A DNA stretch of 60,239 bases, filler included. It is 9 parts of 9 records of this genome, joined end to end, with 100 filler letters (N's around TTAATTAATTAA, not from the genome) between each part and the next. Parts side by side here need not be neighbours in the genome. Positions count along the whole stretch, not along the records: positions 1 to 5,563 come from SRR31156797_57378; 8 more parts are not named here. One strand, given 5' to 3'. The notes below the pieces were generated by a model, which saw only the letters and a program-made list of their open reading frames with translations, did no database searches and was not told the origin of the DNA. Below, piece after piece: positions 1 to 60,239 of this stretch. The first letter of the stretch is position 1. Each line of letters opens with the position of its first letter. A program made the translations under genes and the position numbers.

Positions 1-1620
<1,620 letters not shown>

Positions 1621-1863
1621 TTACATAAAACAAAATGGACAGCGAATAAAGTCGATAGCATGAAAAAAACACAAAAAGGGACCCACCCCGTTAACAATCT
1701 CATATTCAGGCGTATCCCACTTAAAAAAAATGTGTTAGCGGTACGTCCTGAGGAATATAGAGTGTTGACGGGAGGCTGACCCGCAATTATGTTCCTCTCT
1801 TCAAAACACGCATTAGATAGTCTTGGAATATTTCTATTGTCAACATCTGGAGGACAAAAATAT

Positions 1864-2673
1864 ATGGCCCGCGTAAAAGTTTTGGTCATCACCGGTTACG
1901 GAACCAACTGTGAACACGAGTCTGCTCATGCCGCTAAAAAAGCGGGCGCAGACGAAGTAGACATCACTTATTTTTCCGATCTTGCTGCAGGCAAAAAAAC
2001 TCTGGAAGGATACAACTTCCTGATTTTTCCCGGTGGCTTTCTTGACGGCGATGACCTCGGAGCAGCTCAAGCTGCTGCGCTCCGTTGGAAACACGCTCAC
2101 ACCACAGACGGCACCCCGCTTGTGGACCAGATCAAAAAATTCTTTGAAGACGGCGGCGTTATTCTCGGAATCTGCAACGGATTCCAGCTGCTAGTCAAAC
2201 TCGGCCTGCTGCCCGCAGTAGGCGGTGAATACTTCACCCGTCAGGTATCACTCAGCTACAACGATTCCGCAAAATACGAGGATCGCTGGGTACACCTCAA
2301 GGCCAACCCCGATTCTCCCTGCGTTTTCACCAAGGGAATCGAAACCCTCAACGTTCCAGTTCGTCACGGCGAAGGGAAAATCATCCCTGCTGATGATGCC
2401 ATGCTGGAACAAATCGTGGAAAACAACCTCCACGCTGTTCAGTACATTGACCCCGAGTCCAACGAAGTGACCATGGATTACCCTGCCAACCCCAACGGCT
2501 CCCCGCTGGGTATCGCAGGCCTCACAGACCCCTCTGGCCGCATTCTCGGACTCATGCCTCATCCCGAGGCATACAACCACCCCACCAACCATCCCAAGTG
2601 GACCCGTGGCGACATCCCCACCCTTGGGTTGGCGTTGCTCGAAGGTGGCGTGAATTATATTAAGTCTCTGTAA
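1864..2673 (+). CDS. purQ: Phosphoribosylformylglycinamidine synthase glutaminase subunit
   Basis: GYGTNCE, PGGFLDGDDLGA, LGICNGFQ, PANPNGS and GLMPHPE motifs; GGAGGA RBS before ATG 1864. Confidence 0.95.
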   Translation: MARVKVLVITGYGTNCEHESAHAAKKAGADEVDITYFSDLAAGKKTLEGYNFLIFPGGFLDGDDLGAAQAAALRWKHAHTTDGTPLVDQIKKFFEDGGVILGICNGFQLLVKLGLLPAVGGEYFTRQVSLSYNDSAKYEDRWVHLKANPDSPCVFTKGIETLNVPVRHGEGKIIPADDAMLEQIVENNLHAVQYIDPESNEVTMDYPANPNGSPLGIAGLTDPSGRILGLMPHPEAYNHPTNHPKWTRGDIPTLGLALLEGGVNYIKSL

Positions 2674-2680
2674 TTAAGAT

Positions 2681-2761
2681 GCCTCCGGCGGCTCTCCGAG
2701 GACCAGATAAACTTTTATAAAAGTTTATCTGGACCCTTCAAAACCTTTTAATAGGTTTCGC
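2681..2761 (+). repeat. REP-like intergenic palindromic element (copy 1)
   Basis: Starts GCCTCCGGCGGC, contains a perfect 30-bp palindrome CCAGATAAACTTTTATAAAAGTTTATCTGG (2703-2732) and ends TTTTAATAGGTTTCGC. The ends match the element at 27102-27180. Confidence 0.75.
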
Positions 2762-2786
2762 CGTGTTGTAAGGCACATACATATTT

Positions 2787-2814
2787 GAGGGGAGTTTTTA
2801 CTCCCCTCTTTTTT
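2787..2814 (+). terminator. Intrinsic terminator after purQ
   Basis: GAGGGGAGT/ACTCCCCTC stem followed by a T run. Confidence 0.7.
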
Positions 2815-2817
2815 ATT

Positions 2818-3327
2818 ATGACAGATATTATCATCAGAGGAACCCCGCCCGCCGAACCGCCACAAGGCCAGACATGGCGCTCCATGATGGACGTTGCCAT
2901 GCGTGAAGCCTTCAAGGCCCGCCAGCACGAGGAAGTCCCCATCGGCGCGGCTCTTTTCACGGCTGAAGGCGAACTCCTCGCCACCGGAAACAACACCCCG
3001 CTCACTAAGAACGATCCCACCGGACACGCGGAAGTAAACTGCATCCGCAATGCCTGCGAAAAGCTGGATAACTACCGCTTGCCGCGCGGGACCATTCTGG
3101 TGGTTACCTTAGAACCGTGCATCATGTGCCTCGGCGCGATAATTCATGCGCGGGTAGGAGGAGTTGTTTTCGGCGCTCCCGACCCCAAAGCAGGAGCTGT
3201 GGTCTCCAATCTGGAAGGCACAGAACTACCCTTCGCCAACCACAAATTCTGGACCATCGGCGGAGTTTGTGAGAATGAGTGTAAGGAAATTTTACAGAGT
3301 TTTTTTCTGCATAAACGTAAAAAATAA
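2818..3327 (+). CDS. tadA: tRNA adenosine(34) deaminase
   Basis: EVPIGA, NDPTGHAE, TLEPCIMC and FGAPDPKAGA motifs. The start is uncertain (2818 or the MM at about 2884). Confidence 0.92.
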   Translation: MTDIIIRGTPPAEPPQGQTWRSMMDVAMREAFKARQHEEVPIGAALFTAEGELLATGNNTPLTKNDPTGHAEVNCIRNACEKLDNYRLPRGTILVVTLEPCIMCLGAIIHARVGGVVFGAPDPKAGAVVSNLEGTELPFANHKFWTIGGVCENECKEILQSFFLHKRKK

Positions 3328-3342
3328 ATACAAGCTGGGATT

Positions 3343-3696
3343 TTGAGTAATAAAACCTGCAACATAACACGACTAATCGTTTTCCTGCTGTTGGCATTAT
3401 GTCTGATGCCGACGGAGAATGTGCGTCCGATCGATAGCAGGCACAAACTTAGCCACGATTCTAATTTTCTTTACTCTACCCCTAGGGGTGTCGTAACCAC
3501 AACTGACATAGCAGAAACACCCCAGCTAACAGACAGCGTCTCTTTTGCACAAGAACGTCTCACTGCCTTAAGCTGCAGCAAATACTCTATTGATTTTGTC
3601 AGAGCGACCGCATTTCTTTCCAAAGAAGTAACAAAAGGTTTCATACCTCGCATTGCGCATAGGATTATACCTACCCGCGCACCTCCGTTTGCCTAA
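3343..3696 (+). CDS. Putative secretion-coupled ribosome-arrest leader protein (signal peptide plus C-terminal RAPP)
   Basis: N-terminal basic plus hydrophobic segment (TRLIVFLLLALCLM) and C-terminus IPTRAPPFA*. TTG start with a weak RBS. Confidence 0.6.
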   Translation: MSNKTCNITRLIVFLLLALCLMPTENVRPIDSRHKLSHDSNFLYSTPRGVVTTTDIAETPQLTDSVSFAQERLTALSCSKYSIDFVRATAFLSKEVTKGFIPRIAHRIIPTRAPPFA

Positions 3697-3785
3697 ATCG
3701 AGTATAAATCAGACTAACGCAACCAAGACTAACTTTGTCTTAGGTAAACTTATTACTCATTTAAAAATAGAGGCTTACTTCTCTT

Positions 3786-3935
3786 ATGTCTAAATTAACT
3801 TCTTCTAATATTGAAAAATCCATTTCATCAAAATCTGAAACCGATGAAACTTCCAGCAGCCACTTCTCAATAGGACTAGCACTCGCGGCAATTGCCGCGT
3901 TCTTCATCCTATTTGTTTGGATCTGCGGGGTATAA
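3786..3935 (+). CDS. 49-aa tail-anchored small membrane protein
   Basis: MSKLTSSNIEKSISSKSETDETSSSHFSIGLALAAIAAFFILFVWICGV*. GAGG at 3770-3773, a C-terminal hydrophobic helix and a terminator directly downstream. Confidence 0.6.
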   Translation: MSKLTSSNIEKSISSKSETDETSSSHFSIGLALAAIAAFFILFVWICGV

Positions 3936-3953
3936 AAATAATTATAAACTGCA

Positions 3954-3993
3954 AAGTCCCTAAGCGTTTTCCTCGCTTAGGGACTTATTTTTT
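3954..3993 (+). terminator. Intrinsic terminator between the small ORF and the convergent psd-like gene
   Basis: 13-bp stem AAGTCCCTAAGCG/CGCTTAGGGACTT followed by a T run. Confidence 0.85.
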
Positions 3994-4028
3994 GATGATT
4001 TCTTTCAACGCTACTTTCTACCCACAAC

Positions 4029-5264
4029 CTATTCATTCGAGCTAGTATCAAATATCCCGATCTGGTTACCCAACCGAACCTTAATTGCTCCAGATTTATA
4101 CTTACCAGGCTCGAAAATCAGGATCACCAGCGATCCGCCGTAGAGAAAATGTCCAAGCTCATCGCCGCGCTTAACAGCAACCGGACTATTGGCTTTGAGA
4201 AACTTATCTTCGAATATCACTGAACCAACTGTGCTTAAGCCGACCGGAACTACACCGACCAGCCCGTATTTGCCGGTATCAATGATAAAGTAACCACGCT
4301 GATAACTCTCAAAGGCACCGAAGCTGGCCCCGTAATATCCGACATTACCGGTAGTAGGTACGAACTTCGGAAAATCTTCCATGCCCAGCAAAGCACCATC
4401 AATGAGCCTTGTCTCAACAACCTTGCCGCCCACAGGAGAATGGTAATGATGATAGGTGTTAGGCATTAAAATACAGGACATGGCGGTACCGCCCACAAAT
4501 TTTTCCCAATACTTTGAACCGGCAAGCAACTGCCTGATGTTCAGCACCTGCATCCCCTTGGTAGGAATTGTCGCTGTTTCTGCCACAATCTTAGCCGGGA
4601 TGGTATTCACAATAGCATCTGTAGGAGCGCCAATCACATAATCCCGCTCCGGCATTGTCTGGGGACGTACCTTCTTGATATCCTTAAATCTACGTGAAAA
4701 AAAATCATTATAAGATCTAAATCCCCCGTCAGCAGCCTTTGGGTCAGGCAAAACATACTCTTCTTTTTCAATGCGAGGATCAGCCAACCACGCAGAAACG
4801 TATTTTGTCGATGCCTTGCTGTTCAAGAAATCCCCACGTTCCTTGGCAAAATGATCAAAAATCATAATTCCAGGACTAGTCTGAAATGCGGCCCTACCAA
4901 ACGGATTCATATAGGCAAAGAGGTCCATCTGCTCAATATAAAGCAACCCATTATCTGAGCTACCTTTTGCCTCGGGAAGAAACGAGCACCACTCAACAAA
5001 AAAAGGAACCATATCCGCAAAGGACTTGCCCTGCCACGGATTGCCCCCGACGCGATAACCTTCTGGAGTAGGCTGTATGTTCTGGAATGCCTCATCAATG
5101 AGCAACTTGAAGACCTGATCTTTTTCATAGGAATCGACCAGATCCGAAATTGATTCCTTGCATGGGCAATCATCGGGAATGGCATAGTCTGCCCCATAAC
5201 TCAGGCATGGCAAAAATAGAAATAATAGGCCGCTCAAAATCACCGACAAATAACTTTTGCTCAT
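4029..5264 (-). CDS. Phosphatidylserine-decarboxylase-family pyruvoyl-dependent decarboxylase with N-terminal signal peptide
   Basis: YNDFFSR, APTDA, YHHYHSP and KRGDELGHFLYGGS (autocleavage GGS). GGAGG RBS before ATG 5264 and a hydrophobic N-terminus. Confidence 0.88.
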   Translation of the reverse strand: MSKSYLSVILSGLLFLFLPCLSYGADYAIPDDCPCKESISDLVDSYEKDQVFKLLIDEAFQNIQPTPEGYRVGGNPWQGKSFADMVPFFVEWCSFLPEAKGSSDNGLLYIEQMDLFAYMNPFGRAAFQTSPGIMIFDHFAKERGDFLNSKASTKYVSAWLADPRIEKEEYVLPDPKAADGGFRSYNDFFSRRFKDIKKVRPQTMPERDYVIGAPTDAIVNTIPAKIVAETATIPTKGMQVLNIRQLLAGSKYWEKFVGGTAMSCILMPNTYHHYHSPVGGKVVETRLIDGALLGMEDFPKFVPTTGNVGYYGASFGAFESYQRGYFIIDTGKYGLVGVVPVGLSTVGSVIFEDKFLKANSPVAVKRGDELGHFLYGGSLVILIFEPGKYKSGAIKVRLGNQIGIFDTSSNE

Positions 5265-5529
5265 CACCACTCCCTCCTGAAATGAAATATTAATTAACTT
5301 CACCATCACCGGAACACACAGAATACAAGCTTAAGCATACTACAAATAGGAACACCCTGTAATCAGAAAACACCTATTGATTTGCAGTCCGCATCTATGC
5401 GGCATTAAATATCTATTTTAGATATCGGCCTACGATCCCAATCATTTCTGCTTGCCAAGCTCCCCAAAAAAACATATAAATCGTGCCTTCCAAGACCGGA
5501 TCGCCGGAATCGGTCTTGCTTATAAACGC

Positions 5530-5563
5530 GGAAAGGTAGCGAAGTCCGGCCGTAACGCGCTCG
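5530..5563 (+). tRNA. tRNA-Ser-like 5' fragment, cut before the anticodon by the contig end
   Basis: GGAAAGGTAGCGAAGTCCGGCCGTAACGCGCTCG resembles the acceptor and D-arm of class II Ser tRNAs. A TTGCCA...TATAAA promoter-like sequence lies upstream. Confidence 0.65.
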
Positions 5564-5663
5564 NNNNNNNNNNNNNNNNNNNNNNNNNNNNNNNNNNNNN
5601 NNNNNNNTTAATTAATTAANNNNNNNNNNNNNNNNNNNNNNNNNNNNNNNNNNNNNNNNNNNN
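5564..5663. other. Artificial contig linker
   Basis: N-runs flanking TTAATTAATTAA (stops in all six frames). Confidence 0.99.
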
Positions 5664-5718
5664 AAAGGCTGCCCCTTTTGAGACAGCCTCTTCCCCCGTA
5701 TTGTGATTATTAATTTTC

Positions 5719-7794
5719 TTATTCTATAATTAATCTTTGAGTTCCAACTTTGTTGCCGTTTTGAACTCTAACCATGTAAACGCCAGAGTTTACATCAAGG
5801 TTAATATTTTGTGATCCATTAATAATTCTTGAATCAACAACTTTTCCTGCAATATTGAAAATAGTCACTTGGGAAGTACCATCAGCGTCAATATTGAAGG
5901 AACCTGTAGATGGATTTGGATACATTGAAAAATCTAAAGTTTTAGCATTTTCATTATCCTTAATACCAACATTACTAAATTCAATATCTAAAGAAATAGC
6001 TGGTCCGGCACCACCTGATGGATAAGATACATCACTTGCATTGAGCACAGATGCATTTACTAATGCACATGATTCCGGAGAACGTTTTTGTACATCATTT
6101 GATGCTTCATATATATTCCATGATTGCAAAGCTCCATCCTGAGGTCTTACCCAGTTTCCATACATGTGAATTGCTGCCACATAATCACCACCATTGAATA
6201 CATATTCTGATGTTCCATCTGGAACAAATGGCACATAAACTATAGAAGCTGTATCATCTATGGTTAATACGCGTTCGCTTGAAGATGTTATCTCTGTATA
6301 AGTTTCATCTTCTTCATTATAACGGTAAATGGCAACTACAACTCTTGCTTCTTCGTTAAGGAATAAATCTAATTCTTGTTGATAGTTATCATTTCGAGAA
6401 ATGTAAACATTCATTCCTTTTAAAATGTAAAAATCATTTTCTTCACCATGTAAATCTGGTTCAGGTAAATTAAAGAAGAAACCTAATCCATCTCCATCTT
6501 CATCAAAGGCATTGGTCCAGTTATCAGGAGACATTGTTCCATCTTTTTTATCCATATTAACCGGACTTAATATAGTCTCACCAATTTTCATGTGACGATA
6601 AAGTGAATCGTTTATTGTAGCTTCTTCATCCTGATCTGTTGATGGATAATGAATGAATGTATATAATCCTTTTTGTGAAAAATCTGCACCCTCTAGAGGC
6701 ATATAATCTTGCATCCAGAAAGTAGTGTCTCTGTATCCTGGGATTAGTGAAGCTATTGGATCAGAAGAGAATGTTTCTTCTAATGCACCATCTTTCCACA
6801 CTTCAACTACGTGAGTAAAATTGGTTTGTTCTGCTGAACCAAAATTATGGAAGGCTGCGTGAAATCCTTTGAATTCTTGAATTAAGAACCATGGATATTC
6901 ATAAAATCCTTCAGTAAAGCTGGTTCTTGATGAAATTGGATAATCTTCTGATCCGTCTCTGTATTCAATATAATCATTCCAGTAATCCCATAGGTACATA
7001 TCGTTAGCCATAGGAACAACAAATGATACATCATCGATAATCCAATAATAGTGACTAAGACCATTCATATGGAATTTGAAAATCACATTTGATTCTCCAG
7101 CCACATCAGAAGTTATATCAATTTCTGTAGTGTATGATGATTCACCAAAACCACCAACACCTTTGTTGATGTCGCCAACAGATACTTTATGCTGATTCCA
7201 GCTTGTTCCTCCATCAGTTGAGACCATAAACCATGCATCTGAAGTAGCGCTATAACTACAGCAGAATCTGTTACCCTGTTCAAAAACAAGGTGAACAGCA
7301 TCCTGATCTGAAAAATCAATTCCAGCATCGTAACGCACATAAGAGTCCATAGCATCTTCAAACATACCAGAGCAATCAGCAGCAGTGTTGAAGTGATCTG
7401 CTTCAAGCATCAAGTACCCATTTGATTGGGTTGGCGTAAGGACAGCTTCTGTTGGTACGTTACATTCTGCTTGTGATGCAGAAGTCCATAATCCTCTTGG
7501 TCCAACGGTATCCCATCTGAAATAAAATCCGTTGTTGCTGTCATCACCAATTGTCCAGCCTGCAGGTGTATTAGCAGGAACTGGCTCTCCATTATTGCTG
7601 GTGCCAGACCAGTCTGCGCCATCAAAATCCTCTGTCCAAAGAATGTCTCCAGGATCTTTAGTAGTGTGATGTGACTTTAGGGAAGTTTCAGGTACAGCTT
7701 TGTCGAGGCTGTACTTTCTAGGTGTAAAACCTTTTTGAGCCATAGCAAATGCTGCAAATGCAAGCATTGCTAAAATTAACGTAGCTTTTTTCAT
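5719..7794 (-). CDS. T9SS type-A sorting domain protein, paralog 1 (MAM/cleaved-adhesin-like domain)
   Basis: Signal peptide MKKATLILAMLAFAAFAMA-Q; WTEDFDG...PAGW...IIDDV module; STDGGTSW; C-terminal YPNPSTG...SGVYMVRV...KVGTQRLIIE. Confidence 0.9.
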   Translation of the reverse strand: MKKATLILAMLAFAAFAMAQKGFTPRKYSLDKAVPETSLKSHHTTKDPGDILWTEDFDGADWSGTSNNGEPVPANTPAGWTIGDDSNNGFYFRWDTVGPRGLWTSASQAECNVPTEAVLTPTQSNGYLMLEADHFNTAADCSGMFEDAMDSYVRYDAGIDFSDQDAVHLVFEQGNRFCCSYSATSDAWFMVSTDGGTSWNQHKVSVGDINKGVGGFGESSYTTEIDITSDVAGESNVIFKFHMNGLSHYYWIIDDVSFVVPMANDMYLWDYWNDYIEYRDGSEDYPISSRTSFTEGFYEYPWFLIQEFKGFHAAFHNFGSAEQTNFTHVVEVWKDGALEETFSSDPIASLIPGYRDTTFWMQDYMPLEGADFSQKGLYTFIHYPSTDQDEEATINDSLYRHMKIGETILSPVNMDKKDGTMSPDNWTNAFDEDGDGLGFFFNLPEPDLHGEENDFYILKGMNVYISRNDNYQQELDLFLNEEARVVVAIYRYNEEDETYTEITSSSERVLTIDDTASIVYVPFVPDGTSEYVFNGGDYVAAIHMYGNWVRPQDGALQSWNIYEASNDVQKRSPESCALVNASVLNASDVSYPSGGAGPAISLDIEFSNVGIKDNENAKTLDFSMYPNPSTGSFNIDADGTSQVTIFNIAGKVVDSRIINGSQNINLDVNSGVYMVRVQNGNKVGTQRLIIE

Positions 7795-8105
7795 TTTAAA
7801 CAATTTTGAGTAATACGGGTACCGTAAAAGTAGAAAATTTGTGAGGGAATAAAAAATTAACAAAAGAAAAATTTTGTCTATTTGTCAGTTTATGTTATGC
7901 TAAACAACATTTATTCATTAGGGTGAAATAGTTATGTTGTGATATGCATATTACAATAATTGCTACACATATTTATATAAATTGATGTTATGCTTTGAAG
8001 TAACTGAAAATGAATTAGCTTTAATTGAGGGGGAGATGAGGGTAGAAATGCTATTAACAAAATAACTTAGACATATTTCTTTTAATGCGGGTGTTCAATT
8101 ATAGC

Positions 8106-8138
8106 AAAAAAAAGGCCGCCAGAGGCAGCCTTCTTTTA
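8106..8138 (-). terminator. Intrinsic terminator after T9SS paralog 2
   Basis: AAGGC(C)GCC/GGC(A)GCCTT hairpin flanked by A and T runs. Confidence 0.7.
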
Positions 8139-8153
8139 TATATTGTGAAAAGC

Positions 8154-10238
8154 TTATTCAACGATAAGTCTTTGTGTTCCAACTTTGTTTCCATTTTGTA
8201 CTTGTACAAAGTAAACACCTGAAACTACGTCTAAGTTAATAGGAGTAGATCCGTTAACAATCATTGATTCTACTACTTGACCAGCAGCGTTCATAATTGT
8301 TACTTGTGAGTTACCTTGAGCGTCAATACGGAATGTTCCATTTGTTGGGTTTGGATATACTGAGAAGTCTAATGTTTCAGAATTTGAATCAAAGATTCCA
8401 GTACCATCTAATTCATCAGTATATTGAATTTGTAAGGCCATTGCAGGACCTTCACCTGTCCAACCTATATCACCACCTGTTGAGATTGAAGCGTTAACTG
8501 TTAGACAGCTTTCGCGTGAACGTTTTTGAACTTCTGGACCAGCATTTCTAATGTTCCATGACTGAAGACGACCAAACGCATCAACCCATGTTCCATACAT
8601 ATTCAATGCTACTAAGAATGTACCTCCATTAAAGATATACTCTGAAGTACCATCTTTTGCAAATGGAATAAATACAACACTCATTGTATCATTAATAGTT
8701 AGCGTAACTTCAGCAGATGTAATTTGCTCTGTGTAAGTATCAGCATCAGCATCGTATTTGTAGAGACCAGCTACAGCTTTAGCTTCTTCGTTTAAGAATA
8801 GATCTAATTCATCAGCTCCAGTATTTCTGTCAATGTAAACATGTACTCCGTCTACTTCATAGAAATCAGCTACACCATCAACATCGTGAAGTGTTGGGTC
8901 TGGTAAGTTAAATTCAAATCCAAGTCCATCACCGTCTTCATCATAAGAAGTCCAGTTATCTGGAGCGATTCTACTGTTTGTTTTGTCAAAGTCAATAACT
9001 CTAAGAACATCTTCACCAATTTTCATGTAACGAACTAATGTGTCGTTTCCAGGAATGTCATCAAGATTATCAAATGATGGATAATGCATGAATGTATATA
9101 CACCTACTTCGTCTACGTGATTATTAGTAACAGGCATGTAATCAGCTTGGATGTCAGTAGTGTCTTGAAGACCAACAGTAACAGATGCCAAAGCGTCACT
9201 TGCAAATGAAGTTAACATACTACCATCTTTGTAAACTTCTACGTTGTGAATAAGGTTAGTTTGATCTTGTCCTCCAAAGTTAATAAATGCAGCGTGGAAT
9301 CCTTTGAATTCTTGAGCCATAAACCATGGATACTCATAGAAACCTTCTGTGAAATCTTCAGCTACAGCCAATGGGTAATCTTCAGAACCATCTCTGTAAT
9401 CTAAATAATCATTCCAGTAATCTAAGAACTGAATGTCATTGTCTTCAGGAACAACAAATGCAATGTCGTCAATTTCCCAGTGGTAGTGAGATAATCCGTT
9501 CATGTGGAAACGGAACCATACATTTGCTTCACCAACTACGTCTGGAGAAATGTCAAATTCTGAAGTAAATGAAGTAACTCCAAGGTCTCCAGCTTCTGTG
9601 TTAATAGGTGCTTCGTGAACACTTAAACCAGTCCATGTAGTACCATTATCAGTAGATACTCTGAACCAAGAATCAGCAGTTGAACTATATCCACAGCAAT
9701 AACGAGCATCTTGTTCAAAAATCAAGTGAACAGCAGTTTCAGCTGAAAAATCGATACCTGCATTGTACTCAATGTATGAATCCATACCATCTGAGAAATA
9801 CTCCGAACAATCAGCAGCTGAGTTAAACCAGTCAGCTTCAAGCATCATGTAACCATTTGCGCCAGTAGTAGAAATCATTGGTTCTTGTGGAAGAGAACAA
9901 TCTCCAGTAGAACCTTCTGGATTTGTAAAGATACCACGTGGTCCAATTGTGTCCCAACGGAAATAGAATCCATTTCCACTTAAGTCACCAATAGTCCATC
10001 CTGCAGGTGCGTTAGCAGGCACTGGTTCACCATTACTTGATGTTCCAGACCAGTCTGCTCCGTCAAAATCTTCAGAGAAGATAATGTCACCAGGAGCTTT
10101 TGTTGCATTCACGTCTGAGTAAACACTAGTTCCGGGTTGAGCGTTTTCAAGGTTGTACTTTTGTGGTACAAACCCTTTTTGTGCAAAAGCGAATGATGCA
10201 AAAGCAATCATCGCAAAAAGTAAAGTAACCTTTCTCAT
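8154..10238 (-). CDS. T9SS type-A sorting domain protein, paralog 2
   Basis: Signal peptide MRKVTLLFAMIAFASFAFA-Q; collinear with 5719-7794; C-terminal YPNPTNG...SGVYFVQV...KVGTQRLIVE. Confidence 0.9.
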   Translation of the reverse strand: MRKVTLLFAMIAFASFAFAQKGFVPQKYNLENAQPGTSVYSDVNATKAPGDIIFSEDFDGADWSGTSSNGEPVPANAPAGWTIGDLSGNGFYFRWDTIGPRGIFTNPEGSTGDCSLPQEPMISTTGANGYMMLEADWFNSAADCSEYFSDGMDSYIEYNAGIDFSAETAVHLIFEQDARYCCGYSSTADSWFRVSTDNGTTWTGLSVHEAPINTEAGDLGVTSFTSEFDISPDVVGEANVWFRFHMNGLSHYHWEIDDIAFVVPEDNDIQFLDYWNDYLDYRDGSEDYPLAVAEDFTEGFYEYPWFMAQEFKGFHAAFINFGGQDQTNLIHNVEVYKDGSMLTSFASDALASVTVGLQDTTDIQADYMPVTNNHVDEVGVYTFMHYPSFDNLDDIPGNDTLVRYMKIGEDVLRVIDFDKTNSRIAPDNWTSYDEDGDGLGFEFNLPDPTLHDVDGVADFYEVDGVHVYIDRNTGADELDLFLNEEAKAVAGLYKYDADADTYTEQITSAEVTLTINDTMSVVFIPFAKDGTSEYIFNGGTFLVALNMYGTWVDAFGRLQSWNIRNAGPEVQKRSRESCLTVNASISTGGDIGWTGEGPAMALQIQYTDELDGTGIFDSNSETLDFSVYPNPTNGTFRIDAQGNSQVTIMNAAGQVVESMIVNGSTPINLDVVSGVYFVQVQNGNKVGTQRLIVE

Positions 10239-10267
10239 AATAAAAATTGTTTTGGTTAACGGTTAAA

Positions 10268-10313
10268 CAAATTTACATTAATTTTATTCTAATCCCAAAT
10301 AAACATATTTTTG
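10268..10313. promoter_or_regulatory. Divergent Bacteroidota-type -7 promoter boxes (TAnnTTTG)
   Basis: TAAATTTG on the minus strand at 10268-10275 and TATTTTTG on the plus strand at 10306-10313. Another TATTTTTG lies near 12520, upstream of the tRNA. Confidence 0.6.
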
Positions 10314-10358
10314 CGCATAATTTCAAAATTATTTGATATAAATTTTACATCCATAATT

Positions 10359-12488
10359 ATGCAAAATGCCTATTTAGACAGAATTAGCCAATCTTTAAAC
10401 GTACAGAGTTGGCAAATTATTGCCACAAACAAGCTTTTTGATCAACAAGCAACTATTCCGTTTATTGCCAGATATCGTAAAGAAGCCACAGGTAACCTCG
10501 ATGAAATCCAATTATCAGAGATAAAAAAACTTATCGATTATTATGCTGAATTAGATAAAAGAAAAACTTATGTAATTGGTATTATCAAGGAGTTGGGGAA
10601 GTTAACACCTGAATTGGAGAAAGAGATTAACTCCACGATTGATGCTGAGGTACTCGAGGATTTGTTTTTGCCATATAAGCCAAGCAGAAAAACAAGGGCT
10701 ACTAAGGCCAGAGATGCCGGATTAGAGCCTGTTGCTATTAAGGTTTTTAAGCAGAAAGAAGTTGTAACAAAGAATGAGCTTGGGCAATTAACTTCTGATG
10801 ATTTTCCAAGTGTTGAAGACGTTGAGCAAGGAGTTGTTGATATTATAGCTGATGTTATTTCTACGAATGCTGATGTGAGAAATCATTTTAGGACAGTATA
10901 TTATAAAGAAGGAGCACTTAAAAGCAAACTCAAAGTAGGAGTTAAGGAGCCGGGTAAATATGAAAACTATACGAGTTATTCGGAGCCTATAAAAAAATTA
11001 AAAACACATAGAGCTTTGGCAGTGTTTCGTGGCGAAAAAGAGGGGATACTTTCCATAGGAATTGAGATAGATGCTGAACGATTGATTCATTTTCTCAGAA
11101 AGAGATTTTTAAAAGGATATGGGACAACCCAGGAATATGTAAAACAAGCTATTGAGGAAGCATTTAAAAGGCTTTTGCATCCAGCATTGGAGAATGAGAC
11201 CTTGAAAAAACTACGAGAAGAGGCTGATTTGGTTTCAATTAAACTTTTTGCCAATAACTTAAGGCAATTATTAATGGCAGCGCCTCTTGGTGAGAAAAGA
11301 ATTTTGGCTATTGATCCCGGATTCAGAACAGGTTGTAAAGTAGTGTGCCTTGATGAATCAGGGAAATTATTGCATAATGAAACCATATATCCACATCCTC
11401 CACAAAATGATGTAAAAAAAGCAATTCATAAAGTTCAATCGTTAACGGACGCATATAATCCGGATGCCATTGCTATTGGAAATGGAACGGCAAGTAAGGA
11501 GACTGAGCGGTTTATTCGTAAATTAAGGTTTAAAAAAGATATTCAGGTATTTATGGTCAATGAAGATGGGGCTTCTGTGTATTCTGCTTCCAAAGTTGCT
11601 CGTCAGGAATTCCCGGATTATGATGTAACGGTTCGTGGTGCTGTATCTATTGGACGAAGATTAATGGATCCGCTTGCTGAGTTAATCAAGATTGACCCAA
11701 AATCTATTGGTGTAGGACAATACCAGCATGATGTGGACCAAAAACTACTCAAAGAGGAGCTTGATACGACGGTTTTTAGTTGTGTGAATGAAGTGGGTGT
11801 AAATCTAAATACGGCAAGCAAGCATTTATTGTCATATGTTTCAGGTTTGACGCCTGTTTTAGCTGAAAATATTGTAACATATAGGACCGAAAATCAAAAA
11901 ATTAAAAATAGAAAAGAGCTTATGAAAGTTCCAAGGCTTGGTCCAAAAGCATTTGAACAGGCAGCAGGATTTTTAAGAATAAGCAATGGTGATAACCCTT
12001 TGGATAATACAGGGGTACACCCCGAAAGTTACAAAATTGTTAAGGCTATAGCTGATTTAAAGAAACTACCACTAGATAAACTAATCGATGCTGATATTAG
12101 CATTTCTAAAGATGAAATGAGTGAGTTAATAAGTAGTGGATTTGGTGAATATACTATTGCTGATATTATTAAGGAATTAAAACAGCCGGGAAGAGATCCA
12201 AGGGGAGAGTCCAACGTGTTTACTTTTAATCAACAAATTGAGACCATTAATGATTTACGTGAGGGAATGAAATTACCAGGTATTGTCACTAATATAACTG
12301 ATTTTGGTGCTTTTATTGATATTGGCATAAAGCAAAATGGATTGGTACACATTTCAGAAATATGCGATGAGTATATATCACACCCTTCAGAGAAATTAGC
12401 TATAAATGATCAATTAATTTTAGTAGTTAAATCGGTTGATTTAGAAAGGGATCGTATACAATTGTCAATAAAAGATGCGAAAATGTAA
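10359..12488 (+). CDS. tex: Tex family RNA-binding transcription accessory protein
   Basis: ATIPFIARYRKEATG, LAIDPGFRTGCK, GAVSIGRRLMDPLAELIKIDPKSIGVGQYQHD and a C-terminal S1 domain (TDFGAFIDIG). Confidence 0.95.
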   Translation: MQNAYLDRISQSLNVQSWQIIATNKLFDQQATIPFIARYRKEATGNLDEIQLSEIKKLIDYYAELDKRKTYVIGIIKELGKLTPELEKEINSTIDAEVLEDLFLPYKPSRKTRATKARDAGLEPVAIKVFKQKEVVTKNELGQLTSDDFPSVEDVEQGVVDIIADVISTNADVRNHFRTVYYKEGALKSKLKVGVKEPGKYENYTSYSEPIKKLKTHRALAVFRGEKEGILSIGIEIDAERLIHFLRKRFLKGYGTTQEYVKQAIEEAFKRLLHPALENETLKKLREEADLVSIKLFANNLRQLLMAAPLGEKRILAIDPGFRTGCKVVCLDESGKLLHNETIYPHPPQNDVKKAIHKVQSLTDAYNPDAIAIGNGTASKETERFIRKLRFKKDIQVFMVNEDGASVYSASKVARQEFPDYDVTVRGAVSIGRRLMDPLAELIKIDPKSIGVGQYQHDVDQKLLKEELDTTVFSCVNEVGVNLNTASKHLLSYVSGLTPVLAENIVTYRTENQKIKNRKELMKVPRLGPKAFEQAAGFLRISNGDNPLDNTGVHPESYKIVKAIADLKKLPLDKLIDADISISKDEMSELISSGFGEYTIADIIKELKQPGRDPRGESNVFTFNQQIETINDLREGMKLPGIVTNITDFGAFIDIGIKQNGLVHISEICDEYISHPSEKLAINDQLILVVKSVDLERDRIQLSIKDAKM

Positions 12489-12597
12489 CGATTTGTTTTG
12501 CAATTCTAAAACAAAGAATTATTTTTGCAGCCGCATCTGAGGAAAACGATGCGATGATCTATAAAAAATTGATAAAAATTATTTTAGATATTTTCCC

Positions 12598-12627
12598 GGA
12601 GAGGTGGGTGAGTGGCTGAAACCACAT
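12598..12627 (+). tRNA. tRNA-Ser 5' fragment (truncated by contig end)
   Basis: GGAGAGGTGGGTGAGTGGCTGAAACCACAT is a typical Ser-tRNA acceptor and D-arm; the anticodon is not visible. Confidence 0.75.
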
Positions 12628-12727
12628 NNNNNNNNNNNNNNNNNNNNNNNNNNNNNNNNNNNNNNNNNNNNTTAATTAATTAANNNNNNNNNNNNNNNNN
12701 NNNNNNNNNNNNNNNNNNNNNNNNNNN
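12628..12727. other. Artificial contig linker
   Basis: N-runs around TTAATTAATTAA. Confidence 0.99.
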
Positions 12728-12797
12728 AAATCGGTCTTGACATGGGGTCCACTTTAACTGGAGAATGCAGATGAACGATAAAGAAAACCTGATCGTT

Positions 12798-13388
12798 TTA
12801 AAAAGACAACAGGGGGAATAGCTCCTTTGGTTTTTCCTTTTTCTTAATGGAGGGGAAAAACTCAATGCTGTCTTTTTGAAATGATTCCTGCATTTCTTCA
12901 TTGACCTGGGTAGACAGAGGAAGATAATAAACAGCAAATTTCATTTTTAAAGAATCATTGTTCAGCTTCAGTTTGATCTTGACATCCTTATACTTCCATT
13001 TTTGTATGACCTGATTTGTCTTTGTAGAGTATGATTTGTCTGGGAAGTCCCCGTATTTTTTACGGATGTAACTATTTACCTTGCCATAGATCTCCATTGT
13101 TTCAAGGTCGATATACACGGCAAAAAACTTATTGGTGAAAAATCCATAAAGGACAGTGACGGGAGTACCATTCTCAAGGGCGTGGGCTTTGGAAGGATTG
13201 AAATAAAAATCGACATTTCCTTTTGTGTATGCTTTTTCAAACGTTTTAAGATCTTTAATGTCCGTGCCCCATTTTATTCCTGAAAAACCTTCTCCGATAT
13301 CGGTTGTACCAACAGTTCCGCAGAAACTATTAGTTGTGCTTATCCCGATAATAACAACGCAGCAAATAATCGTCCATAAATGTTTCAT
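12798..13388 (-). CDS. Hypothetical exported protein
   Basis: 196-aa ORF with an N-terminal hydrophobic signal, a GFSGIKWG motif and an AAGGA RBS. Confidence 0.75.
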   Translation of the reverse strand: MKHLWTIICCVVIIGISTTNSFCGTVGTTDIGEGFSGIKWGTDIKDLKTFEKAYTKGNVDFYFNPSKAHALENGTPVTVLYGFFTNKFFAVYIDLETMEIYGKVNSYIRKKYGDFPDKSYSTKTNQVIQKWKYKDVKIKLKLNNDSLKMKFAVYYLPLSTQVNEEMQESFQKDSIEFFPSIKKKEKPKELFPLLSF

Positions 13389-13621
13389 GGCTTATCCTTT
13401 CTCCAACTATTGTTTGTTGCTATCTGTGTTCTTTACGAATTCTGATTGTTTTGAGTCAGGTATACCCTCAGGCGATATTACCTTAGTCTTTCGACTATCA
13501 GTGCTTTTTCAAAAACTTGCAACCTTTTTTTTGTGCATGCTCTTTTTCGAAAAGAGAACGCTTAGGACTGATTCGGCGGGGTTAAATTAACACCTTTGTA
13601 TGACAACTGCCTCAGGTTTTG

Positions 13622-13933
13622 TTAATCGGTTTTTCCATATTTATCCAAAATCTGTATTGTCAGGATATTATCGATCGGCACAATATATTTCTCAATATGC
13701 TTTGAAAAGAACACATATTTTTTTATATGCACATTTTTTAAAATTAGATGGGTGCAGGTTTCCGACAAATCAACAACATCCGCGTCATATATTTTTTTGG
13801 TGTTTAAAACAGGATCTTTATCCTTGAAGGTCAGTTTAACTTTTTTATCCACTAACTTAAGATAATCCCCCACTGTTTTTAATTTCAGCAGACCGCCTAT
13901 TCGAAATTGTACTTCTTTGTTGCTATTATGCAT
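13622..13933 (-). CDS. Hypothetical protein (possible Sm/SH3-like beta-barrel)
   Basis: 103-aa AT-rich ORF; the pattern KKVKLTFKD...YDADVVDL...LILKN...IVPIDNILTIQI suggests an Sm-like fold (inference). Confidence 0.55.
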   Translation of the reverse strand: MHNSNKEVQFRIGGLLKLKTVGDYLKLVDKKVKLTFKDKDPVLNTKKIYDADVVDLSETCTHLILKNVHIKKYVFFSKHIEKYIVPIDNILTIQILDKYGKTD

Positions 13934-14045
13934 CCGTTATCCAAGTATCTTAAATTTTAATGTAGTGTATGGCGCAGCCATTATAATTAGCCGGACGTGC
14001 CTGTGTTGCCTTTACGCGGTATTGTTCCGTTTTTTTGTCGGGGAA

Positions 14046-15434
14046 TCACGCCCTGGGTTTCTGTTTCAGGATATCGTAGTAGGTGAGGATCTGTTTTACG
14101 TAGTGGACCGGTTCCCGGCCCCTGGCGTAGCCGTATTGTGTTGTTTTATAGTAGTGTTTCTTGGTTAACAGGGGCAGGGTCTTTTCCATGGTTTCCCAGC
14201 GGTTTTTGTTCAGGCCCTTTTCCTGGGCGATTACCTGGGCGTCCCGGATGTGGCCGTAGCCGATGTTGTAGGAGCCAAGGGCGAACAGGAGGCGCTGGTG
14301 GGGGTCGTGGATGTCGTCGAACCGCTGGTAGAGCTTGTCCAGGTATTGGATGCCCGCCTTGAGGCTTTGTTCGGGGTTGAGGCGGTTGCTGATGCCCATC
14401 TCCCTTGCCGTGTCCATGGTGACCTGCATGAGTCCGCGGACACCGGTGCGGCTGCGGGCCCAGGGGTTGAAGTGGGACTCCTGGTAGACCACCGCCGCGA
14501 TCATCCGCCAGTCGAATCCGTATTTCCGGGATTCCCTTTCAATGGTTTCCCGGTAGCGGGGAAGCCGGGTCTCGATGCGCTCGTGGAACTTTTTCAGGTC
14601 AAAATAGTCAAAGGAGTCCAGGTTGCTGTAGTATTTCTTATGGAGCCTTTCCTGGATTTCCTTGGTCTCGGGGGACGCCAGGAATTGGTTCATGGCTTCC
14701 AGCAAGGTGGGGTCCTTTGACTTGACGGCCCAGGCCAGGGGCTGCTCCTGTTCGAGGTCGAGACCGATGACGATGTCGGGATGGTACCTGCGGTTGAGAA
14801 GCGCGATGTTGGAGTCGGCCACGGTATACTTTATCTCCCGCTCCGCGACCATGCGGATCAGCTCGTCCGTGGAGGTGTTGTCATGGAGGACGATGGTGAT
14901 GTCCACGCCGTTTTGTTTGATCTGTTCAAGCCTTGCATGGTAGGAGGTGCCCCGGCGCACATGGATGGTTTTGCCGGCCAGGGCCTCGATGTTTTTTACC
15001 CCGAAAATAAGCTTGTGGTGGATCAGTTTCTGCTGGACCGTCATGTAGGGGTCGGAAAAGCTGATGACCTTTTCCCGGTCCTCCGTGATGGTGAGGCCCG
15101 CGGCAATGAAGTCTCCCCAGCCCTGCTCGAGAAAACGGGTCATGTTGTTCCAGCCTGGGGTGACCACCTCGAGATCCAGTTCGAGATAATCGGCAAAGGC
15201 CTTTGCCAGCTCATACTCGAATCCCATGGGCTCGCCCTGGTAGATGTAGTAGGCGTTGGCATTGACCGAGGTGATCATGCGGACGGTCTTTGCCTTGTTC
15301 ACCTTGTAAAGAGTGGTGCCGCCCTCGAAAAGATCGCCGTTCTTTTTTTTCTGGATGCAGATGAAGGCGAGTTCCAGGCACAGGACCAGCATGAAGCCGG
15401 AAACAAAGAGTATGAAAATTGTTTTTTTAAACAT
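14046..15434 (-). CDS. mltF: Membrane-bound lytic murein transglycosylase F
   Basis: PBPb domain (GFEYELAKAFA) fused to an SLT domain (YQESHFNP, GVRGLMQVT, SYNIGYGH, YGYARGREPV). Confidence 0.93.
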   Translation of the reverse strand: MFKKTIFILFVSGFMLVLCLELAFICIQKKKNGDLFEGGTTLYKVNKAKTVRMITSVNANAYYIYQGEPMGFEYELAKAFADYLELDLEVVTPGWNNMTRFLEQGWGDFIAAGLTITEDREKVISFSDPYMTVQQKLIHHKLIFGVKNIEALAGKTIHVRRGTSYHARLEQIKQNGVDITIVLHDNTSTDELIRMVAEREIKYTVADSNIALLNRRYHPDIVIGLDLEQEQPLAWAVKSKDPTLLEAMNQFLASPETKEIQERLHKKYYSNLDSFDYFDLKKFHERIETRLPRYRETIERESRKYGFDWRMIAAVVYQESHFNPWARSRTGVRGLMQVTMDTAREMGISNRLNPEQSLKAGIQYLDKLYQRFDDIHDPHQRLLFALGSYNIGYGHIRDAQVIAQEKGLNKNRWETMEKTLPLLTKKHYYKTTQYGYARGREPVHYVKQILTYYDILKQKPRA

Positions 15435-15447
15435 AGGCCCTGCCGGG

Positions 15448-17709
15448 TTATTCTTCCGGTTCTATTACCTCTATGTGGCTGACGTTCTGGAAGCCCCTGG
15501 GCAGCTTTTTCCCCCTGTACCCCCGCTTTGACCTGTAGTTCTCCTGGTTGCCGGCGGAGAGTTTTAAAAAATGTTTTCCAGCATAAATAACAAGCGTTGC
15601 GTTTTCCGGCAACAGTTTTAATATCTTGAGCCGTTCGGTTCCGGGCACGGAGAGCTGGTCCCTGGGAATCCCGATAATCTTGTTGCCCTTGCCCTTTTCC
15701 ATGATGGGCATCTCGCTTACGGGAAAGATGATCAGCCGGCCTGCGGTGGTGATGGCCGCCAAGAGGTCGGTCTCGGGGTTCATGATCAGCTGGGGATCCC
15801 TGAACTGGGCAAGCTCGCTCAGGTTCAGCACGGCCTTGCCGTTTCTGCTTTTTGCAATGAGGTTGGAGAACTGGGTGATGAAGCCGAATCCCGTGTCCGT
15901 GTACAAAAGGAATAGGTCGTCGTCATCCCCGGTGACAAGGCTTGTGATATGGGCGTCCGGCCGCAGGGTCAGCCGTCCGGTCAGTGGTTCTCCCATGCCC
16001 CGGGCCGAGGGGAGGGTATGGGTGGCGATGGAGTAGCTCCTGCCCGTGGAATCGAAAAAGGCGGTTGGGCGGTTGCTCATGGTGGGGGCCACCGACAGCA
16101 GGGAATCCCCGGATTTGAACTTGAGCTTAGCCGGGTCGATATCATGGCCCTTGGCCGCACGAATCCATCCGTTCTTGGACAGGATCACGGATACGGCCTC
16201 GGTCTGGATCACCTCCTCCTCGGAAAAGGCCTCGGCCTCCTTCCGCTCCGTGATGGGAGAGCGCCGCTTGTCCCCGTGTTTCTTTGCATCTTCCCGGATC
16301 TCTTTCTTGATGAGGTTCTTGAGCAGTTTTTCCGAGGCAAGGGTTTTTTCCAGCTGGTCCCGCTCCTTGTCGAGTTCATCCTTTTCCGCCCGGATCTTGA
16401 TCTCTTCGAGCTTTGCAAGGCTGCGAAGCTTTATCTCGAGGATGGCGGTGGCCTGGCGGTCGCTGAGCTGGAATGCCTCCATGAGATCGGGTTTCGGATC
16501 ATCGCTGTTCCGGATGATGGCGATGACTTCATCGATGTTGAGAAAGGCTATTAGCAGGCCTTCGAGGATGTGAAGCCGGTCGTTCACCTTTTCGAGCCGG
16601 TGCTCCAGGCGTTTCCGTACGGTTTCGGTCCTGAACTCCAGCCATTCGGACAGAACGGTCAGCAGGGGTTTTACCTCAGGCTTGCCGTTGAGGCCGATCA
16701 TGTTCATGTTGACCCGGTAGGAGCGCTCCAGATCCGTGGTGGCGAAGAGGTGGTCCATGAGGGCGTCCGCATTGGTCCTGGCCTTTGGTATGATGACCAG
16801 GCGGGTGGGATCCTCGTGGTCGGACTCGTCCCGGATATCCACCACCATGGGAAGCCGTTTCGCCTGCATCTGTGCGGCGATCTGCTCGAGGATCTTCTCC
16901 CCGGAGGAATGGTGGGGCAGGGCGGTCACCACGATGTCACCGTCGTCCACATGGAACTTTGCCCGCATCTTGATCCTGCCGTTGCCGGTTTTGTACATCT
17001 GCTTGATTTCGTCCGGGGGGGTGATAATCTCGGCTTCGGTGGGATAATCCGGCCCATGGATGAAGCCGCAGATCTTGTCGAGCCCGGCATTGGGATGGTC
17101 AAGCATATAGACCAGGGCCTGGGCGACCTCGGTGAGATTATGGGGGGCAATGTCGGTTGCCATTCCCACGGCAATGCCGGTGGTGCCGTTCAGCAGGATA
17201 TTGGGCAGCCGGGCCGGCAGCAGGGCCGGCTCCTTCAGGGTGCCGTCAAAGTTGGGGACCCACTCGGTGGCCCCGAGATCCAGCTCGGACAGGAGCACTT
17301 CGGCGTACTTTGAGAGTCTTGATTCGGTGTAACGCATGGCTGCAAAGGATTTGGGGTCGTCCTGGGCTCCCCAGTTGCCCTGGCCGTCCAGGAGGGGGTA
17401 GCGGCAGGAGAAGGGCTGGGCCAGCAGCACCATGGCCTCATAGCAGGCCGAATCCCCGTGGGGATGAAATTTACCCAGAACATCCCCGACGGTTCTGGCC
17501 GATTTTTTGTATTTTGCCGTGGCGGACAGCCCCAGCTGGCTCATGGCGTAGACGATCCTTCGCTGTACCGGTTTGAGGCCGTCCCCGATATAGGGCAGGG
17601 CCCTGTCGAGGATGACATACATGGAGTAGTTGAGGTATGCGTTTTCGGCAAAATCTTGAAAGGGCTGTTTCTCAAAACCCTCGAGGCTTGTAATTGCGCT
17701 AGTTCCCAT
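15448..17709 (-). CDS. parC: DNA topoisomerase IV subunit A
   Basis: [37 protein letters not shown] and FAAMRYTE; 753 aa with no GyrA box seen. Confidence 0.95.
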
Positions 17710-18592
17710 TATGATTCAATCTCTTTGATGTTTCCCTTTGTTTCGATCCACCTGCGCCTGTCCGACGCCCGTTTCTTTCCAAGGAGCATGTCCATGGTTT
17801 TGAACACCCTCTCTTCGGCGGTTGCTTCATCTTCATCCCCCTCATCATGGTCGATCACCAGCTGGACAAGCCGCCGGGTGTCAGGGGCGATGGTGGTTTC
17901 CCTGAGCTGTACCGGGTTCATTTCGCCAAGACCCTTGAACCGCTGGACATTGATCTTGCCGTGGCGCTTTTTTTTCTGGATCCGCTTGAGGATGCTCTCC
18001 CGTTCGGCGTCGTCCAGGGCGTAAAACACCTCCTTGCCCACATCGATGCGGAACAGGGGAGGCATGGCCATGAAGATGTGTCCTCCCCTTACCACCTGCC
18101 TGAAATGCCTGAAAAACAGGGCGCACAAGAGGGTGGCGATGTGAAGGCCGTCCGAGTCCGCATCGGCCAGGATGCAGATCTTGTTGTACCGCAGTTCCGA
18201 GATGTCGTCGGAGTCCGGGTCCACGCCCATGGCCACCGAGATGTCGTGGATCTCCTTGGAGCTCAGGATCTGGGAGGGGTCCGTGTCCCAGGTATTGAGA
18301 ATCTTACCCTTCAGGGGCATGATGGCCTGGAACCGGCGGTCCCTTGCCTGTTTGGCCGAGCCCCCCGCGGAGTCTCCCTCCACGAGAAAAAGCTCGCTCT
18401 TTTCAGGGTCGCTGCTGGTGCAGTCGCTCAGTTTGCCGGGAAGGGCCGGGCCGCTGGTCACCCGTTTCCGGGTCACCTTCCGGGCCTTTTTGAGCCGGTT
18501 CCGCGCGTTTTCGATGGTCAGTTCGGCCAGCTTCTCGCCCACGTCCGTGTTTTGGTTGAGCCAGAGGCTGAAGGCGTCCTTGACGGCCGAGT
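17709..18592 (-). CDS. parE: DNA topoisomerase IV subunit B (5' truncated)
   Basis: [38 protein letters not shown] and [11 protein letters not shown]; its stop overlaps the parC start. Confidence 0.95.
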
Positions 18593-18692
18593 NNNNNNNN
18601 NNNNNNNNNNNNNNNNNNNNNNNNNNNNNNNNNNNNTTAATTAATTAANNNNNNNNNNNNNNNNNNNNNNNNNNNNNNNNNNNNNNNNNNNN
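18593..18692. other. Artificial contig linker
   Basis: N-runs around TTAATTAATTAA. Confidence 0.99.
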
Positions 18693-18720
18693 GTAGCGGG
18701 GTAGCATGCTACCCCGCTAC
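18693..18720. terminator. Perfect 28-bp palindrome downstream of fabF (hairpin or terminator)
   Basis: GTAGCGGGGTAGCATGCTACCCCGCTAC is its own reverse complement. Confidence 0.6.
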
Positions 18721-18734
18721 AAATCTATTAATTC

Positions 18735-19973
18735 TTACTCTTCGAATTTCTTAAACAGCATGCAGCCGTTTGTTCCGCCGAAGCCGAACGAGTTGCTCAG
18801 TACGTAGTTGACCTGCTGTTCACGTTTACCGTCTTTGCAGTAATCGAGATCACAGTCAGGATCTGCTTCGATCTGGTTTGCAGTGCCGGGGATGATTCCG
18901 GTTGCGAGGGTTTTAACAGCAAAAGCTGCTTCAACACCGCCTGCACCACCCAGGAGGTGGCCGATCTGGGATTTGTTTGCGCTGATGGCAATATCTTTTG
19001 CGTGGTCACCGAAGACCTTGTGGATGGCCTTGGTTTCGCAGAAGTCGTTCAGTTTGGTGGAAGTACCGTGAGCGTTGATGTGATCAATTTCGGAAGGATC
19101 AACTTTGGCTTCACGGATAGCTGCGTTCATGGCCCGGGCCATGCCTGCGCCGTCTTCCGGCGGTGCGGTCATGTGGTAGGCATCGGAAGATGCACCAAAT
19201 CCCACAACTTCAGCAAGAATCTCAGCGCCGCGTTTCTGGGCATGTTCAAGGGATTCAAGCAGCAGCAGACCTGCGCCTTCACCCATGACAAAGCCGTCAC
19301 GTCCGGAGTCAAAGGGACGAGATGCGGTTTCAGGATCATCATTGCGAGTGGAGAGAGCCTTCATGGCGGTAAATCCGGCAAAACCCAGCGGGGTGATGGT
19401 GGATTCGGCACCACCGCAGATCATTACATCGGCACGACCGAGCATGATGTCGGTGTATGCTGCGCCGATGGCGTGGGTACCGGATGCGCATGCTGTACAC
19501 ATACACAGGTTCGGGCCCTGCGCTTCGGCAAAGATGGAAACCTGTCCGGCCGCCATGTTACCGATGATGATCGGGATGAAAAAAGGTGTGATTTTTTTTG
19601 GACCGGATTTTTCCAGTTTGGCGTGCTGCTTTTCAATGGTATCAAGACCACCGAGGCCGACACCGATAACAACTCCTGCACGTTCACGGTCATCCCCTTC
19701 AAGCTTGAGTCCGGTGGACTCCATGAGCATCTGGTTGGCTGCCACAGCAAACTGTGTGAACCTTTCCATGCGTTTGGCCTGTTTGTGGGGGATGAATTCT
19801 TTGGGATCAAAGTCTTTGACTTCACCTGCGATACGTGCGGTGTATTCGCTGGCATCAAAGGCGGTAACTTCAGCAATACCGGACTTACCTGCAAGCAGGT
19901 TGTCCCAGCTGGTATCCACATCGTTACCAAGGGGGGTGATGGCGGAAACGCCTGTTACTACTACCCTGTTCAT
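18735..19973 (-). CDS. fabF: 3-oxoacyl-ACP synthase II
   Basis: TACASGTHAIG, INAHGTST, GHLLGGAG and SNSFGFGG; follows acpP. Confidence 0.96.
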   Translation of the reverse strand: MNRVVVTGVSAITPLGNDVDTSWDNLLAGKSGIAEVTAFDASEYTARIAGEVKDFDPKEFIPHKQAKRMERFTQFAVAANQMLMESTGLKLEGDDRERAGVVIGVGLGGLDTIEKQHAKLEKSGPKKITPFFIPIIIGNMAAGQVSIFAEAQGPNLCMCTACASGTHAIGAAYTDIMLGRADVMICGGAESTITPLGFAGFTAMKALSTRNDDPETASRPFDSGRDGFVMGEGAGLLLLESLEHAQKRGAEILAEVVGFGASSDAYHMTAPPEDGAGMARAMNAAIREAKVDPSEIDHINAHGTSTKLNDFCETKAIHKVFGDHAKDIAISANKSQIGHLLGGAGGVEAAFAVKTLATGIIPGTANQIEADPDCDLDYCKDGKREQQVNYVLSNSFGFGGTNGCMLFKKFEE

Positions 19974-20024
19974 ATATTTAAACCTGTAAAATATGTTGGG
20001 GTTAATTTTTTTGGAGGGCCATAC

Positions 20025-20070
20025 AAAAGGAGCGCCTTACGCCCGTGAGGAGCAATAAGGCGCTCTTTTT
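20025..20070 (-). terminator. Hairpin or terminator after acpP
   Basis: GAGCGCCTTA/TAAGGCGCTC stem flanked by A and T runs. Confidence 0.65.
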
Positions 20071-20093
20071 AAAAACCCTGTAAGCAATCAGTT

Positions 20094-20324
20094 CTACTGC
20101 TTGCTTTCAACGAATGCTACTGCATCCTTGACTTTGAGGATCTTCTGAGCTTCTTCGTCTTCGATTTCAACGTCGAACTCTTCTTCCATAGCCATGATGA
20201 GTTCGGTCAGGTCGAGAGAGTCGGCACCGAGGTCTTCAACAAAGGAAGCTTCGGGTTTAATTTCGTCTTCGGATACGCCAAGCTGGTCTACGATAATTGC
20301 TTTTACTTTTTCAGCTGCGGACAT
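20094..20324 (-). CDS. acpP: Acyl carrier protein
   Basis: [28 protein letters not shown] before ATG 20324. Confidence 0.97.
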
Positions 20325-20359
20325 AGTCCCCTCCAAATCATTATTTTAGTGTTTCTTAA

Positions 20360-21103
20360 TTACATGTACATCCCGCCGTTAACAGCGAGAGTCTGGCCTG
20401 TGATATAACCGGATTCGTCCTTGGCAAGGAAAGAAACCGCATTTGCTATATCATCGGATGTGCCGAGTTTTTTCAGCGGTATGTTGTCCATCATCTGCGC
20501 CATGACTCTTTCAGGCAGTTCTGCGGTCATGTCGGTCTGGATGAATCCCGGAGTAACGGCATTCACAGTGACACCGCGCGGAGCAAGCTCGATGGCGCTG
20601 GCCTTGGTCAGCCCGATGAGGCCGGCTTTGGCCGATACGTAGTTGGCCTGTCCGGCATTACCGGCCTGTCCAACTACAGAGGAAATGTTGATGATCCGAC
20701 CGAAACGCTGCTTCATCATGATCTTTGCGGATTCGCGCAGGCAGGTGAAGGCTCCGGTCAGGTTGATGTCCAGGACTTTGTCCCAGTCTTCATCCTTCAT
20801 GCGGACCAGAAGTCCATCGCGGGTGATTCCGGCGTTGTTCACCAGAACATCCAGCTTTACCTTGCCTTTGATTTCGTCCTTAAAAAAGGAGGATACAGCT
20901 TCACGGTCAGAAGAATCAAGTTTGAATGAGCGGGCCTTGCCGCCTGCAGCTTCAATCTCAGCGCAGACTTTTTCGGCTCCGTCGGGGCGGCTTACGTAGG
21001 TGATGATCACTTCAAAACCGTCTTTGGCGAGCCTCTTGGCGCAGGCTTCTCCGATTCCTCTGGAACCGCCCGTTACAAGGGCGGTGCTTGGCAGTTCACT
21101 CAT
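20360..21103 (-). CDS. fabG: 3-oxoacyl-ACP reductase
   Basis: TGGSRGIG, NNAGITRD, YVSAK and VNGGMYM. Confidence 0.97.
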   Translation of the reverse strand: MSELPSTALVTGGSRGIGEACAKRLAKDGFEVIITYVSRPDGAEKVCAEIEAAGGKARSFKLDSSDREAVSSFFKDEIKGKVKLDVLVNNAGITRDGLLVRMKDEDWDKVLDINLTGAFTCLRESAKIMMKQRFGRIINISSVVGQAGNAGQANYVSAKAGLIGLTKASAIELAPRGVTVNAVTPGFIQTDMTAELPERVMAQMMDNIPLKKLGTSDDIANAVSFLAKDESGYITGQTLAVNGGMYM

Positions 21104-21290
21104 TTACTTCCCTCTATGTTAAATTAATCTAGTCCTGCGTCTCATAGCCTAAAGCGGCTTTGACTGCAAATTTAATCTAAATTAATTTGTTTAAACATAC
21201 ATGTGCGTTTGCACACTGTTGTTTTTTCCTTTTATACAGAGGTGTTGCTAAAATTCAGTTAAGAACAGCAGAATTTTACAAAACACCACA

Positions 21291-22277
21291 TTAAAACTGG
21301 ATCAAAGAAGATCCCCAAGTCAGGCCGCCGCCAAAGGTGGCCAAGAGGACCAGATCTCCGTCCTTGATGAAACCGGATTCCTTTGCGTCGGCAAGTCCGA
21401 TAGGGATGGATGCGGCAGATGTGTTGCCGAACTTATCCACATTCGCAAAAACCTTTTCGCGTGCGATACCCAGCTTTTTGCCCACGGCCTCAATGATGCG
21501 CATATTGGCTTGGTGGGGCAGCAGTACATCTACGTCTTCTATGGTCAACCCTTGTCTCTCAAGTATTTCATTGGAGATAGAGGTCATGGAGCGTACTGCG
21601 TGTTTGTAAATTTCACGTCCCTGCATTTCTACGAAGTTCTCAACGCCTACGGTATCCCCCATTTTGTAGGGGTAGGCGGAACCAGCTCCTTTGATGGTCA
21701 GGTTCATGCCCGGACGGCCGTCGGCGCGGACAAGGGTGTCGAGTACTTTTCCGGGGTCTCCGTCTTTTCCGGCGGTCATAACCGCCGCGCCTGCACCGTC
21801 TCCGAAGAGTACGCAGGTGGAACGGTCTTCCCAGTTTACACGGCTGGTGACGACTTCGGCACCGCAGACCAGAATCTTTGCAGAGGGATCGAGATTGATA
21901 AGTGCCCGGGCCACCTCAACAGCGTATACAAAACCGGAGCAGGCCGCGGAAAGGTCCATGGCTGCCTTGTTTTTGATACCCAGCCGCTCCATGAGCAGGC
22001 AGGATGTGGTGGGAACAGGCATATCGCCGGTGAAGGTGGCGATGATTACGTGGGTGAGTTCTTCCGCTTCCATGTCAGCGGCCTTGAGGGCTTTTAGAGA
22101 TGCCTCATAAGCCAGATCCAGACATGTTTCGTTTTCAACAACATGGCGCTGTTTGATTCCGGTGCGGGTGGTTATCCATTCATCGTTGGTATCAACGATT
22201 TTTTCGAGATCACTGTTTGTGTATATCCGCTCAGGGACATGGAAACCAAGGCCCCTGATGTGTGAGAAAGTACTCAT
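21291..22277 (-). CDS. fabH: 3-oxoacyl-ACP synthase III
   Basis: AACSGF, FGDGAGA, PHQANMRI and GNTSAASIP. Confidence 0.96.
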   Translation of the reverse strand: MSTFSHIRGLGFHVPERIYTNSDLEKIVDTNDEWITTRTGIKQRHVVENETCLDLAYEASLKALKAADMEAEELTHVIIATFTGDMPVPTTSCLLMERLGIKNKAAMDLSAACSGFVYAVEVARALINLDPSAKILVCGAEVVTSRVNWEDRSTCVLFGDGAGAAVMTAGKDGDPGKVLDTLVRADGRPGMNLTIKGAGSAYPYKMGDTVGVENFVEMQGREIYKHAVRSMTSISNEILERQGLTIEDVDVLLPHQANMRIIEAVGKKLGIAREKVFANVDKFGNTSAASIPIGLADAKESGFIKDGDLVLLATFGGGLTWGSSLIQF

Positions 22278-22402
22278 TACGCCATTCCTGTTTTAGGATG
22301 GAAAGGGAGCGATTTTCCGGGTGATGCGCCTACTGTCCGAATACTGGACCGCAGGAAGTCCGCTCTGGTGTTGCGCCCATCAAAGCATTTGAGGGTGTTA
22401 CA

Positions 22403-23428
22403 CTAGAATTTAGTTGCGGTGATTTCCTTGTGTGCGGCCAATCCTTCTTTCAGGTGCGCGACAGCATCGTTTTTGACAAAGGTGGCAGCCATCTCAATGG
22501 CTTTTTCCACTGCCCGGGAATCGGCTTTACCATGGCAGACAAGGACAATTCCTTTTAGTCCGAGGACCGGAGCTCCGCCGTACTCAGACTTATCTAACAG
22601 TCTACTGAATCTTTTAAAAGCTTTCATTGCGAGCATGGCTCCCAGCTTGGAAACGATGTCTCGCTTGAGTTCGCCTTTCAGCAGGCTGCCGAAACTGTGG
22701 GCCAGCCCTTCGGCCAGCTTGAGTGCCACGTTGCCCACGAATCCGTCACAAACGGCAATATCAACATCTCCGGTAAAAATATCGCGACCTTCAATGTTGC
22801 CCATGAAATTCAGAGATGAATTCTTGAGCATATCGTAGGTGGTTTTTACCAGTGAGTTGCCTTTACCTTCCTCTTCACCGATGGTCAAAAGACCGATGCG
22901 CGGGTTTTCATACCCCAGCACGTCACGGGCCAGTACATCGGCCATGATGCCGAACTGGAAAAGGTGTTCCGGTTTGGAATCCACATTAGCTCCTACATCA
23001 AGCAGGACCATGGGCTTCTTTTCAGTGGGCAGAATTCCGGCCATACCCGGACGCAGGACGCCCTTGATCCGGCCGATGGTGAACATGCCGCAGGCGACAG
23101 TAGCTCCGGAGTTACCGGCACTGACGACACCGTCGGCCTTGCCCTCCTTAACCAGTCTGCATGCGACCTGAATTGATGAGTCCTTCTTCTTGCGCATAGC
23201 GTCGGCAGGCTTGTCTTCCATTGTGACAACCTGAGAAGCATGGACAATATCAATAGCACATGATCCGGTATCAAGCTTATCAAGCTCGGACCGGATCATG
23301 TGCTCATCACCTACCAGCGTAATCGGGAGTCCCGTTCTAGCGGCATTAACCGCTGCGGGGACAATAACCGAAAGGCCGTAATCGCCACCCATGGCGTCTA
23401 CGGCAATGCGGGGTATTATGCTAGGCAT
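22403..23428 (-). CDS. plsX: Phosphate acyltransferase
   Basis: IAVDAMGGD, SAGNSGA, LDVGAN, GEEEGKGN and CDGFVGNV. Confidence 0.96.
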   Translation of the reverse strand: MPSIIPRIAVDAMGGDYGLSVIVPAAVNAARTGLPITLVGDEHMIRSELDKLDTGSCAIDIVHASQVVTMEDKPADAMRKKKDSSIQVACRLVKEGKADGVVSAGNSGATVACGMFTIGRIKGVLRPGMAGILPTEKKPMVLLDVGANVDSKPEHLFQFGIMADVLARDVLGYENPRIGLLTIGEEEGKGNSLVKTTYDMLKNSSLNFMGNIEGRDIFTGDVDIAVCDGFVGNVALKLAEGLAHSFGSLLKGELKRDIVSKLGAMLAMKAFKRFSRLLDKSEYGGAPVLGLKGIVLVCHGKADSRAVEKAIEMAATFVKNDAVAHLKEGLAAHKEITATKF

Positions 23429-23600
23429 CTTCGGAATTGATTACCTGACGACCTTTGTAGGAACCGCAAGAAGAGCAAGCTCTGTGAGGGATGATAGGTT
23501 CACCGCACTCGCAGTATACTACGTTGGGGGTTGCTACGTGGTCGTGGGAACGACGCATGTTTCTGCGGGATTTGGAAGTTTTCTTTTTCGGCTGTGCCAT
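23421..23600 (-). CDS. rpmF: 50S ribosomal protein L32
   Basis: Manual translation: MAQPKKKTSKSRRNMRRSHDHVATPNVVYCECGEPIIPHRACSSCGSYKGRQVINSEDA* (59 aa, below the ORF-track cutoff). Overlaps the plsX start. Confidence 0.96.
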   Translation of the reverse strand: MAQPKKKTSKSRRNMRRSHDHVATPNVVYCECGEPIIPHRACSSCGSYKGRQVINSEDA

Positions 23601-23652
23601 GACTAAGTCTCCTAAAGAGTTTTTTTTAAAGCCGATCCGTGCGGACCGGAAT

Positions 23653-24171
23653 TTAGTTCTTTATCTTAAGATTGCGGAAAACCGCAAGCCTCGGATCGCC
23701 CTCTTCCTGTTCGCATTCGCAGCCGCCTTCATTAAGGTCGGCTCCGCACTTGCCGCAAAGTCCCTTGCAGTCTTCTTTGCAAAGGGGCTTGATCGGAAGT
23801 GCCATTACGAAATGTTCCCAGAGGAGGGCACCGATATCGATTTTGAGTCCTTCTTTGGTCTTTACAACGGGGGATGGTTCATCATCCCCGTCTTCAGCGA
23901 CCTGCTCATATTCCTCGAATTCGGTGGAAATATTGTGCTTGTAGTCTGCCGTGCACCTGTCGCATGCAATTGTCACGGAACCTTTAGTTCCACCTTTGAC
24001 AAGGCATCCTTTATCCTGAGGAAGGACATAGACTTCAGACACCAGCGCAGTGCCGGGTTTGACTTCTATTTTATACTGTTTCCATGCTGCGGCCCAGAAA
24101 TTCTGGTCCTCGAAAACAAAATTTTGTCCCTCTTCGGGGATGTCGTTTAATGTAATCCAGAGTTCAGACAT
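23653..24171 (-). CDS. yceD: DUF177/YceD 23S rRNA accumulation protein
   Basis: CDRC and LPIKPLCKEDCKGLCGKCG...C.C...DPRLAVF; sits upstream of rpmF. Confidence 0.9.
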   Translation of the reverse strand: MSELWITLNDIPEEGQNFVFEDQNFWAAAWKQYKIEVKPGTALVSEVYVLPQDKGCLVKGGTKGSVTIACDRCTADYKHNISTEFEEYEQVAEDGDDEPSPVVKTKEGLKIDIGALLWEHFVMALPIKPLCKEDCKGLCGKCGADLNEGGCECEQEEGDPRLAVFRNLKIKN

Positions 24172-24353
24172 ATTTTTCCTCGCGGAAGGGTTTCCTATAT
24201 GAGTTTTTTTTCTTCTGTCAAGGAAAAAGAGCTTGCATTTTCCAGAGCGAGCGTTTAAATGATACCTCTTTTGTTCGGGAAGAGCAATTTTCCTTGCGTG
24301 AATCCGCGCTTTCCGGCAATCTAAAAAAGTGACTACCATCAAGGAGGTTCAAC

Positions 24354-24566
24354 ATGTCCCAGGTATGCGATATATGCGGTAAAGGTCCTCAGACTGGCAA
24401 TAACGTTTCTCATGCTCACAACAAGACTAAGAGACGTTTCATGCCTAACCTGCAGAAAGTCCGCACTCAGCTTCCCAGCGGTGAAGTAAAAAGCATCAAA
24501 GCTTGTACCCGCTGCATCCGCTCCGGCGCTGTTGTTAAGCCCGTAGCTACGAAAAAAGTAAGCTAA
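24354..24566 (+). CDS. rpmB: 50S ribosomal protein L28
   Basis: [39 protein letters not shown]. Confidence 0.97.
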
Positions 24567-24599
24567 GCTTCTTTTTTATTTTTCGCACGATTCGTCGTG

Positions 24600-24642
24600 T
24601 AAAAAGCCCCGGTCATAATTATTTATGGCTGGGGCTTTTTTT
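24600..24642. terminator. Bidirectional terminator
   Basis: AAAAAGCCCC...GGGGCTTTTTT between convergent genes. Confidence 0.8.
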
Positions 24643-24653
24643 GGATCTGTTTT

Positions 24654-25016
24654 TTATTCAGCTGCCCACTTTAATGCTTCTTCCAACTCTTCTGCAGGGT
24701 AAGTTTTTGCTTCCCCGCTTACCAGTGCACCTGCTACTTTAGTTCCCCATTCCACCCATGACGGCCCGCCGACAACAGCCAGCTTGTCAAAGTCATTGCG
24801 GTGGGCAAATCCGAATTTGGTATCCTCCCACATGGCCTTCAAATCCCAGCCCTTAAAATTTTCATCCATGTAAAGGAGACATCGGCATTTGCCGTGTTCC
24901 GTAATTGTTTTTTGCAGAGCCGGAATCCATATTTCGGTATAGTCATCGCCCGTAACCTTGCCTGTGGCTGTTACTGCAAGCATGGGGCCGCTACTTTCTT
25001 TCATGATGGTGATCAT
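24654..25016 (-). CDS. SpoIIAA-like (STAS/SEC14) protein
   Basis: ATGKVTGDDY, FKGWDLKAMWED, KLAVVG...W and EEALKW pattern. Confidence 0.85.
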   Translation of the reverse strand: MITIMKESSGPMLAVTATGKVTGDDYTEIWIPALQKTITEHGKCRCLLYMDENFKGWDLKAMWEDTKFGFAHRNDFDKLAVVGGPSWVEWGTKVAGALVSGEAKTYPAEELEEALKWAAE

Positions 25017-25136
25017 TGTTCGTCTCCTTGGAATTAATGTGAGAAGGAAAGATTAATCATATTTATCATGGCAGCTAAACAAAGGGAAAGCTTCAAGTTG
25101 GAAACTTTCCCTTTGTTATGTTGTTTTGTGCTAGAA

Positions 25137-27065
25137 TCAAACAGCTTCAAAAGCCTGTTTCCTGAACACCGATCTCTCGCGCAGCATCATCACTACTAAC
25201 AATGCTGCTCCAGCAGCGTGCAGCCGCATGTCAGGCCAGAGCAGAAGGCCTGCAGTAGCCATGTAGAACAGTCTTTGACCTATATTCAGGGCGTATGTGT
25301 TGAAACCCTCAAAGAATACCGCAAAGCAGAACAGACCGGCTGTGCCGGTTATTACCGTTTCGGCAACCTGCCAGAGCGGTCCCTCAAAAAGAATCGGGGT
25401 GTAGCAGAAGAGCAGGGGGATTATGTACAGCCCCTTGGCTATCTTCCATGACTCAAAGCCTGTTTCCAAAGGCTTGGAGCCGGATATGCCCGAGGCGCTG
25501 TAGGCAGCGAGGCAGACCGGCGGGGTAACGTTGGCATCTTGGGAGTACCAGAAAATAAGCATATGGGCTGCGATAAGGCTTGTGCCGAGCATTTGCATGG
25601 CCGGGGCAGCAAGTACCGCCAGAACGATGTAGGAGGCAGTTACAGGCAGTCCCATACCCAGAACAAGGGATGCTACTGCAACCATGACGATGGTCAGCAG
25701 CAAACTGTTACCTGCGATCATGGTGATGAGCATGGAGAATTTGATTCCCATGCCGACCATAAGTACTACGCCGACCACGATGCCGGAGCAAAGCAGGATG
25801 ACCCCGGTGGTGACCATGTTCTGGCCGCCGGAAGCAAGGGCGTCCATGATGTCCCGTCCAGACATGCGGGTTTTGGGATTAAGCCAGCTTGCGACCACTA
25901 TGGCAGCAATTCCGCCACAGGCCGCAAAGGTGGGGGTAAATCCGTACATAAGCAGGCCCATGAGTGCGCCGATGGGAATGAAGAAGTTCCAGCCCTCTTT
26001 CATGACTTGACCGATACGTGGGATGTCCTCTTCGGGAATGGGTTTGATGCCAAGTTTTTTGGCCCGCAAATGGACGAAAAAGGCCACGCTGACAAAGTAC
26101 ATGATCGCCGGGATGAAAGCCACTCCGACAATAGTCAGGTAGGGAATCTGGGTCCACTGACTCATAATAAATGCGCCAGCACCCATGATGGGAGGCATGA
26201 GCTGTCCTCCAGTGGAGGCCGCAGCTTCAACTCCTCCGGCAAATTTGCTGGGGAATCCGGTCTTTTTCATCATGGGGATGGTGATGGAACCGGTGCCTAC
26301 TGTGTTGGCAACCGCACTGCCGGACACAGAACCCATGAAACCGGAAGCGAAAACCGCCATTTTGGCCGGACCGCCGATGGTGCGGCCCATGGATGCCATG
26401 GCCAGTTTGATGATGAATTCCCCGGCTCCGGATTTAATCAGGAAAGAAGCAAAGAGTACGAACAGAAAGACAAAAGTACTCGAGATAGTGGCAATGGTTC
26501 CGAAGATGCCGTCCGGCGCAAAATACATACGGTAAAGCATGCGCTGGATGGTCACGCCCGGAAAATGCCAGAGCCCGTCCAGATATTGCCCGCCGCCAAG
26601 TCCGTAGAACAGAAAGATCGCTGCCAGACAGGGGATGAGCAGTCCGGTGGTCCTGCGGGTGATTTCCATCAAAAGCACGATCGCCAACCCTGCCGCAATG
26701 AGGTCAGCCATGATAGGCACTTCGTTACGCATGTGCAGGGCATCTTCGAAGAATACGAGATAAAGACCCGTTGCAAAGGATAGAATTGCCAGAAAATAGT
26801 CAATGGGCAGAGTTTCACGGGCATGTTTTTTAAGCATCGGATATTGCAGGAACCCGATAAATAACATGAATGAATAGTGAACAGCGTTGCGTTGGATTTC
26901 CGGCATGATGCCGATGGTGTTTACCCAGAGGTGGAAAAGTGAACAGATGATGCCCGTTGCGTATAAAAGCTGTGCGGTTCGCCCTTCGATTACACGTTTG
27001 ATTGCAAGGGTTTCACCGCCAGAATCTTTTTTTACTGCCGGCTTTTTAGAAATGTTGTCGGCCAT
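25137..27065 (-). CDS. TAXI-TRAP transporter fused permease (4TM/12TM)
   Basis: GGPAKMAV, GSAVANTVGTG, ASTGGQLMPPIMGAGAF, LGMGLPVTASY and TPPVCLAAY. Confidence 0.93.
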   Translation of the reverse strand: MADNISKKPAVKKDSGGETLAIKRVIEGRTAQLLYATGIICSLFHLWVNTIGIMPEIQRNAVHYSFMLFIGFLQYPMLKKHARETLPIDYFLAILSFATGLYLVFFEDALHMRNEVPIMADLIAAGLAIVLLMEITRRTTGLLIPCLAAIFLFYGLGGGQYLDGLWHFPGVTIQRMLYRMYFAPDGIFGTIATISSTFVFLFVLFASFLIKSGAGEFIIKLAMASMGRTIGGPAKMAVFASGFMGSVSGSAVANTVGTGSITIPMMKKTGFPSKFAGGVEAAASTGGQLMPPIMGAGAFIMSQWTQIPYLTIVGVAFIPAIMYFVSVAFFVHLRAKKLGIKPIPEEDIPRIGQVMKEGWNFFIPIGALMGLLMYGFTPTFAACGGIAAIVVASWLNPKTRMSGRDIMDALASGGQNMVTTGVILLCSGIVVGVVLMVGMGIKFSMLITMIAGNSLLLTIVMVAVASLVLGMGLPVTASYIVLAVLAAPAMQMLGTSLIAAHMLIFWYSQDANVTPPVCLAAYSASGISGSKPLETGFESWKIAKGLYIIPLLFCYTPILFEGPLWQVAETVITGTAGLFCFAVFFEGFNTYALNIGQRLFYMATAGLLLWPDMRLHAAGAALLVVMMLRERSVFRKQAFEAV

Positions 27066-27101
27066 AAGATATCCTTGGAAGAAAATTAAATAAGATACAG
27101 A

Positions 27102-27180
27102 GCGAAGCTTATTAAAAGAGTTTGGGATTCTTAAACCCTTTTCAAGGGGGTTAAGGCCTCCGGCAGGACCGCCGGAGGCC
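27102..27180 (-). repeat. REP-like intergenic palindromic element (copy 2)
   Basis: Minus strand reads GGCCTCCGGCGG...two hairpins...TTTTAATAAGCTTCGC, matching the ends of 2681-2761. Confidence 0.72.
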
Positions 27181-27188
27181 TCTTGTAA

Positions 27189-27339
27189 TTATTTAATTAC
27201 ACCAACTTCGCGGTAGAATTTTTCAGCACCGGGATGCAGGGGTGCGGGCAGACCAGCGGTGGCGCGTTCGAGAGACATTGCTTTGGTCGCCTTGTGGATG
27301 TTGTTCAGGAAGGGCAGGTTTTCGTAAATGGTCTTGGTG
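27189..27339 (-). CDS. TAXI family TRAP solute-binding subunit (C-terminal fragment)
   Basis: ...TKTIYENLPFLNNIHKATKAM...PAPLHPGAEKFYREVGVIK*; PLHPGA is characteristic of TAXI receptors. Confidence 0.88.
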
Positions 27340-27439
27340 NNNNNNNNNNNNNNNNNNNNNNNNNNNNNNNNNNNNNNNNNNNNTTAATTAATTAANNNNN
27401 NNNNNNNNNNNNNNNNNNNNNNNNNNNNNNNNNNNNNNN
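27340..27439. other. Artificial contig linker
   Basis: N-runs around TTAATTAATTAA. Confidence 0.99.
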
Positions 27440-27440
27440 T

Positions 27441-27569
27441 TATGGTGGAGATATTTCGAGAAAGAAAAAACTTCTACAAAAGCAAAAAGAAGGTAAAAAA
27501 AGAATGAAGCAAATCGGGAATGTAGAAATTCCACAAGAAGCTTTCATTTCAGTATTAAAATTAGACTAA
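27441..27569 (+). CDS. lepA: Elongation factor 4 (C-terminal fragment)
   Basis: [42 protein letters not shown]. Confidence 0.96.
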
Positions 27570-27571
27570 TT

Positions 27572-27612
27572 AACATAAAAAATCCGCAGATAAACTGCGG
27601 ATTTTTTATGTT
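27572..27612. terminator. Bidirectional terminator between lepA and rubrerythrin
   Basis: 18-bp perfect inverted repeat AACATAAAAAATCCGCAG/CTGCGGATTTTTTATGTT. Confidence 0.9.
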
Positions 27613-27630
27613 TTGATTAATATTTGATTA

Positions 27631-28209
27631 TTAATAGTTAACTTCTTTAATTTCAAAATGAGCTTTAGGATGAACACATGCCGGACATTTTTCAGGAGCT
27701 TCAGGTCCTTCATGAACATATCCGCAGTTTCTACATTTCCATCTTACAGAATCACCTTTTTTAAATACTTCACCATTTTCAATATTAGCAGCAAGTTTTA
27801 AATATCTAGCTTCATGTTCTTTTTCTACTTTAGCGATCATTCTAAATGCAGCAGCAACAGCCGGGAATCCTTCCTCTTGAGCTGTATCAGCAAAAGCAGG
27901 GTATAATTCTGTCCATTCTTCATTTTCACCTGCAGCAGCAGCTTTTAAATTCTCAACAGTTGTTCCGATTTTTCCGGCAGGATACATTGCAGTTATTTCT
28001 AAACCTTCACCAGATTCCAAAAATTTGAAAAATCTTTTAGCATGTTCTTTTTCATTATCAGCAGTTTCAGTAAAAAGATATGAAATTTGCTCATACCCCT
28101 CTTTTTTTGCTACTTTTGCAAAATAAGTATATCTGTTTCTTGCTTGTGATTCCCCTGCAAAAGCTTTTAGTAGATTTTCTTCAGTTTTTGTTCCTTTTAG
28201 ATTTGCCAT
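27631..28209 (-). CDS. rbr: Rubrerythrin
   Basis: [27 protein letters not shown] and the rubredoxin domain CRNCGY...CPAC. Confidence 0.96.
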
Positions 28210-28475
28210 TAAAAAATCCTCCTCAATATTTATTTTGATTTTGTTTAAATAAAATTTTAACTAAGTTATGTTCATAGTTTAAATTACTAAGAAAATCTAA
28301 TTTTCCTTTTAATAATTTAAAAAATAATCAATATTTATATTTTAATACGAATAAAGTAAAAAAATCTACCTTAAAGTTATAGAAAAGATATGTGATTTTT
28401 ATGTGGTAAAGTTATAAAAAATTGATCAACAAAAAAACAAGTCCTATAAAAATAGAACTTGTGATTTATAATTAT

Positions 28476-29813
28476 TTATCCAAAAATATTACTATCAAAT
28501 ATCTTACTTGCTTTGTCAACGAATTTACTTCTGTGTACTTTATTTAAAGTAATATGTGCTGTTTCGTCTAACTCTTTTAGCCATTCAACAGCTGCATAAA
28601 GTCCGGATTTGTCAGGGTCTAATCTAGATATAGTCTGCTGCCCGACATCCCCTATAAGAATTAGTTTAGAATTTTCACCAATTCTTGTAATAATTGATCT
28701 CATTGCATGAATATCAAAAGACTGCGCTTCATCTATAACTACAATTCTATTTAAAAAACTAGAACCTAAAATAGATGAAATATCAAGTACTTCCAGTTTA
28801 TTTTGGTTTTTTAATGCCATTAGCATATCGATACCGTTTTTACTTCTTTTATTTCTAATATTCTGAATATTCTCAAGAGTTGTAGTATAACTACCGAAAT
28901 GAGTTAATAATTTTTCTTCCGTATCTCCGGTAGTAAACCCCTGATAACTCCATTTATCAATAGGAGAAGTATTTTTACCAATAATAATTTTTTCATATTG
29001 ACCTGTCTCCATAACCATGTGTAGAGCCGCTGAGAGAGCCAAGAGAGTCTTTCCGCAACCTTGCCTTGAAGTTATAGTCACAAAGTTTAATTTATCGTTT
29101 AATAAAGCCTCAAAGGCAAATTTTTGTCTTATATCTTTTGGATTTACTCCATATGGTGAATGATTTTCATAATGAAGTTTAACAATTGAATTGGAGTTTA
29201 GATCAAATTTTCCAACGATTTTATTATAATCATAATCTGTTAAACCAACGAAAAACTGATTTGGATTTAAGCTTTCGATTCCAAGCTCATCTATTGAGAT
29301 TTGACCATGTTTGTAGAACTCTTTTACATTTTCCACTGAAATCTTTGCTTCATAAATTCCTGTGTATAAATCATCAAGCTTATGTTTATCTGACAAATCA
29401 AGTAATTCACTTTTGATATTAAATGAAGAAGCTTTTACTCTCATACTAATATCATTTGTTACTAAAATATGATCTTTATATTTATCAGACAACATCATTG
29501 CAAGAATTTTATTATCTGTATACGTTTTATCAAAACTGCTTGGAAGAAGGGCTTCATTATCCTCTTCAAGGGCAGTTTTTAAGATTACGTTATTATCTAT
29601 CTCTATTCCTTCAAGGAGATTACCTTTTTCCTCGATTTTTTTAAAATTCCTAAAAAATTGTCTTGCTCTAAATCCACTATTACCATCTCTTGATTTAATT
29701 TTATCAAGTTCCTCTAAAACATTAATAGGTATAATAATTTCACAATTATTAAAATCCTTTGTGAAAAATGGATTGGCGATTATTATGTTAGTATCAATTA
29801 TATATGATTTAAT
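28476..29813 (-). CDS. PIN-PhoH (PhoH2/YlaK-like) protein, probable ATT start
   Basis: The frame stays open 105 codons upstream of the track ATG (29498): IKSYIIDTNI...VLEELDK...DNKIL...LVTNDISMRVKA is a complete PIN domain. The PhoH part has QGCGKT, IDEAQ, ITRIGENSK and GDVGQ. Confidence 0.9.
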   Translation of the reverse strand: MKSYIIDTNIIIANPFFTKDFNNCEIIIPINVLEELDKIKSRDGNSGFRARQFFRNFKKIEEKGNLLEGIEIDNNVILKTALEEDNEALLPSSFDKTYTDNKILAMMLSDKYKDHILVTNDISMRVKASSFNIKSELLDLSDKHKLDDLYTGIYEAKISVENVKEFYKHGQISIDELGIESLNPNQFFVGLTDYDYNKIVGKFDLNSNSIVKLHYENHSPYGVNPKDIRQKFAFEALLNDKLNFVTITSRQGCGKTLLALSAALHMVMETGQYEKIIIGKNTSPIDKWSYQGFTTGDTEEKLLTHFGSYTTTLENIQNIRNKRSKNGIDMLMALKNQNKLEVLDISSILGSSFLNRIVVIDEAQSFDIHAMRSIITRIGENSKLILIGDVGQQTISRLDPDKSGLYAAVEWLKELDETAHITLNKVHRSKFVDKASKIFDSNIFG

Positions 29814-29900
29814 GTTTCATCCCTCCAAGTAAATTATTTCAAGAAAATTATAACCTATTTTCTATTTTTAATAAAGAAAATTTTGTAAAATTAAGCAAAT

Positions 29901-29932
29901 AAAAAACCTCTCAATAAGAGAAGTTTTTTTTT
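29901..29932 (-). terminator. Terminator after the 35-aa ORF
   Basis: AAAAAAC(C)TCTC/GAGA(A)GTTTTTT hairpin. Confidence 0.6.
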
Positions 29933-29962
29933 ATGAAGTAGATGATTTTGATATTTTCGTTT

Positions 29963-30070
29963 TTAGTCTTCTGTATGAAAGTCAGCGTCAGTAAATTGAC
30001 TAAGCAACTTGTGAACAACCATTACGATGAAAATAAGAAGAATTATTCCACCAGAGATTTCCCAAAACAT
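29963..30070 (-). CDS. 35-aa single-TM small protein
   Basis: MFWEISGGIILLIFIVMVVHKLLSQFTDADFHTED*. GAGGTG RBS 7 nt upstream, a TTGAAT-N17-TATAAA promoter-like sequence and a downstream terminator. Confidence 0.7.
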   Translation of the reverse strand: MFWEISGGIILLIFIVMVVHKLLSQFTDADFHTED

Positions 30071-30198
30071 TGCATAACACCTCACAACAAAATTTGCAAA
30101 CTAGCCACCTCAATTATATTTATATTACTTTTTATTTTAAAATTCAACAGTAAATTATTCAGATGGTTACCGAGATAAGTAAATAAAGGGGATATCTA

Positions 30199-30960
30199 TC
30201 AAAAAAGTTTTTCTTCAAACCAAGAATAAATATCATCTTTCATTACAGGAGAGACACGATGGTCAACTTTGTATGAATTAAATTTGATGTGATCTTTATC
30301 TAAAACTTGTTCATTTATTAACTTATCATAAAATCTTTTAGCAAAAATTTCAGGTACAAGTTCGTCAAATTCGCCGCCAAGTAAAAATAAATTTTTGTTA
30401 GCGAATCTATCTATATTTTTTTCAGGATCATTTTCTAATAAAAATTCTTCTTCATAATTAAGAAGATTAATATATGTTTTATCTGTATGCCTTAAGTATT
30501 TACCCAAATCTATCCATGAAGGACTCCCAATTGCACATACAATAGCAGAGATTTCATCAATAACACTTCCAGCATAACAGCTTAAGATTCCTCCCATTGA
30601 ATTTCCGGAAATTCCTATTTTATTAATATCAATGTTTTTTTCTTTAGTAAAATGTTTAATTAAAACTCTAATATCTGAGCTTGTTGAATAAACAATATCT
30701 AAAAGTTTCCCTACTTTATCCTCATATTTCAAAGAACAAAAATTAGGGTCTCTTCTTTCACCATGCTTTTCCGCATCGATTATTACAGTAAAAAAACCTC
30801 TTTCAGCAAGATTCCAAGCCATATCAGTATGAATCTCCTTTTTCGATTCAAAACCGTGAACTAAAAAAACCAGAGGCATATTATCCTTATTTTCCTCAAA
30901 GAAAGAAATTATGGGAATTTCGTTAATACTATATTTTTCACTAATAATTCTCTTCAACAT
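30199..30960 (-). CDS. Alpha/beta hydrolase (YjfP-like esterase)
   Basis: VHGF, DAEKHGER, the GNSMGG nucleophile elbow, DELVP and DH. Confidence 0.88.
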   Translation of the reverse strand: MLKRIISEKYSINEIPIISFFEENKDNMPLVFLVHGFESKKEIHTDMAWNLAERGFFTVIIDAEKHGERRDPNFCSLKYEDKVGKLLDIVYSTSSDIRVLIKHFTKEKNIDINKIGISGNSMGGILSCYAGSVIDEISAIVCAIGSPSWIDLGKYLRHTDKTYINLLNYEEEFLLENDPEKNIDRFANKNLFLLGGEFDELVPEIFAKRFYDKLINEQVLDKDHIKFNSYKVDHRVSPVMKDDIYSWFEEKLF

Positions 30961-31065
30961 TTCACCTTCCATTCAATCTATTGAATCAACGTCTTAAATG
31001 CTATTATTAATTGTGAAAGCTTAAAAGCAGTTACGGCATAAGGAGTTGATTCAAATGTTAAAATT

Positions 31066-32556
31066 TTACACTTCAAAAAACTGAACGAGTTTTTTAAGTA
31101 TATTTTTCTTTTGTTCTTCTTTTGTTTTAGGTTTATTGTTTTTCTTAGTTCTAATTTCTTTTTGTCTTTCTGCATTTTCATTTTCTCGTTTAACTAAGTA
31201 TTCAGTTATTTTATTTAATAGATGCATATTTTCTTGAATTACTTCTGTAAAACTGGCTTTATTAAGAGAAAATACCTCTACATCTTCCGGTGCATATATT
31301 GTTGCATTTCTCTTTTTCCCGGTTAATAAAGACATTTCACCGAAGAAATCGCCTTCTTTTAGAGTAGCAACTTTTTTATCATTTATTAATATATCAACTT
31401 TTCCCTGCCTTATAATATAAAATGAATCCCCCTCGTCTCCTGCGAAGCATATATACTCGCCTTTTCCGAATGTTTCCATTTTAGTTTTTTTAGCGATGTT
31501 CTTAATTTCGCCTGTTTCAAGGTCTTGAAGAAAGTTAACTTTCTTGAGCATGCTTTCTTTTTGGCTAAGAATTTTTTGTTCATCAATTTTAGCTGGTACA
31601 TATAGTTCTCTAACAGGAAATGGTATCTTAATACCCTCTCTTTTAAATGCATACCAAATTGCCTTATATAGTTCACTTTCTATAAATACTCTGCTATAAT
31701 AATCAATTTTAACCCATACTCTTAATTCGTAATCAATTGAAAAGTCATTATAGCCTATAACAACAACTTTTGGTTCCGGCTCTTTTAGAACCTTTTTATT
31801 TGCTCTGGCAATTCCTAACAGAGTAGATTCAACATGATTAGGATAATCATTATATGATGTACCAATTTTGATATCAAGTCTTACTTTGACTTTTTTATGA
31901 TAGTTAATCATTTCTTGTTTGATTAAATTACTGTTTGGAATTGTAATAACTCCACCACCGTACTGTGAAAGTCTGGTAGAACGCCAATCAGTTTCAATAA
32001 CTCTTCCAAGGATATCTTCAATTTCGATAACATCGCCTCTTTGGAAAGATTTTTCAGAAGTTAAAACTATTCCAGCTATGAAGTTAGTAAGCGCATCTTG
32101 CAAAGCTAAACCGACAACAGCTGATAAGATTGCAGATGTTGTAAGTAATGGTCCGAGATTAATGTTATGATACTCTTTTAAAATAAAGAAAAGTGTTATT
32201 ACAAACGTTGAGACGATTATTAAACTCCGGACAAGTTTTGGGAATTCAAAATCTCCAAGATTTTTTAATACTTTAATACTATAGTTTGCATCATTAATTA
32301 AAATATCAAGAATTTTAATAACAGGTAAACTCATCAAAATATATAAATACCCTAATGATTGCTTTGTATTTAATATTTCGAAGTCTACTACAATAAGTCG
32401 TAAAATAACAAGAAAATATGTAATATATACATAGTTCATTATTTTAGCATGATTAACAATAAATCGCTTAATTAGGAAAATTGAAAGTATAAGAGCAAAG
32501 GTAGTTAAACCAGCTGCTTCTAATGTTTTCATTGTAATTTCTGTGATATTTTCCAT
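31066..32556 (-). CDS. MscS-family channel fused to a cyclic-nucleotide-binding domain
   Basis: GLALQDALTNFIAG, FQRGDVI, WRSTRL, IPNS and GIKIPFP, followed by the CNB motifs GDSFYII and GDFFGEMSLLTGKKRNAT. Confidence 0.92.
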   Translation of the reverse strand: MENITEITMKTLEAAGLTTFALILSIFLIKRFIVNHAKIMNYVYITYFLVILRLIVVDFEILNTKQSLGYLYILMSLPVIKILDILINDANYSIKVLKNLGDFEFPKLVRSLIIVSTFVITLFFILKEYHNINLGPLLTTSAILSAVVGLALQDALTNFIAGIVLTSEKSFQRGDVIEIEDILGRVIETDWRSTRLSQYGGGVITIPNSNLIKQEMINYHKKVKVRLDIKIGTSYNDYPNHVESTLLGIARANKKVLKEPEPKVVVIGYNDFSIDYELRVWVKIDYYSRVFIESELYKAIWYAFKREGIKIPFPVRELYVPAKIDEQKILSQKESMLKKVNFLQDLETGEIKNIAKKTKMETFGKGEYICFAGDEGDSFYIIRQGKVDILINDKKVATLKEGDFFGEMSLLTGKKRNATIYAPEDVEVFSLNKASFTEVIQENMHLLNKITEYLVKRENENAERQKEIRTKKNNKPKTKEEQKKNILKKLVQFFEV

Positions 32557-32650
32557 ATTATCCCTCTTTTCATTTTTTGCATAGCAATGTAAAAAGGAAA
32601 ATAAATCCCTTTAAATCTCTATATCTATATAAATTTTAATTAGTTTCTTA

Positions 32651-32750
32651 NNNNNNNNNNNNNNNNNNNNNNNNNNNNNNNNNNNNNNNNNNNNTTAATT
32701 AATTAANNNNNNNNNNNNNNNNNNNNNNNNNNNNNNNNNNNNNNNNNNNN
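32651..32750. other. Artificial contig linker
   Basis: N-runs around TTAATTAATTAA. Confidence 0.99.
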
Positions 32751-33437
32751 GGCGGACAGCGGCAGCGCGTCGCCATGGGCCGGGCGATGGTGCGCGACGC
32801 CGGAACCTTTCTGTTCGACGAACCGTTGTCGAATCTGGATGCGAAACTGCGGACCCAGATGCGGGCCGAACTGGCTTTGATGCGCCGCCGTCTCAACAAG
32901 AACATGATCTACGTCACCCACGATCAGATCGAGGCAATGACGCTTGGCGACCGGATCGTCGTCATGCACAACGGCGTCATTCAACAGGAGGGATCGCCGG
33001 AAGAATTGTTCAAGCGCCCGGCCAACAAGTTCGTCGCCGGTTTCATCGGCAGTCCGGCCATGAACTTCCTGGACGGCGAGTTTACCGAACAAGACGGGTG
33101 CCCCGCGGTGTCGGGATCCGGCTTCACCTTCCGGTTGTCCGACGATCGAAAAGACATTCTGGCAGCACAAAAGGGCCGCAAGGTCATCGTCGGCGTCCGC
33201 CCGTCGGTATTCACCGCCCATTCCGGCGGCGGCGAAGCCGTCAATCTCATTTCGCTGCCGGCCCTGGTGTCGGAATACATCGGCGCCCATTCGGTTCTGA
33301 TCGCCGACTGCGGCGGCACCCAGGTTACTGTCGATATCGATTCAGAAACGCCCATCGCGGTGGGGGAGGAACTGTCCTTCACCGTCGATCCGTCCGCCAT
33401 CTATCTGTTCGATTCGGAGACCGAAGCGACCCTTTGA
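32751..33437 (+). CDS. MalK/UgpC-type sugar ABC ATPase (5' truncated)
   Basis: [40 protein letters not shown] and a C-terminal TOBE region. Confidence 0.93.
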
Positions 33438-33509
33438 ATCGGGCAAATCAACCGCGGTATCCAACAAACGGGGCCGCATGTCATGGATAGACAAAAGGGA
33501 GAAAACTCA

Positions 33510-34856
33510 ATGCGCTTCACCTGGAAACAACCGCTTCTCGCCGGTGCCGCGGGGCTCTGTGCCGTGGCATTGGTGGCGGGTTCCGCACTCGCCAATCCTT
33601 ACGAGAAATACAAGGACACGGTGCTGGTCGTGAACTTCCCGGCCCATCCGCACTATGACGCCGTCGCCAAGGTTCTGCCGGACTTCACCAAGGAAACCGG
33701 CATCGAGGTCGAGGTCGACAAGCTGCAGTACATGCGCATGCACGACAAGCAGGTGCTGGAGATGTCGAAGCCGACCGGCGATTACGACCTCATCTCCTAT
33801 GTCATCATGTGGAAGACCGAATACGTCTCGAAGAACTTCCTGTCGCCGCTGGCGCCGTTCTTCGTCAACGCCCAACTGGCCGATCCCGCCTACGACGCGG
33901 AAGACCTGTTGAAAGCCTATGTCGAACCCGTCGGCTTGGTCGGCGGCAAGCGCGGTTACCTGACCGGCATCACCTCCGCTCTCTACGGCGTGCCCTTCGG
34001 TTCCGAGACGTCGGTGCTCGGTTACCGCAAGGATATCTTCGAAAAGCACGGTCTGAAGGTGCCGGAAACCTACGAAGAGATGCTCGACCTGACCTGCAAA
34101 ATTCCGCAGCTCGAACCCGGCATGGCCGGTCTGACCAGCCGCGGCGCGGCCGGTCACCAAGTCGTTCACGGCTGGTTGCTGCACCTTTCGCCCTACGGCG
34201 GCGCCATCTTCGACGACTACTGGAAGCCGATCTTCGATCAGGAAGCCGGTGTAAAAGCGGCCCAGGCCCTGAAGAAGATCCTGGAATGCGGCCCCGAGGG
34301 CGGCAACAGCTTCGGCTTCTCGGAAATGAAGAACGCCTTCCTGCAGGGTAAGGCGGCGATGTATCTTGATTCGGTGTCGATCGCAGGCGAAGCCGAAGAT
34401 CCGACCAAATCGAAGATCGCCGGCAAGATCGGCTGGGCCAAGCATCCGAAAGCCAAGGTGCGGGCCTCGCAGACCGGCGGTTTCGGCATCGCCATTCCGC
34501 AGAACTCGAAGAACAAGGAAGCGGCGTTCCTGCTGTTGCAATGGCTGACCAGCAAGGCAACCGACAAGAAGATCGCCTTGGCCGGTGGTTCGCCGAGCCG
34601 CCTGTCCACTTACGAAGACCCGGAACTGCAGAAGAAGTTCCCGCACTATCCGGTCTTCGCCGATGCCTTCCAGTATGCCGCCTATGACTGGCGTCCGCTG
34701 ATTGCCGAATGGGGCGAACTGAACGCTCCGACCTTCGGCGTTGCGGTCTCCGAAGCCATGACCGGCACGAAGACCATCGATCAGGCCTTCGCCGACGTCA
34801 AACCGCGCGTCGTCGAAATCATGACCAAAGCCGGCTACTATAGCTGGGGACGGTAA
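33510..34856 (+). CDS. CUT1 carbohydrate ABC substrate-binding protein
   Basis: Signal peptide, FTKETGIEV, LYGVPF...YRKD, FLQGKAAM and NKEAAFLLLQW. Confidence 0.9.
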   Translation: MRFTWKQPLLAGAAGLCAVALVAGSALANPYEKYKDTVLVVNFPAHPHYDAVAKVLPDFTKETGIEVEVDKLQYMRMHDKQVLEMSKPTGDYDLISYVIMWKTEYVSKNFLSPLAPFFVNAQLADPAYDAEDLLKAYVEPVGLVGGKRGYLTGITSALYGVPFGSETSVLGYRKDIFEKHGLKVPETYEEMLDLTCKIPQLEPGMAGLTSRGAAGHQVVHGWLLHLSPYGGAIFDDYWKPIFDQEAGVKAAQALKKILECGPEGGNSFGFSEMKNAFLQGKAAMYLDSVSIAGEAEDPTKSKIAGKIGWAKHPKAKVRASQTGGFGIAIPQNSKNKEAAFLLLQWLTSKATDKKIALAGGSPSRLSTYEDPELQKKFPHYPVFADAFQYAAYDWRPLIAEWGELNAPTFGVAVSEAMTGTKTIDQAFADVKPRVVEIMTKAGYYSWGR

Positions 34857-34940
34857 GTCCCGGCGTTTGCGCCTCCCGGAGTCGCCTCCGGGGGGCGCAT
34901 CCCCGCCACCCAATGACACCCTGACTGCGAGTTTCCGGCA

Positions 34941-35843
34941 ATGACCGTGAAATCCCTCCTGAACCGTTCGACGCCCTACATGTTCCTGTTGCCGGCGCTG
35001 GCCGTGATGGGCGTCGGATTGTTTTATCCGGTCCTGCAGTCCATCGTGCTCAGCTTCCAGGATTGGGAACTGGGGCGGCCGCCGGAATCGGCGGACTGGG
35101 TGTTCTTCGAAAATTACCTGTCGCTCATTCGCGATCCGAAGGTTTTGGAATCCGCCGTCGTCACGCTCACCTTTGCCTTTGCCGTGGTCGTGTTCGAAGT
35201 GGTGCTCGGCGTATCGTTGGCGCTTCTGCTCGAACGCCCGATCGTCGGCATGACGGTATTCAGAACCATCTTCATCCTGCCGATGATGGTGGCGCCGGTG
35301 GTTGTCGGTCTGGTCTGGCGCTACATGTACAACGAACAATTCGGCATTTTGAACAAGATCGCCAAGGGTATCGGCATCGGCGGCATACCGTGGTTGTCGT
35401 CGCCGGACATGGCGTTGACGTCGGTCATCATCGCCGACGTCTGGCAGTGGACCCCCTTCATCTTCATTTTGGCCATGGCGGCGCTGCAGGGTTTGCCCTC
35501 GTCGGCGCTCGAAGCCGCGCGCATCGACGGCGCTTCGCCGATGCAAACCGTATTTTTCATCAAGATTCCCCTGATGATGCCGGTCATCATCGTCGCGACG
35601 TTGCTGCGCATGATCGACGCCTTCAAGGTGCTCGAGGTGATCTACATCATGACCGATGGTGGTCCCGGGCTCAGTACCGAGATCCTATCCCTGCACATCT
35701 ACAAGACGGCCTTCGTCTCGCAACAGTTGGGACGGGCTTCGGCGCTCTCGAACTTTCTGTTGATGATCGTTCTGGCTCTGTCGATCGGATTGTTCATTTT
35801 CAACAAGATGCGTGAAGCCCAAGCGCGCAAACACAAGGTGTGA
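34941..35843 (+). CDS. Carbohydrate ABC permease (MalF-like)
   Basis: LPMMVAPVV, WQWTPF, EAARIDGA and TDGGPG. Confidence 0.93.
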   Translation: MTVKSLLNRSTPYMFLLPALAVMGVGLFYPVLQSIVLSFQDWELGRPPESADWVFFENYLSLIRDPKVLESAVVTLTFAFAVVVFEVVLGVSLALLLERPIVGMTVFRTIFILPMMVAPVVVGLVWRYMYNEQFGILNKIAKGIGIGGIPWLSSPDMALTSVIIADVWQWTPFIFILAMAALQGLPSSALEAARIDGASPMQTVFFIKIPLMMPVIIVATLLRMIDAFKVLEVIYIMTDGGPGLSTEILSLHIYKTAFVSQQLGRASALSNFLLMIVLALSIGLFIFNKMREAQARKHKV

Positions 35844-35854
35844 GGCAGGCGGAT

Positions 35855-36697
35855 ATGGCGGCTTCCAGGCGAAAATCCAAGCGTTACGAAACGATCGGCT
35901 ACTACGTGCTGATGATTGCGCTGGCACTGTTGTGCCTGGGCCCGATCATTCTGATGCTGTCGACGTCGTTCCAGTTGAAGACCCAGATTTTCGACGATCG
36001 GACGACGTTCTTCTTCATCCCGACCCTGAGCAACTATATCGACGTCTTCAATGAAGAACGGCTGTCGCGCTATTTGATGAATTCGTTGATCGTCGGCCTT
36101 GTCTCGACCGTCATCACGCTGGTCGTCGGCTGCATGGCGGCCTATGCACTGGTCCGCTTCCGGTTCATGGGCCGCGACGTCGTTTCGATCACCACGCTTT
36201 TGCTGCGAATGGTTCCTCCGGCGGTGCTGTGCGTGCCGGTCTTCATGATATGGACCTACGATTTCGGGCTGGAAAACACCCTGACCGGGGTGATTTTGAT
36301 CTATATCGCGCTCAATCTGCCGTTCGTCGTGTGGATTTTGCAAAGCTTCATCGAGCAGGTACCTCCGCAATTGGAGGAGGCGGCGCGGATGGACGGGGCC
36401 AATCCGCTGCAGACCTTTTTCCTGGTCGTCCTGCCGACCATCCGGCCCGGCCTGGCGGCGGCGGCGATCTTTACCTTCCGCATTTCCTGGAACGAATTCA
36501 TCCTGGCCCTGGTTCTGACCAATCGCTTCACGCGGACGATGCCGGTGATGGTTTCGCTGTTCATCACCGAACACAACATCGAATGGGGTCAGATCATGGC
36601 GGTCGGCACCCTGATCGCCATCCCGCCGCTGATCTTCACTTTCATCGCTTCGAAACAGATCATCACCGGATTGACGGCCGGCGCCGTCAAGGGGTGA
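35855..36697 (+). CDS. Carbohydrate ABC permease (MalG-like)
   Basis: YLMNSL, EEAARMDGA, SWNEF and ITGLTAGAVKG. Confidence 0.93.
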   Translation: MAASRRKSKRYETIGYYVLMIALALLCLGPIILMLSTSFQLKTQIFDDRTTFFFIPTLSNYIDVFNEERLSRYLMNSLIVGLVSTVITLVVGCMAAYALVRFRFMGRDVVSITTLLLRMVPPAVLCVPVFMIWTYDFGLENTLTGVILIYIALNLPFVVWILQSFIEQVPPQLEEAARMDGANPLQTFFLVVLPTIRPGLAAAAIFTFRISWNEFILALVLTNRFTRTMPVMVSLFITEHNIEWGQIMAVGTLIAIPPLIFTFIASKQIITGLTAGAVKG

Positions 36698-36701
36698 GTC
36701 C

Positions 36702-37931
36702 ATGGCGGTGCAAAAAGAAAAACACGCGATCATTCTGGGTACGCTCGATACCAAGGAACAGGAGATCGCCTATCTCCAGGAATGTTTCGCCGCGCTTGGG
36801 CAGCCCGTCAAGACCATCGATCTGGGCGTTCTGGGAGAGCCGAAAACGTTCGCCGATATCACCCGCGACGAGGTTGCCGCGCGTGCCGGCACGACCGTCG
36901 CCGACTTGCGCGACGGGGCGACCGACAAGATAGAACCCCTGCGCGGAATGTCGCGTGGCGCCATTGCCATTGTCGAGGACATGATCGCATCCGACAGCGT
37001 CGCCGGCGTCATCGCCATCGGCGGCGGCGTCGGTACCTGGCTCGGCGCCACCGTCATGCGCGCCCTGCCGTTCGGCCTGCCGAAGATCGTCGTGTCGACC
37101 CTGCCGTTCGATCCCCGGCCGCATCTCGGCGCCAAGGATATCGTTATTTTTCCGTCCGTCGCCGATGTCCTCGGCCTCAATCCGCCGTTGCGCAAGGTCC
37201 TTCGCAATGCGGCCGCCGCCCTTTGCGGCATGGCTGCCGTCAGCGCCGAACCGACGGCCGAAAAACCGGTCATCGGGATTACCGGAATGGGCATCACGAC
37301 GCCGGCCGTCCTGGCCGCCCGTGGCGTGCTCGAGGATCAGGGGTTTGAGGTCGCCAGCTTCCACGCGACCGGTCTGGGCGGGCAGGTGTTCGAGGAATGG
37401 ATCGACAACGGAATGTTCCCGGCCGTGCTCGATCTGACCACTCATGAAATCACCGATCATCTGTTCGGCGGCACCGGCGGTCCGAGTGAGGTTCGCCTGC
37501 TGACCGCCGGCCGCAAGGGCATCGCACAGGTCATCGCGCCGGGCGGCGTCGATATCATCAGCCGCGGCCCTATCGAGACGCTGTCGAAGGTCGAGCGAAA
37601 ACGGTTGCACTACCGCCACAGTCCCTTTTTCACGCATGTCAGGGTTACGCAATCCGGCATGCGCCGCGTCGCCAGCACCATGGCCCGACGGCTCAATACC
37701 GCCCGCGGACCGACCGCCGTGGCGATTCCGCTGAAGGGATTTTCGGATCAGAACCGGCCGGGCGGCGCCGTATACGATCCCGATGCCGACGGCGCCTTTA
37801 TCGAAACCCTGACAAAGCGGCTGGCGAAAAGGATCCGGTGCGTCGAGATCGACGCGCATATCAACGACGACGAATTCGCGGTCTGCGCCTGCCGTCTTTT
37901 GCGGGAAATGATGGACCTGAAAAAAAGCTGA
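36702..37931 (+). CDS. Tm-1-like ATP-binding domain protein (UPF0261)
   Basis: LGTLDTK, GGGVGT, MRALPFGLPKIVVST, SVADVLGLN, GMGITTP, FHATGLGG, LDLTTHE and DAHIND. Confidence 0.88.
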   Translation: MAVQKEKHAIILGTLDTKEQEIAYLQECFAALGQPVKTIDLGVLGEPKTFADITRDEVAARAGTTVADLRDGATDKIEPLRGMSRGAIAIVEDMIASDSVAGVIAIGGGVGTWLGATVMRALPFGLPKIVVSTLPFDPRPHLGAKDIVIFPSVADVLGLNPPLRKVLRNAAAALCGMAAVSAEPTAEKPVIGITGMGITTPAVLAARGVLEDQGFEVASFHATGLGGQVFEEWIDNGMFPAVLDLTTHEITDHLFGGTGGPSEVRLLTAGRKGIAQVIAPGGVDIISRGPIETLSKVERKRLHYRHSPFFTHVRVTQSGMRRVASTMARRLNTARGPTAVAIPLKGFSDQNRPGGAVYDPDADGAFIETLTKRLAKRIRCVEIDAHINDDEFAVCACRLLREMMDLKKS

Positions 37932-37940
37932 ACCCGATAA

Positions 37941-38427
37941 ATGGGAGTGGAGACCAAGGTGGACCGACAAGACATCCTCGAAAAGAAACAGGAATTGATC
38001 GCCATTGCCAGGCGTTCCTTCGATCGCGGCCTGCAGACCGGTACCGGCGGCAATATCAGCATCCGCCTGGGCAGCCGGGATGCCGTCGTCATCAAGCCCA
38101 GCGGCGTCGGTTTCGCCGAATGTTCGGCCGAAAACCTACAGGTCGTCGGTCTCGACGGCACCGTTCTCGAAGGCGATGCGTCGCTGAAACCCAGCCAGGA
38201 CATGCCGTTCCATCTGGGCATCTACCGAGTGCGTGAAGACGTCAACGGCATCGTCCACGTTCATTCGCCCTGGGCCACTTCCTGGGCGTCGGCGGGCAAG
38301 GAAATCCCGACGCCGACCGTGCATTCGCGGGCCAAGTTGGCACGCATTCCGCTGATTCCGGTCGGGCCGGACGGCGGCAACCAGACCCCGGAATCGATCG
38401 TCGAGGTCTACCGCGACGAAAAAATGA
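37941..38427 (+). CDS. Class II aldolase/epimerase (AraD/FucA family), 3' truncated
   Basis: GTGGNIS, IKPSG, KPSQD...H and IVHVHS zinc-binding motif. Confidence 0.88.
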
Positions 38428-38527
38428 NNNNNNNNNNNNNNNNNNNNNNNNNNNNNNNNNNNNNNNNNNNNTTAATTAATTAANNNNNNNNNNNNNNNNN
38501 NNNNNNNNNNNNNNNNNNNNNNNNNNN
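38428..38527. other. Artificial contig linker
   Basis: N-runs around TTAATTAATTAA. Confidence 0.99.
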
Positions 38528-38868
38528 AAATTGGGAAAAAGAACCATTTATGGACAGTCACTATTTAATATAACCCATAATTGCGGGCCCGGCCTTAAGG
38601 ATCCGCGATTGTTGTTAATTTATCTATTTATATTAGAGAGTTACTATCAGTTAAAACTTTATTCAGAGCAGCTATGCTTGGCAAGATAGATCATTCATCT
38701 TGACTCTAAACAATATTTCAGTAAATTAGTTCAAAGTCTCGATTGTGCGAATAAGACCCTAAAATGCTATGAATCATCCAAGCATATTTGATGAAGCTTG
38801 CATTTTCAGCGCGTAATCTCGATTATGAATAACTTGAAACATAATTGATAAAGAAGAGGAGAATTGAA

Positions 38869-39222
38869 GTGAGTATTCGATCCAACAGAGTTTTTGCATC
38901 TGCCCTTGCGTTAGTCGCGTTAATCAGCTTTAGCTTCGTCCTTTACGGCTGCGGGTCGTCCGAAAAGGACAAGGCCATGGAAATGGCGGATAAATTTGAA
39001 GCTTTGGTTGACAAAACTATTGAAAAGCTCAAGGAGAAAAAGGACGCGAAGGACATGCAGGGCATGGCCAAGGTAATGGAGGAATTTCAAAAGGAATCAG
39101 CCGCGCTGACAGAGGAATTCAAAAATTTGAAAGGCGATCTTTCTGAAAAGGATAAGAAGGAAGTTGAACAGCGTTTTGAGAAGATAGTCCAAAAGATGAC
39201 GAAAATGTTTACAATGCAATAG
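38869..39222 (+). CDS. Helical lipoprotein of unknown function
   Basis: GAGGAG RBS, GTG start, lipobox LYGC and a charged coiled-coil mature part. Confidence 0.75.
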   Translation: MSIRSNRVFASALALVALISFSFVLYGCGSSEKDKAMEMADKFEALVDKTIEKLKEKKDAKDMQGMAKVMEEFQKESAALTEEFKNLKGDLSEKDKKEVEQRFEKIVQKMTKMFTMQ

Positions 39223-39290
39223 TGAGTTTGGCGAGGGCGGTTGAAGGGGGACGCGCCCTCGCGGACTTAAAAAAAATTATCAGGTTTTAA

Positions 39291-40265
39291 TCACTTTACC
39301 GCGCCGAGTTGATAGGCGCATCCGAGTAGCGCGGGGGCGTCGCAGGTAATGGCCAGAGTCGGAATCAGGTCGACCACCTTTTTCCCTCGGCCCTTTTTTT
39401 CAAATCGCTCACGGAAGCTGCTTTTTTTCAATATATCAAGTATGCGCGGGACAATGCCCCCGGCCAGGTACACGCCGCCGTAAGCCAGGTGCATAAGGCC
39501 CAGGTCGCCGGCGGCGTCGCCAAGCCAGGCGCAGAAGAGATCAATTGTTTCCACGGCCAGATCGTCGTCCCGGTTCAAGGCTGAGGCGACTATATCCTGC
39601 GGCTGTTTTTTCAGGGCTTCCACCTGTTCCAATTCAGCCAGGGCTGAATACAATTCCACTATTCCGGCTCCGGAAAGCACCCTTTCCACGGAAACCCTGC
39701 CCCAACGATCCCGGATAATCTTGCAGATTTCCATTTCCCTGTCCGTGAGAGGAGACAGACTGGTGTACCCTCCTTCGGAAGGAACCGGCCGCCAGCCGTT
39801 TTCCAGGGGAATCAACCCGGACATACCCATACCCGTGCCTGGTCCGAGAACGGCTTTTGGAACCGGTTCGGAAGGAATATCGAATACAGGACCAACAGGA
39901 ACCATATCTTTTGCTCCCAAGTGAGGCAAGGCCAGGGCCAGGGCCTCAAAGTCGTTCATGACTTCCAATTGCTCAAGACCAAGATCTTTCTTAAGCGCTT
40001 TTATGGAAAAAGACCAGGGAGCATTGGTCAGTCCGACCTGGTCGCCGGCAATGGGGCCGGCAATGGCCAGAACGATCCTGGCCGGTTTTGGTCCGGACGA
40101 CTGCCTGAGAAATTCATCCAGGGCCGCTCTTAACCCGGGATAGGATTTTGTGGGCAGCTTGACGACTTTTCCGGGACGGCCTTGAGGATTAAGCCAGGCA
40201 AACCGGGCGTTGGTGCTGCCGATGTCGGCGACAACGGCAGCCAGTTCTTTATTTATTTCCGACAT
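39291..40265 (-). CDS. glk: Glucokinase (E. coli Glk type)
   Basis: ADIGSTNARF, LTNAPW, NDFEALA, GPGTGMG, SEGG, ERVLSG and GGVYLAGGI. Confidence 0.9.
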   Translation of the reverse strand: MSEINKELAAVVADIGSTNARFAWLNPQGRPGKVVKLPTKSYPGLRAALDEFLRQSSGPKPARIVLAIAGPIAGDQVGLTNAPWSFSIKALKKDLGLEQLEVMNDFEALALALPHLGAKDMVPVGPVFDIPSEPVPKAVLGPGTGMGMSGLIPLENGWRPVPSEGGYTSLSPLTDREMEICKIIRDRWGRVSVERVLSGAGIVELYSALAELEQVEALKKQPQDIVASALNRDDDLAVETIDLFCAWLGDAAGDLGLMHLAYGGVYLAGGIVPRILDILKKSSFRERFEKKGRGKKVVDLIPTLAITCDAPALLGCAYQLGAVK

Positions 40266-40274
40266 GGATCGGCG

Positions 40275-41516
40275 TCAGCTCCTTGCAGGCAAGGGGATGT
40301 AATCTTCAAGCTCGGGGCAAGGAAATTCAATTGTCCGTCCCTGTTCGGCGGAAAGGTAAAGGGCCATGAGTATTTCCATAACAGCCACACCGTCGTGGAA
40401 TGTTTCTATGGGCGTTTCGCCTTTACGGAAGCATTCGACCATGTGCCGGTTTTCATCCACATACCCGTATACACTGGGTTCGTCTTCCAGGACGGGCATA
40501 AGGCCCTGTTCGGCGTTTTGTTTTTCCACCAGGTCTTCGCCCTCTTCACCCTTGACTTCCCTGGACATGAAAATCTTGAGTCCGCTATTGAGGGAACTGT
40601 ATTCCATGGCGTATTCCGGCCCGAGCAGTTCCAACTGGATACGGAGGCCAGGTCCGACATAGGCCCACGACGTGGTTGCTTCGATTATCAGTTCGGCGCC
40701 CTCCTTGTCTTCCAGGGTCAATAAAGCCCTGGCAAAATCTTCGGCCGGACGTCTTGAATAATCGACTTCGCCGCCCATCATGCCCTTGAGTCTTTCCACG
40801 TATTTTGGTTTGGTCCATTTAAGGTTGGCAATGGCGCCGGATGCGCTTTTTAGACGCAAGGAATCCCTGGAGACGCCTGGTTCGGTGAGCATAAACCGGG
40901 CCACTTCCACGCTATGGCACATCATGTCGGATAGAACGCCGCCGCCTTGCAGGTCTCCGCGCCAGAACCAGGGTTCGTGGGGGCCGCTGTGTTCTTCGGC
41001 GGCCCGGGCCAGGTAAGGACGTGAAGTGGCGCCCGCGGCCCTGCGCCAGACGATTTCCTTGCCGCGAATAACCGGGGTGCAGAATACCTGGTTTTCAAGG
41101 TACCCGTGCTTGAGTCCGGCGTCTTCGGCCAGGTTCAGCATTTCGCGGGCCTCGCCCAGGTTGCGGGCCAGTGGTTTTTCGCAGGCCACGGCAAACACTT
41201 TACTTTCACCGCTCTTGACCATCCGGTTGATGGTTCTCATGGTGTCCAGACGGGTGTAATTTGGAGAAAGAATCCAGACCGCGTCAATATCCGGCGCATT
41301 GAGCAGTGCTTCCAGGGAATCGTAGGCCCGGCACTGCCCCAGTTCCATGTCATTGACGGTCTGGGCGAGTTTTTCCCGATTTGCCGGCGTAGGGCTGTAT
41401 ATTCCGTTTATTTCCACGTTGCGTACGCCGACCATGGCCTGAACATGGAAATTTCCAATGAATCCGCTGCCGATAAATCCCAGGCGCAGTTTCTTGAGAG
41501 GATAATCTTGGGTCAT
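40275..41516 (-). CDS. Gfo/Idh/MocA family NAD(P)-dependent sugar oxidoreductase
   Basis: GFIGSGFIG, CEKP and GGGVLSDMMCH. Confidence 0.9.
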   Translation of the reverse strand: MTQDYPLKKLRLGFIGSGFIGNFHVQAMVGVRNVEINGIYSPTPANREKLAQTVNDMELGQCRAYDSLEALLNAPDIDAVWILSPNYTRLDTMRTINRMVKSGESKVFAVACEKPLARNLGEAREMLNLAEDAGLKHGYLENQVFCTPVIRGKEIVWRRAAGATSRPYLARAAEEHSGPHEPWFWRGDLQGGGVLSDMMCHSVEVARFMLTEPGVSRDSLRLKSASGAIANLKWTKPKYVERLKGMMGGEVDYSRRPAEDFARALLTLEDKEGAELIIEATTSWAYVGPGLRIQLELLGPEYAMEYSSLNSGLKIFMSREVKGEEGEDLVEKQNAEQGLMPVLEDEPSVYGYVDENRHMVECFRKGETPIETFHDGVAVMEILMALYLSAEQGRTIEFPCPELEDYIPLPARS

Positions 41517-41521
41517 AATTA

Positions 41522-42559
41522 TTACTCCTTGTTCGTGGACCGGCCGCCGGGCGATGGAGGCGCGGTAGACTGCCGGATCATTAATTCCGTGGGAATTATT
41601 ACCGGCTGGTTCGGGATGGGCCGTCCGGCCAGGAGATCGCTGAGGAGGCGCATTGAAGTCCTTCCAATTTCCTGGCGGGGCTGGCGAATCGTGGTCAGGG
41701 GCGGGTGAAAAGCCCCGGCAAAAACAATGTCGTCGAATCCAACCACGGAAACGTCTTCAGGGACGGAAAGATTGAGCGTTCGCAATTCATTTATCGCTCC
41801 CATGGCCATTTCGTCGTTGCTGCAGAAAATCGCCGTGGGCGGATTTGATTGGGAAAAAAGGGCCCGGCAGGCGGCGTGTCCCGATTCAATACTGTAGTCG
41901 CCGCGCACGGTCATGTTTTCATCCGGGTGAAGCCCGGCGTCATTCATGGCCTTGAGATAGCCCTGGTGACGGTCGATGCTCATGGCTTCCGGTGTAGGGC
42001 CGGTAATGTGGGCGATGCGCTTGTGGCCCAGTTTTATCAGGTGCTTTACAGCGATTTCGGCGGCTTCAATGTTGTCAATACGTATAGAGGGCAGGTCCAG
42101 GCCGGGAAAATATTCCAGGCTGACCACCACGGGCGGTCCGTCTTCCCCCAGGCCTTCCCGGATATCCAGGGGCAGCTTGCCGGTCATAAGAATCATGCCG
42201 TCGGCATGCCTGGCCTTGAGCATTTCAAAATATTCCCGTTCCCGGCCCAGGTCGTCCTCGGTGTTGCCCATTAAAACATTGTAATTAAGGGCTCTGGCTT
42301 CTGCTTCAACGCCTCTGAAAACATCCAGGTAAAATGGATTTCGAATATTGCGGACGACAAGAAAAACGGTTCTTGTTTCCTGGGTTCTTAAGTGACGGGC
42401 AATGACATTCGGATTGTATTTGACCTTGTTAACGGCCCGCAGGACGCGGTCTCTCGTTTCCGGCCGGACGTGATCGGTCTGTTGCAGAACTCTTGAAACC
42501 GTGGCCGTGGAGACCCGGGCCGCCTTGGCCACATCCTTGATTGTGGGTTGACGCGCCAT
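41522..42559 (-). CDS. LacI family transcriptional regulator
   Basis: TIKDVAKAARVSTATVSRVL HTH, LGHKRIAHI, NDEMAMG, DVSVVGFDD and PPLTTIRQ. Confidence 0.95.
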   Translation of the reverse strand: MARQPTIKDVAKAARVSTATVSRVLQQTDHVRPETRDRVLRAVNKVKYNPNVIARHLRTQETRTVFLVVRNIRNPFYLDVFRGVEAEARALNYNVLMGNTEDDLGREREYFEMLKARHADGMILMTGKLPLDIREGLGEDGPPVVVSLEYFPGLDLPSIRIDNIEAAEIAVKHLIKLGHKRIAHITGPTPEAMSIDRHQGYLKAMNDAGLHPDENMTVRGDYSIESGHAACRALFSQSNPPTAIFCSNDEMAMGAINELRTLNLSVPEDVSVVGFDDIVFAGAFHPPLTTIRQPRQEIGRTSMRLLSDLLAGRPIPNQPVIIPTELMIRQSTAPPSPGGRSTNKE

Positions 42560-42564
42560 GGCTT

Positions 42565-43566
42565 TTATATCCTCAATCCGCGTCTGCGGCCGTAGAACAT
42601 CATCAAAATGAGAAGAGTGCCCCCGTACACGATTTGTCGGCCGAATTCCTCCATCTGCAAGGTTATCAGTATGCTTTGCAGGATGACCAGGAGAAAGGCG
42701 CCGGCCATGGCGCCGGTGTAACTGCCCTGCCCTCCGGATAAGGGAGTTCCGCCGAGGACCACGGCAATTATGGACGGCAGCATGTACTGTTCGCCCACGC
42801 CGATAAACGAGTTGCCGGTATAGCCGAGAACAAAGACGCTGGTGAGGCCGGCAAAGAAGCCTGACAAACCGAACAGGGCGACTCTCATCCGCCAGACAGT
42901 GACGCCGGTCAGGGCCGCGGCCCGTTCATTGGCGCCGATGGCGTAGATGCGGTACCCGAAAGCAGTACGGCGCAGGAGCCAGGCCATGAAGAGGCCAACG
43001 CCGACCCAGACGAACAGAATGCCCGGAATCCCCAAAATCAGGGGCTGCGTGATAAAATCAGACAGGGCGGGCGCGGCATTGCCCGAAGGTACGCCCCTTG
43101 TGATGGCGACCAGGGCGCCCTGGACCACTCCAAGAATGCCAAGGGTCATAACCAGGGGCGGTATGCGCAGGAACGTCACGCCGACTCCGTTAATCAACCC
43201 GATGAACAGGCCGACGCTGGAAGCTCCAAGAATGGCCGGCATGATCATCATGTTGTCGCCTTTCATGATGTTGCCGGCGATTACCGCGCCCAGGCTGATT
43301 ACGGCGCCGACCGAAAGGTCTATGCCTTCCCTGCCCCCAAGGATAACCAGGTTTTGCCCCGCGGCCACAATACCCAGCAGGGCGGCAATGGTCAGCAGTT
43401 TTACAATCTGCGACGGGGAAGCAAATCCGGGCGAAACGATTTCACCCAGGGTCAGCAATATGACTATCAAAATCAAGGCGACCACAATGGGCCGGCCGAA
43501 GATATCCTTGAGTGAAAACCGGCTCGGGGCCAAGGCGTCTGTTTTTGTGACAGGGTTTGAAGCCAT
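42565..43566 (-). CDS. CUT2 (RbsC-like) sugar ABC permease
   Basis: GIDLSVG, AIGANERAAALTG and AVVLGGTPLSGG. Confidence 0.92.
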   Translation of the reverse strand: MASNPVTKTDALAPSRFSLKDIFGRPIVVALILIVILLTLGEIVSPGFASPSQIVKLLTIAALLGIVAAGQNLVILGGREGIDLSVGAVISLGAVIAGNIMKGDNMMIMPAILGASSVGLFIGLINGVGVTFLRIPPLVMTLGILGVVQGALVAITRGVPSGNAAPALSDFITQPLILGIPGILFVWVGVGLFMAWLLRRTAFGYRIYAIGANERAAALTGVTVWRMRVALFGLSGFFAGLTSVFVLGYTGNSFIGVGEQYMLPSIIAVVLGGTPLSGGQGSYTGAMAGAFLLVILQSILITLQMEEFGRQIVYGGTLLILMMFYGRRRGLRI

Positions 43567-43575
43567 GGCCTTCTC

Positions 43576-44556
43576 CTATCTTCTGGCCACGGCCACGCCG
43601 CCGGCCAGGGCGGCGAGAACGATGAGACCTTGAACCAGGTTCTGGTATTCAAAGGGAACGCCCGCGAAAAAGACCACGCTGCCGATCAGGCCTAGAATTA
43701 TGGCGCCGAAAATCGATCCGACCGGGCTGCCTCGCCCGCCGCTCAGAGCTGTTCCGCCCAGGACAACGGCGGCCACTGTGCTGAGTGTGGTTTTGGCGCC
43801 CAGAAGGGGGTCGCCGCTGGCGGTGTCGCCGGTCAGGCAATGGGCGGCCAGGGCGGCGAACAGACCGCACAAGGCATACGCGCTGATACGCAGGCGGGAG
43901 ACAGGCAGACCGCTTTGATAGGCGGCCTGCATATTTCCACCCGCCGCAAGTAGAGACCTGGAAAATACAAGTTTAGCGATTATGCCCACGGCCAGGGCTG
44001 TTCCGGCTAAAACCCAGATAACAAAAGGAAGGCCGGCCGCGCTTTCGCCATAGGTTTCCCAGTAAGCATCCGGAGCGGCCAGACCCGCCTGGGGCAGCAC
44101 CCACAGGGCCACGCCGGCAAAAACAATACCGGAGGCAAAAGTGGTTACAATGGGTTGAAAGCGTAAAACGGCCACGCAGAAACCATTGAACAGGCCGCAC
44201 AGAATTCCTATAAGCATTCCGGCTGCAATGCCGATGAAGATGGACCCGACGCCTCCGCCCAATGCGGCCATTATGGAGACCGTGGAAACGTTCACCAGGG
44301 ATACAATGCTGCCGACTGAAAGGTCAATATCGCCGGCCAGGACGACGTATGTCTGGCCCACGGCCAGGAGGATCAGGGGCAGGTACGTGCTGATATCCGC
44401 GGTTATGGCCATGGGCCTTAAGGTCTTGGGTTGGAGCACGCCGTTTATTATGAATAAAAGAATGCACACGGCAATAGCGGGCAGATAGGGCCGCCGCGCC
44501 AGGTCCAGGCGTTTTATAAAGCTTGAAAGTTTTGAGTTTCCGTTGGATAGCGTCAT
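43576..44556 (-). CDS. CUT2 (RbsC-like) sugar ABC permease
   Basis: DIDLSVG, GGNMQAAYQSG and AAVVLGGTALSGGRG. Confidence 0.92.
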   Translation of the reverse strand: MTLSNGNSKLSSFIKRLDLARRPYLPAIAVCILLFIINGVLQPKTLRPMAITADISTYLPLILLAVGQTYVVLAGDIDLSVGSIVSLVNVSTVSIMAALGGGVGSIFIGIAAGMLIGILCGLFNGFCVAVLRFQPIVTTFASGIVFAGVALWVLPQAGLAAPDAYWETYGESAAGLPFVIWVLAGTALAVGIIAKLVFSRSLLAAGGNMQAAYQSGLPVSRLRISAYALCGLFAALAAHCLTGDTASGDPLLGAKTTLSTVAAVVLGGTALSGGRGSPVGSIFGAIILGLIGSVVFFAGVPFEYQNLVQGLIVLAALAGGVAVARR

Positions 44557-46046
44557 GATACAGCCCCGTACGCGGCCTGGTACAGTTTAAAAGCGGTCTT
44601 GTCATCGCCTTCCAGGGTTGTGACTATGCGGCCGCCGTTAAAGACCAGGATGCGATCGGCGACATTTAGAAGCTCGCTGTCTTCTGAGGAATACAAAATA
44701 ATGGATACGCCTTCGAGAACCAGTTCTCTCATGATTGCATAAAGGTCCGCCTTGGCCTGAAGGTCGATGCCCTTGGTTGGGTCGTCCAAAAGGAGGATGC
44801 GGGGCTTGATCATAAGCCATCTACCGATGACGGCCTTTTGCTGGTTTCCGCCGGAAAGTGAGGAAATCGGAGCCTTGTACCCGGAAAATTTCATTTTAAG
44901 GCGGTTGATTATGGGTGCGATTCTGTCGGTCAGGTTTTTAGGGGATAAAAGAAAACGCCGGCGCTTGGTCAGGTCGGCCGCGGCCAGGTTTTCCAGTATG
45001 GGGCGGATGAGCAGCACGCCGTCGCGCCCCCGGTCGCCGGAAATATAGGCCAGTCCGCTCCTGACAGCTTCGGAAGGTTTTGAGGGCCGTTTTGGGCTGT
45101 CCGCCAATTTTACATTGGCGCCGGAAGCATGTTCGGCCCCGAAAAGCATTCGCAGCACTTCAGACTGCCCCTGTCCATGGAGACCTCCAAAGCCGAGTAT
45201 TTCACCCCGGTGCAGTGAAAAGGAAATGTTGTCCAGTCTGGGTCCGGACAGGTTTTCGACAGTCAGGACGGCGTCTTCGCCAATGTCTCGTTTTTCCGAG
45301 GCGCTTATGGCGATTCGGCTTCCGACCATGTGTTCCACCAGTGAATCCCGGTCGGTTTCGGACACGGGCAGGCAGGCCGCGGGCCGGCCGTCCCTGAGCA
45401 CGGTCACCCTGTCGCCTATTTCCATGATTTCATCCATTCTATGGGAAATGAAGATGATGGACCGGCCCTGCTCTCGCAGTTCGCGAACAATATCGAAAAA
45501 CACGGTCACCTGGCGCTTGTCCAGGCAGGACGTGGGTTCGTCGAAAATTATGATACGGGAATCCAGGGCCAGCACTTTAAGGACTTCCACAATCTGTCGC
45601 TGATCGTTCCGCAGGTCCTGGACCAGGGCGTCCGGGGCAAAGCCTTCTCCGGTCACACCGGTAAATCTGGCTATTAATTCTTCCGCCCTTTTTTCCATTG
45701 CGGCCCTGTCGACAAAGCCGGGCCCCTTTTGGGGCAGCCCCCCCAGGAACAGGTTTTCCTGTATGGAAAGCTGGGGAACAAGGCTCAGTTCCTGGTAAAA
45801 AACGCCGATGCCGGAATCGGCCGCATCCTTGGGACTGTTAATGATCGCGGGCTTGCCTTCGATCAGTAGTTCACCGGTGTCGGGAATCACGGATCCGGCA
45901 ATAATTTTACATAGGGTGCTCTTACCGGATCCGTTGGATCCGATGAGGACATGGACTTCACCGGGTTCGACGTCCAGGCCGGCGTTGTCCAGCGCAACGA
46001 CCGCCCCAAATCGCTTGTTTATTCCCCTGGCTTCTAAAACAGGCAT
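44553..46046 (-). CDS. CUT2 (RbsA-like) tandem ABC ATPase
   Basis: GSNGSGKST, FDEPT, ISHRMDE, LSGGNQQK and LDDPTKGID. Confidence 0.94.
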   Translation of the reverse strand: MPVLEARGINKRFGAVVALDNAGLDVEPGEVHVLIGSNGSGKSTLCKIIAGSVIPDTGELLIEGKPAIINSPKDAADSGIGVFYQELSLVPQLSIQENLFLGGLPQKGPGFVDRAAMEKRAEELIARFTGVTGEGFAPDALVQDLRNDQRQIVEVLKVLALDSRIIIFDEPTSCLDKRQVTVFFDIVRELREQGRSIIFISHRMDEIMEIGDRVTVLRDGRPAACLPVSETDRDSLVEHMVGSRIAISASEKRDIGEDAVLTVENLSGPRLDNISFSLHRGEILGFGGLHGQGQSEVLRMLFGAEHASGANVKLADSPKRPSKPSEAVRSGLAYISGDRGRDGVLLIRPILENLAAADLTKRRRFLLSPKNLTDRIAPIINRLKMKFSGYKAPISSLSGGNQQKAVIGRWLMIKPRILLLDDPTKGIDLQAKADLYAIMRELVLEGVSIILYSSEDSELLNVADRILVFNGGRIVTTLEGDDKTAFKLYQAAYGAVS

Positions 46047-46120
46047 AATACTGAAATATATCTCATAAACCTGAAGCGGCGCAAAACTTATTGCGCCGCC
46101 TCGTGAGTGATTGGTTTGGA

Positions 46121-47143
46121 TTATTTAAAAAAGGCAGCCGCCTCTTCAATGGTCAGGGAATCGGAAACCGAATAATGTCCCGGTTTGCCCTGCACCTGGG
46201 CATAGGCTTCGTCAAAGTTGCTTTTGTCGATAAAGGGGATGGGAATGTAAAGGGCGTTGCCGTATTTGCCGTCTGTGACCGGTTTTTTGAATTCCTTGCC
46301 CAGGAGCATGTGAACGGTCACGTTAAGGGCGCTGGCCATGCATCCGGGCGGGTTTACGGAAGCGCCGGAATTTAGCTTTTTTGCCTTCCATGTTTCCAGG
46401 AAGTCCTTTCGGATTTCACCGGTAGCGGCGATATTGGTCTTGCCTTCGGCCAGGATTGCTCTCCAGGCGCCGGCGGCCATTCCATCCTGCACCCAAACGC
46501 CGTCGATGTCCGGGTACGTGGCCAGCAGGTTCTGCATGGCCTGCTGTCCCTGGGCCTGGTCCCAATTGGCATTGACTTCGTTGAGTATTTTAATTCCAGG
46601 ATATTTTGCGAAAACTTCCTGGTAACCTTCCTGACGCATCTGGTTGGCCGGGTGACCCGCAACGCCGTTAATGGCCACGACCTTGCCTTTACCGCCCAGG
46701 GTTTCGGCCAGCCATTTGGCGGATTTCATAGCCCAGTCCTTCTGGTCTATGCCGACGTACAAAGCGTCCTTGGAAGAAACTTCGGCGTCCGTGGAAATAA
46801 CGAGGATGCCCTGTTTCTTGGCCTGGCGAAAAACGGGATCAAAGGCCGTGGGGCTGTTGGGGTTGATTATAATGGCGTCGCAGCCCTGGTTCATGAAGTT
46901 TCGGACGTGGGCGATCTGGCCCTGGACGTCGACATTGGAACTCTGGACGATGACCTTGACGTCGACGCCCTTTTCCTTCCATTTTTCAGCAGCGGCCTTG
47001 GCTTCGTCGATCATTTGCGTGCGCCATTCGCTGCCCACCCAGCCGTTACTGAGTCCGATGGTCAGAGTTTTGGCAAGCGCAGCCCCCGAAAAGAGCATAA
47101 ACGCGGCGATAACCAGTGAAAGAATAATCAGTCGCTTCTTCAT
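46121..47143 (-). CDS. RbsB-like sugar-binding protein
   Basis: Signal peptide, IGLSNGWVGSEWR, DAIIINP and NANWDQAQG; GAGGAGG RBS. Confidence 0.92.
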   Translation of the reverse strand: MKKRLIILSLVIAAFMLFSGAALAKTLTIGLSNGWVGSEWRTQMIDEAKAAAEKWKEKGVDVKVIVQSSNVDVQGQIAHVRNFMNQGCDAIIINPNSPTAFDPVFRQAKKQGILVISTDAEVSSKDALYVGIDQKDWAMKSAKWLAETLGGKGKVVAINGVAGHPANQMRQEGYQEVFAKYPGIKILNEVNANWDQAQGQQAMQNLLATYPDIDGVWVQDGMAAGAWRAILAEGKTNIAATGEIRKDFLETWKAKKLNSGASVNPPGCMASALNVTVHMLLGKEFKKPVTDGKYGNALYIPIPFIDKSNFDEAYAQVQGKPGHYSVSDSLTIEEAAAFFK

Positions 47144-47216
47144 AATACTACCTCCTCATACACCTGGTAATGCCCTTTCGGGCGGATTAACCAAAAACTT
47201 TTCACCACCCAATCGA

Positions 47217-47230
47217 TGTAATCGATTACA
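47217..47230. promoter_or_regulatory. LacI-type operator
   Basis: Perfect palindrome TGTAATCGATTACA with a central CG, 73 bp upstream of the first gene of an operon that encodes a LacI regulator. Confidence 0.8.
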
Positions 47231-47528
47231 AGGATTTTTGTAATAGGTTATTCATTAATTTTCAAGGAAAATTTGAAGAAGAGAAAACTCGGCCCTAATA
47301 ACCTGGATAGTATATAATTTCATTGTAATGATATGCCTCATACGCAGGCGCAGACGCCCCGGGATCCTCATTATATAATGTAATTGACTCATTAGGATTC
47401 ATGGGGCTAATATCAGCCTGCACCGGCTTGAGCATTGCCAGGGGCCTGCCAATGGCAGCGTTCTTGTTATTGATCTTTAGAAGCCTTATGCTTAAGCCGG
47501 TAAAAAGAAGACTCATTTGAGGGACTCC

Positions 47529-47766
47529 ATGACCGGCTTAACCGACAGAAAATTTCATTTCGTATCCAAAGCCCTGCCCGAGGATGCTTTCGGCGTGGTC
47601 AGCTTTGAAGGAGCTGAAGGGCTTTCCAAATGTTACCAGTTCAATGCAACGTTAATAGCCGACAAATCGGATATAGACCTGACAGACGTACTGCAGCACC
47701 CGGCGACTTTCACAATACATCGTGAAGAGGGCGACATTGATTTTCATGGAATAGTGGTTGAATTTG
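47529..47766 (+). CDS. vgrG: Type VI secretion tip protein VgrG (N-terminal fragment)
   Basis: FGVVSFEGAEGLSKCYQF...DIDLTDVL...ATFTI...FHGIVVEF matches the VgrG/gp27-like N-terminus. Confidence 0.8.
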
Positions 47767-47866
47767 NNNNNNNNNNNNNNNNNNNNNNNNNNNNNNNNNN
47801 NNNNNNNNNNTTAATTAATTAANNNNNNNNNNNNNNNNNNNNNNNNNNNNNNNNNNNNNNNNNNNN
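47767..47866. other. Artificial contig linker
   Basis: N-runs around TTAATTAATTAA. Confidence 0.99.
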
Positions 47867-49247
47867 TAAGACCTGCGTAACGGAATTTTTTGTCATCAGA
47901 AGCCGAGGAAATCTGGATCATCTCTGAAAATCCAAGTATACCATTCAGTGGTGTTCGAAGCTCATGGCTGATGTTTGCAAGGAATCGGGATTTCAGGAGA
48001 TCTGCCTCTTCAGCTTTCTCCTTTGCAGTGATCAGCTCTTCCTGAGTGTTCTTTAACATTCTGCGATTGACCAGAAGCAAGCCGATGAGGATGAACTGGA
48101 AAAGAAGTGCTATGAATACAATGAGTATCTCACTTTTATATAATTCAAGTAAAGAGACATCGTTTCCTACTATTATACTCCCCTGTGGAAGAGATTCTTC
48201 TGATAACGAGAAACGTTGCATTTGTTCCCAGTCGAACATAAAAGCATGATATTGACTATCCACTATAGGAAGTTCAGCGGCATTCTCACCGTTCAGTATT
48301 TTTAAGGCATATTCTCCGGCAAGTTCACCCTCATTCTCAGCAGTAGTCATTTTACCACCAAGTACACCATGACCCAGATAAAATTCCCATACTGAGTAAA
48401 CCGGAACGTCAGCAACCTCAGCGATCATCTCCACCGATTCTGCCATTGTGACCTCATTCCCATCCATATCCCTGTTGAAAAGGAGCAGAAAGATAATAGT
48501 GTCATCGGAAACCTCTGAAACAGTTTTCTGCATCTGCAAAGCGGTCATATCTTCAAGGAACTCGATCTGAATTGAATCCTCGTAGGGTTGGAACTCCATT
48601 TTTGCCTGTTCGGTTGTTATCAGAGAAGTATGGCTATTGTTATCCCGTACAACAAGCAACTTTTTGGTATCAGGATGTAACTGCATTATAAGATCCAGTG
48701 TATCTGCAGGCTCGATATGTTCAACTATACCTGATATAGATGGACGGTTTTCCCGCCATGTGGGATCATAATCATTGGCTCCGCAAAAAACAACTGGTAT
48801 TTCAAGAGGAAATATTTCCAGTCCCGCATCAGAGGTAATAAAATCAATGGCATAATTGTCTGCACAGATAATCAGATCGAACTGCTCATGATCTTTATAT
48901 TTATATCGATAAGCCTCTGTCAGAGAATCAATGTATTCTTTATCAGGATGTCTTTTTGCATCCATATACTCGAAGTAGATTTCAGCATCTGAATATTCAC
49001 TGTCCTTGAAAACATCAACAATTCCCTTGCTTATCATGCTTGACCATTCATAAGTGGGATAATAAGAGTGAAATATCAATATTTGTGGTGGCTGAGAACT
49101 ATGCTCGTTGGCAGGATCAACGTTTGACACTGCAGCAAGTACCGGAGAAACAGGAAATAGGAGAGAAGTGACTAAAATCACTAGCATAAGCAAATATCTG
49201 GCTCTTTTTCCTGAGATTTTCCCTGATATTGTTCCTGAAAAATACAT
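47867..49247 (-). CDS. Membrane sensor histidine kinase with an ABC-SBP-like extracellular domain (3' truncated)
   Basis: Signal or TM segment, HSYYPTYEW...EYMDAKR, GVLGG, a second TM and the H-box [19 protein letters not shown]. Confidence 0.9.
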
Positions 49248-49449
49248 CCTGACATGTTCCTGATTTGTTAAATAAGTTGAAAAGCTGATAAACAGAGATT
49301 GTATAATAAAATAGATTATATATAACAGATGGCATCTTACAGATCAGAAAACTGTGCATGAAAATGAATTAGCCACATTTTAAAACAATTCAACAGCCTT
49401 CACCCATTAACGAAAAACACATCATTGAAAAGGAATTTAGTGATATCAG

Positions 49450-50268
49450 ATGCACAACAATGAAAAAAATACAGATGAAACCCTCCCGGAATTTCTTGTT
49501 GAGATGAAGAATATAGTTGTCCGGAAGAGTGGAAATATCATCCTTAATTCAATCGATTTCAATATGAAAAATGGAGAGAATATAGCCATAATCGGACCAA
49601 ACGGCTCCGGCAAATCCTCTATCATAAAGACAATTACAGGCGATTATCGCCCCATTGCAGACACACCGGGAATGATGTTCAGGATCATGGAAAAGGACAG
49701 ATGGTACATCTCTGACCTCAAAAAACTCATGGGAATCGTATCAGGAGAGCTACAGCTTGAATATATGAGAGACATCACAGTAAGCGATGTGGTTCTTTCC
49801 GGTTTCTTCAGTAGTATTGGCATCTACCCTAATCTCAGGGTCAGACCATATATGCTGGAAATTACCGACGAGGTCATTGATTTTCTGGAAATAAGACATC
49901 TTGCTGACAAGAACATATCGGAGCTATCCACCGGAGAAGCAAGAAGAGTGCTTATCGGCAGAGCACTGGTCCATAATCCAATGATACTGGTGTTGGATGA
50001 ACCAACGAACAGTCTTGACCTGAAAAGCAAGCATAAGTTCAGACAAACTGTGAGCAAGATCGCAGCTTCCGGAAAGAGCATAATTATGGTAACACACGAC
50101 CTTGAGGATATCGTGCCTGAGATCGATCGCGTAATATTAGTTAAAGATGGAAAAATCTTTGCAGATGGTAATATTGAGGATATACTCACTGCTGAGAAAC
50201 TGACGGAGTTATTTGGTATTCCGGTGGAGGTTGGTAAGGATAAGGGATACTATCATGCGTGGTGCTGA
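49450..50268 (+). CDS. Orphan ABC ATPase (YlmA/ModF-like)
   Basis: GPNGSGKS, LSGFFSSIG, LSTGEARR, LDEPT and VTHD. Confidence 0.88.
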   Translation: MHNNEKNTDETLPEFLVEMKNIVVRKSGNIILNSIDFNMKNGENIAIIGPNGSGKSSIIKTITGDYRPIADTPGMMFRIMEKDRWYISDLKKLMGIVSGELQLEYMRDITVSDVVLSGFFSSIGIYPNLRVRPYMLEITDEVIDFLEIRHLADKNISELSTGEARRVLIGRALVHNPMILVLDEPTNSLDLKSKHKFRQTVSKIAASGKSIIMVTHDLEDIVPEIDRVILVKDGKIFADGNIEDILTAEKLTELFGIPVEVGKDKGYYHAWC

Positions 50269-50399
50269 ACATAATCATTGTTATTTTTTAGGAAAAAACT
50301 CTATTAAAGCGATATTTTTATTCATAATGAATAATACAAATGAATAGCCTATTTTAAGAGAGTTAGTCTAAAATATTTGCACATCTAATTTGATAGTAC

Positions 50400-51386
50400 A
50401 TGAGTGAAGGATCAAATTTAATTGAAACTTTTATCCCCATCATTTTTGCTGCTATACTAGCTTTAATGTATATTTTTGGTAGAATTATAGAAGATGCAAA
50501 GCCTCAAAGAAATGATAAAAATATAAATTACTCAAGTGGTGGACTTTTTATCCTAGTGTTTATGGCACTTCCATATGCTATTGTTCATATAATTTTTCAT
50601 TATTTCATACCAAATGATTTGCTTACAAATTTTGGTTTGATAGGTAGTTATTTGTTAATCATATTTGCATTGTTATTGCAACTTGTTTTTTATGTGCATT
50701 TGTCAAATAAAGTAAATAAGAAAGATTATCGCTTAATTTTTTTGGGATTTAAAAATATTAATGTTGTTCACATTGCCGCTGTCTTTGTAGCAGTAATAAC
50801 AAGTTATATGGTTGCTTATACCTCTTATTATATATTCGTTAAAAATCCAGACCCTGAACCTATTTTAGCTGCTTTTTTAATAGCTTACACAGCTATCTTA
50901 GCACTTTTCACTTTTGTAATGATTGCTGTATTCTACGGACATGGATCAATAATATATCCTTATGTGAAGGTCTCATTCATAAGCGAACAGAATCCTATTG
51001 AAGGAAGCATATTAAAATTTGGGGATAATATTAGTTTACTAAATAATCACGGTCAATATATTATAAATAACACGGATGTTAGTGTTATTGAGTTTAAAAA
51101 CAACAATACAAATATATATCATCAAAATACTGAAAAACACAAAAAATACAATAAAATGACGAAAAATAAAGAAAATCTATCAGAGGGTATCTTTTATGCT
51201 GGTATTATAGTAGGTTTTCTTTTTGGTCTTCTTGGAAATTTTATAGTGACACTGTTTTTTAGAATATTTAGTGACAAAATTCCCCTAATTGCTGAAGTGG
51301 TAGGCTTCATTTTAGCTTTGTTTTCTACGATAGCAATTCTTGCATTCTTGTATTATCGTTTATTTAATTTATGGAAACTACGTTGA
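50400..51386 (+). CDS. Hypothetical polytopic membrane protein, AT-rich
   Basis: 328-aa ORF with about 7 hydrophobic segments; visibly more AT-rich than its neighbours. Confidence 0.7.
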   Translation: MSEGSNLIETFIPIIFAAILALMYIFGRIIEDAKPQRNDKNINYSSGGLFILVFMALPYAIVHIIFHYFIPNDLLTNFGLIGSYLLIIFALLLQLVFYVHLSNKVNKKDYRLIFLGFKNINVVHIAAVFVAVITSYMVAYTSYYIFVKNPDPEPILAAFLIAYTAILALFTFVMIAVFYGHGSIIYPYVKVSFISEQNPIEGSILKFGDNISLLNNHGQYIINNTDVSVIEFKNNNTNIYHQNTEKHKKYNKMTKNKENLSEGIFYAGIIVGFLFGLLGNFIVTLFFRIFSDKIPLIAEVVGFILALFSTIAILAFLYYRLFNLWKLR

Positions 51387-51522
51387 AGGTACAACAAATA
51401 GCAACAAACTCACACAATCCTCTTTTAGTATATGCATTCAAATATAATTGGCTCATATGCTAGTCCAAACTGAGATAACTCACTAACAATATATTACTTA
51501 CAACTTTTACACGGATGATACC

Positions 51523-52782
51523 ATGAGGGAATTTATCGACCAGCTCAGGAAGAACGGGAAACTTGTTGAGATCACAGAGCCTGTTTCAAAGGTGTTCGAA
51601 GCACCGCGTATTGCAAAGAAGACACCAGGACCGGTGCTGTTCCATGACATTGACGGAAACAAGGCGATCATGAACGTGCTAGGTTCAAGGGATGAACTTG
51701 CAACGATGTTCGGTGTGGACAAGGACAAAATAATCAAGAGACTCTCAGAGGTTTCACCTGATGGCGAGGTCATTGTTGTTAAGGAATCACCTACAATGGA
51801 AGTTATTGAGGATGATGTAGACCTGACAAAGCTCCCTATAATGACACACTTCGAGAAGGATGCAGGACCATACATCACAGCAGGTATTGTTGTCACGGAA
51901 TATGACGGTGTCATGAATGCAGCTATTCACAGACTCCTTGCAGTAGATGAGACAAGACTTGCAGCACGCCTTGTAGCTCCAAGGCACAGCTATGTCATGC
52001 ACAAGAAAGCATCCGACAAAGGAGAAAAGTTACCTGTAGCGATTGTCCTTGGTGCAGACCCTACAGTAACATTCGCATCAACCACAAGAGTACCTGCCGG
52101 CAAGGAATTCCATTATGCAGCAGCACTACGTGGCAGACCTGTGGAACTGTTCGAATGCAGCAACGGGATAAAAGTACCTCATGCAGAAATTGTTCTTGAA
52201 GGTTACATCGACCCTATAGAGAGAGTTGATGAAGGACCATTCGTAGACATCACAGGCACCTACGACCTTGTAAGACAGGAACCTGTCATACACATCACCA
52301 GAATACTGCATCGCAAGGACCCTATCTATCACGGGATCCTTCCTGCCGGTCCTGAACACCTTTTAATGATGGGAGTTCCATACGAGCCAAGGATATTCAA
52401 TGCTGTGAGCGAAGTAACAACAGTCAAGAATGTGGTGCTCACCGAAGGCGGGTGCTGTTACCTGCATGCAGTGGTGCAGATCGAGAAACAGACCGAAGGC
52501 GATGGTAAGAATGCAATCATGGCAGCCTTTGCAGCCCACACAAGCCTGAAGCATGTAGTAGTTGTTGATGATGACATCGATATCTTTGACCTGCATGACG
52601 TTGAGTTTGCCATTGCCACCAGAGTGAAAGGTGACATGGACGTAATGATAATACCGAATGTGAGAGGAAGCTCACTCGATCCAAGGGGAGCACCTGACGG
52701 AACCACCACCAAAATGGGCATTGATGCCACCAAGGTTCTGAAAGATGCTCATAACTTTGAACGTGCAAAGATGCCAGAATAA
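51523..52782 (+). CDS. UbiD-family prFMN decarboxylase, probable trans-anhydromevalonate 5-phosphate decarboxylase
   Basis: DAGPYITAG, AEIVLEG, EGPFVDITGTY, VVVVDDDID and KMGIDAT; adjacent to both AcnX subunits. Confidence 0.87.
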   Translation: MREFIDQLRKNGKLVEITEPVSKVFEAPRIAKKTPGPVLFHDIDGNKAIMNVLGSRDELATMFGVDKDKIIKRLSEVSPDGEVIVVKESPTMEVIEDDVDLTKLPIMTHFEKDAGPYITAGIVVTEYDGVMNAAIHRLLAVDETRLAARLVAPRHSYVMHKKASDKGEKLPVAIVLGADPTVTFASTTRVPAGKEFHYAAALRGRPVELFECSNGIKVPHAEIVLEGYIDPIERVDEGPFVDITGTYDLVRQEPVIHITRILHRKDPIYHGILPAGPEHLLMMGVPYEPRIFNAVSEVTTVKNVVLTEGGCCYLHAVVQIEKQTEGDGKNAIMAAFAAHTSLKHVVVVDDDIDIFDLHDVEFAIATRVKGDMDVMIIPNVRGSSLDPRGAPDGTTTKMGIDATKVLKDAHNFERAKMPE

Positions 52783-52802
52783 AGAAGAGCGGCGGAACAA
52801 AA

Positions 52803-53987
52803 ATGTACCTCACCCCTGAAGAAGAGAAGACACTGAATGGCGAATTCGGAGAAAGTCTCCAGAAAGCAATAGAGATCCTTGTGGCACTGGGAGATATCTA
52901 CGGTGCCGACAAGCTCATACCTGTGAAGAGCGCCCAGATAGCCGGAGTGTCATATAAGACAATGGGAGATGCCGGACTGGAATGGATCTCCGACCTTGAA
53001 GGAAAAGTGAAGATACCTTCTGTACTCAACCCCGCCGGCATGGATATCGCCAGATGGGAAGAGATGGGAATCGACCCTGCTTTTGCAAAGAAGCAGCAGC
53101 AGATCATCGAAGCCTATGCAAAACTCGGAATAAGAACCAAGTGCACATGCACACCTTACTATCTTGAAGGATTTGACGTTAAGCTGGATGACCACGTCGC
53201 ATGGAGCGAGTCCTCAGCAGTATCCTATTGCAACTCTGTTATCGGTGCAAGGACAAACCGTGAAGGCGGACCTTCAGCACTCTCAGCAGCACTTGTGGGA
53301 AAGACTGCAAATTACGGATATCACCTTGATGAGATGAGGGAACCTGTGGTAGCCGTGGAAGTTGATTGTAAGCTTACAGGCTCCGACCTTGGTGCCCTTG
53401 GATACGTTGTCGGGAAAGAAATTGGAAGCAGGGTGCCCATATTCTACATGAAGAACGAACCTTCAAAGAACGAGATGAAATCCCTTGGAGCAGCACTTGC
53501 AGCATCCGGTGCTGTGGCGCTCTATCATATAGAAGGTGTCACACCCGAAGCCGTCAGGAACAAATTTGCAAGACCTGATGAAGTGATCCCTGTGGAGAGA
53601 TCACAGATAAATGAGGTCTATGAAACTAATAAGGACATACTGTCCAGTGAGATTGTTACCGTGGGATGTCCACATTGCTCACCTGAAGAACTGGAAGAGA
53701 TTGCTGACCTTGTGGAAGGCAAGAAACTGCAAAAGGAGATGTGGGTATGCACTGCAAGAGAAGTCGCAGAGCGATACCCTGATCTTGTGCAGAGGATCGA
53801 GAAAAGCGGCGCAAAGGTCGTGTGCGATACCTGTATGGTGGTCTCACCTGCCACCAACAAGTACACTTCCATAACCGTGAATTCAGGAAAGGCACTTGCC
53901 TATGTACCAAGCATGTGTAAAGTAGCTGCGAAATATGCGAGCATCGAGGACTGTATCAAAGAGGCAGGTGTCATCGATGAAAATTAA
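52803..53987 (+). CDS. Aconitase X large subunit (DUF521), probable phosphomevalonate dehydratase large subunit
   Basis: SAQIAGVSYKT, CTCTPY, AWSESSA, GARTNREGG, GCPHCS, CDTCMVV and NSGK. Confidence 0.9.
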   Translation: MYLTPEEEKTLNGEFGESLQKAIEILVALGDIYGADKLIPVKSAQIAGVSYKTMGDAGLEWISDLEGKVKIPSVLNPAGMDIARWEEMGIDPAFAKKQQQIIEAYAKLGIRTKCTCTPYYLEGFDVKLDDHVAWSESSAVSYCNSVIGARTNREGGPSALSAALVGKTANYGYHLDEMREPVVAVEVDCKLTGSDLGALGYVVGKEIGSRVPIFYMKNEPSKNEMKSLGAALAASGAVALYHIEGVTPEAVRNKFARPDEVIPVERSQINEVYETNKDILSSEIVTVGCPHCSPEELEEIADLVEGKKLQKEMWVCTAREVAERYPDLVQRIEKSGAKVVCDTCMVVSPATNKYTSITVNSGKALAYVPSMCKVAAKYASIEDCIKEAGVIDEN

Positions 53988-54381
53988 TTGCAGGACCATA
54001 TCCAGAGGCATTGCAAAAGGTGAAGTACTCCTTACCCGTGATGCCATATCATTCCTTGGTAACGTTGACCCTGAAACCGGAGAGGTAGTGGAACCACAGC
54101 ATGAGCTGTATGGACAGTCTATTGCCGGAAAGGTCCTTGTATTCCCGCATGGAAAAGGATCGACAGTAGGTTCCTACGTTATCTATCAGCTTTTCAAGAA
54201 TGGTGTAGCACCTGTTGCAATGATCAATCTTGATTCCGAGCCAATAGTAGCCGTTGGTGCGATAATTTCCGAGATACCTCTTGTTGACAAGCTTGAGAAG
54301 GACCCTTATGAGTTACTGAAAAATGGGGAAGTTGTTGTTGTTAACAGCACCGATGCTTTTGTAGAGATCAACAAGGAATAA
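53977..54381 (+). CDS. Aconitase X swivel subunit (DUF126), probable phosphomevalonate dehydratase small subunit
   Basis: ISFLGNVDPETG, GKVLVFPHGKGSTVGSY and IVAVGAIISEIP. Confidence 0.9.
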   Translation: MKINCRTISRGIAKGEVLLTRDAISFLGNVDPETGEVVEPQHELYGQSIAGKVLVFPHGKGSTVGSYVIYQLFKNGVAPVAMINLDSEPIVAVGAIISEIPLVDKLEKDPYELLKNGEVVVVNSTDAFVEINKE

Positions 54382-54394
54382 TAGAGACTAATTC

Positions 54395-54512
54395 ATGGAT
54401 GTCTGCTTTCGCTGGAACAAGAAGAACACTTATAGTCTCGCAGCACTGGCACCGCTTGTACCGGGAGCTTTGAAGGTCAAAACACCCCACGACGGAATAA
54501 TGATATACAGCT
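54395..54512 (+). CDS. N-terminal fragment, possibly an archaeal B12-binding/radical SAM protein
   Basis: MDVCFRWNKKNTYSLAALAPLV...GIMIYS, open to the contig end. The family call is recalled similarity only. Confidence 0.4.
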
Positions 54513-54612
54513 NNNNNNNNNNNNNNNNNNNNNNNNNNNNNNNNNNNNNNNNNNNNTTAATTAATTAANNNNNNNNNNNNNNNNNNNNNNNNNNNNNNNN
54601 NNNNNNNNNNNN
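54513..54612. other. Artificial contig linker
   Basis: N-runs around TTAATTAATTAA. Confidence 0.99.
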
Positions 54613-54635
54613 GTCAGGCCTAGCTTATTAGCTTA
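54613..54635 (+). repeat. 23-bp direct repeat, copy 1
   Basis: GTCAGGCCTAGCTTATTAGCTTA is identical to 60217-60239. Confidence 0.92.
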
Positions 54636-54702
54636 TTGCCTTTTGTATGGGGGGCGGGCTTTCGCAATGAGAAAAGCCTGACTCCGGTAGTTCGTTATAT
54701 GG

Positions 54703-54739
54703 AAAAGGCTGGCCGGGATTTTCCTGGTCAGCCTTTTTT
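54703..54739. terminator. Intrinsic terminator downstream of the SBP gene
   Basis: AAAAGGCTGGCCGGGA/TCCTGGTCAGCCTTTT hairpin. Confidence 0.7.
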
Positions 54740-54842
54740 AGCTTGTATGGGCTTGTTTTATTTTTGGGGGCTGATAGGTGCGGAGGGGCGCTTCCGTCAT
54801 GAATTCTCTTGATCCCATCCCGGGGATCTGTTTGATTCCTAA

Positions 54843-55595
54843 TTACTGGCCACAATTATTACGAATAATTTCTTTTAAAAGCCCTTTATTTATAATTTCT
54901 TTTTGAGCCTTGTTAAATTGTTGAAACCTTACTGCATATTTGGACTTCAAGGAAATAGCCAGAAATATCTCAGATTTTTCGCCGGGATGATAATCCGCTT
55001 TCTCAATATTGTGATTCAGCCCTTCCCGGTCTGCCAGGTAATCAATGTGAGAATTAATACCAATAAAAGCTTCAAGATGTCCCGCAATTAACATTTTAAT
55101 TAATTGCAAATCAGTGTTTACGGTAATTTTTCGTATTTTATCATCAGAATCAAAGGGTTCAAAAAAATAGCTACCGGTGGAGTGTCCGATTCGCCCTTTG
55201 TATAGATCATTATATGTTTGTATTGTTTTATTATGCCCTTTGTATACGTAAAAAACAGGCTCAACAGAATAATAGGGTTGAGAAAGAAAATACATATATG
55301 TTTCTTCTTCAGGACCTTTTGCAAGGCTGCTCATCATATCTATTCTACCCTTTTTCATATAAAAAAGCCCTCTCTGAAAAGGGTAATGAATAAACTTAAC
55401 CTGGAGATTCAGGCGTTTCCCAATCTCTCTTATCAGCTGAACGTCAATGCCTGAGAACGGTGCGGTTTTTGAGCACATGAACGGAGGCTCGTATCCTATA
55501 CCTACCTTGAGCACTTCTGAATATAAAATCCGGGGATAAACAAAAAGAATACCCACAATGAAATATATTAACACTGTTCTGAATCTGCCCTTCAT
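54843..55595 (-). CDS. Orphan family-3 (polar amino acid-type) periplasmic substrate-binding protein
   Basis: YEPPF, GIDVQL, PFQRG...GRID and LIKMLIAGHL; N-terminal signal. Confidence 0.85.
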   Translation of the reverse strand: MKGRFRTVLIYFIVGILFVYPRILYSEVLKVGIGYEPPFMCSKTAPFSGIDVQLIREIGKRLNLQVKFIHYPFQRGLFYMKKGRIDMMSSLAKGPEEETYMYFLSQPYYSVEPVFYVYKGHNKTIQTYNDLYKGRIGHSTGSYFFEPFDSDDKIRKITVNTDLQLIKMLIAGHLEAFIGINSHIDYLADREGLNHNIEKADYHPGEKSEIFLAISLKSKYAVRFQQFNKAQKEIINKGLLKEIIRNNCGQ

Positions 55596-55842
55596 AAATT
55601 CTCCAAAATTAGGAAGCACAATCTTCTGAAAGAAAAAACAATTGAAACCGTCTGATTGCTTTTTCAGCCGGCCAGTTCCTCACCGGCAAAAGAACTCCCC
55701 GGGAGCATTCCCGACCTGGTAAAGTGAAAGTGGACACTTTAACCCACTCCTGGGAAAGTGTCCACAAATATCCTGCCACCTCAATGCCGGAACGGTTTAA
55801 GAGCTGCGACAAGCAATTCGCCGTTCCCGGTCCTTCGGTGTC

Positions 55843-57147
55843 CTAGAACTTATACGCCAGGCTCATACCGAACTGATGCACATCCGCTTCTTTGATTCTG
55901 CTGGAAAAATTTATCGATTCCGCCGGTCTGGCATCAATGTCCCTTTCACCGATTAAGGTAACATAGGCATAGTGGCTGTCAATGGACCAATTCCCAATTT
56001 TATAACCAAAACCGGCGGAAAACATATGCCTGTCTGAAGATGGCATTGCGTAATCTATTGTGGAACTGGGAATGGGGGATTCATCGTAAAGATATCCGCA
56101 TCTCACGGCAAATGCGTCCGTTACCTGATAGTCGGCGCCAAATCTAATGCTGTATACGTCATCCCAGTCCTTTGGCACGGTCTGGGTGCCAAGGCCGTTT
56201 TCGATGTTGAATTCAAGTTTGTCATAACTGGACCAGCCCGTCATTACAATATCCATCTCAAGGGTCAGTTTTGGCGTGGCCTTATACGCGATTCCTGTCC
56301 AGAGCACCTGGGGCAGGGTCACTTTTCCTGAAATATCCGCATCATAGATCTCTGTTGAAAAAATAGCCGGGGCATTGGTGTAAGTTGCATCGCCTTTCAG
56401 GGTGTAATCAACCTCGGACCTGTAATTAATACCAAATGACCATTTTTTGTTGGGTGTATAAAAGAGGGAAAGATTATATCGGAATTCCGCATTGTCATCC
56501 GCAAATAAGTGCTGTTTAATATCTATCCCCTGAAGGTGATTGAATACAGGATCTTTAGCCGCATCTTCAGGTGTCAGTCCTTTTCCCTGTTGATAAACCG
56601 CTCCTGAATTGATTTTCTGTTTGAATTCAACCTCAAATTGCTGAACGGAAACACCAAATCCCAGGGAGAGGGAATCATTAACTTTATAAACAATATTCGA
56701 GTTGAGTTCCTTGGCAACATTTGCTGAATAGTAAGAGTTGTATTTTCCCGGCCAGTCTTTTTCGTATTCTGCTGACAGCCCAAACGGTGAAAACATACCT
56801 AATCCCAACCAGAATTTATCATTGATTTTAGTTGTTAGGTAAAGATAAGGCGTAGGGATAATGTCATCAACACTGTTTGAGGTCTGGCCATTCTCAAACT
56901 CAAGTTTTACACTTCCGGTGGTATAGGCTGTAAAACCGGTCATAATCTGAGTGCCTTCAAGCTGTGTTATTCCGGCCGGGTTGTACCATACCGCAGACGG
57001 ATCATCGGCTGTAGCGGCAAAGGCCCCGGCAACGGCAGAACCGGTCGGACTGTTTTCATAGAGAGCGAAACCCGATGCCCAGGATGAACTGCTCCAAATT
57101 AAAGATACCGTGAAAAGCAAAAAACAATAACATAATCCTTTTTTCAT
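55843..57147 (-). CDS. OmpP1/FadL family outer-membrane transporter
   Basis: ASGFALYE, ADDPSAVWYNPAG (hatch NPA), SPFGL, RCGYLYDESP and a C-terminal aromatic residue (AYKF). Confidence 0.92.
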   Translation of the reverse strand: MKKGLCYCFLLFTVSLIWSSSSWASGFALYENSPTGSAVAGAFAATADDPSAVWYNPAGITQLEGTQIMTGFTAYTTGSVKLEFENGQTSNSVDDIIPTPYLYLTTKINDKFWLGLGMFSPFGLSAEYEKDWPGKYNSYYSANVAKELNSNIVYKVNDSLSLGFGVSVQQFEVEFKQKINSGAVYQQGKGLTPEDAAKDPVFNHLQGIDIKQHLFADDNAEFRYNLSLFYTPNKKWSFGINYRSEVDYTLKGDATYTNAPAIFSTEIYDADISGKVTLPQVLWTGIAYKATPKLTLEMDIVMTGWSSYDKLEFNIENGLGTQTVPKDWDDVYSIRFGADYQVTDAFAVRCGYLYDESPIPSSTIDYAMPSSDRHMFSAGFGYKIGNWSIDSHYAYVTLIGERDIDARPAESINFSSRIKEADVHQFGMSLAYKF

Positions 57148-57493
57148 GATTACCCCTCATTCCCTTTGTTTCACATCATCAGCGATGAACCACACGTTGA
57201 TTCAATCCCGGTTTTTAATGCCACTTAAAACTAATATGTCTTGGACGTTTTCTACTATCAGAATTCTCAGCGCCTGTAAACTAAACAATGCTAATAAGTA
57301 ATGAAGGGGTTTCTATGGGCAGGCAAACACTGTTTGGCTGTAGTAATCGTATTCTTTTTAATTGCATTTTGTAAAAATTAATTATAGGAATATGCGAGAG
57401 TATTGATAGTAATGAGCTATATCTAACCAATACCGTGGGAGCAGGTCTGAAATTGTATTTCATGTACGTTATTAATGAAATTTTGGAGGCTGT

Positions 57494-59752
57494 ATGAAAA
57501 AAAGTATTGGCATCGCAATTTTCGTTCTTTTTATTGCGGTTTTTATCTCCGGTTGCAATGGTTCTTCATCTGATTCAAACGTGGAACTCAAAGTTACCCT
57601 TCTTCAAACAACGGATGTCCATGACAGGGCAGGGGGGACAGGGGCATCGGCCACCTATTCACCTGTTGACGGGCTCGACAGTTCCGATTCAACCGACCTC
57701 ACAAAGGGTGGGTATTCACGGCTTGCCGCAAAAATCGCCGGGATTAGAAACGCCAAAAACAATAAAAATATTCTCCTGGTTGATTCCGGAGATTTTCTTA
57801 TGGGTACTGTTTACGATTTTACCCTGGGAGCCGGAACCGAGGAGTCAAAGGTTGCCCCCCTTGCTTTTGCATTTATTGAGAGTATTCAATATGATGCCAT
57901 CACCCTTGGTAACCATGAATTTGATTTCGGACCGGGTGCCCTGTACAATTTTATCGACCAGGCATTGGGCAATGACGGGAATGGTTTTTCCGTTCCCATA
58001 CTTGCAAGTAATATGGTAACCGATAAGGCGGCCGGCACAAGCGATGACGGACTTGAGTCACTGGTGGCTGCGGGAATCATAAAAGGGGTGGAGATAAAAA
58101 CGCTTGATAATGGTCTGAAAGTGGGGCTGATCGGATTAATGGGGGCAAACGCGGAAGCGGTGGCCCCACTTGCCGCCCCTGTGACCTTTATCAATGATAT
58201 GACAAATGCCGATGAAATCAGCGCACTCCAGGATATCGTCACAAACCTGAAAACAGATGTCGATCTTGTCATTGCCTTATCCCACTCGGGTGTTTCCAAT
58301 ACCGACCCGGCAAATCCAGAAGGCGACGACATTACAATGGCTCAGAAAATCAAAGGCATAGATATCATTGCCTCGGGCCACGATCACGCAATGACGGAGT
58401 CGGTGATCGAAGTTGAAAACGGGGATCACACAACCTATATCATCTGCGCCGGTAATTACGGAAAAAACCTTGCCGAGCTTGAAATCACCTACCTGCGCGA
58501 CACAGGCATTACTGACGTCGCCCTTACAAATCATTCAATCGATGACAGTGTTGAAGGTGATTCTGCAACCCAGTTTATCGTAAACATGTATGAAGAAGGC
58601 ATCAACGCGATTCTATCCCTTTCCGGCCTGACCGTGCACAAGATAGTCGGTACAACGGATTCCGATAATATAGGTAAACCCCATCATGCAAAAGAGGCCG
58701 GGATCGGCAATCTTGTTGCCGACTCTTTAAGATATCTCACCCTTCCCCATGTCCAGACAGGAGCGATTACCACACCGACCCTTGGGGTCGTGGCCAACGG
58801 TGTTGTAAGAAACGGTTTTGACCAGGGCCAGCATATCAGCTTTGCAGACCTTTACAGCGTCCTCCCCCTTGGCATGACACTTGATCCGGCCCAGCAGAAT
58901 ATCCCGGGGTATCCCCTTGTTCAGATATATCTGACAGGCGCTCAAATTAAAAATATGTGCCAGCTGATCTCCTATGTGATGGCAGCGGATAACCCTGATT
59001 TTATAAGCTCCCTGCCGGCATTGAGTGGGTTGGATGTCCAGCAGCGGATGGGCCTGTTTCAATTGGCTGTCGGTCTTAATTCAGGGTCCCCCCTGGATTT
59101 AGGCACCTATAACACCTATGTACTGCCGGCAGCGGGCACCTTTCCCGCCGATCAGGCCATAGCCGCTTTTGAGGCGGTCGGCACCAATGATTCAGCTGCC
59201 TGCCGGGCAGCCTCCACCGTATATGCCATGGCTGCCCTCAATGGTGACCAGGGACTTGGAATGGTACTCCCAATGCTGGGCAATGATTATTTTCTTCATA
59301 CATCAGGCGTACAATATACCCATGCCGGAAGTGCCGGTCTTTACCAGGTGGATCCGGCTTCTGTAAAGATGTACGCCAATACGGACATTCAATGCGTTAG
59401 TGAACCGGCACCGGTTGAAGATGCAACCCTTTATCCCGTTGTCGTTGATATTTATGTCGTGCTTATGATGAAGGATCCGGTTTTTGTGACCCTGCTTTCA
59501 GGGCTTGGGATACCTGTTACACCCACAAACCACGACGGCAGTGTGCTTGTTGACCAGACCAATATTCTTGACTACAGAATTGATGCGGATCCAATAACCG
59601 AAGGCAACCAGGAGGTAAAAGAATGGCAGGCGTTTCTGACCTATCTGACATCACCGGCTACCAGCCTGGGGCTCGAAGGATTGATTCCTGATTCTGTCTA
59701 CGGGGCGGATGCAATTAATTCCGGTTTCTCAAGCAGGGTCAACCAGCCTTAA
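57494..59752 (+). CDS. 5'-nucleotidase/UshA-family metallophosphoesterase lipoprotein
   Basis: Lipobox FISGC, TTDVHD, VDSGDF, LGNHEFD, LSHSG, SGHDH and the C-terminal domain (IGNLVADS, NGVVR). Confidence 0.9.
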   Translation: MKKSIGIAIFVLFIAVFISGCNGSSSDSNVELKVTLLQTTDVHDRAGGTGASATYSPVDGLDSSDSTDLTKGGYSRLAAKIAGIRNAKNNKNILLVDSGDFLMGTVYDFTLGAGTEESKVAPLAFAFIESIQYDAITLGNHEFDFGPGALYNFIDQALGNDGNGFSVPILASNMVTDKAAGTSDDGLESLVAAGIIKGVEIKTLDNGLKVGLIGLMGANAEAVAPLAAPVTFINDMTNADEISALQDIVTNLKTDVDLVIALSHSGVSNTDPANPEGDDITMAQKIKGIDIIASGHDHAMTESVIEVENGDHTTYIICAGNYGKNLAELEITYLRDTGITDVALTNHSIDDSVEGDSATQFIVNMYEEGINAILSLSGLTVHKIVGTTDSDNIGKPHHAKEAGIGNLVADSLRYLTLPHVQTGAITTPTLGVVANGVVRNGFDQGQHISFADLYSVLPLGMTLDPAQQNIPGYPLVQIYLTGAQIKNMCQLISYVMAADNPDFISSLPALSGLDVQQRMGLFQLAVGLNSGSPLDLGTYNTYVLPAAGTFPADQAIAAFEAVGTNDSAACRAASTVYAMAALNGDQGLGMVLPMLGNDYFLHTSGVQYTHAGSAGLYQVDPASVKMYANTDIQCVSEPAPVEDATLYPVVVDIYVVLMMKDPVFVTLLSGLGIPVTPTNHDGSVLVDQTNILDYRIDADPITEGNQEVKEWQAFLTYLTSPATSLGLEGLIPDSVYGADAINSGFSSRVNQP

Positions 59753-59766
59753 TTTAAAAAAATAAC

Positions 59767-59795
59767 GGGGGAGGTAATCATTGATTATCTCCCCC
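59767..59795 (+). terminator. Hairpin after the nucleotidase
   Basis: GGGGGAGGTAATC/GATTATCTCCCCC stem. Confidence 0.65.
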
Positions 59796-60077
59796 ACAAT
59801 CCTGATCCGGTCAAATACCCTGCCTTCTCAGTTTCTCCTTAGAACCCACGATATATATCGGAACCAGCATGTGTCGTTGTGGCTTCGCCTTCCGCCATTT
59901 TAAGTAAAATTTGAAAAACATTTTTTGCGACATTGAGGTTAATACTTTTGGGGTATCAATATAGAAACAGCGGTCAACTAGAAAATTCTTAAAAATAGGA
60001 CCATGCGGTATTGTTTTTTAGGTGCAAGACAGTGAATTACTATCTTTTTTGTCAAGCAAAAAAGGAGGACGTAAAGC

Positions 60078-60227
60078 ATGTCGGGATTTACTCAAAAACA
60101 ACTAAAAAAAATTATACATGAATTCGCAGATGGTTTTAATCGGGATAATCTGGATTTTGTCATGAACCATTTCACGGAAGATGCCGTGTATATTGAATTC
60201 AACGTAAAAGTATGGGGTCAGGCCTAG
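60078..60227 (+). pseudogene. SnoaL/NTF2-like gene truncated at the repeat
   Basis: AGGAGG RBS; MSGFTQKQLKKIIHEFADGFNRDNLDFVMNHFTEDAVYIEFN is an NTF2-like N-terminus. The stop falls inside the repeat after 49 aa. Confidence 0.7.
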
Positions 60228-60239
60228 CTTATTAGCTTA
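60217..60239 (+). repeat. 23-bp direct repeat, copy 2 (preceded by GGG)
   Basis: Identical to 54613-54635. Confidence 0.92.

Follow-up and report, generated by a model that had tools for sequence, protein, structure and literature searches.

The window, the whole stretch of 60,239 nucleotides analyzed here, is composed of several unrelated pieces joined by runs of N, and the locus described below lies in window 1-5563; the initial annotation had assigned the DNA to a sulfate reducer, which holds for this piece and does not extend to the other joined pieces. All the features listed in that annotation for window 3343-3993, i.e., a 117-aa leader ending in RAPPFA*, a 49-aa ORF for a tail-anchored protein, and a terminator, were located in the sequence exactly where it had placed them. 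The leader ORF (3343..3696, plus strand), as delimited by ORF reading and by its homologues, encodes 117 aa with the C-terminus ...IPTRAPPFA*, and its stop codon occupies 3694-3696. The start codon is TTG with a weak SD. The signal-peptide-like N-terminus (3343..3420) comprises a basic n-region and, after it, 14 uncharged residues that form a Leu-rich hydrophobic run, and the RAPP codons CGC GCA CCT CCG, whose R, P, and P are invariant among the leaders, are at 3676..3687. The following segments are defined by RNA pairing: the 5′ arm of the outer helix, which is the anti-SD and lies within the stall-site codons (3682..3690); the 5′ arm of the middle helix, which begins at the leader stop (3694..3704; partner 3754-3763), both from the MFE fold; an inner intergenic hairpin (3722..3745) from the RNAalifold consensus; and the 3′ arms of the middle and outer helices (3754..3773), which include the SD GAGG (3770-3773). 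The SD is placed 12 nt 5′ of the ATG of the 49-aa microprotein ORF (3786..3935, plus strand), and this long SD-ATG spacing is a feature of the clade of the window. An intrinsic terminator (3954..3993, plus strand), consisting of a 13-bp stem (3954-3986; 7 G-C pairs) and a T run, closes the module. On the minus strand, a single weak promoter-like site was seen and no antisense promoter of note.

Upstream of the leader lies a gene for a tadA-like tRNA adenosine deaminase (2818..3327, plus strand; Pfam PF14437/PF00383), whose 169-aa form read from an ATG start matches loci L001/L002 and which has a terminator-like hairpin on its 5′ side (2787-2808). Its end and the leader start are 15 nt apart, and the two genes are probably on one transcript in the lineage of the window; the tadA-like gene is context and stands outside the conserved module.

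Conservation of the leader and the microprotein

The order of leader followed by microprotein on the same strand was found in 18 of 18 related loci, i.e., the window and 17 further loci, with a spacer of 68-93 nt between the two ORFs. Downstream of the microprotein ORF, each of the 17 complete loci has a strong hairpin, and compensatory changes in the terminator stem are visible in the alignment. The gene order proposed for the window is thus retained despite differing flanks, which vary by lineage (tadA/psd, fdhD/fdhE, Hsp90/LysM, and others). Six of the loci, missed by the leader profile, were added by a search with the microprotein profile, and in each of these an ORF with a signal sequence and with R(A/G)PP at its end lies upstream; one more, L053, came from a phylum sample and completes the 18. 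Because the loci share kinship, tallies over them, here and below, are not counts of independent cases. Among the weak matches L013-L032, inspection covered L013, L015, and L018 and gave no RAPP-ending ORF; of the matches to the microprotein profile, the weakest six, L047-L052 (E 0.0016-0.0082; open frames of 277-485 aa), were excluded from all counts. The only piece returned by Rfam was a sub-threshold rli33 piece on the terminator.

The only invariant columns among 21 aligned leaders, whose identity falls to 17%, are the R, P, and P of R(A/G)PP and one Leu in the hydrophobic segment. Conservation of RAPP, which the initial annotation had made a key point, was borne out in all 21 of these leaders as R-x-P-P, with Ala at the second residue in 20 and Gly in one (RGPP), as well as in the leader of L053, which ends in ...IRAPPFF*. 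The motif sits 2-7 codons ahead of the stop in 17 of 17 loci, and the sequence that follows it varies among loci in both length and residues. Likewise, seven of the eight database proteins P0001-P0008 finish with RAPP and a short variable tail, the exception being P0002, with one residue past the motif. The signal-like N-terminus is also retained, in that all 17 leaders examined, which are 117-136 aa long, have a basic n-region and an uncharged hydrophobic run of 12-26 residues, as judged by inspection and a hydropathy script. A lipoprotein signal was considered and rejected, since the Cys of the hydrophobic segment varies among the leaders. Neither Cys nor His, either of which might bind a metal, is conserved at any position of the 21 aligned leaders. 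In the AlphaFold2 model of the leader, helix 4-21 is the sole confident element and residues 26-81 fall below pLDDT 50; the middle of the leader is poorly conserved and probably unstructured. The leader matched no Pfam family (E ≤ 1) and no NCBIfam family at curated cut-offs. It belongs to an unnamed cluster of the protein atlas, where its language-model neighbor “SecM_small” at 0.93 is to be taken as a lead only.

The microprotein is 44-69 aa long across the loci. Its N-terminal half is polar, with a Ser-rich N-terminus in the window, and contains the conserved motif DY-x-PK-x-Y; its C-terminal half is hydrophobic, with a transmembrane segment at about residues 27-47 of the 49-aa form. Conservation of the microprotein is highest in the transmembrane segment; in the leader, the hydrophobic segment comes second only to RAPP. 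The dN/dS ratio of the microprotein is 0.16-0.36 versus 0.88-3.6 in two off frames, and that of the leader is 0.12-0.31 in four close loci; on these ratios, both ORFs are under purifying selection, and the small ORF passes the conservation check set for it in the initial annotation. The microprotein had been introduced as unannotated, which does not hold everywhere; the gene is annotated as “hypothetical protein” in several relatives, e.g., Desal_2264 of Maridesulfovibrio salexigens DSM 2638, and all database relatives are either so labeled or unnamed. The microprotein falls in an unnamed cluster of the protein atlas and matched nothing in Pfam or NCBIfam at curated cut-offs, and the best sub-threshold family rows (EssA and Rv2732c) span the transmembrane segment only. 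A SecE- or Sec61-beta-like tail-anchored translocon subunit was considered for the microprotein and rejected, as 10 microproteins gave no match to SecE or any translocon family at E ≤ 10. The searches returned one match per matched genome, amid housekeeping genes, and no longer, fused form of the microprotein was found, which is weak evidence against such forms.

Pairing between the stall-site codons and the microprotein SD

The MFE fold of 3670-3800 reproduces the stem drawn in the initial annotation, including its CCTC:GAGG pairing: CCUC at 3682-3685 pairs with GAGG at 3770-3773, 3687-3690 with 3765-3768, and 3694-3698 plus 3700-3704 with 3754-3763, while 3722-3729 and 3737-3745 form the inner hairpin. 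By itself, the fold of the window locus is no better than chance, with −17.9 kcal/mol versus −14.9 ± 2.9 for shuffles (z −1.04) and 35 of 200 shuffles equally good. The stall zone of this locus ranks 7th among 397 upstream windows as a partner of the SD segment, 10% of the synonymous recodings of the last six codons paired as well as the real sequence or better, and in a 351-nt context the SD core pairs with the 3682..3690 zone at a mean per-base probability of 0.87. It is the comparative evidence from the 17 further loci that places the pairing above chance.

In the MFE folds of all 18 loci, the stall zone pairs with the microprotein SD. The mean per-base probability of this pairing for the SD core is 0.52-1.00 in 11 loci (−200..+40 context), and the stall zone accounts for 0.85-1.00 of all SD pairing in the 7 further loci. 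In every one of the 18 loci, the real codons pair better than 2000 synonymous recodings do on average, and 9 of the loci reach p ≤ 0.05. The first Pro codon of the motif is CCT in 13 of the 18 loci, including four GC-rich loci in whose neighboring genes CCT makes up 6 of 106 Pro codons. When row and column effects are removed, cognate duplexes of stall zone and SD are 2.9 kcal/mol better than expected, the residual being negative in 16 of 18 and the observed mean being reached by none of 5000 permutations. Both the stall-codon:SD pairing in the 18 MFE folds and this lineage-specific co-adaptation agree with the conservation and covariation expected of the stem.

A covariance model built from 11 loci recovers 5 of the 7 loci unseen in building, and in the 16-row alignment, which is fitted to the model itself, 79% of cells pair versus 39-50% with the partner slid, and 10 of 18 pairs are changed on both sides. 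Such double changes affect 6 of 7 pairs of the inner hairpin and only 4 of 11 pairs of the outer helix, the core of which cannot covary because Pro-Pro codons are inherently complementary to an SD. RNAalifold on a MAFFT alignment returned the inner hairpin and not the stall-zone:SD helix. In addition, the stall zone heads the list of SD partners in only 4 of 11 loci and ranks between 2nd and 35th in the others, so that the best-partner scan alone does not single it out. Taken over the sequences and their folds, the codons of the stall site, or the ones immediately 3′, appear to be the preferred pairing partner of the SD in every locus. With the region of a simulated stalled ribosome masked, opening the RBS costs 1.7-8.0 kcal/mol less in 17 of 18 loci; the drop is modest in the window (2.3 kcal/mol) and absent in L002 (−0.2). 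The model leaves the SD mostly paired elsewhere even under the mask (P(unpaired) 0.03-0.25).

Proposed switch and its alternatives

The leaders quite likely represent a new family of RAPP-type arrest leaders in which the stalled ribosome would unmask the microprotein SD, and leader and microprotein together most likely form a translational switch of the SecM/ApdA type that comprises just these two genes and represents an apparently undescribed family. By analogy with established RAPP peptides, the ribosome is expected to stall at the RAPP of the leader, where it would enclose about 3667-3698, a stretch that contains all of the anti-SD arm (3682-3690) and the beginning of the middle helix. This would free the SD at 3770-3773, and a second ribosome could start on the microprotein. 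On release of the stall, the ribosome would terminate 2 codons on, the helix would re-form, and microprotein synthesis would be turned off. Release might be brought about by pulling force once the export machinery engages the signal sequence of the leader, and in that case the microprotein would be made when the capacity for export or insertion drops. That the leader senses export is suggested by analogy with related systems, and we rate this part at slightly below even. It is tempting, if rather unlikely, that the microprotein is a novel accessory factor of export or membrane insertion in Desulfovibrionaceae, with the leader as its dedicated monitoring substrate; the factor would then be made only when the export of the leader itself slows, as in SecM-SecA, MifM-YidC2, and VemP-SecDF2. 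If true, this would reveal a new bacterial translocation component, beyond mere gene regulation.

An ordinary two-gene operon seems improbable to us. In such an operon, the leader would be a small secreted or periplasmic protein whose RAPP serves as a processing or binding motif in the mature form, no stall would be programmed, and the complementarity to the SD would be a by-product of CCN CCN facing a purine-rich sequence. A window fold no better than shuffles, a recoding test that is non-significant in 9 of 18 loci, and a core helix that pairs without covariation would all be expected from it, but invariance is confined to R-x-P-P and a single Leu of the signal peptide, and identity over the presumed mature part falls to 17%, whereas a functional mature protein would show the opposite; nor does the leader model have a confident fold in that part. 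The tail past the motif is variable in length and sequence, the sole substitution gives RGPP, the other strong arrest core in the available text of PMC12992588, CCT is retained where it is a rare codon, and cognate pairing is better than non-cognate pairing, all of which speaks against this reading. We also give little credence to a genuine arrest peptide that works differently, either with an output other than SD unmasking, as in CruR, where the stalled ribosome blocks Rho-dependent termination or alters mRNA decay, or with a signal other than export. Such a signal might be a ligand, nascent-chain folding, or an encounter in the membrane between the microprotein and the hydrophobic segment of the leader. 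In favor of this reading, the hydrophobic segment of the leader (after RAPP) and the transmembrane segment of the microprotein are both best conserved, and the SD is modeled as largely paired even with the stall zone masked. As far as the available texts go, CruR pairs RAPP with Rho and is released independently of its signal peptide (PMC9426467), and RAPP/RGPP leaders stand ahead of genes of many functions (PMC12992588). On the other hand, only 68-93 nt of folded RNA separate the two ORFs, the SD is paired with the stall zone in 18 of 18 loci, the aligned leaders show no conserved Cys/His for a metal, and the leader of the window has no match to DUF2946.

In mok/hok, translation of the toxin depends on an upstream reading frame. 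The microprotein is likewise small and hydrophobic, with a sequestered SD and an upstream ORF that would govern access to it, and might be a type I toxin-like membrane peptide whose translation is held off by mRNA structure in dependence on the upstream frame, but this is highly improbable given its polar N-terminal half with DY-x-PK-x-Y ahead of a C-terminal transmembrane segment, its purifying selection, its occurrence as a single match per matched genome among housekeeping genes, the one weak promoter-like site on the minus strand with no antisense promoter of note, and the lack of a Pfam or NCBIfam match.

Arrest-peptide leaders were first found before SecA, SecDF, and YidC, and lately before metal and redox genes. 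In the switch that we favor, the sole gene under putative control encodes a conserved tail-anchored protein of 44-69 residues without known relatives, and the leader-microprotein pair moves together through differing genomic neighborhoods. If the logic of a monitoring substrate holds, the switch reports when the cell needs the microprotein and would therefore offer a direct experimental handle on its function. The design is also economical, the stall codons doubling as the anti-SD in a family whose neighboring genes range from roughly 46 to 70% in GC, and it would thus provide a clean model for the opening of a long-range helix by a stalled ribosome.

Relation to known arrest peptides

In ApdA and ApdP, whose stall geometry was applied to the leader above (PMC10951233, PMC7897499), arrest needs only R, A, P, and the A-site Pro, according to the available text of PMC7897499. 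The class is defined there by a length of 80-200 aa, a topogenic signal at the N-terminus, and a hydrophilic domain that spans at least 40 aa, and the leader agrees with it in its C-terminal R-A/G-P-P, its size and topogenic signal, and its place directly upstream on the same strand. As in ApdA/ApdP, the topogenic signal of the small protein is followed by a hydrophilic spacer and by RAPP a few codons before the stop, and its gene is the immediate upstream, same-strand neighbor of the presumed target. Unlike ApdA/ApdP, however, the leader is known from sequence, its arrest being inferred; it has no similarity to them beyond the motif, and the downstream gene encodes a 49-aa protein without known family rather than a Sec or YidC component. 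Compared with the monitoring substrates SecM, MifM, VemP, and ApcA/ApdA/ApdP, the family thus has no SecA, SecDF, or YidC downstream, while an SD-sequestering structure that a stall would open is predicted in 18 of 18 loci. Escherichia coli SecM-secA, as described in the available text of PMC10987492, shares with it a signal-bearing leader, a stall at R-A-x-P, and an SD-hiding stem-loop opened by the stalled ribosome, but in the present family the core is RAPP instead of RAGP, neither SecM Pfam family (SecM, SecM_small) is matched, the stall codons themselves are the anti-SD, and the target is a microprotein. CruR of Bordetella pertussis (Bp2923, DUF2946; PMC9426467, available text) is likewise an exported-looking upstream ORF that controls the downstream gene and has RAPP three residues from its C-terminus. 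It has a conserved CXXC at fixed spacing from RAPP, senses copper, and acts by Rho-dependent termination, whereas in the present family no Cys is conserved among the 21 aligned leaders, the leader of the window has no match to DUF2946 (PF11162), and an SD-pairing helix is present.

A literature search returned no paper tying Desulfovibrio to arrest peptides and none naming the type-strain locus tags. A precedent for the nature of the target is given by PMC12992588, the available text of which reports RGPP as the other robust arrest core besides RAPP, the depletion of RAPP-like motifs from proteomes and their enrichment near the C-terminus of small secretory proteins, and RAPP/RGPP leaders ahead of genes of diverse function, including seven arrest peptides of Streptomyces lividans. 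The restriction of known targets to Sec components and metal uptake, as supposed in the initial annotation, is outdated in light of these published cases. Like this class, the present family has R(A/G)PP close to the C-terminus of a small protein that bears a localization signal, and its presumed target lies outside Sec/YidC. According to the same text, the survey scored only downstream genes with a predicted function and excluded “unknown” ones; a hypothetical microprotein would have gone unscored as a target. The general class, which is represented by SecM, ApdA/ApdP, CruR, and the Streptomyces peptides, is already known, and the leader-microprotein family is most likely a new member of it.

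The leader and its arrest motif

The leader proposed in the initial annotation, an ORF of 117 codons ending ...IPTRAPPFA*, is present in the sequence at 3343–3696 (+), with a TTG start at 3343 and a TAA stop at 3694–3696. It falls below every Pfam and NCBIfam cut-off. A word-indexed search gave three relatives, and six credible ones came from a full HMMER scan covering 1.84 billion representatives, and RAPP lies near the C-terminus in all credible relatives from these searches; two long repetitive proteins that also scored in the HMMER scan were set aside and not used. When a leader profile was run against 401 genomes of the family that includes the genome of related locus L001, 28 genomes matched at E ≤ 0.1, nine of them over the full length, and all nine full-length matches end in RAPP plus 2–7 residues; three weaker matches in this sample were checked, and nothing was found. 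Among 21 aligned leaders, with identity to that of the window as low as 17%, the residues that never vary are a single Leu in the hydrophobic segment and the R, P and P of the motif, and its Ala is kept in 20, so that RAPP is indeed conserved in homologs.

The signal-peptide-like N-terminus noted earlier recurs in all 17 locus-derived leaders as a basic n-region with an uncharged hydrophobic run of 12–26 residues, and small residues come after the run in most of them. An AlphaFold2 model from the 21-leader alignment (mean pLDDT 54) is confident for the helix of residues 4–21 alone and stays below 50 for residues 26–81. The leader dN/dS is 0.12–0.31 among the four closest loci. Taking the start that agrees between lineages, 9 of 17 starts picked by script are TTG or GTG, and no clear SD was found 5' of the leader start in most loci; translation of the leader itself may be weak or unusual.

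The microprotein and its genomic setting

The postulated ORF of 49 codons is likewise present at 3786–3935 (+), with an ATG start at 3786. All loci found with the leader profile, one of which is cut by a contig end, carry an ORF of 47–57 codons with a C-terminal hydrophobic segment, 72–93 nt past the leader stop. The products have in common a polar N-terminal part, which outside the window's clade contains a DY-x-PK-x-Y-like motif, and a C-terminal TM. The microprotein is conserved, given these homologous ORFs and a dN/dS of 0.16–0.36 in the four closest loci, as against 0.88–3.6 in its two off frames. It also lies below every Pfam and NCBIfam cut-off, and its database copies, e.g. Desal_2264 of M. 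salexigens DSM 2638, are named "hypothetical protein."

A profile of 10 microproteins, searched against the 401 family genomes, at E ≤ 2e-5 recovered the eight genomes already known together with six new ones; the six weakest matches, which lie within long frames, are outside the locus counts. Upstream of the microprotein, each of the six new loci has an ORF whose N-terminus is hydrophobic and which ends in RAPP (five) or RGPP (one). In 401 genomes sampled from the phylum, the microprotein search found the query genome and just one other, whose leader ends ...IRAPPFF*. The module is carried by 15 of the 401 genomes of the family sample, and a leader is present in all 18 loci bearing the microprotein, the gene order being kept throughout. 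Since the flanking genes vary by lineage (FdhD and FdhE, Hsp90 and a LysM protein, a molybdopterin enzyme, or a TPP enzyme), the conserved unit, judging from gene order, is the leader, the microprotein and the strong hairpin immediately after it. In the window the claimed strong terminator corresponds to a hairpin at 3954–3986 (+) of 13 pairs, 7 of them G-C, followed by a T run, the strongest such site of the region. In Rfam, part of Listeria rli33 matches 3927–4008 (−) below threshold (27.8 bits; gathering score 46); the match is located on this hairpin and most likely just reflects it.

The window consists of at least nine stretches split by N runs, and the eight junctions (5564–5663, 12628, 18593, 27340, 32651, 38428, 47767 and 54513) are paired runs of 44 N, 12 bases apart. 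Because GC ranges from 0.31 to 0.59 among the stretches, the window strings together unrelated contigs, of which only 1–5563 belongs with the present finding. This piece encodes, in order, a PurQ-like amidotransferase, a TadA-like deaminase, the leader, the microprotein and an opposed phosphatidylserine-decarboxylase-like gene, an order shared with two records titled Maridesulfovibrio sp. At 2785–2818, the tadA-like ORF is listed with a TTG start that overlaps a terminator-like hairpin (2787–2808); ATG 2818 gives the 169-aa form found in L001 and L002, another related locus, and the transcription unit with this gene therefore probably starts 3' of the hairpin. The phosphatidylserine-decarboxylase-like gene (4029–5309, −) is an unusually long form, with a hydrophobic N-terminus and about 200 residues preceding the Pfam domain (residues 201–418). 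Between the microprotein terminator and this gene, L002 (4671–5117, −) and, at the same place, related locus L008 have an ORF of 148–152 aa, absent from the window and L001, that is extremely rich in Lys, Glu and Arg, has a signal-like N-terminus and matched no Pfam family. In L003, a metagenome contig, an IS1595-family transposase (4871–5794, +) adjoins the module directly past fdhE. The next, low-GC piece of the window holds a 714-aa ORF (5719–7863, −) with a signal-like N-terminus and a C-terminal end that we take to resemble a type IX secretion sorting domain.

Pairing of the stall zone with the SD

The minimum free energy fold of 3670–3800 reproduces the claimed stem onto the SD: CCUC of the Pro-Pro codons (3682–3685) pairs with GAGG (3770–3773), 3687–3690 with 3765–3768, and 3694–3704 with 3754–3763, with an inner hairpin between 3722 and 3745. 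Taken alone, this fold is not exceptional (−17.9 kcal/mol, z −1.04; 35 of 200 shuffles fold equally well). Each locus was folded from 6 bases 5' of the Arg codon to 8 bases beyond the start codon. In all 18 loci, whose neighboring genes range in GC from about 0.46 to 0.70, the stall-site codons, or those immediately 3', pair with the SD; the loci are related, and such counts are not independent trials. With 200 nt of 5' and 40 nt of 3' context, the SD core pairs with the zone between the Arg codon and +26 at a mean per-base probability of 0.52–1.00 in 11 loci, and in the other seven this zone takes 0.85–1.00 of all SD pairing.

Pairing of this kind might reflect the natural fit of CCN-CCN to GGAGG, against which recoding, codon choice and cognate versus non-cognate pairing were examined. 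When the last leader codons were randomly and synonymously recoded, weighted by local codon use, the recoded sequences paired more weakly on average in all 18 loci, the real sequence falling within the best 5% in nine and at 10% in the window itself. CCT encodes the first Pro of the motif in 13 of 18 loci, including four GC-rich ones in whose neighboring genes CCT accounts for 6 of 106 prolines. After removal of row and column effects, a stall zone and the SD segment of its own locus have a pairing advantage of 2.9 kcal/mol over mixed pairs; 16 of 18 loci have a negative residual, and none of 5000 permutations reached the observed mean. On the other side, when upstream partners of the SD were ranked in 11 loci, the stall zone came first in only four. 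A covariance model from 11 loci found five of seven unseen loci at the right place, missing L041 and L046. In its alignment, which is fitted to the model, 79% of cells pair versus 39–50% with partners slid, and, as to covariation of the stem, both sides change in 6 of 7 pairs of the inner hairpin and in 4 of 11 pairs of the outer helix; RNAalifold on a plain alignment gave the inner hairpin only.

Predicted effect of a stall and relation to known arrest leaders

The arrest of ApdA and ApdP needs only R, A, P and an A-site Pro, and the stalled ribosome blocks reverse transcriptase 15–17 nt 3' of the first P-site base (PMC7897499). A ribosome stalled with 3682–3684 in its P site would cover the entire anti-SD arm (3682–3690) along with the beginning of the middle helix, and would thereby free the SD 80–90 nt downstream. 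To imitate such a ribosome, no pairing was allowed from −15 to +14 around the P-site codon. The energy of opening the ribosome-binding site then fell by 1.7–8.0 kcal/mol in all loci but one, 17 of 18; in L002 the fall was −0.2 kcal/mol. The SD is predicted to stay mostly paired to other partners even then (probability of being unpaired 0.03–0.25). Release of the stall through export of the leader is proposed by analogy, with the signal-like N-terminus as its sole support.

The literature searched held no paper pairing Desulfovibrio with "arrest peptide" and no citation of Desal_2263 to Desal_2265. The class itself is already known, and the leader–microprotein pair is placed within it: proteomes are depleted of RAPP and RGPP, which are enriched close to the C-terminus of small membrane and secretory proteins encoded 5' of genes of diverse function (PMC12992588). 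Among the downstream genes, that survey took into account just those with a predicted function. The module is unusual in that its sole predicted target is a microprotein of no assigned function. SecM, MifM and VemP act via stems that hide an SD (PMC10987492). CruR shares RAPP with the leader but has CXXC and acts through Rho (PMC9426467), neither of which applies to the leader.
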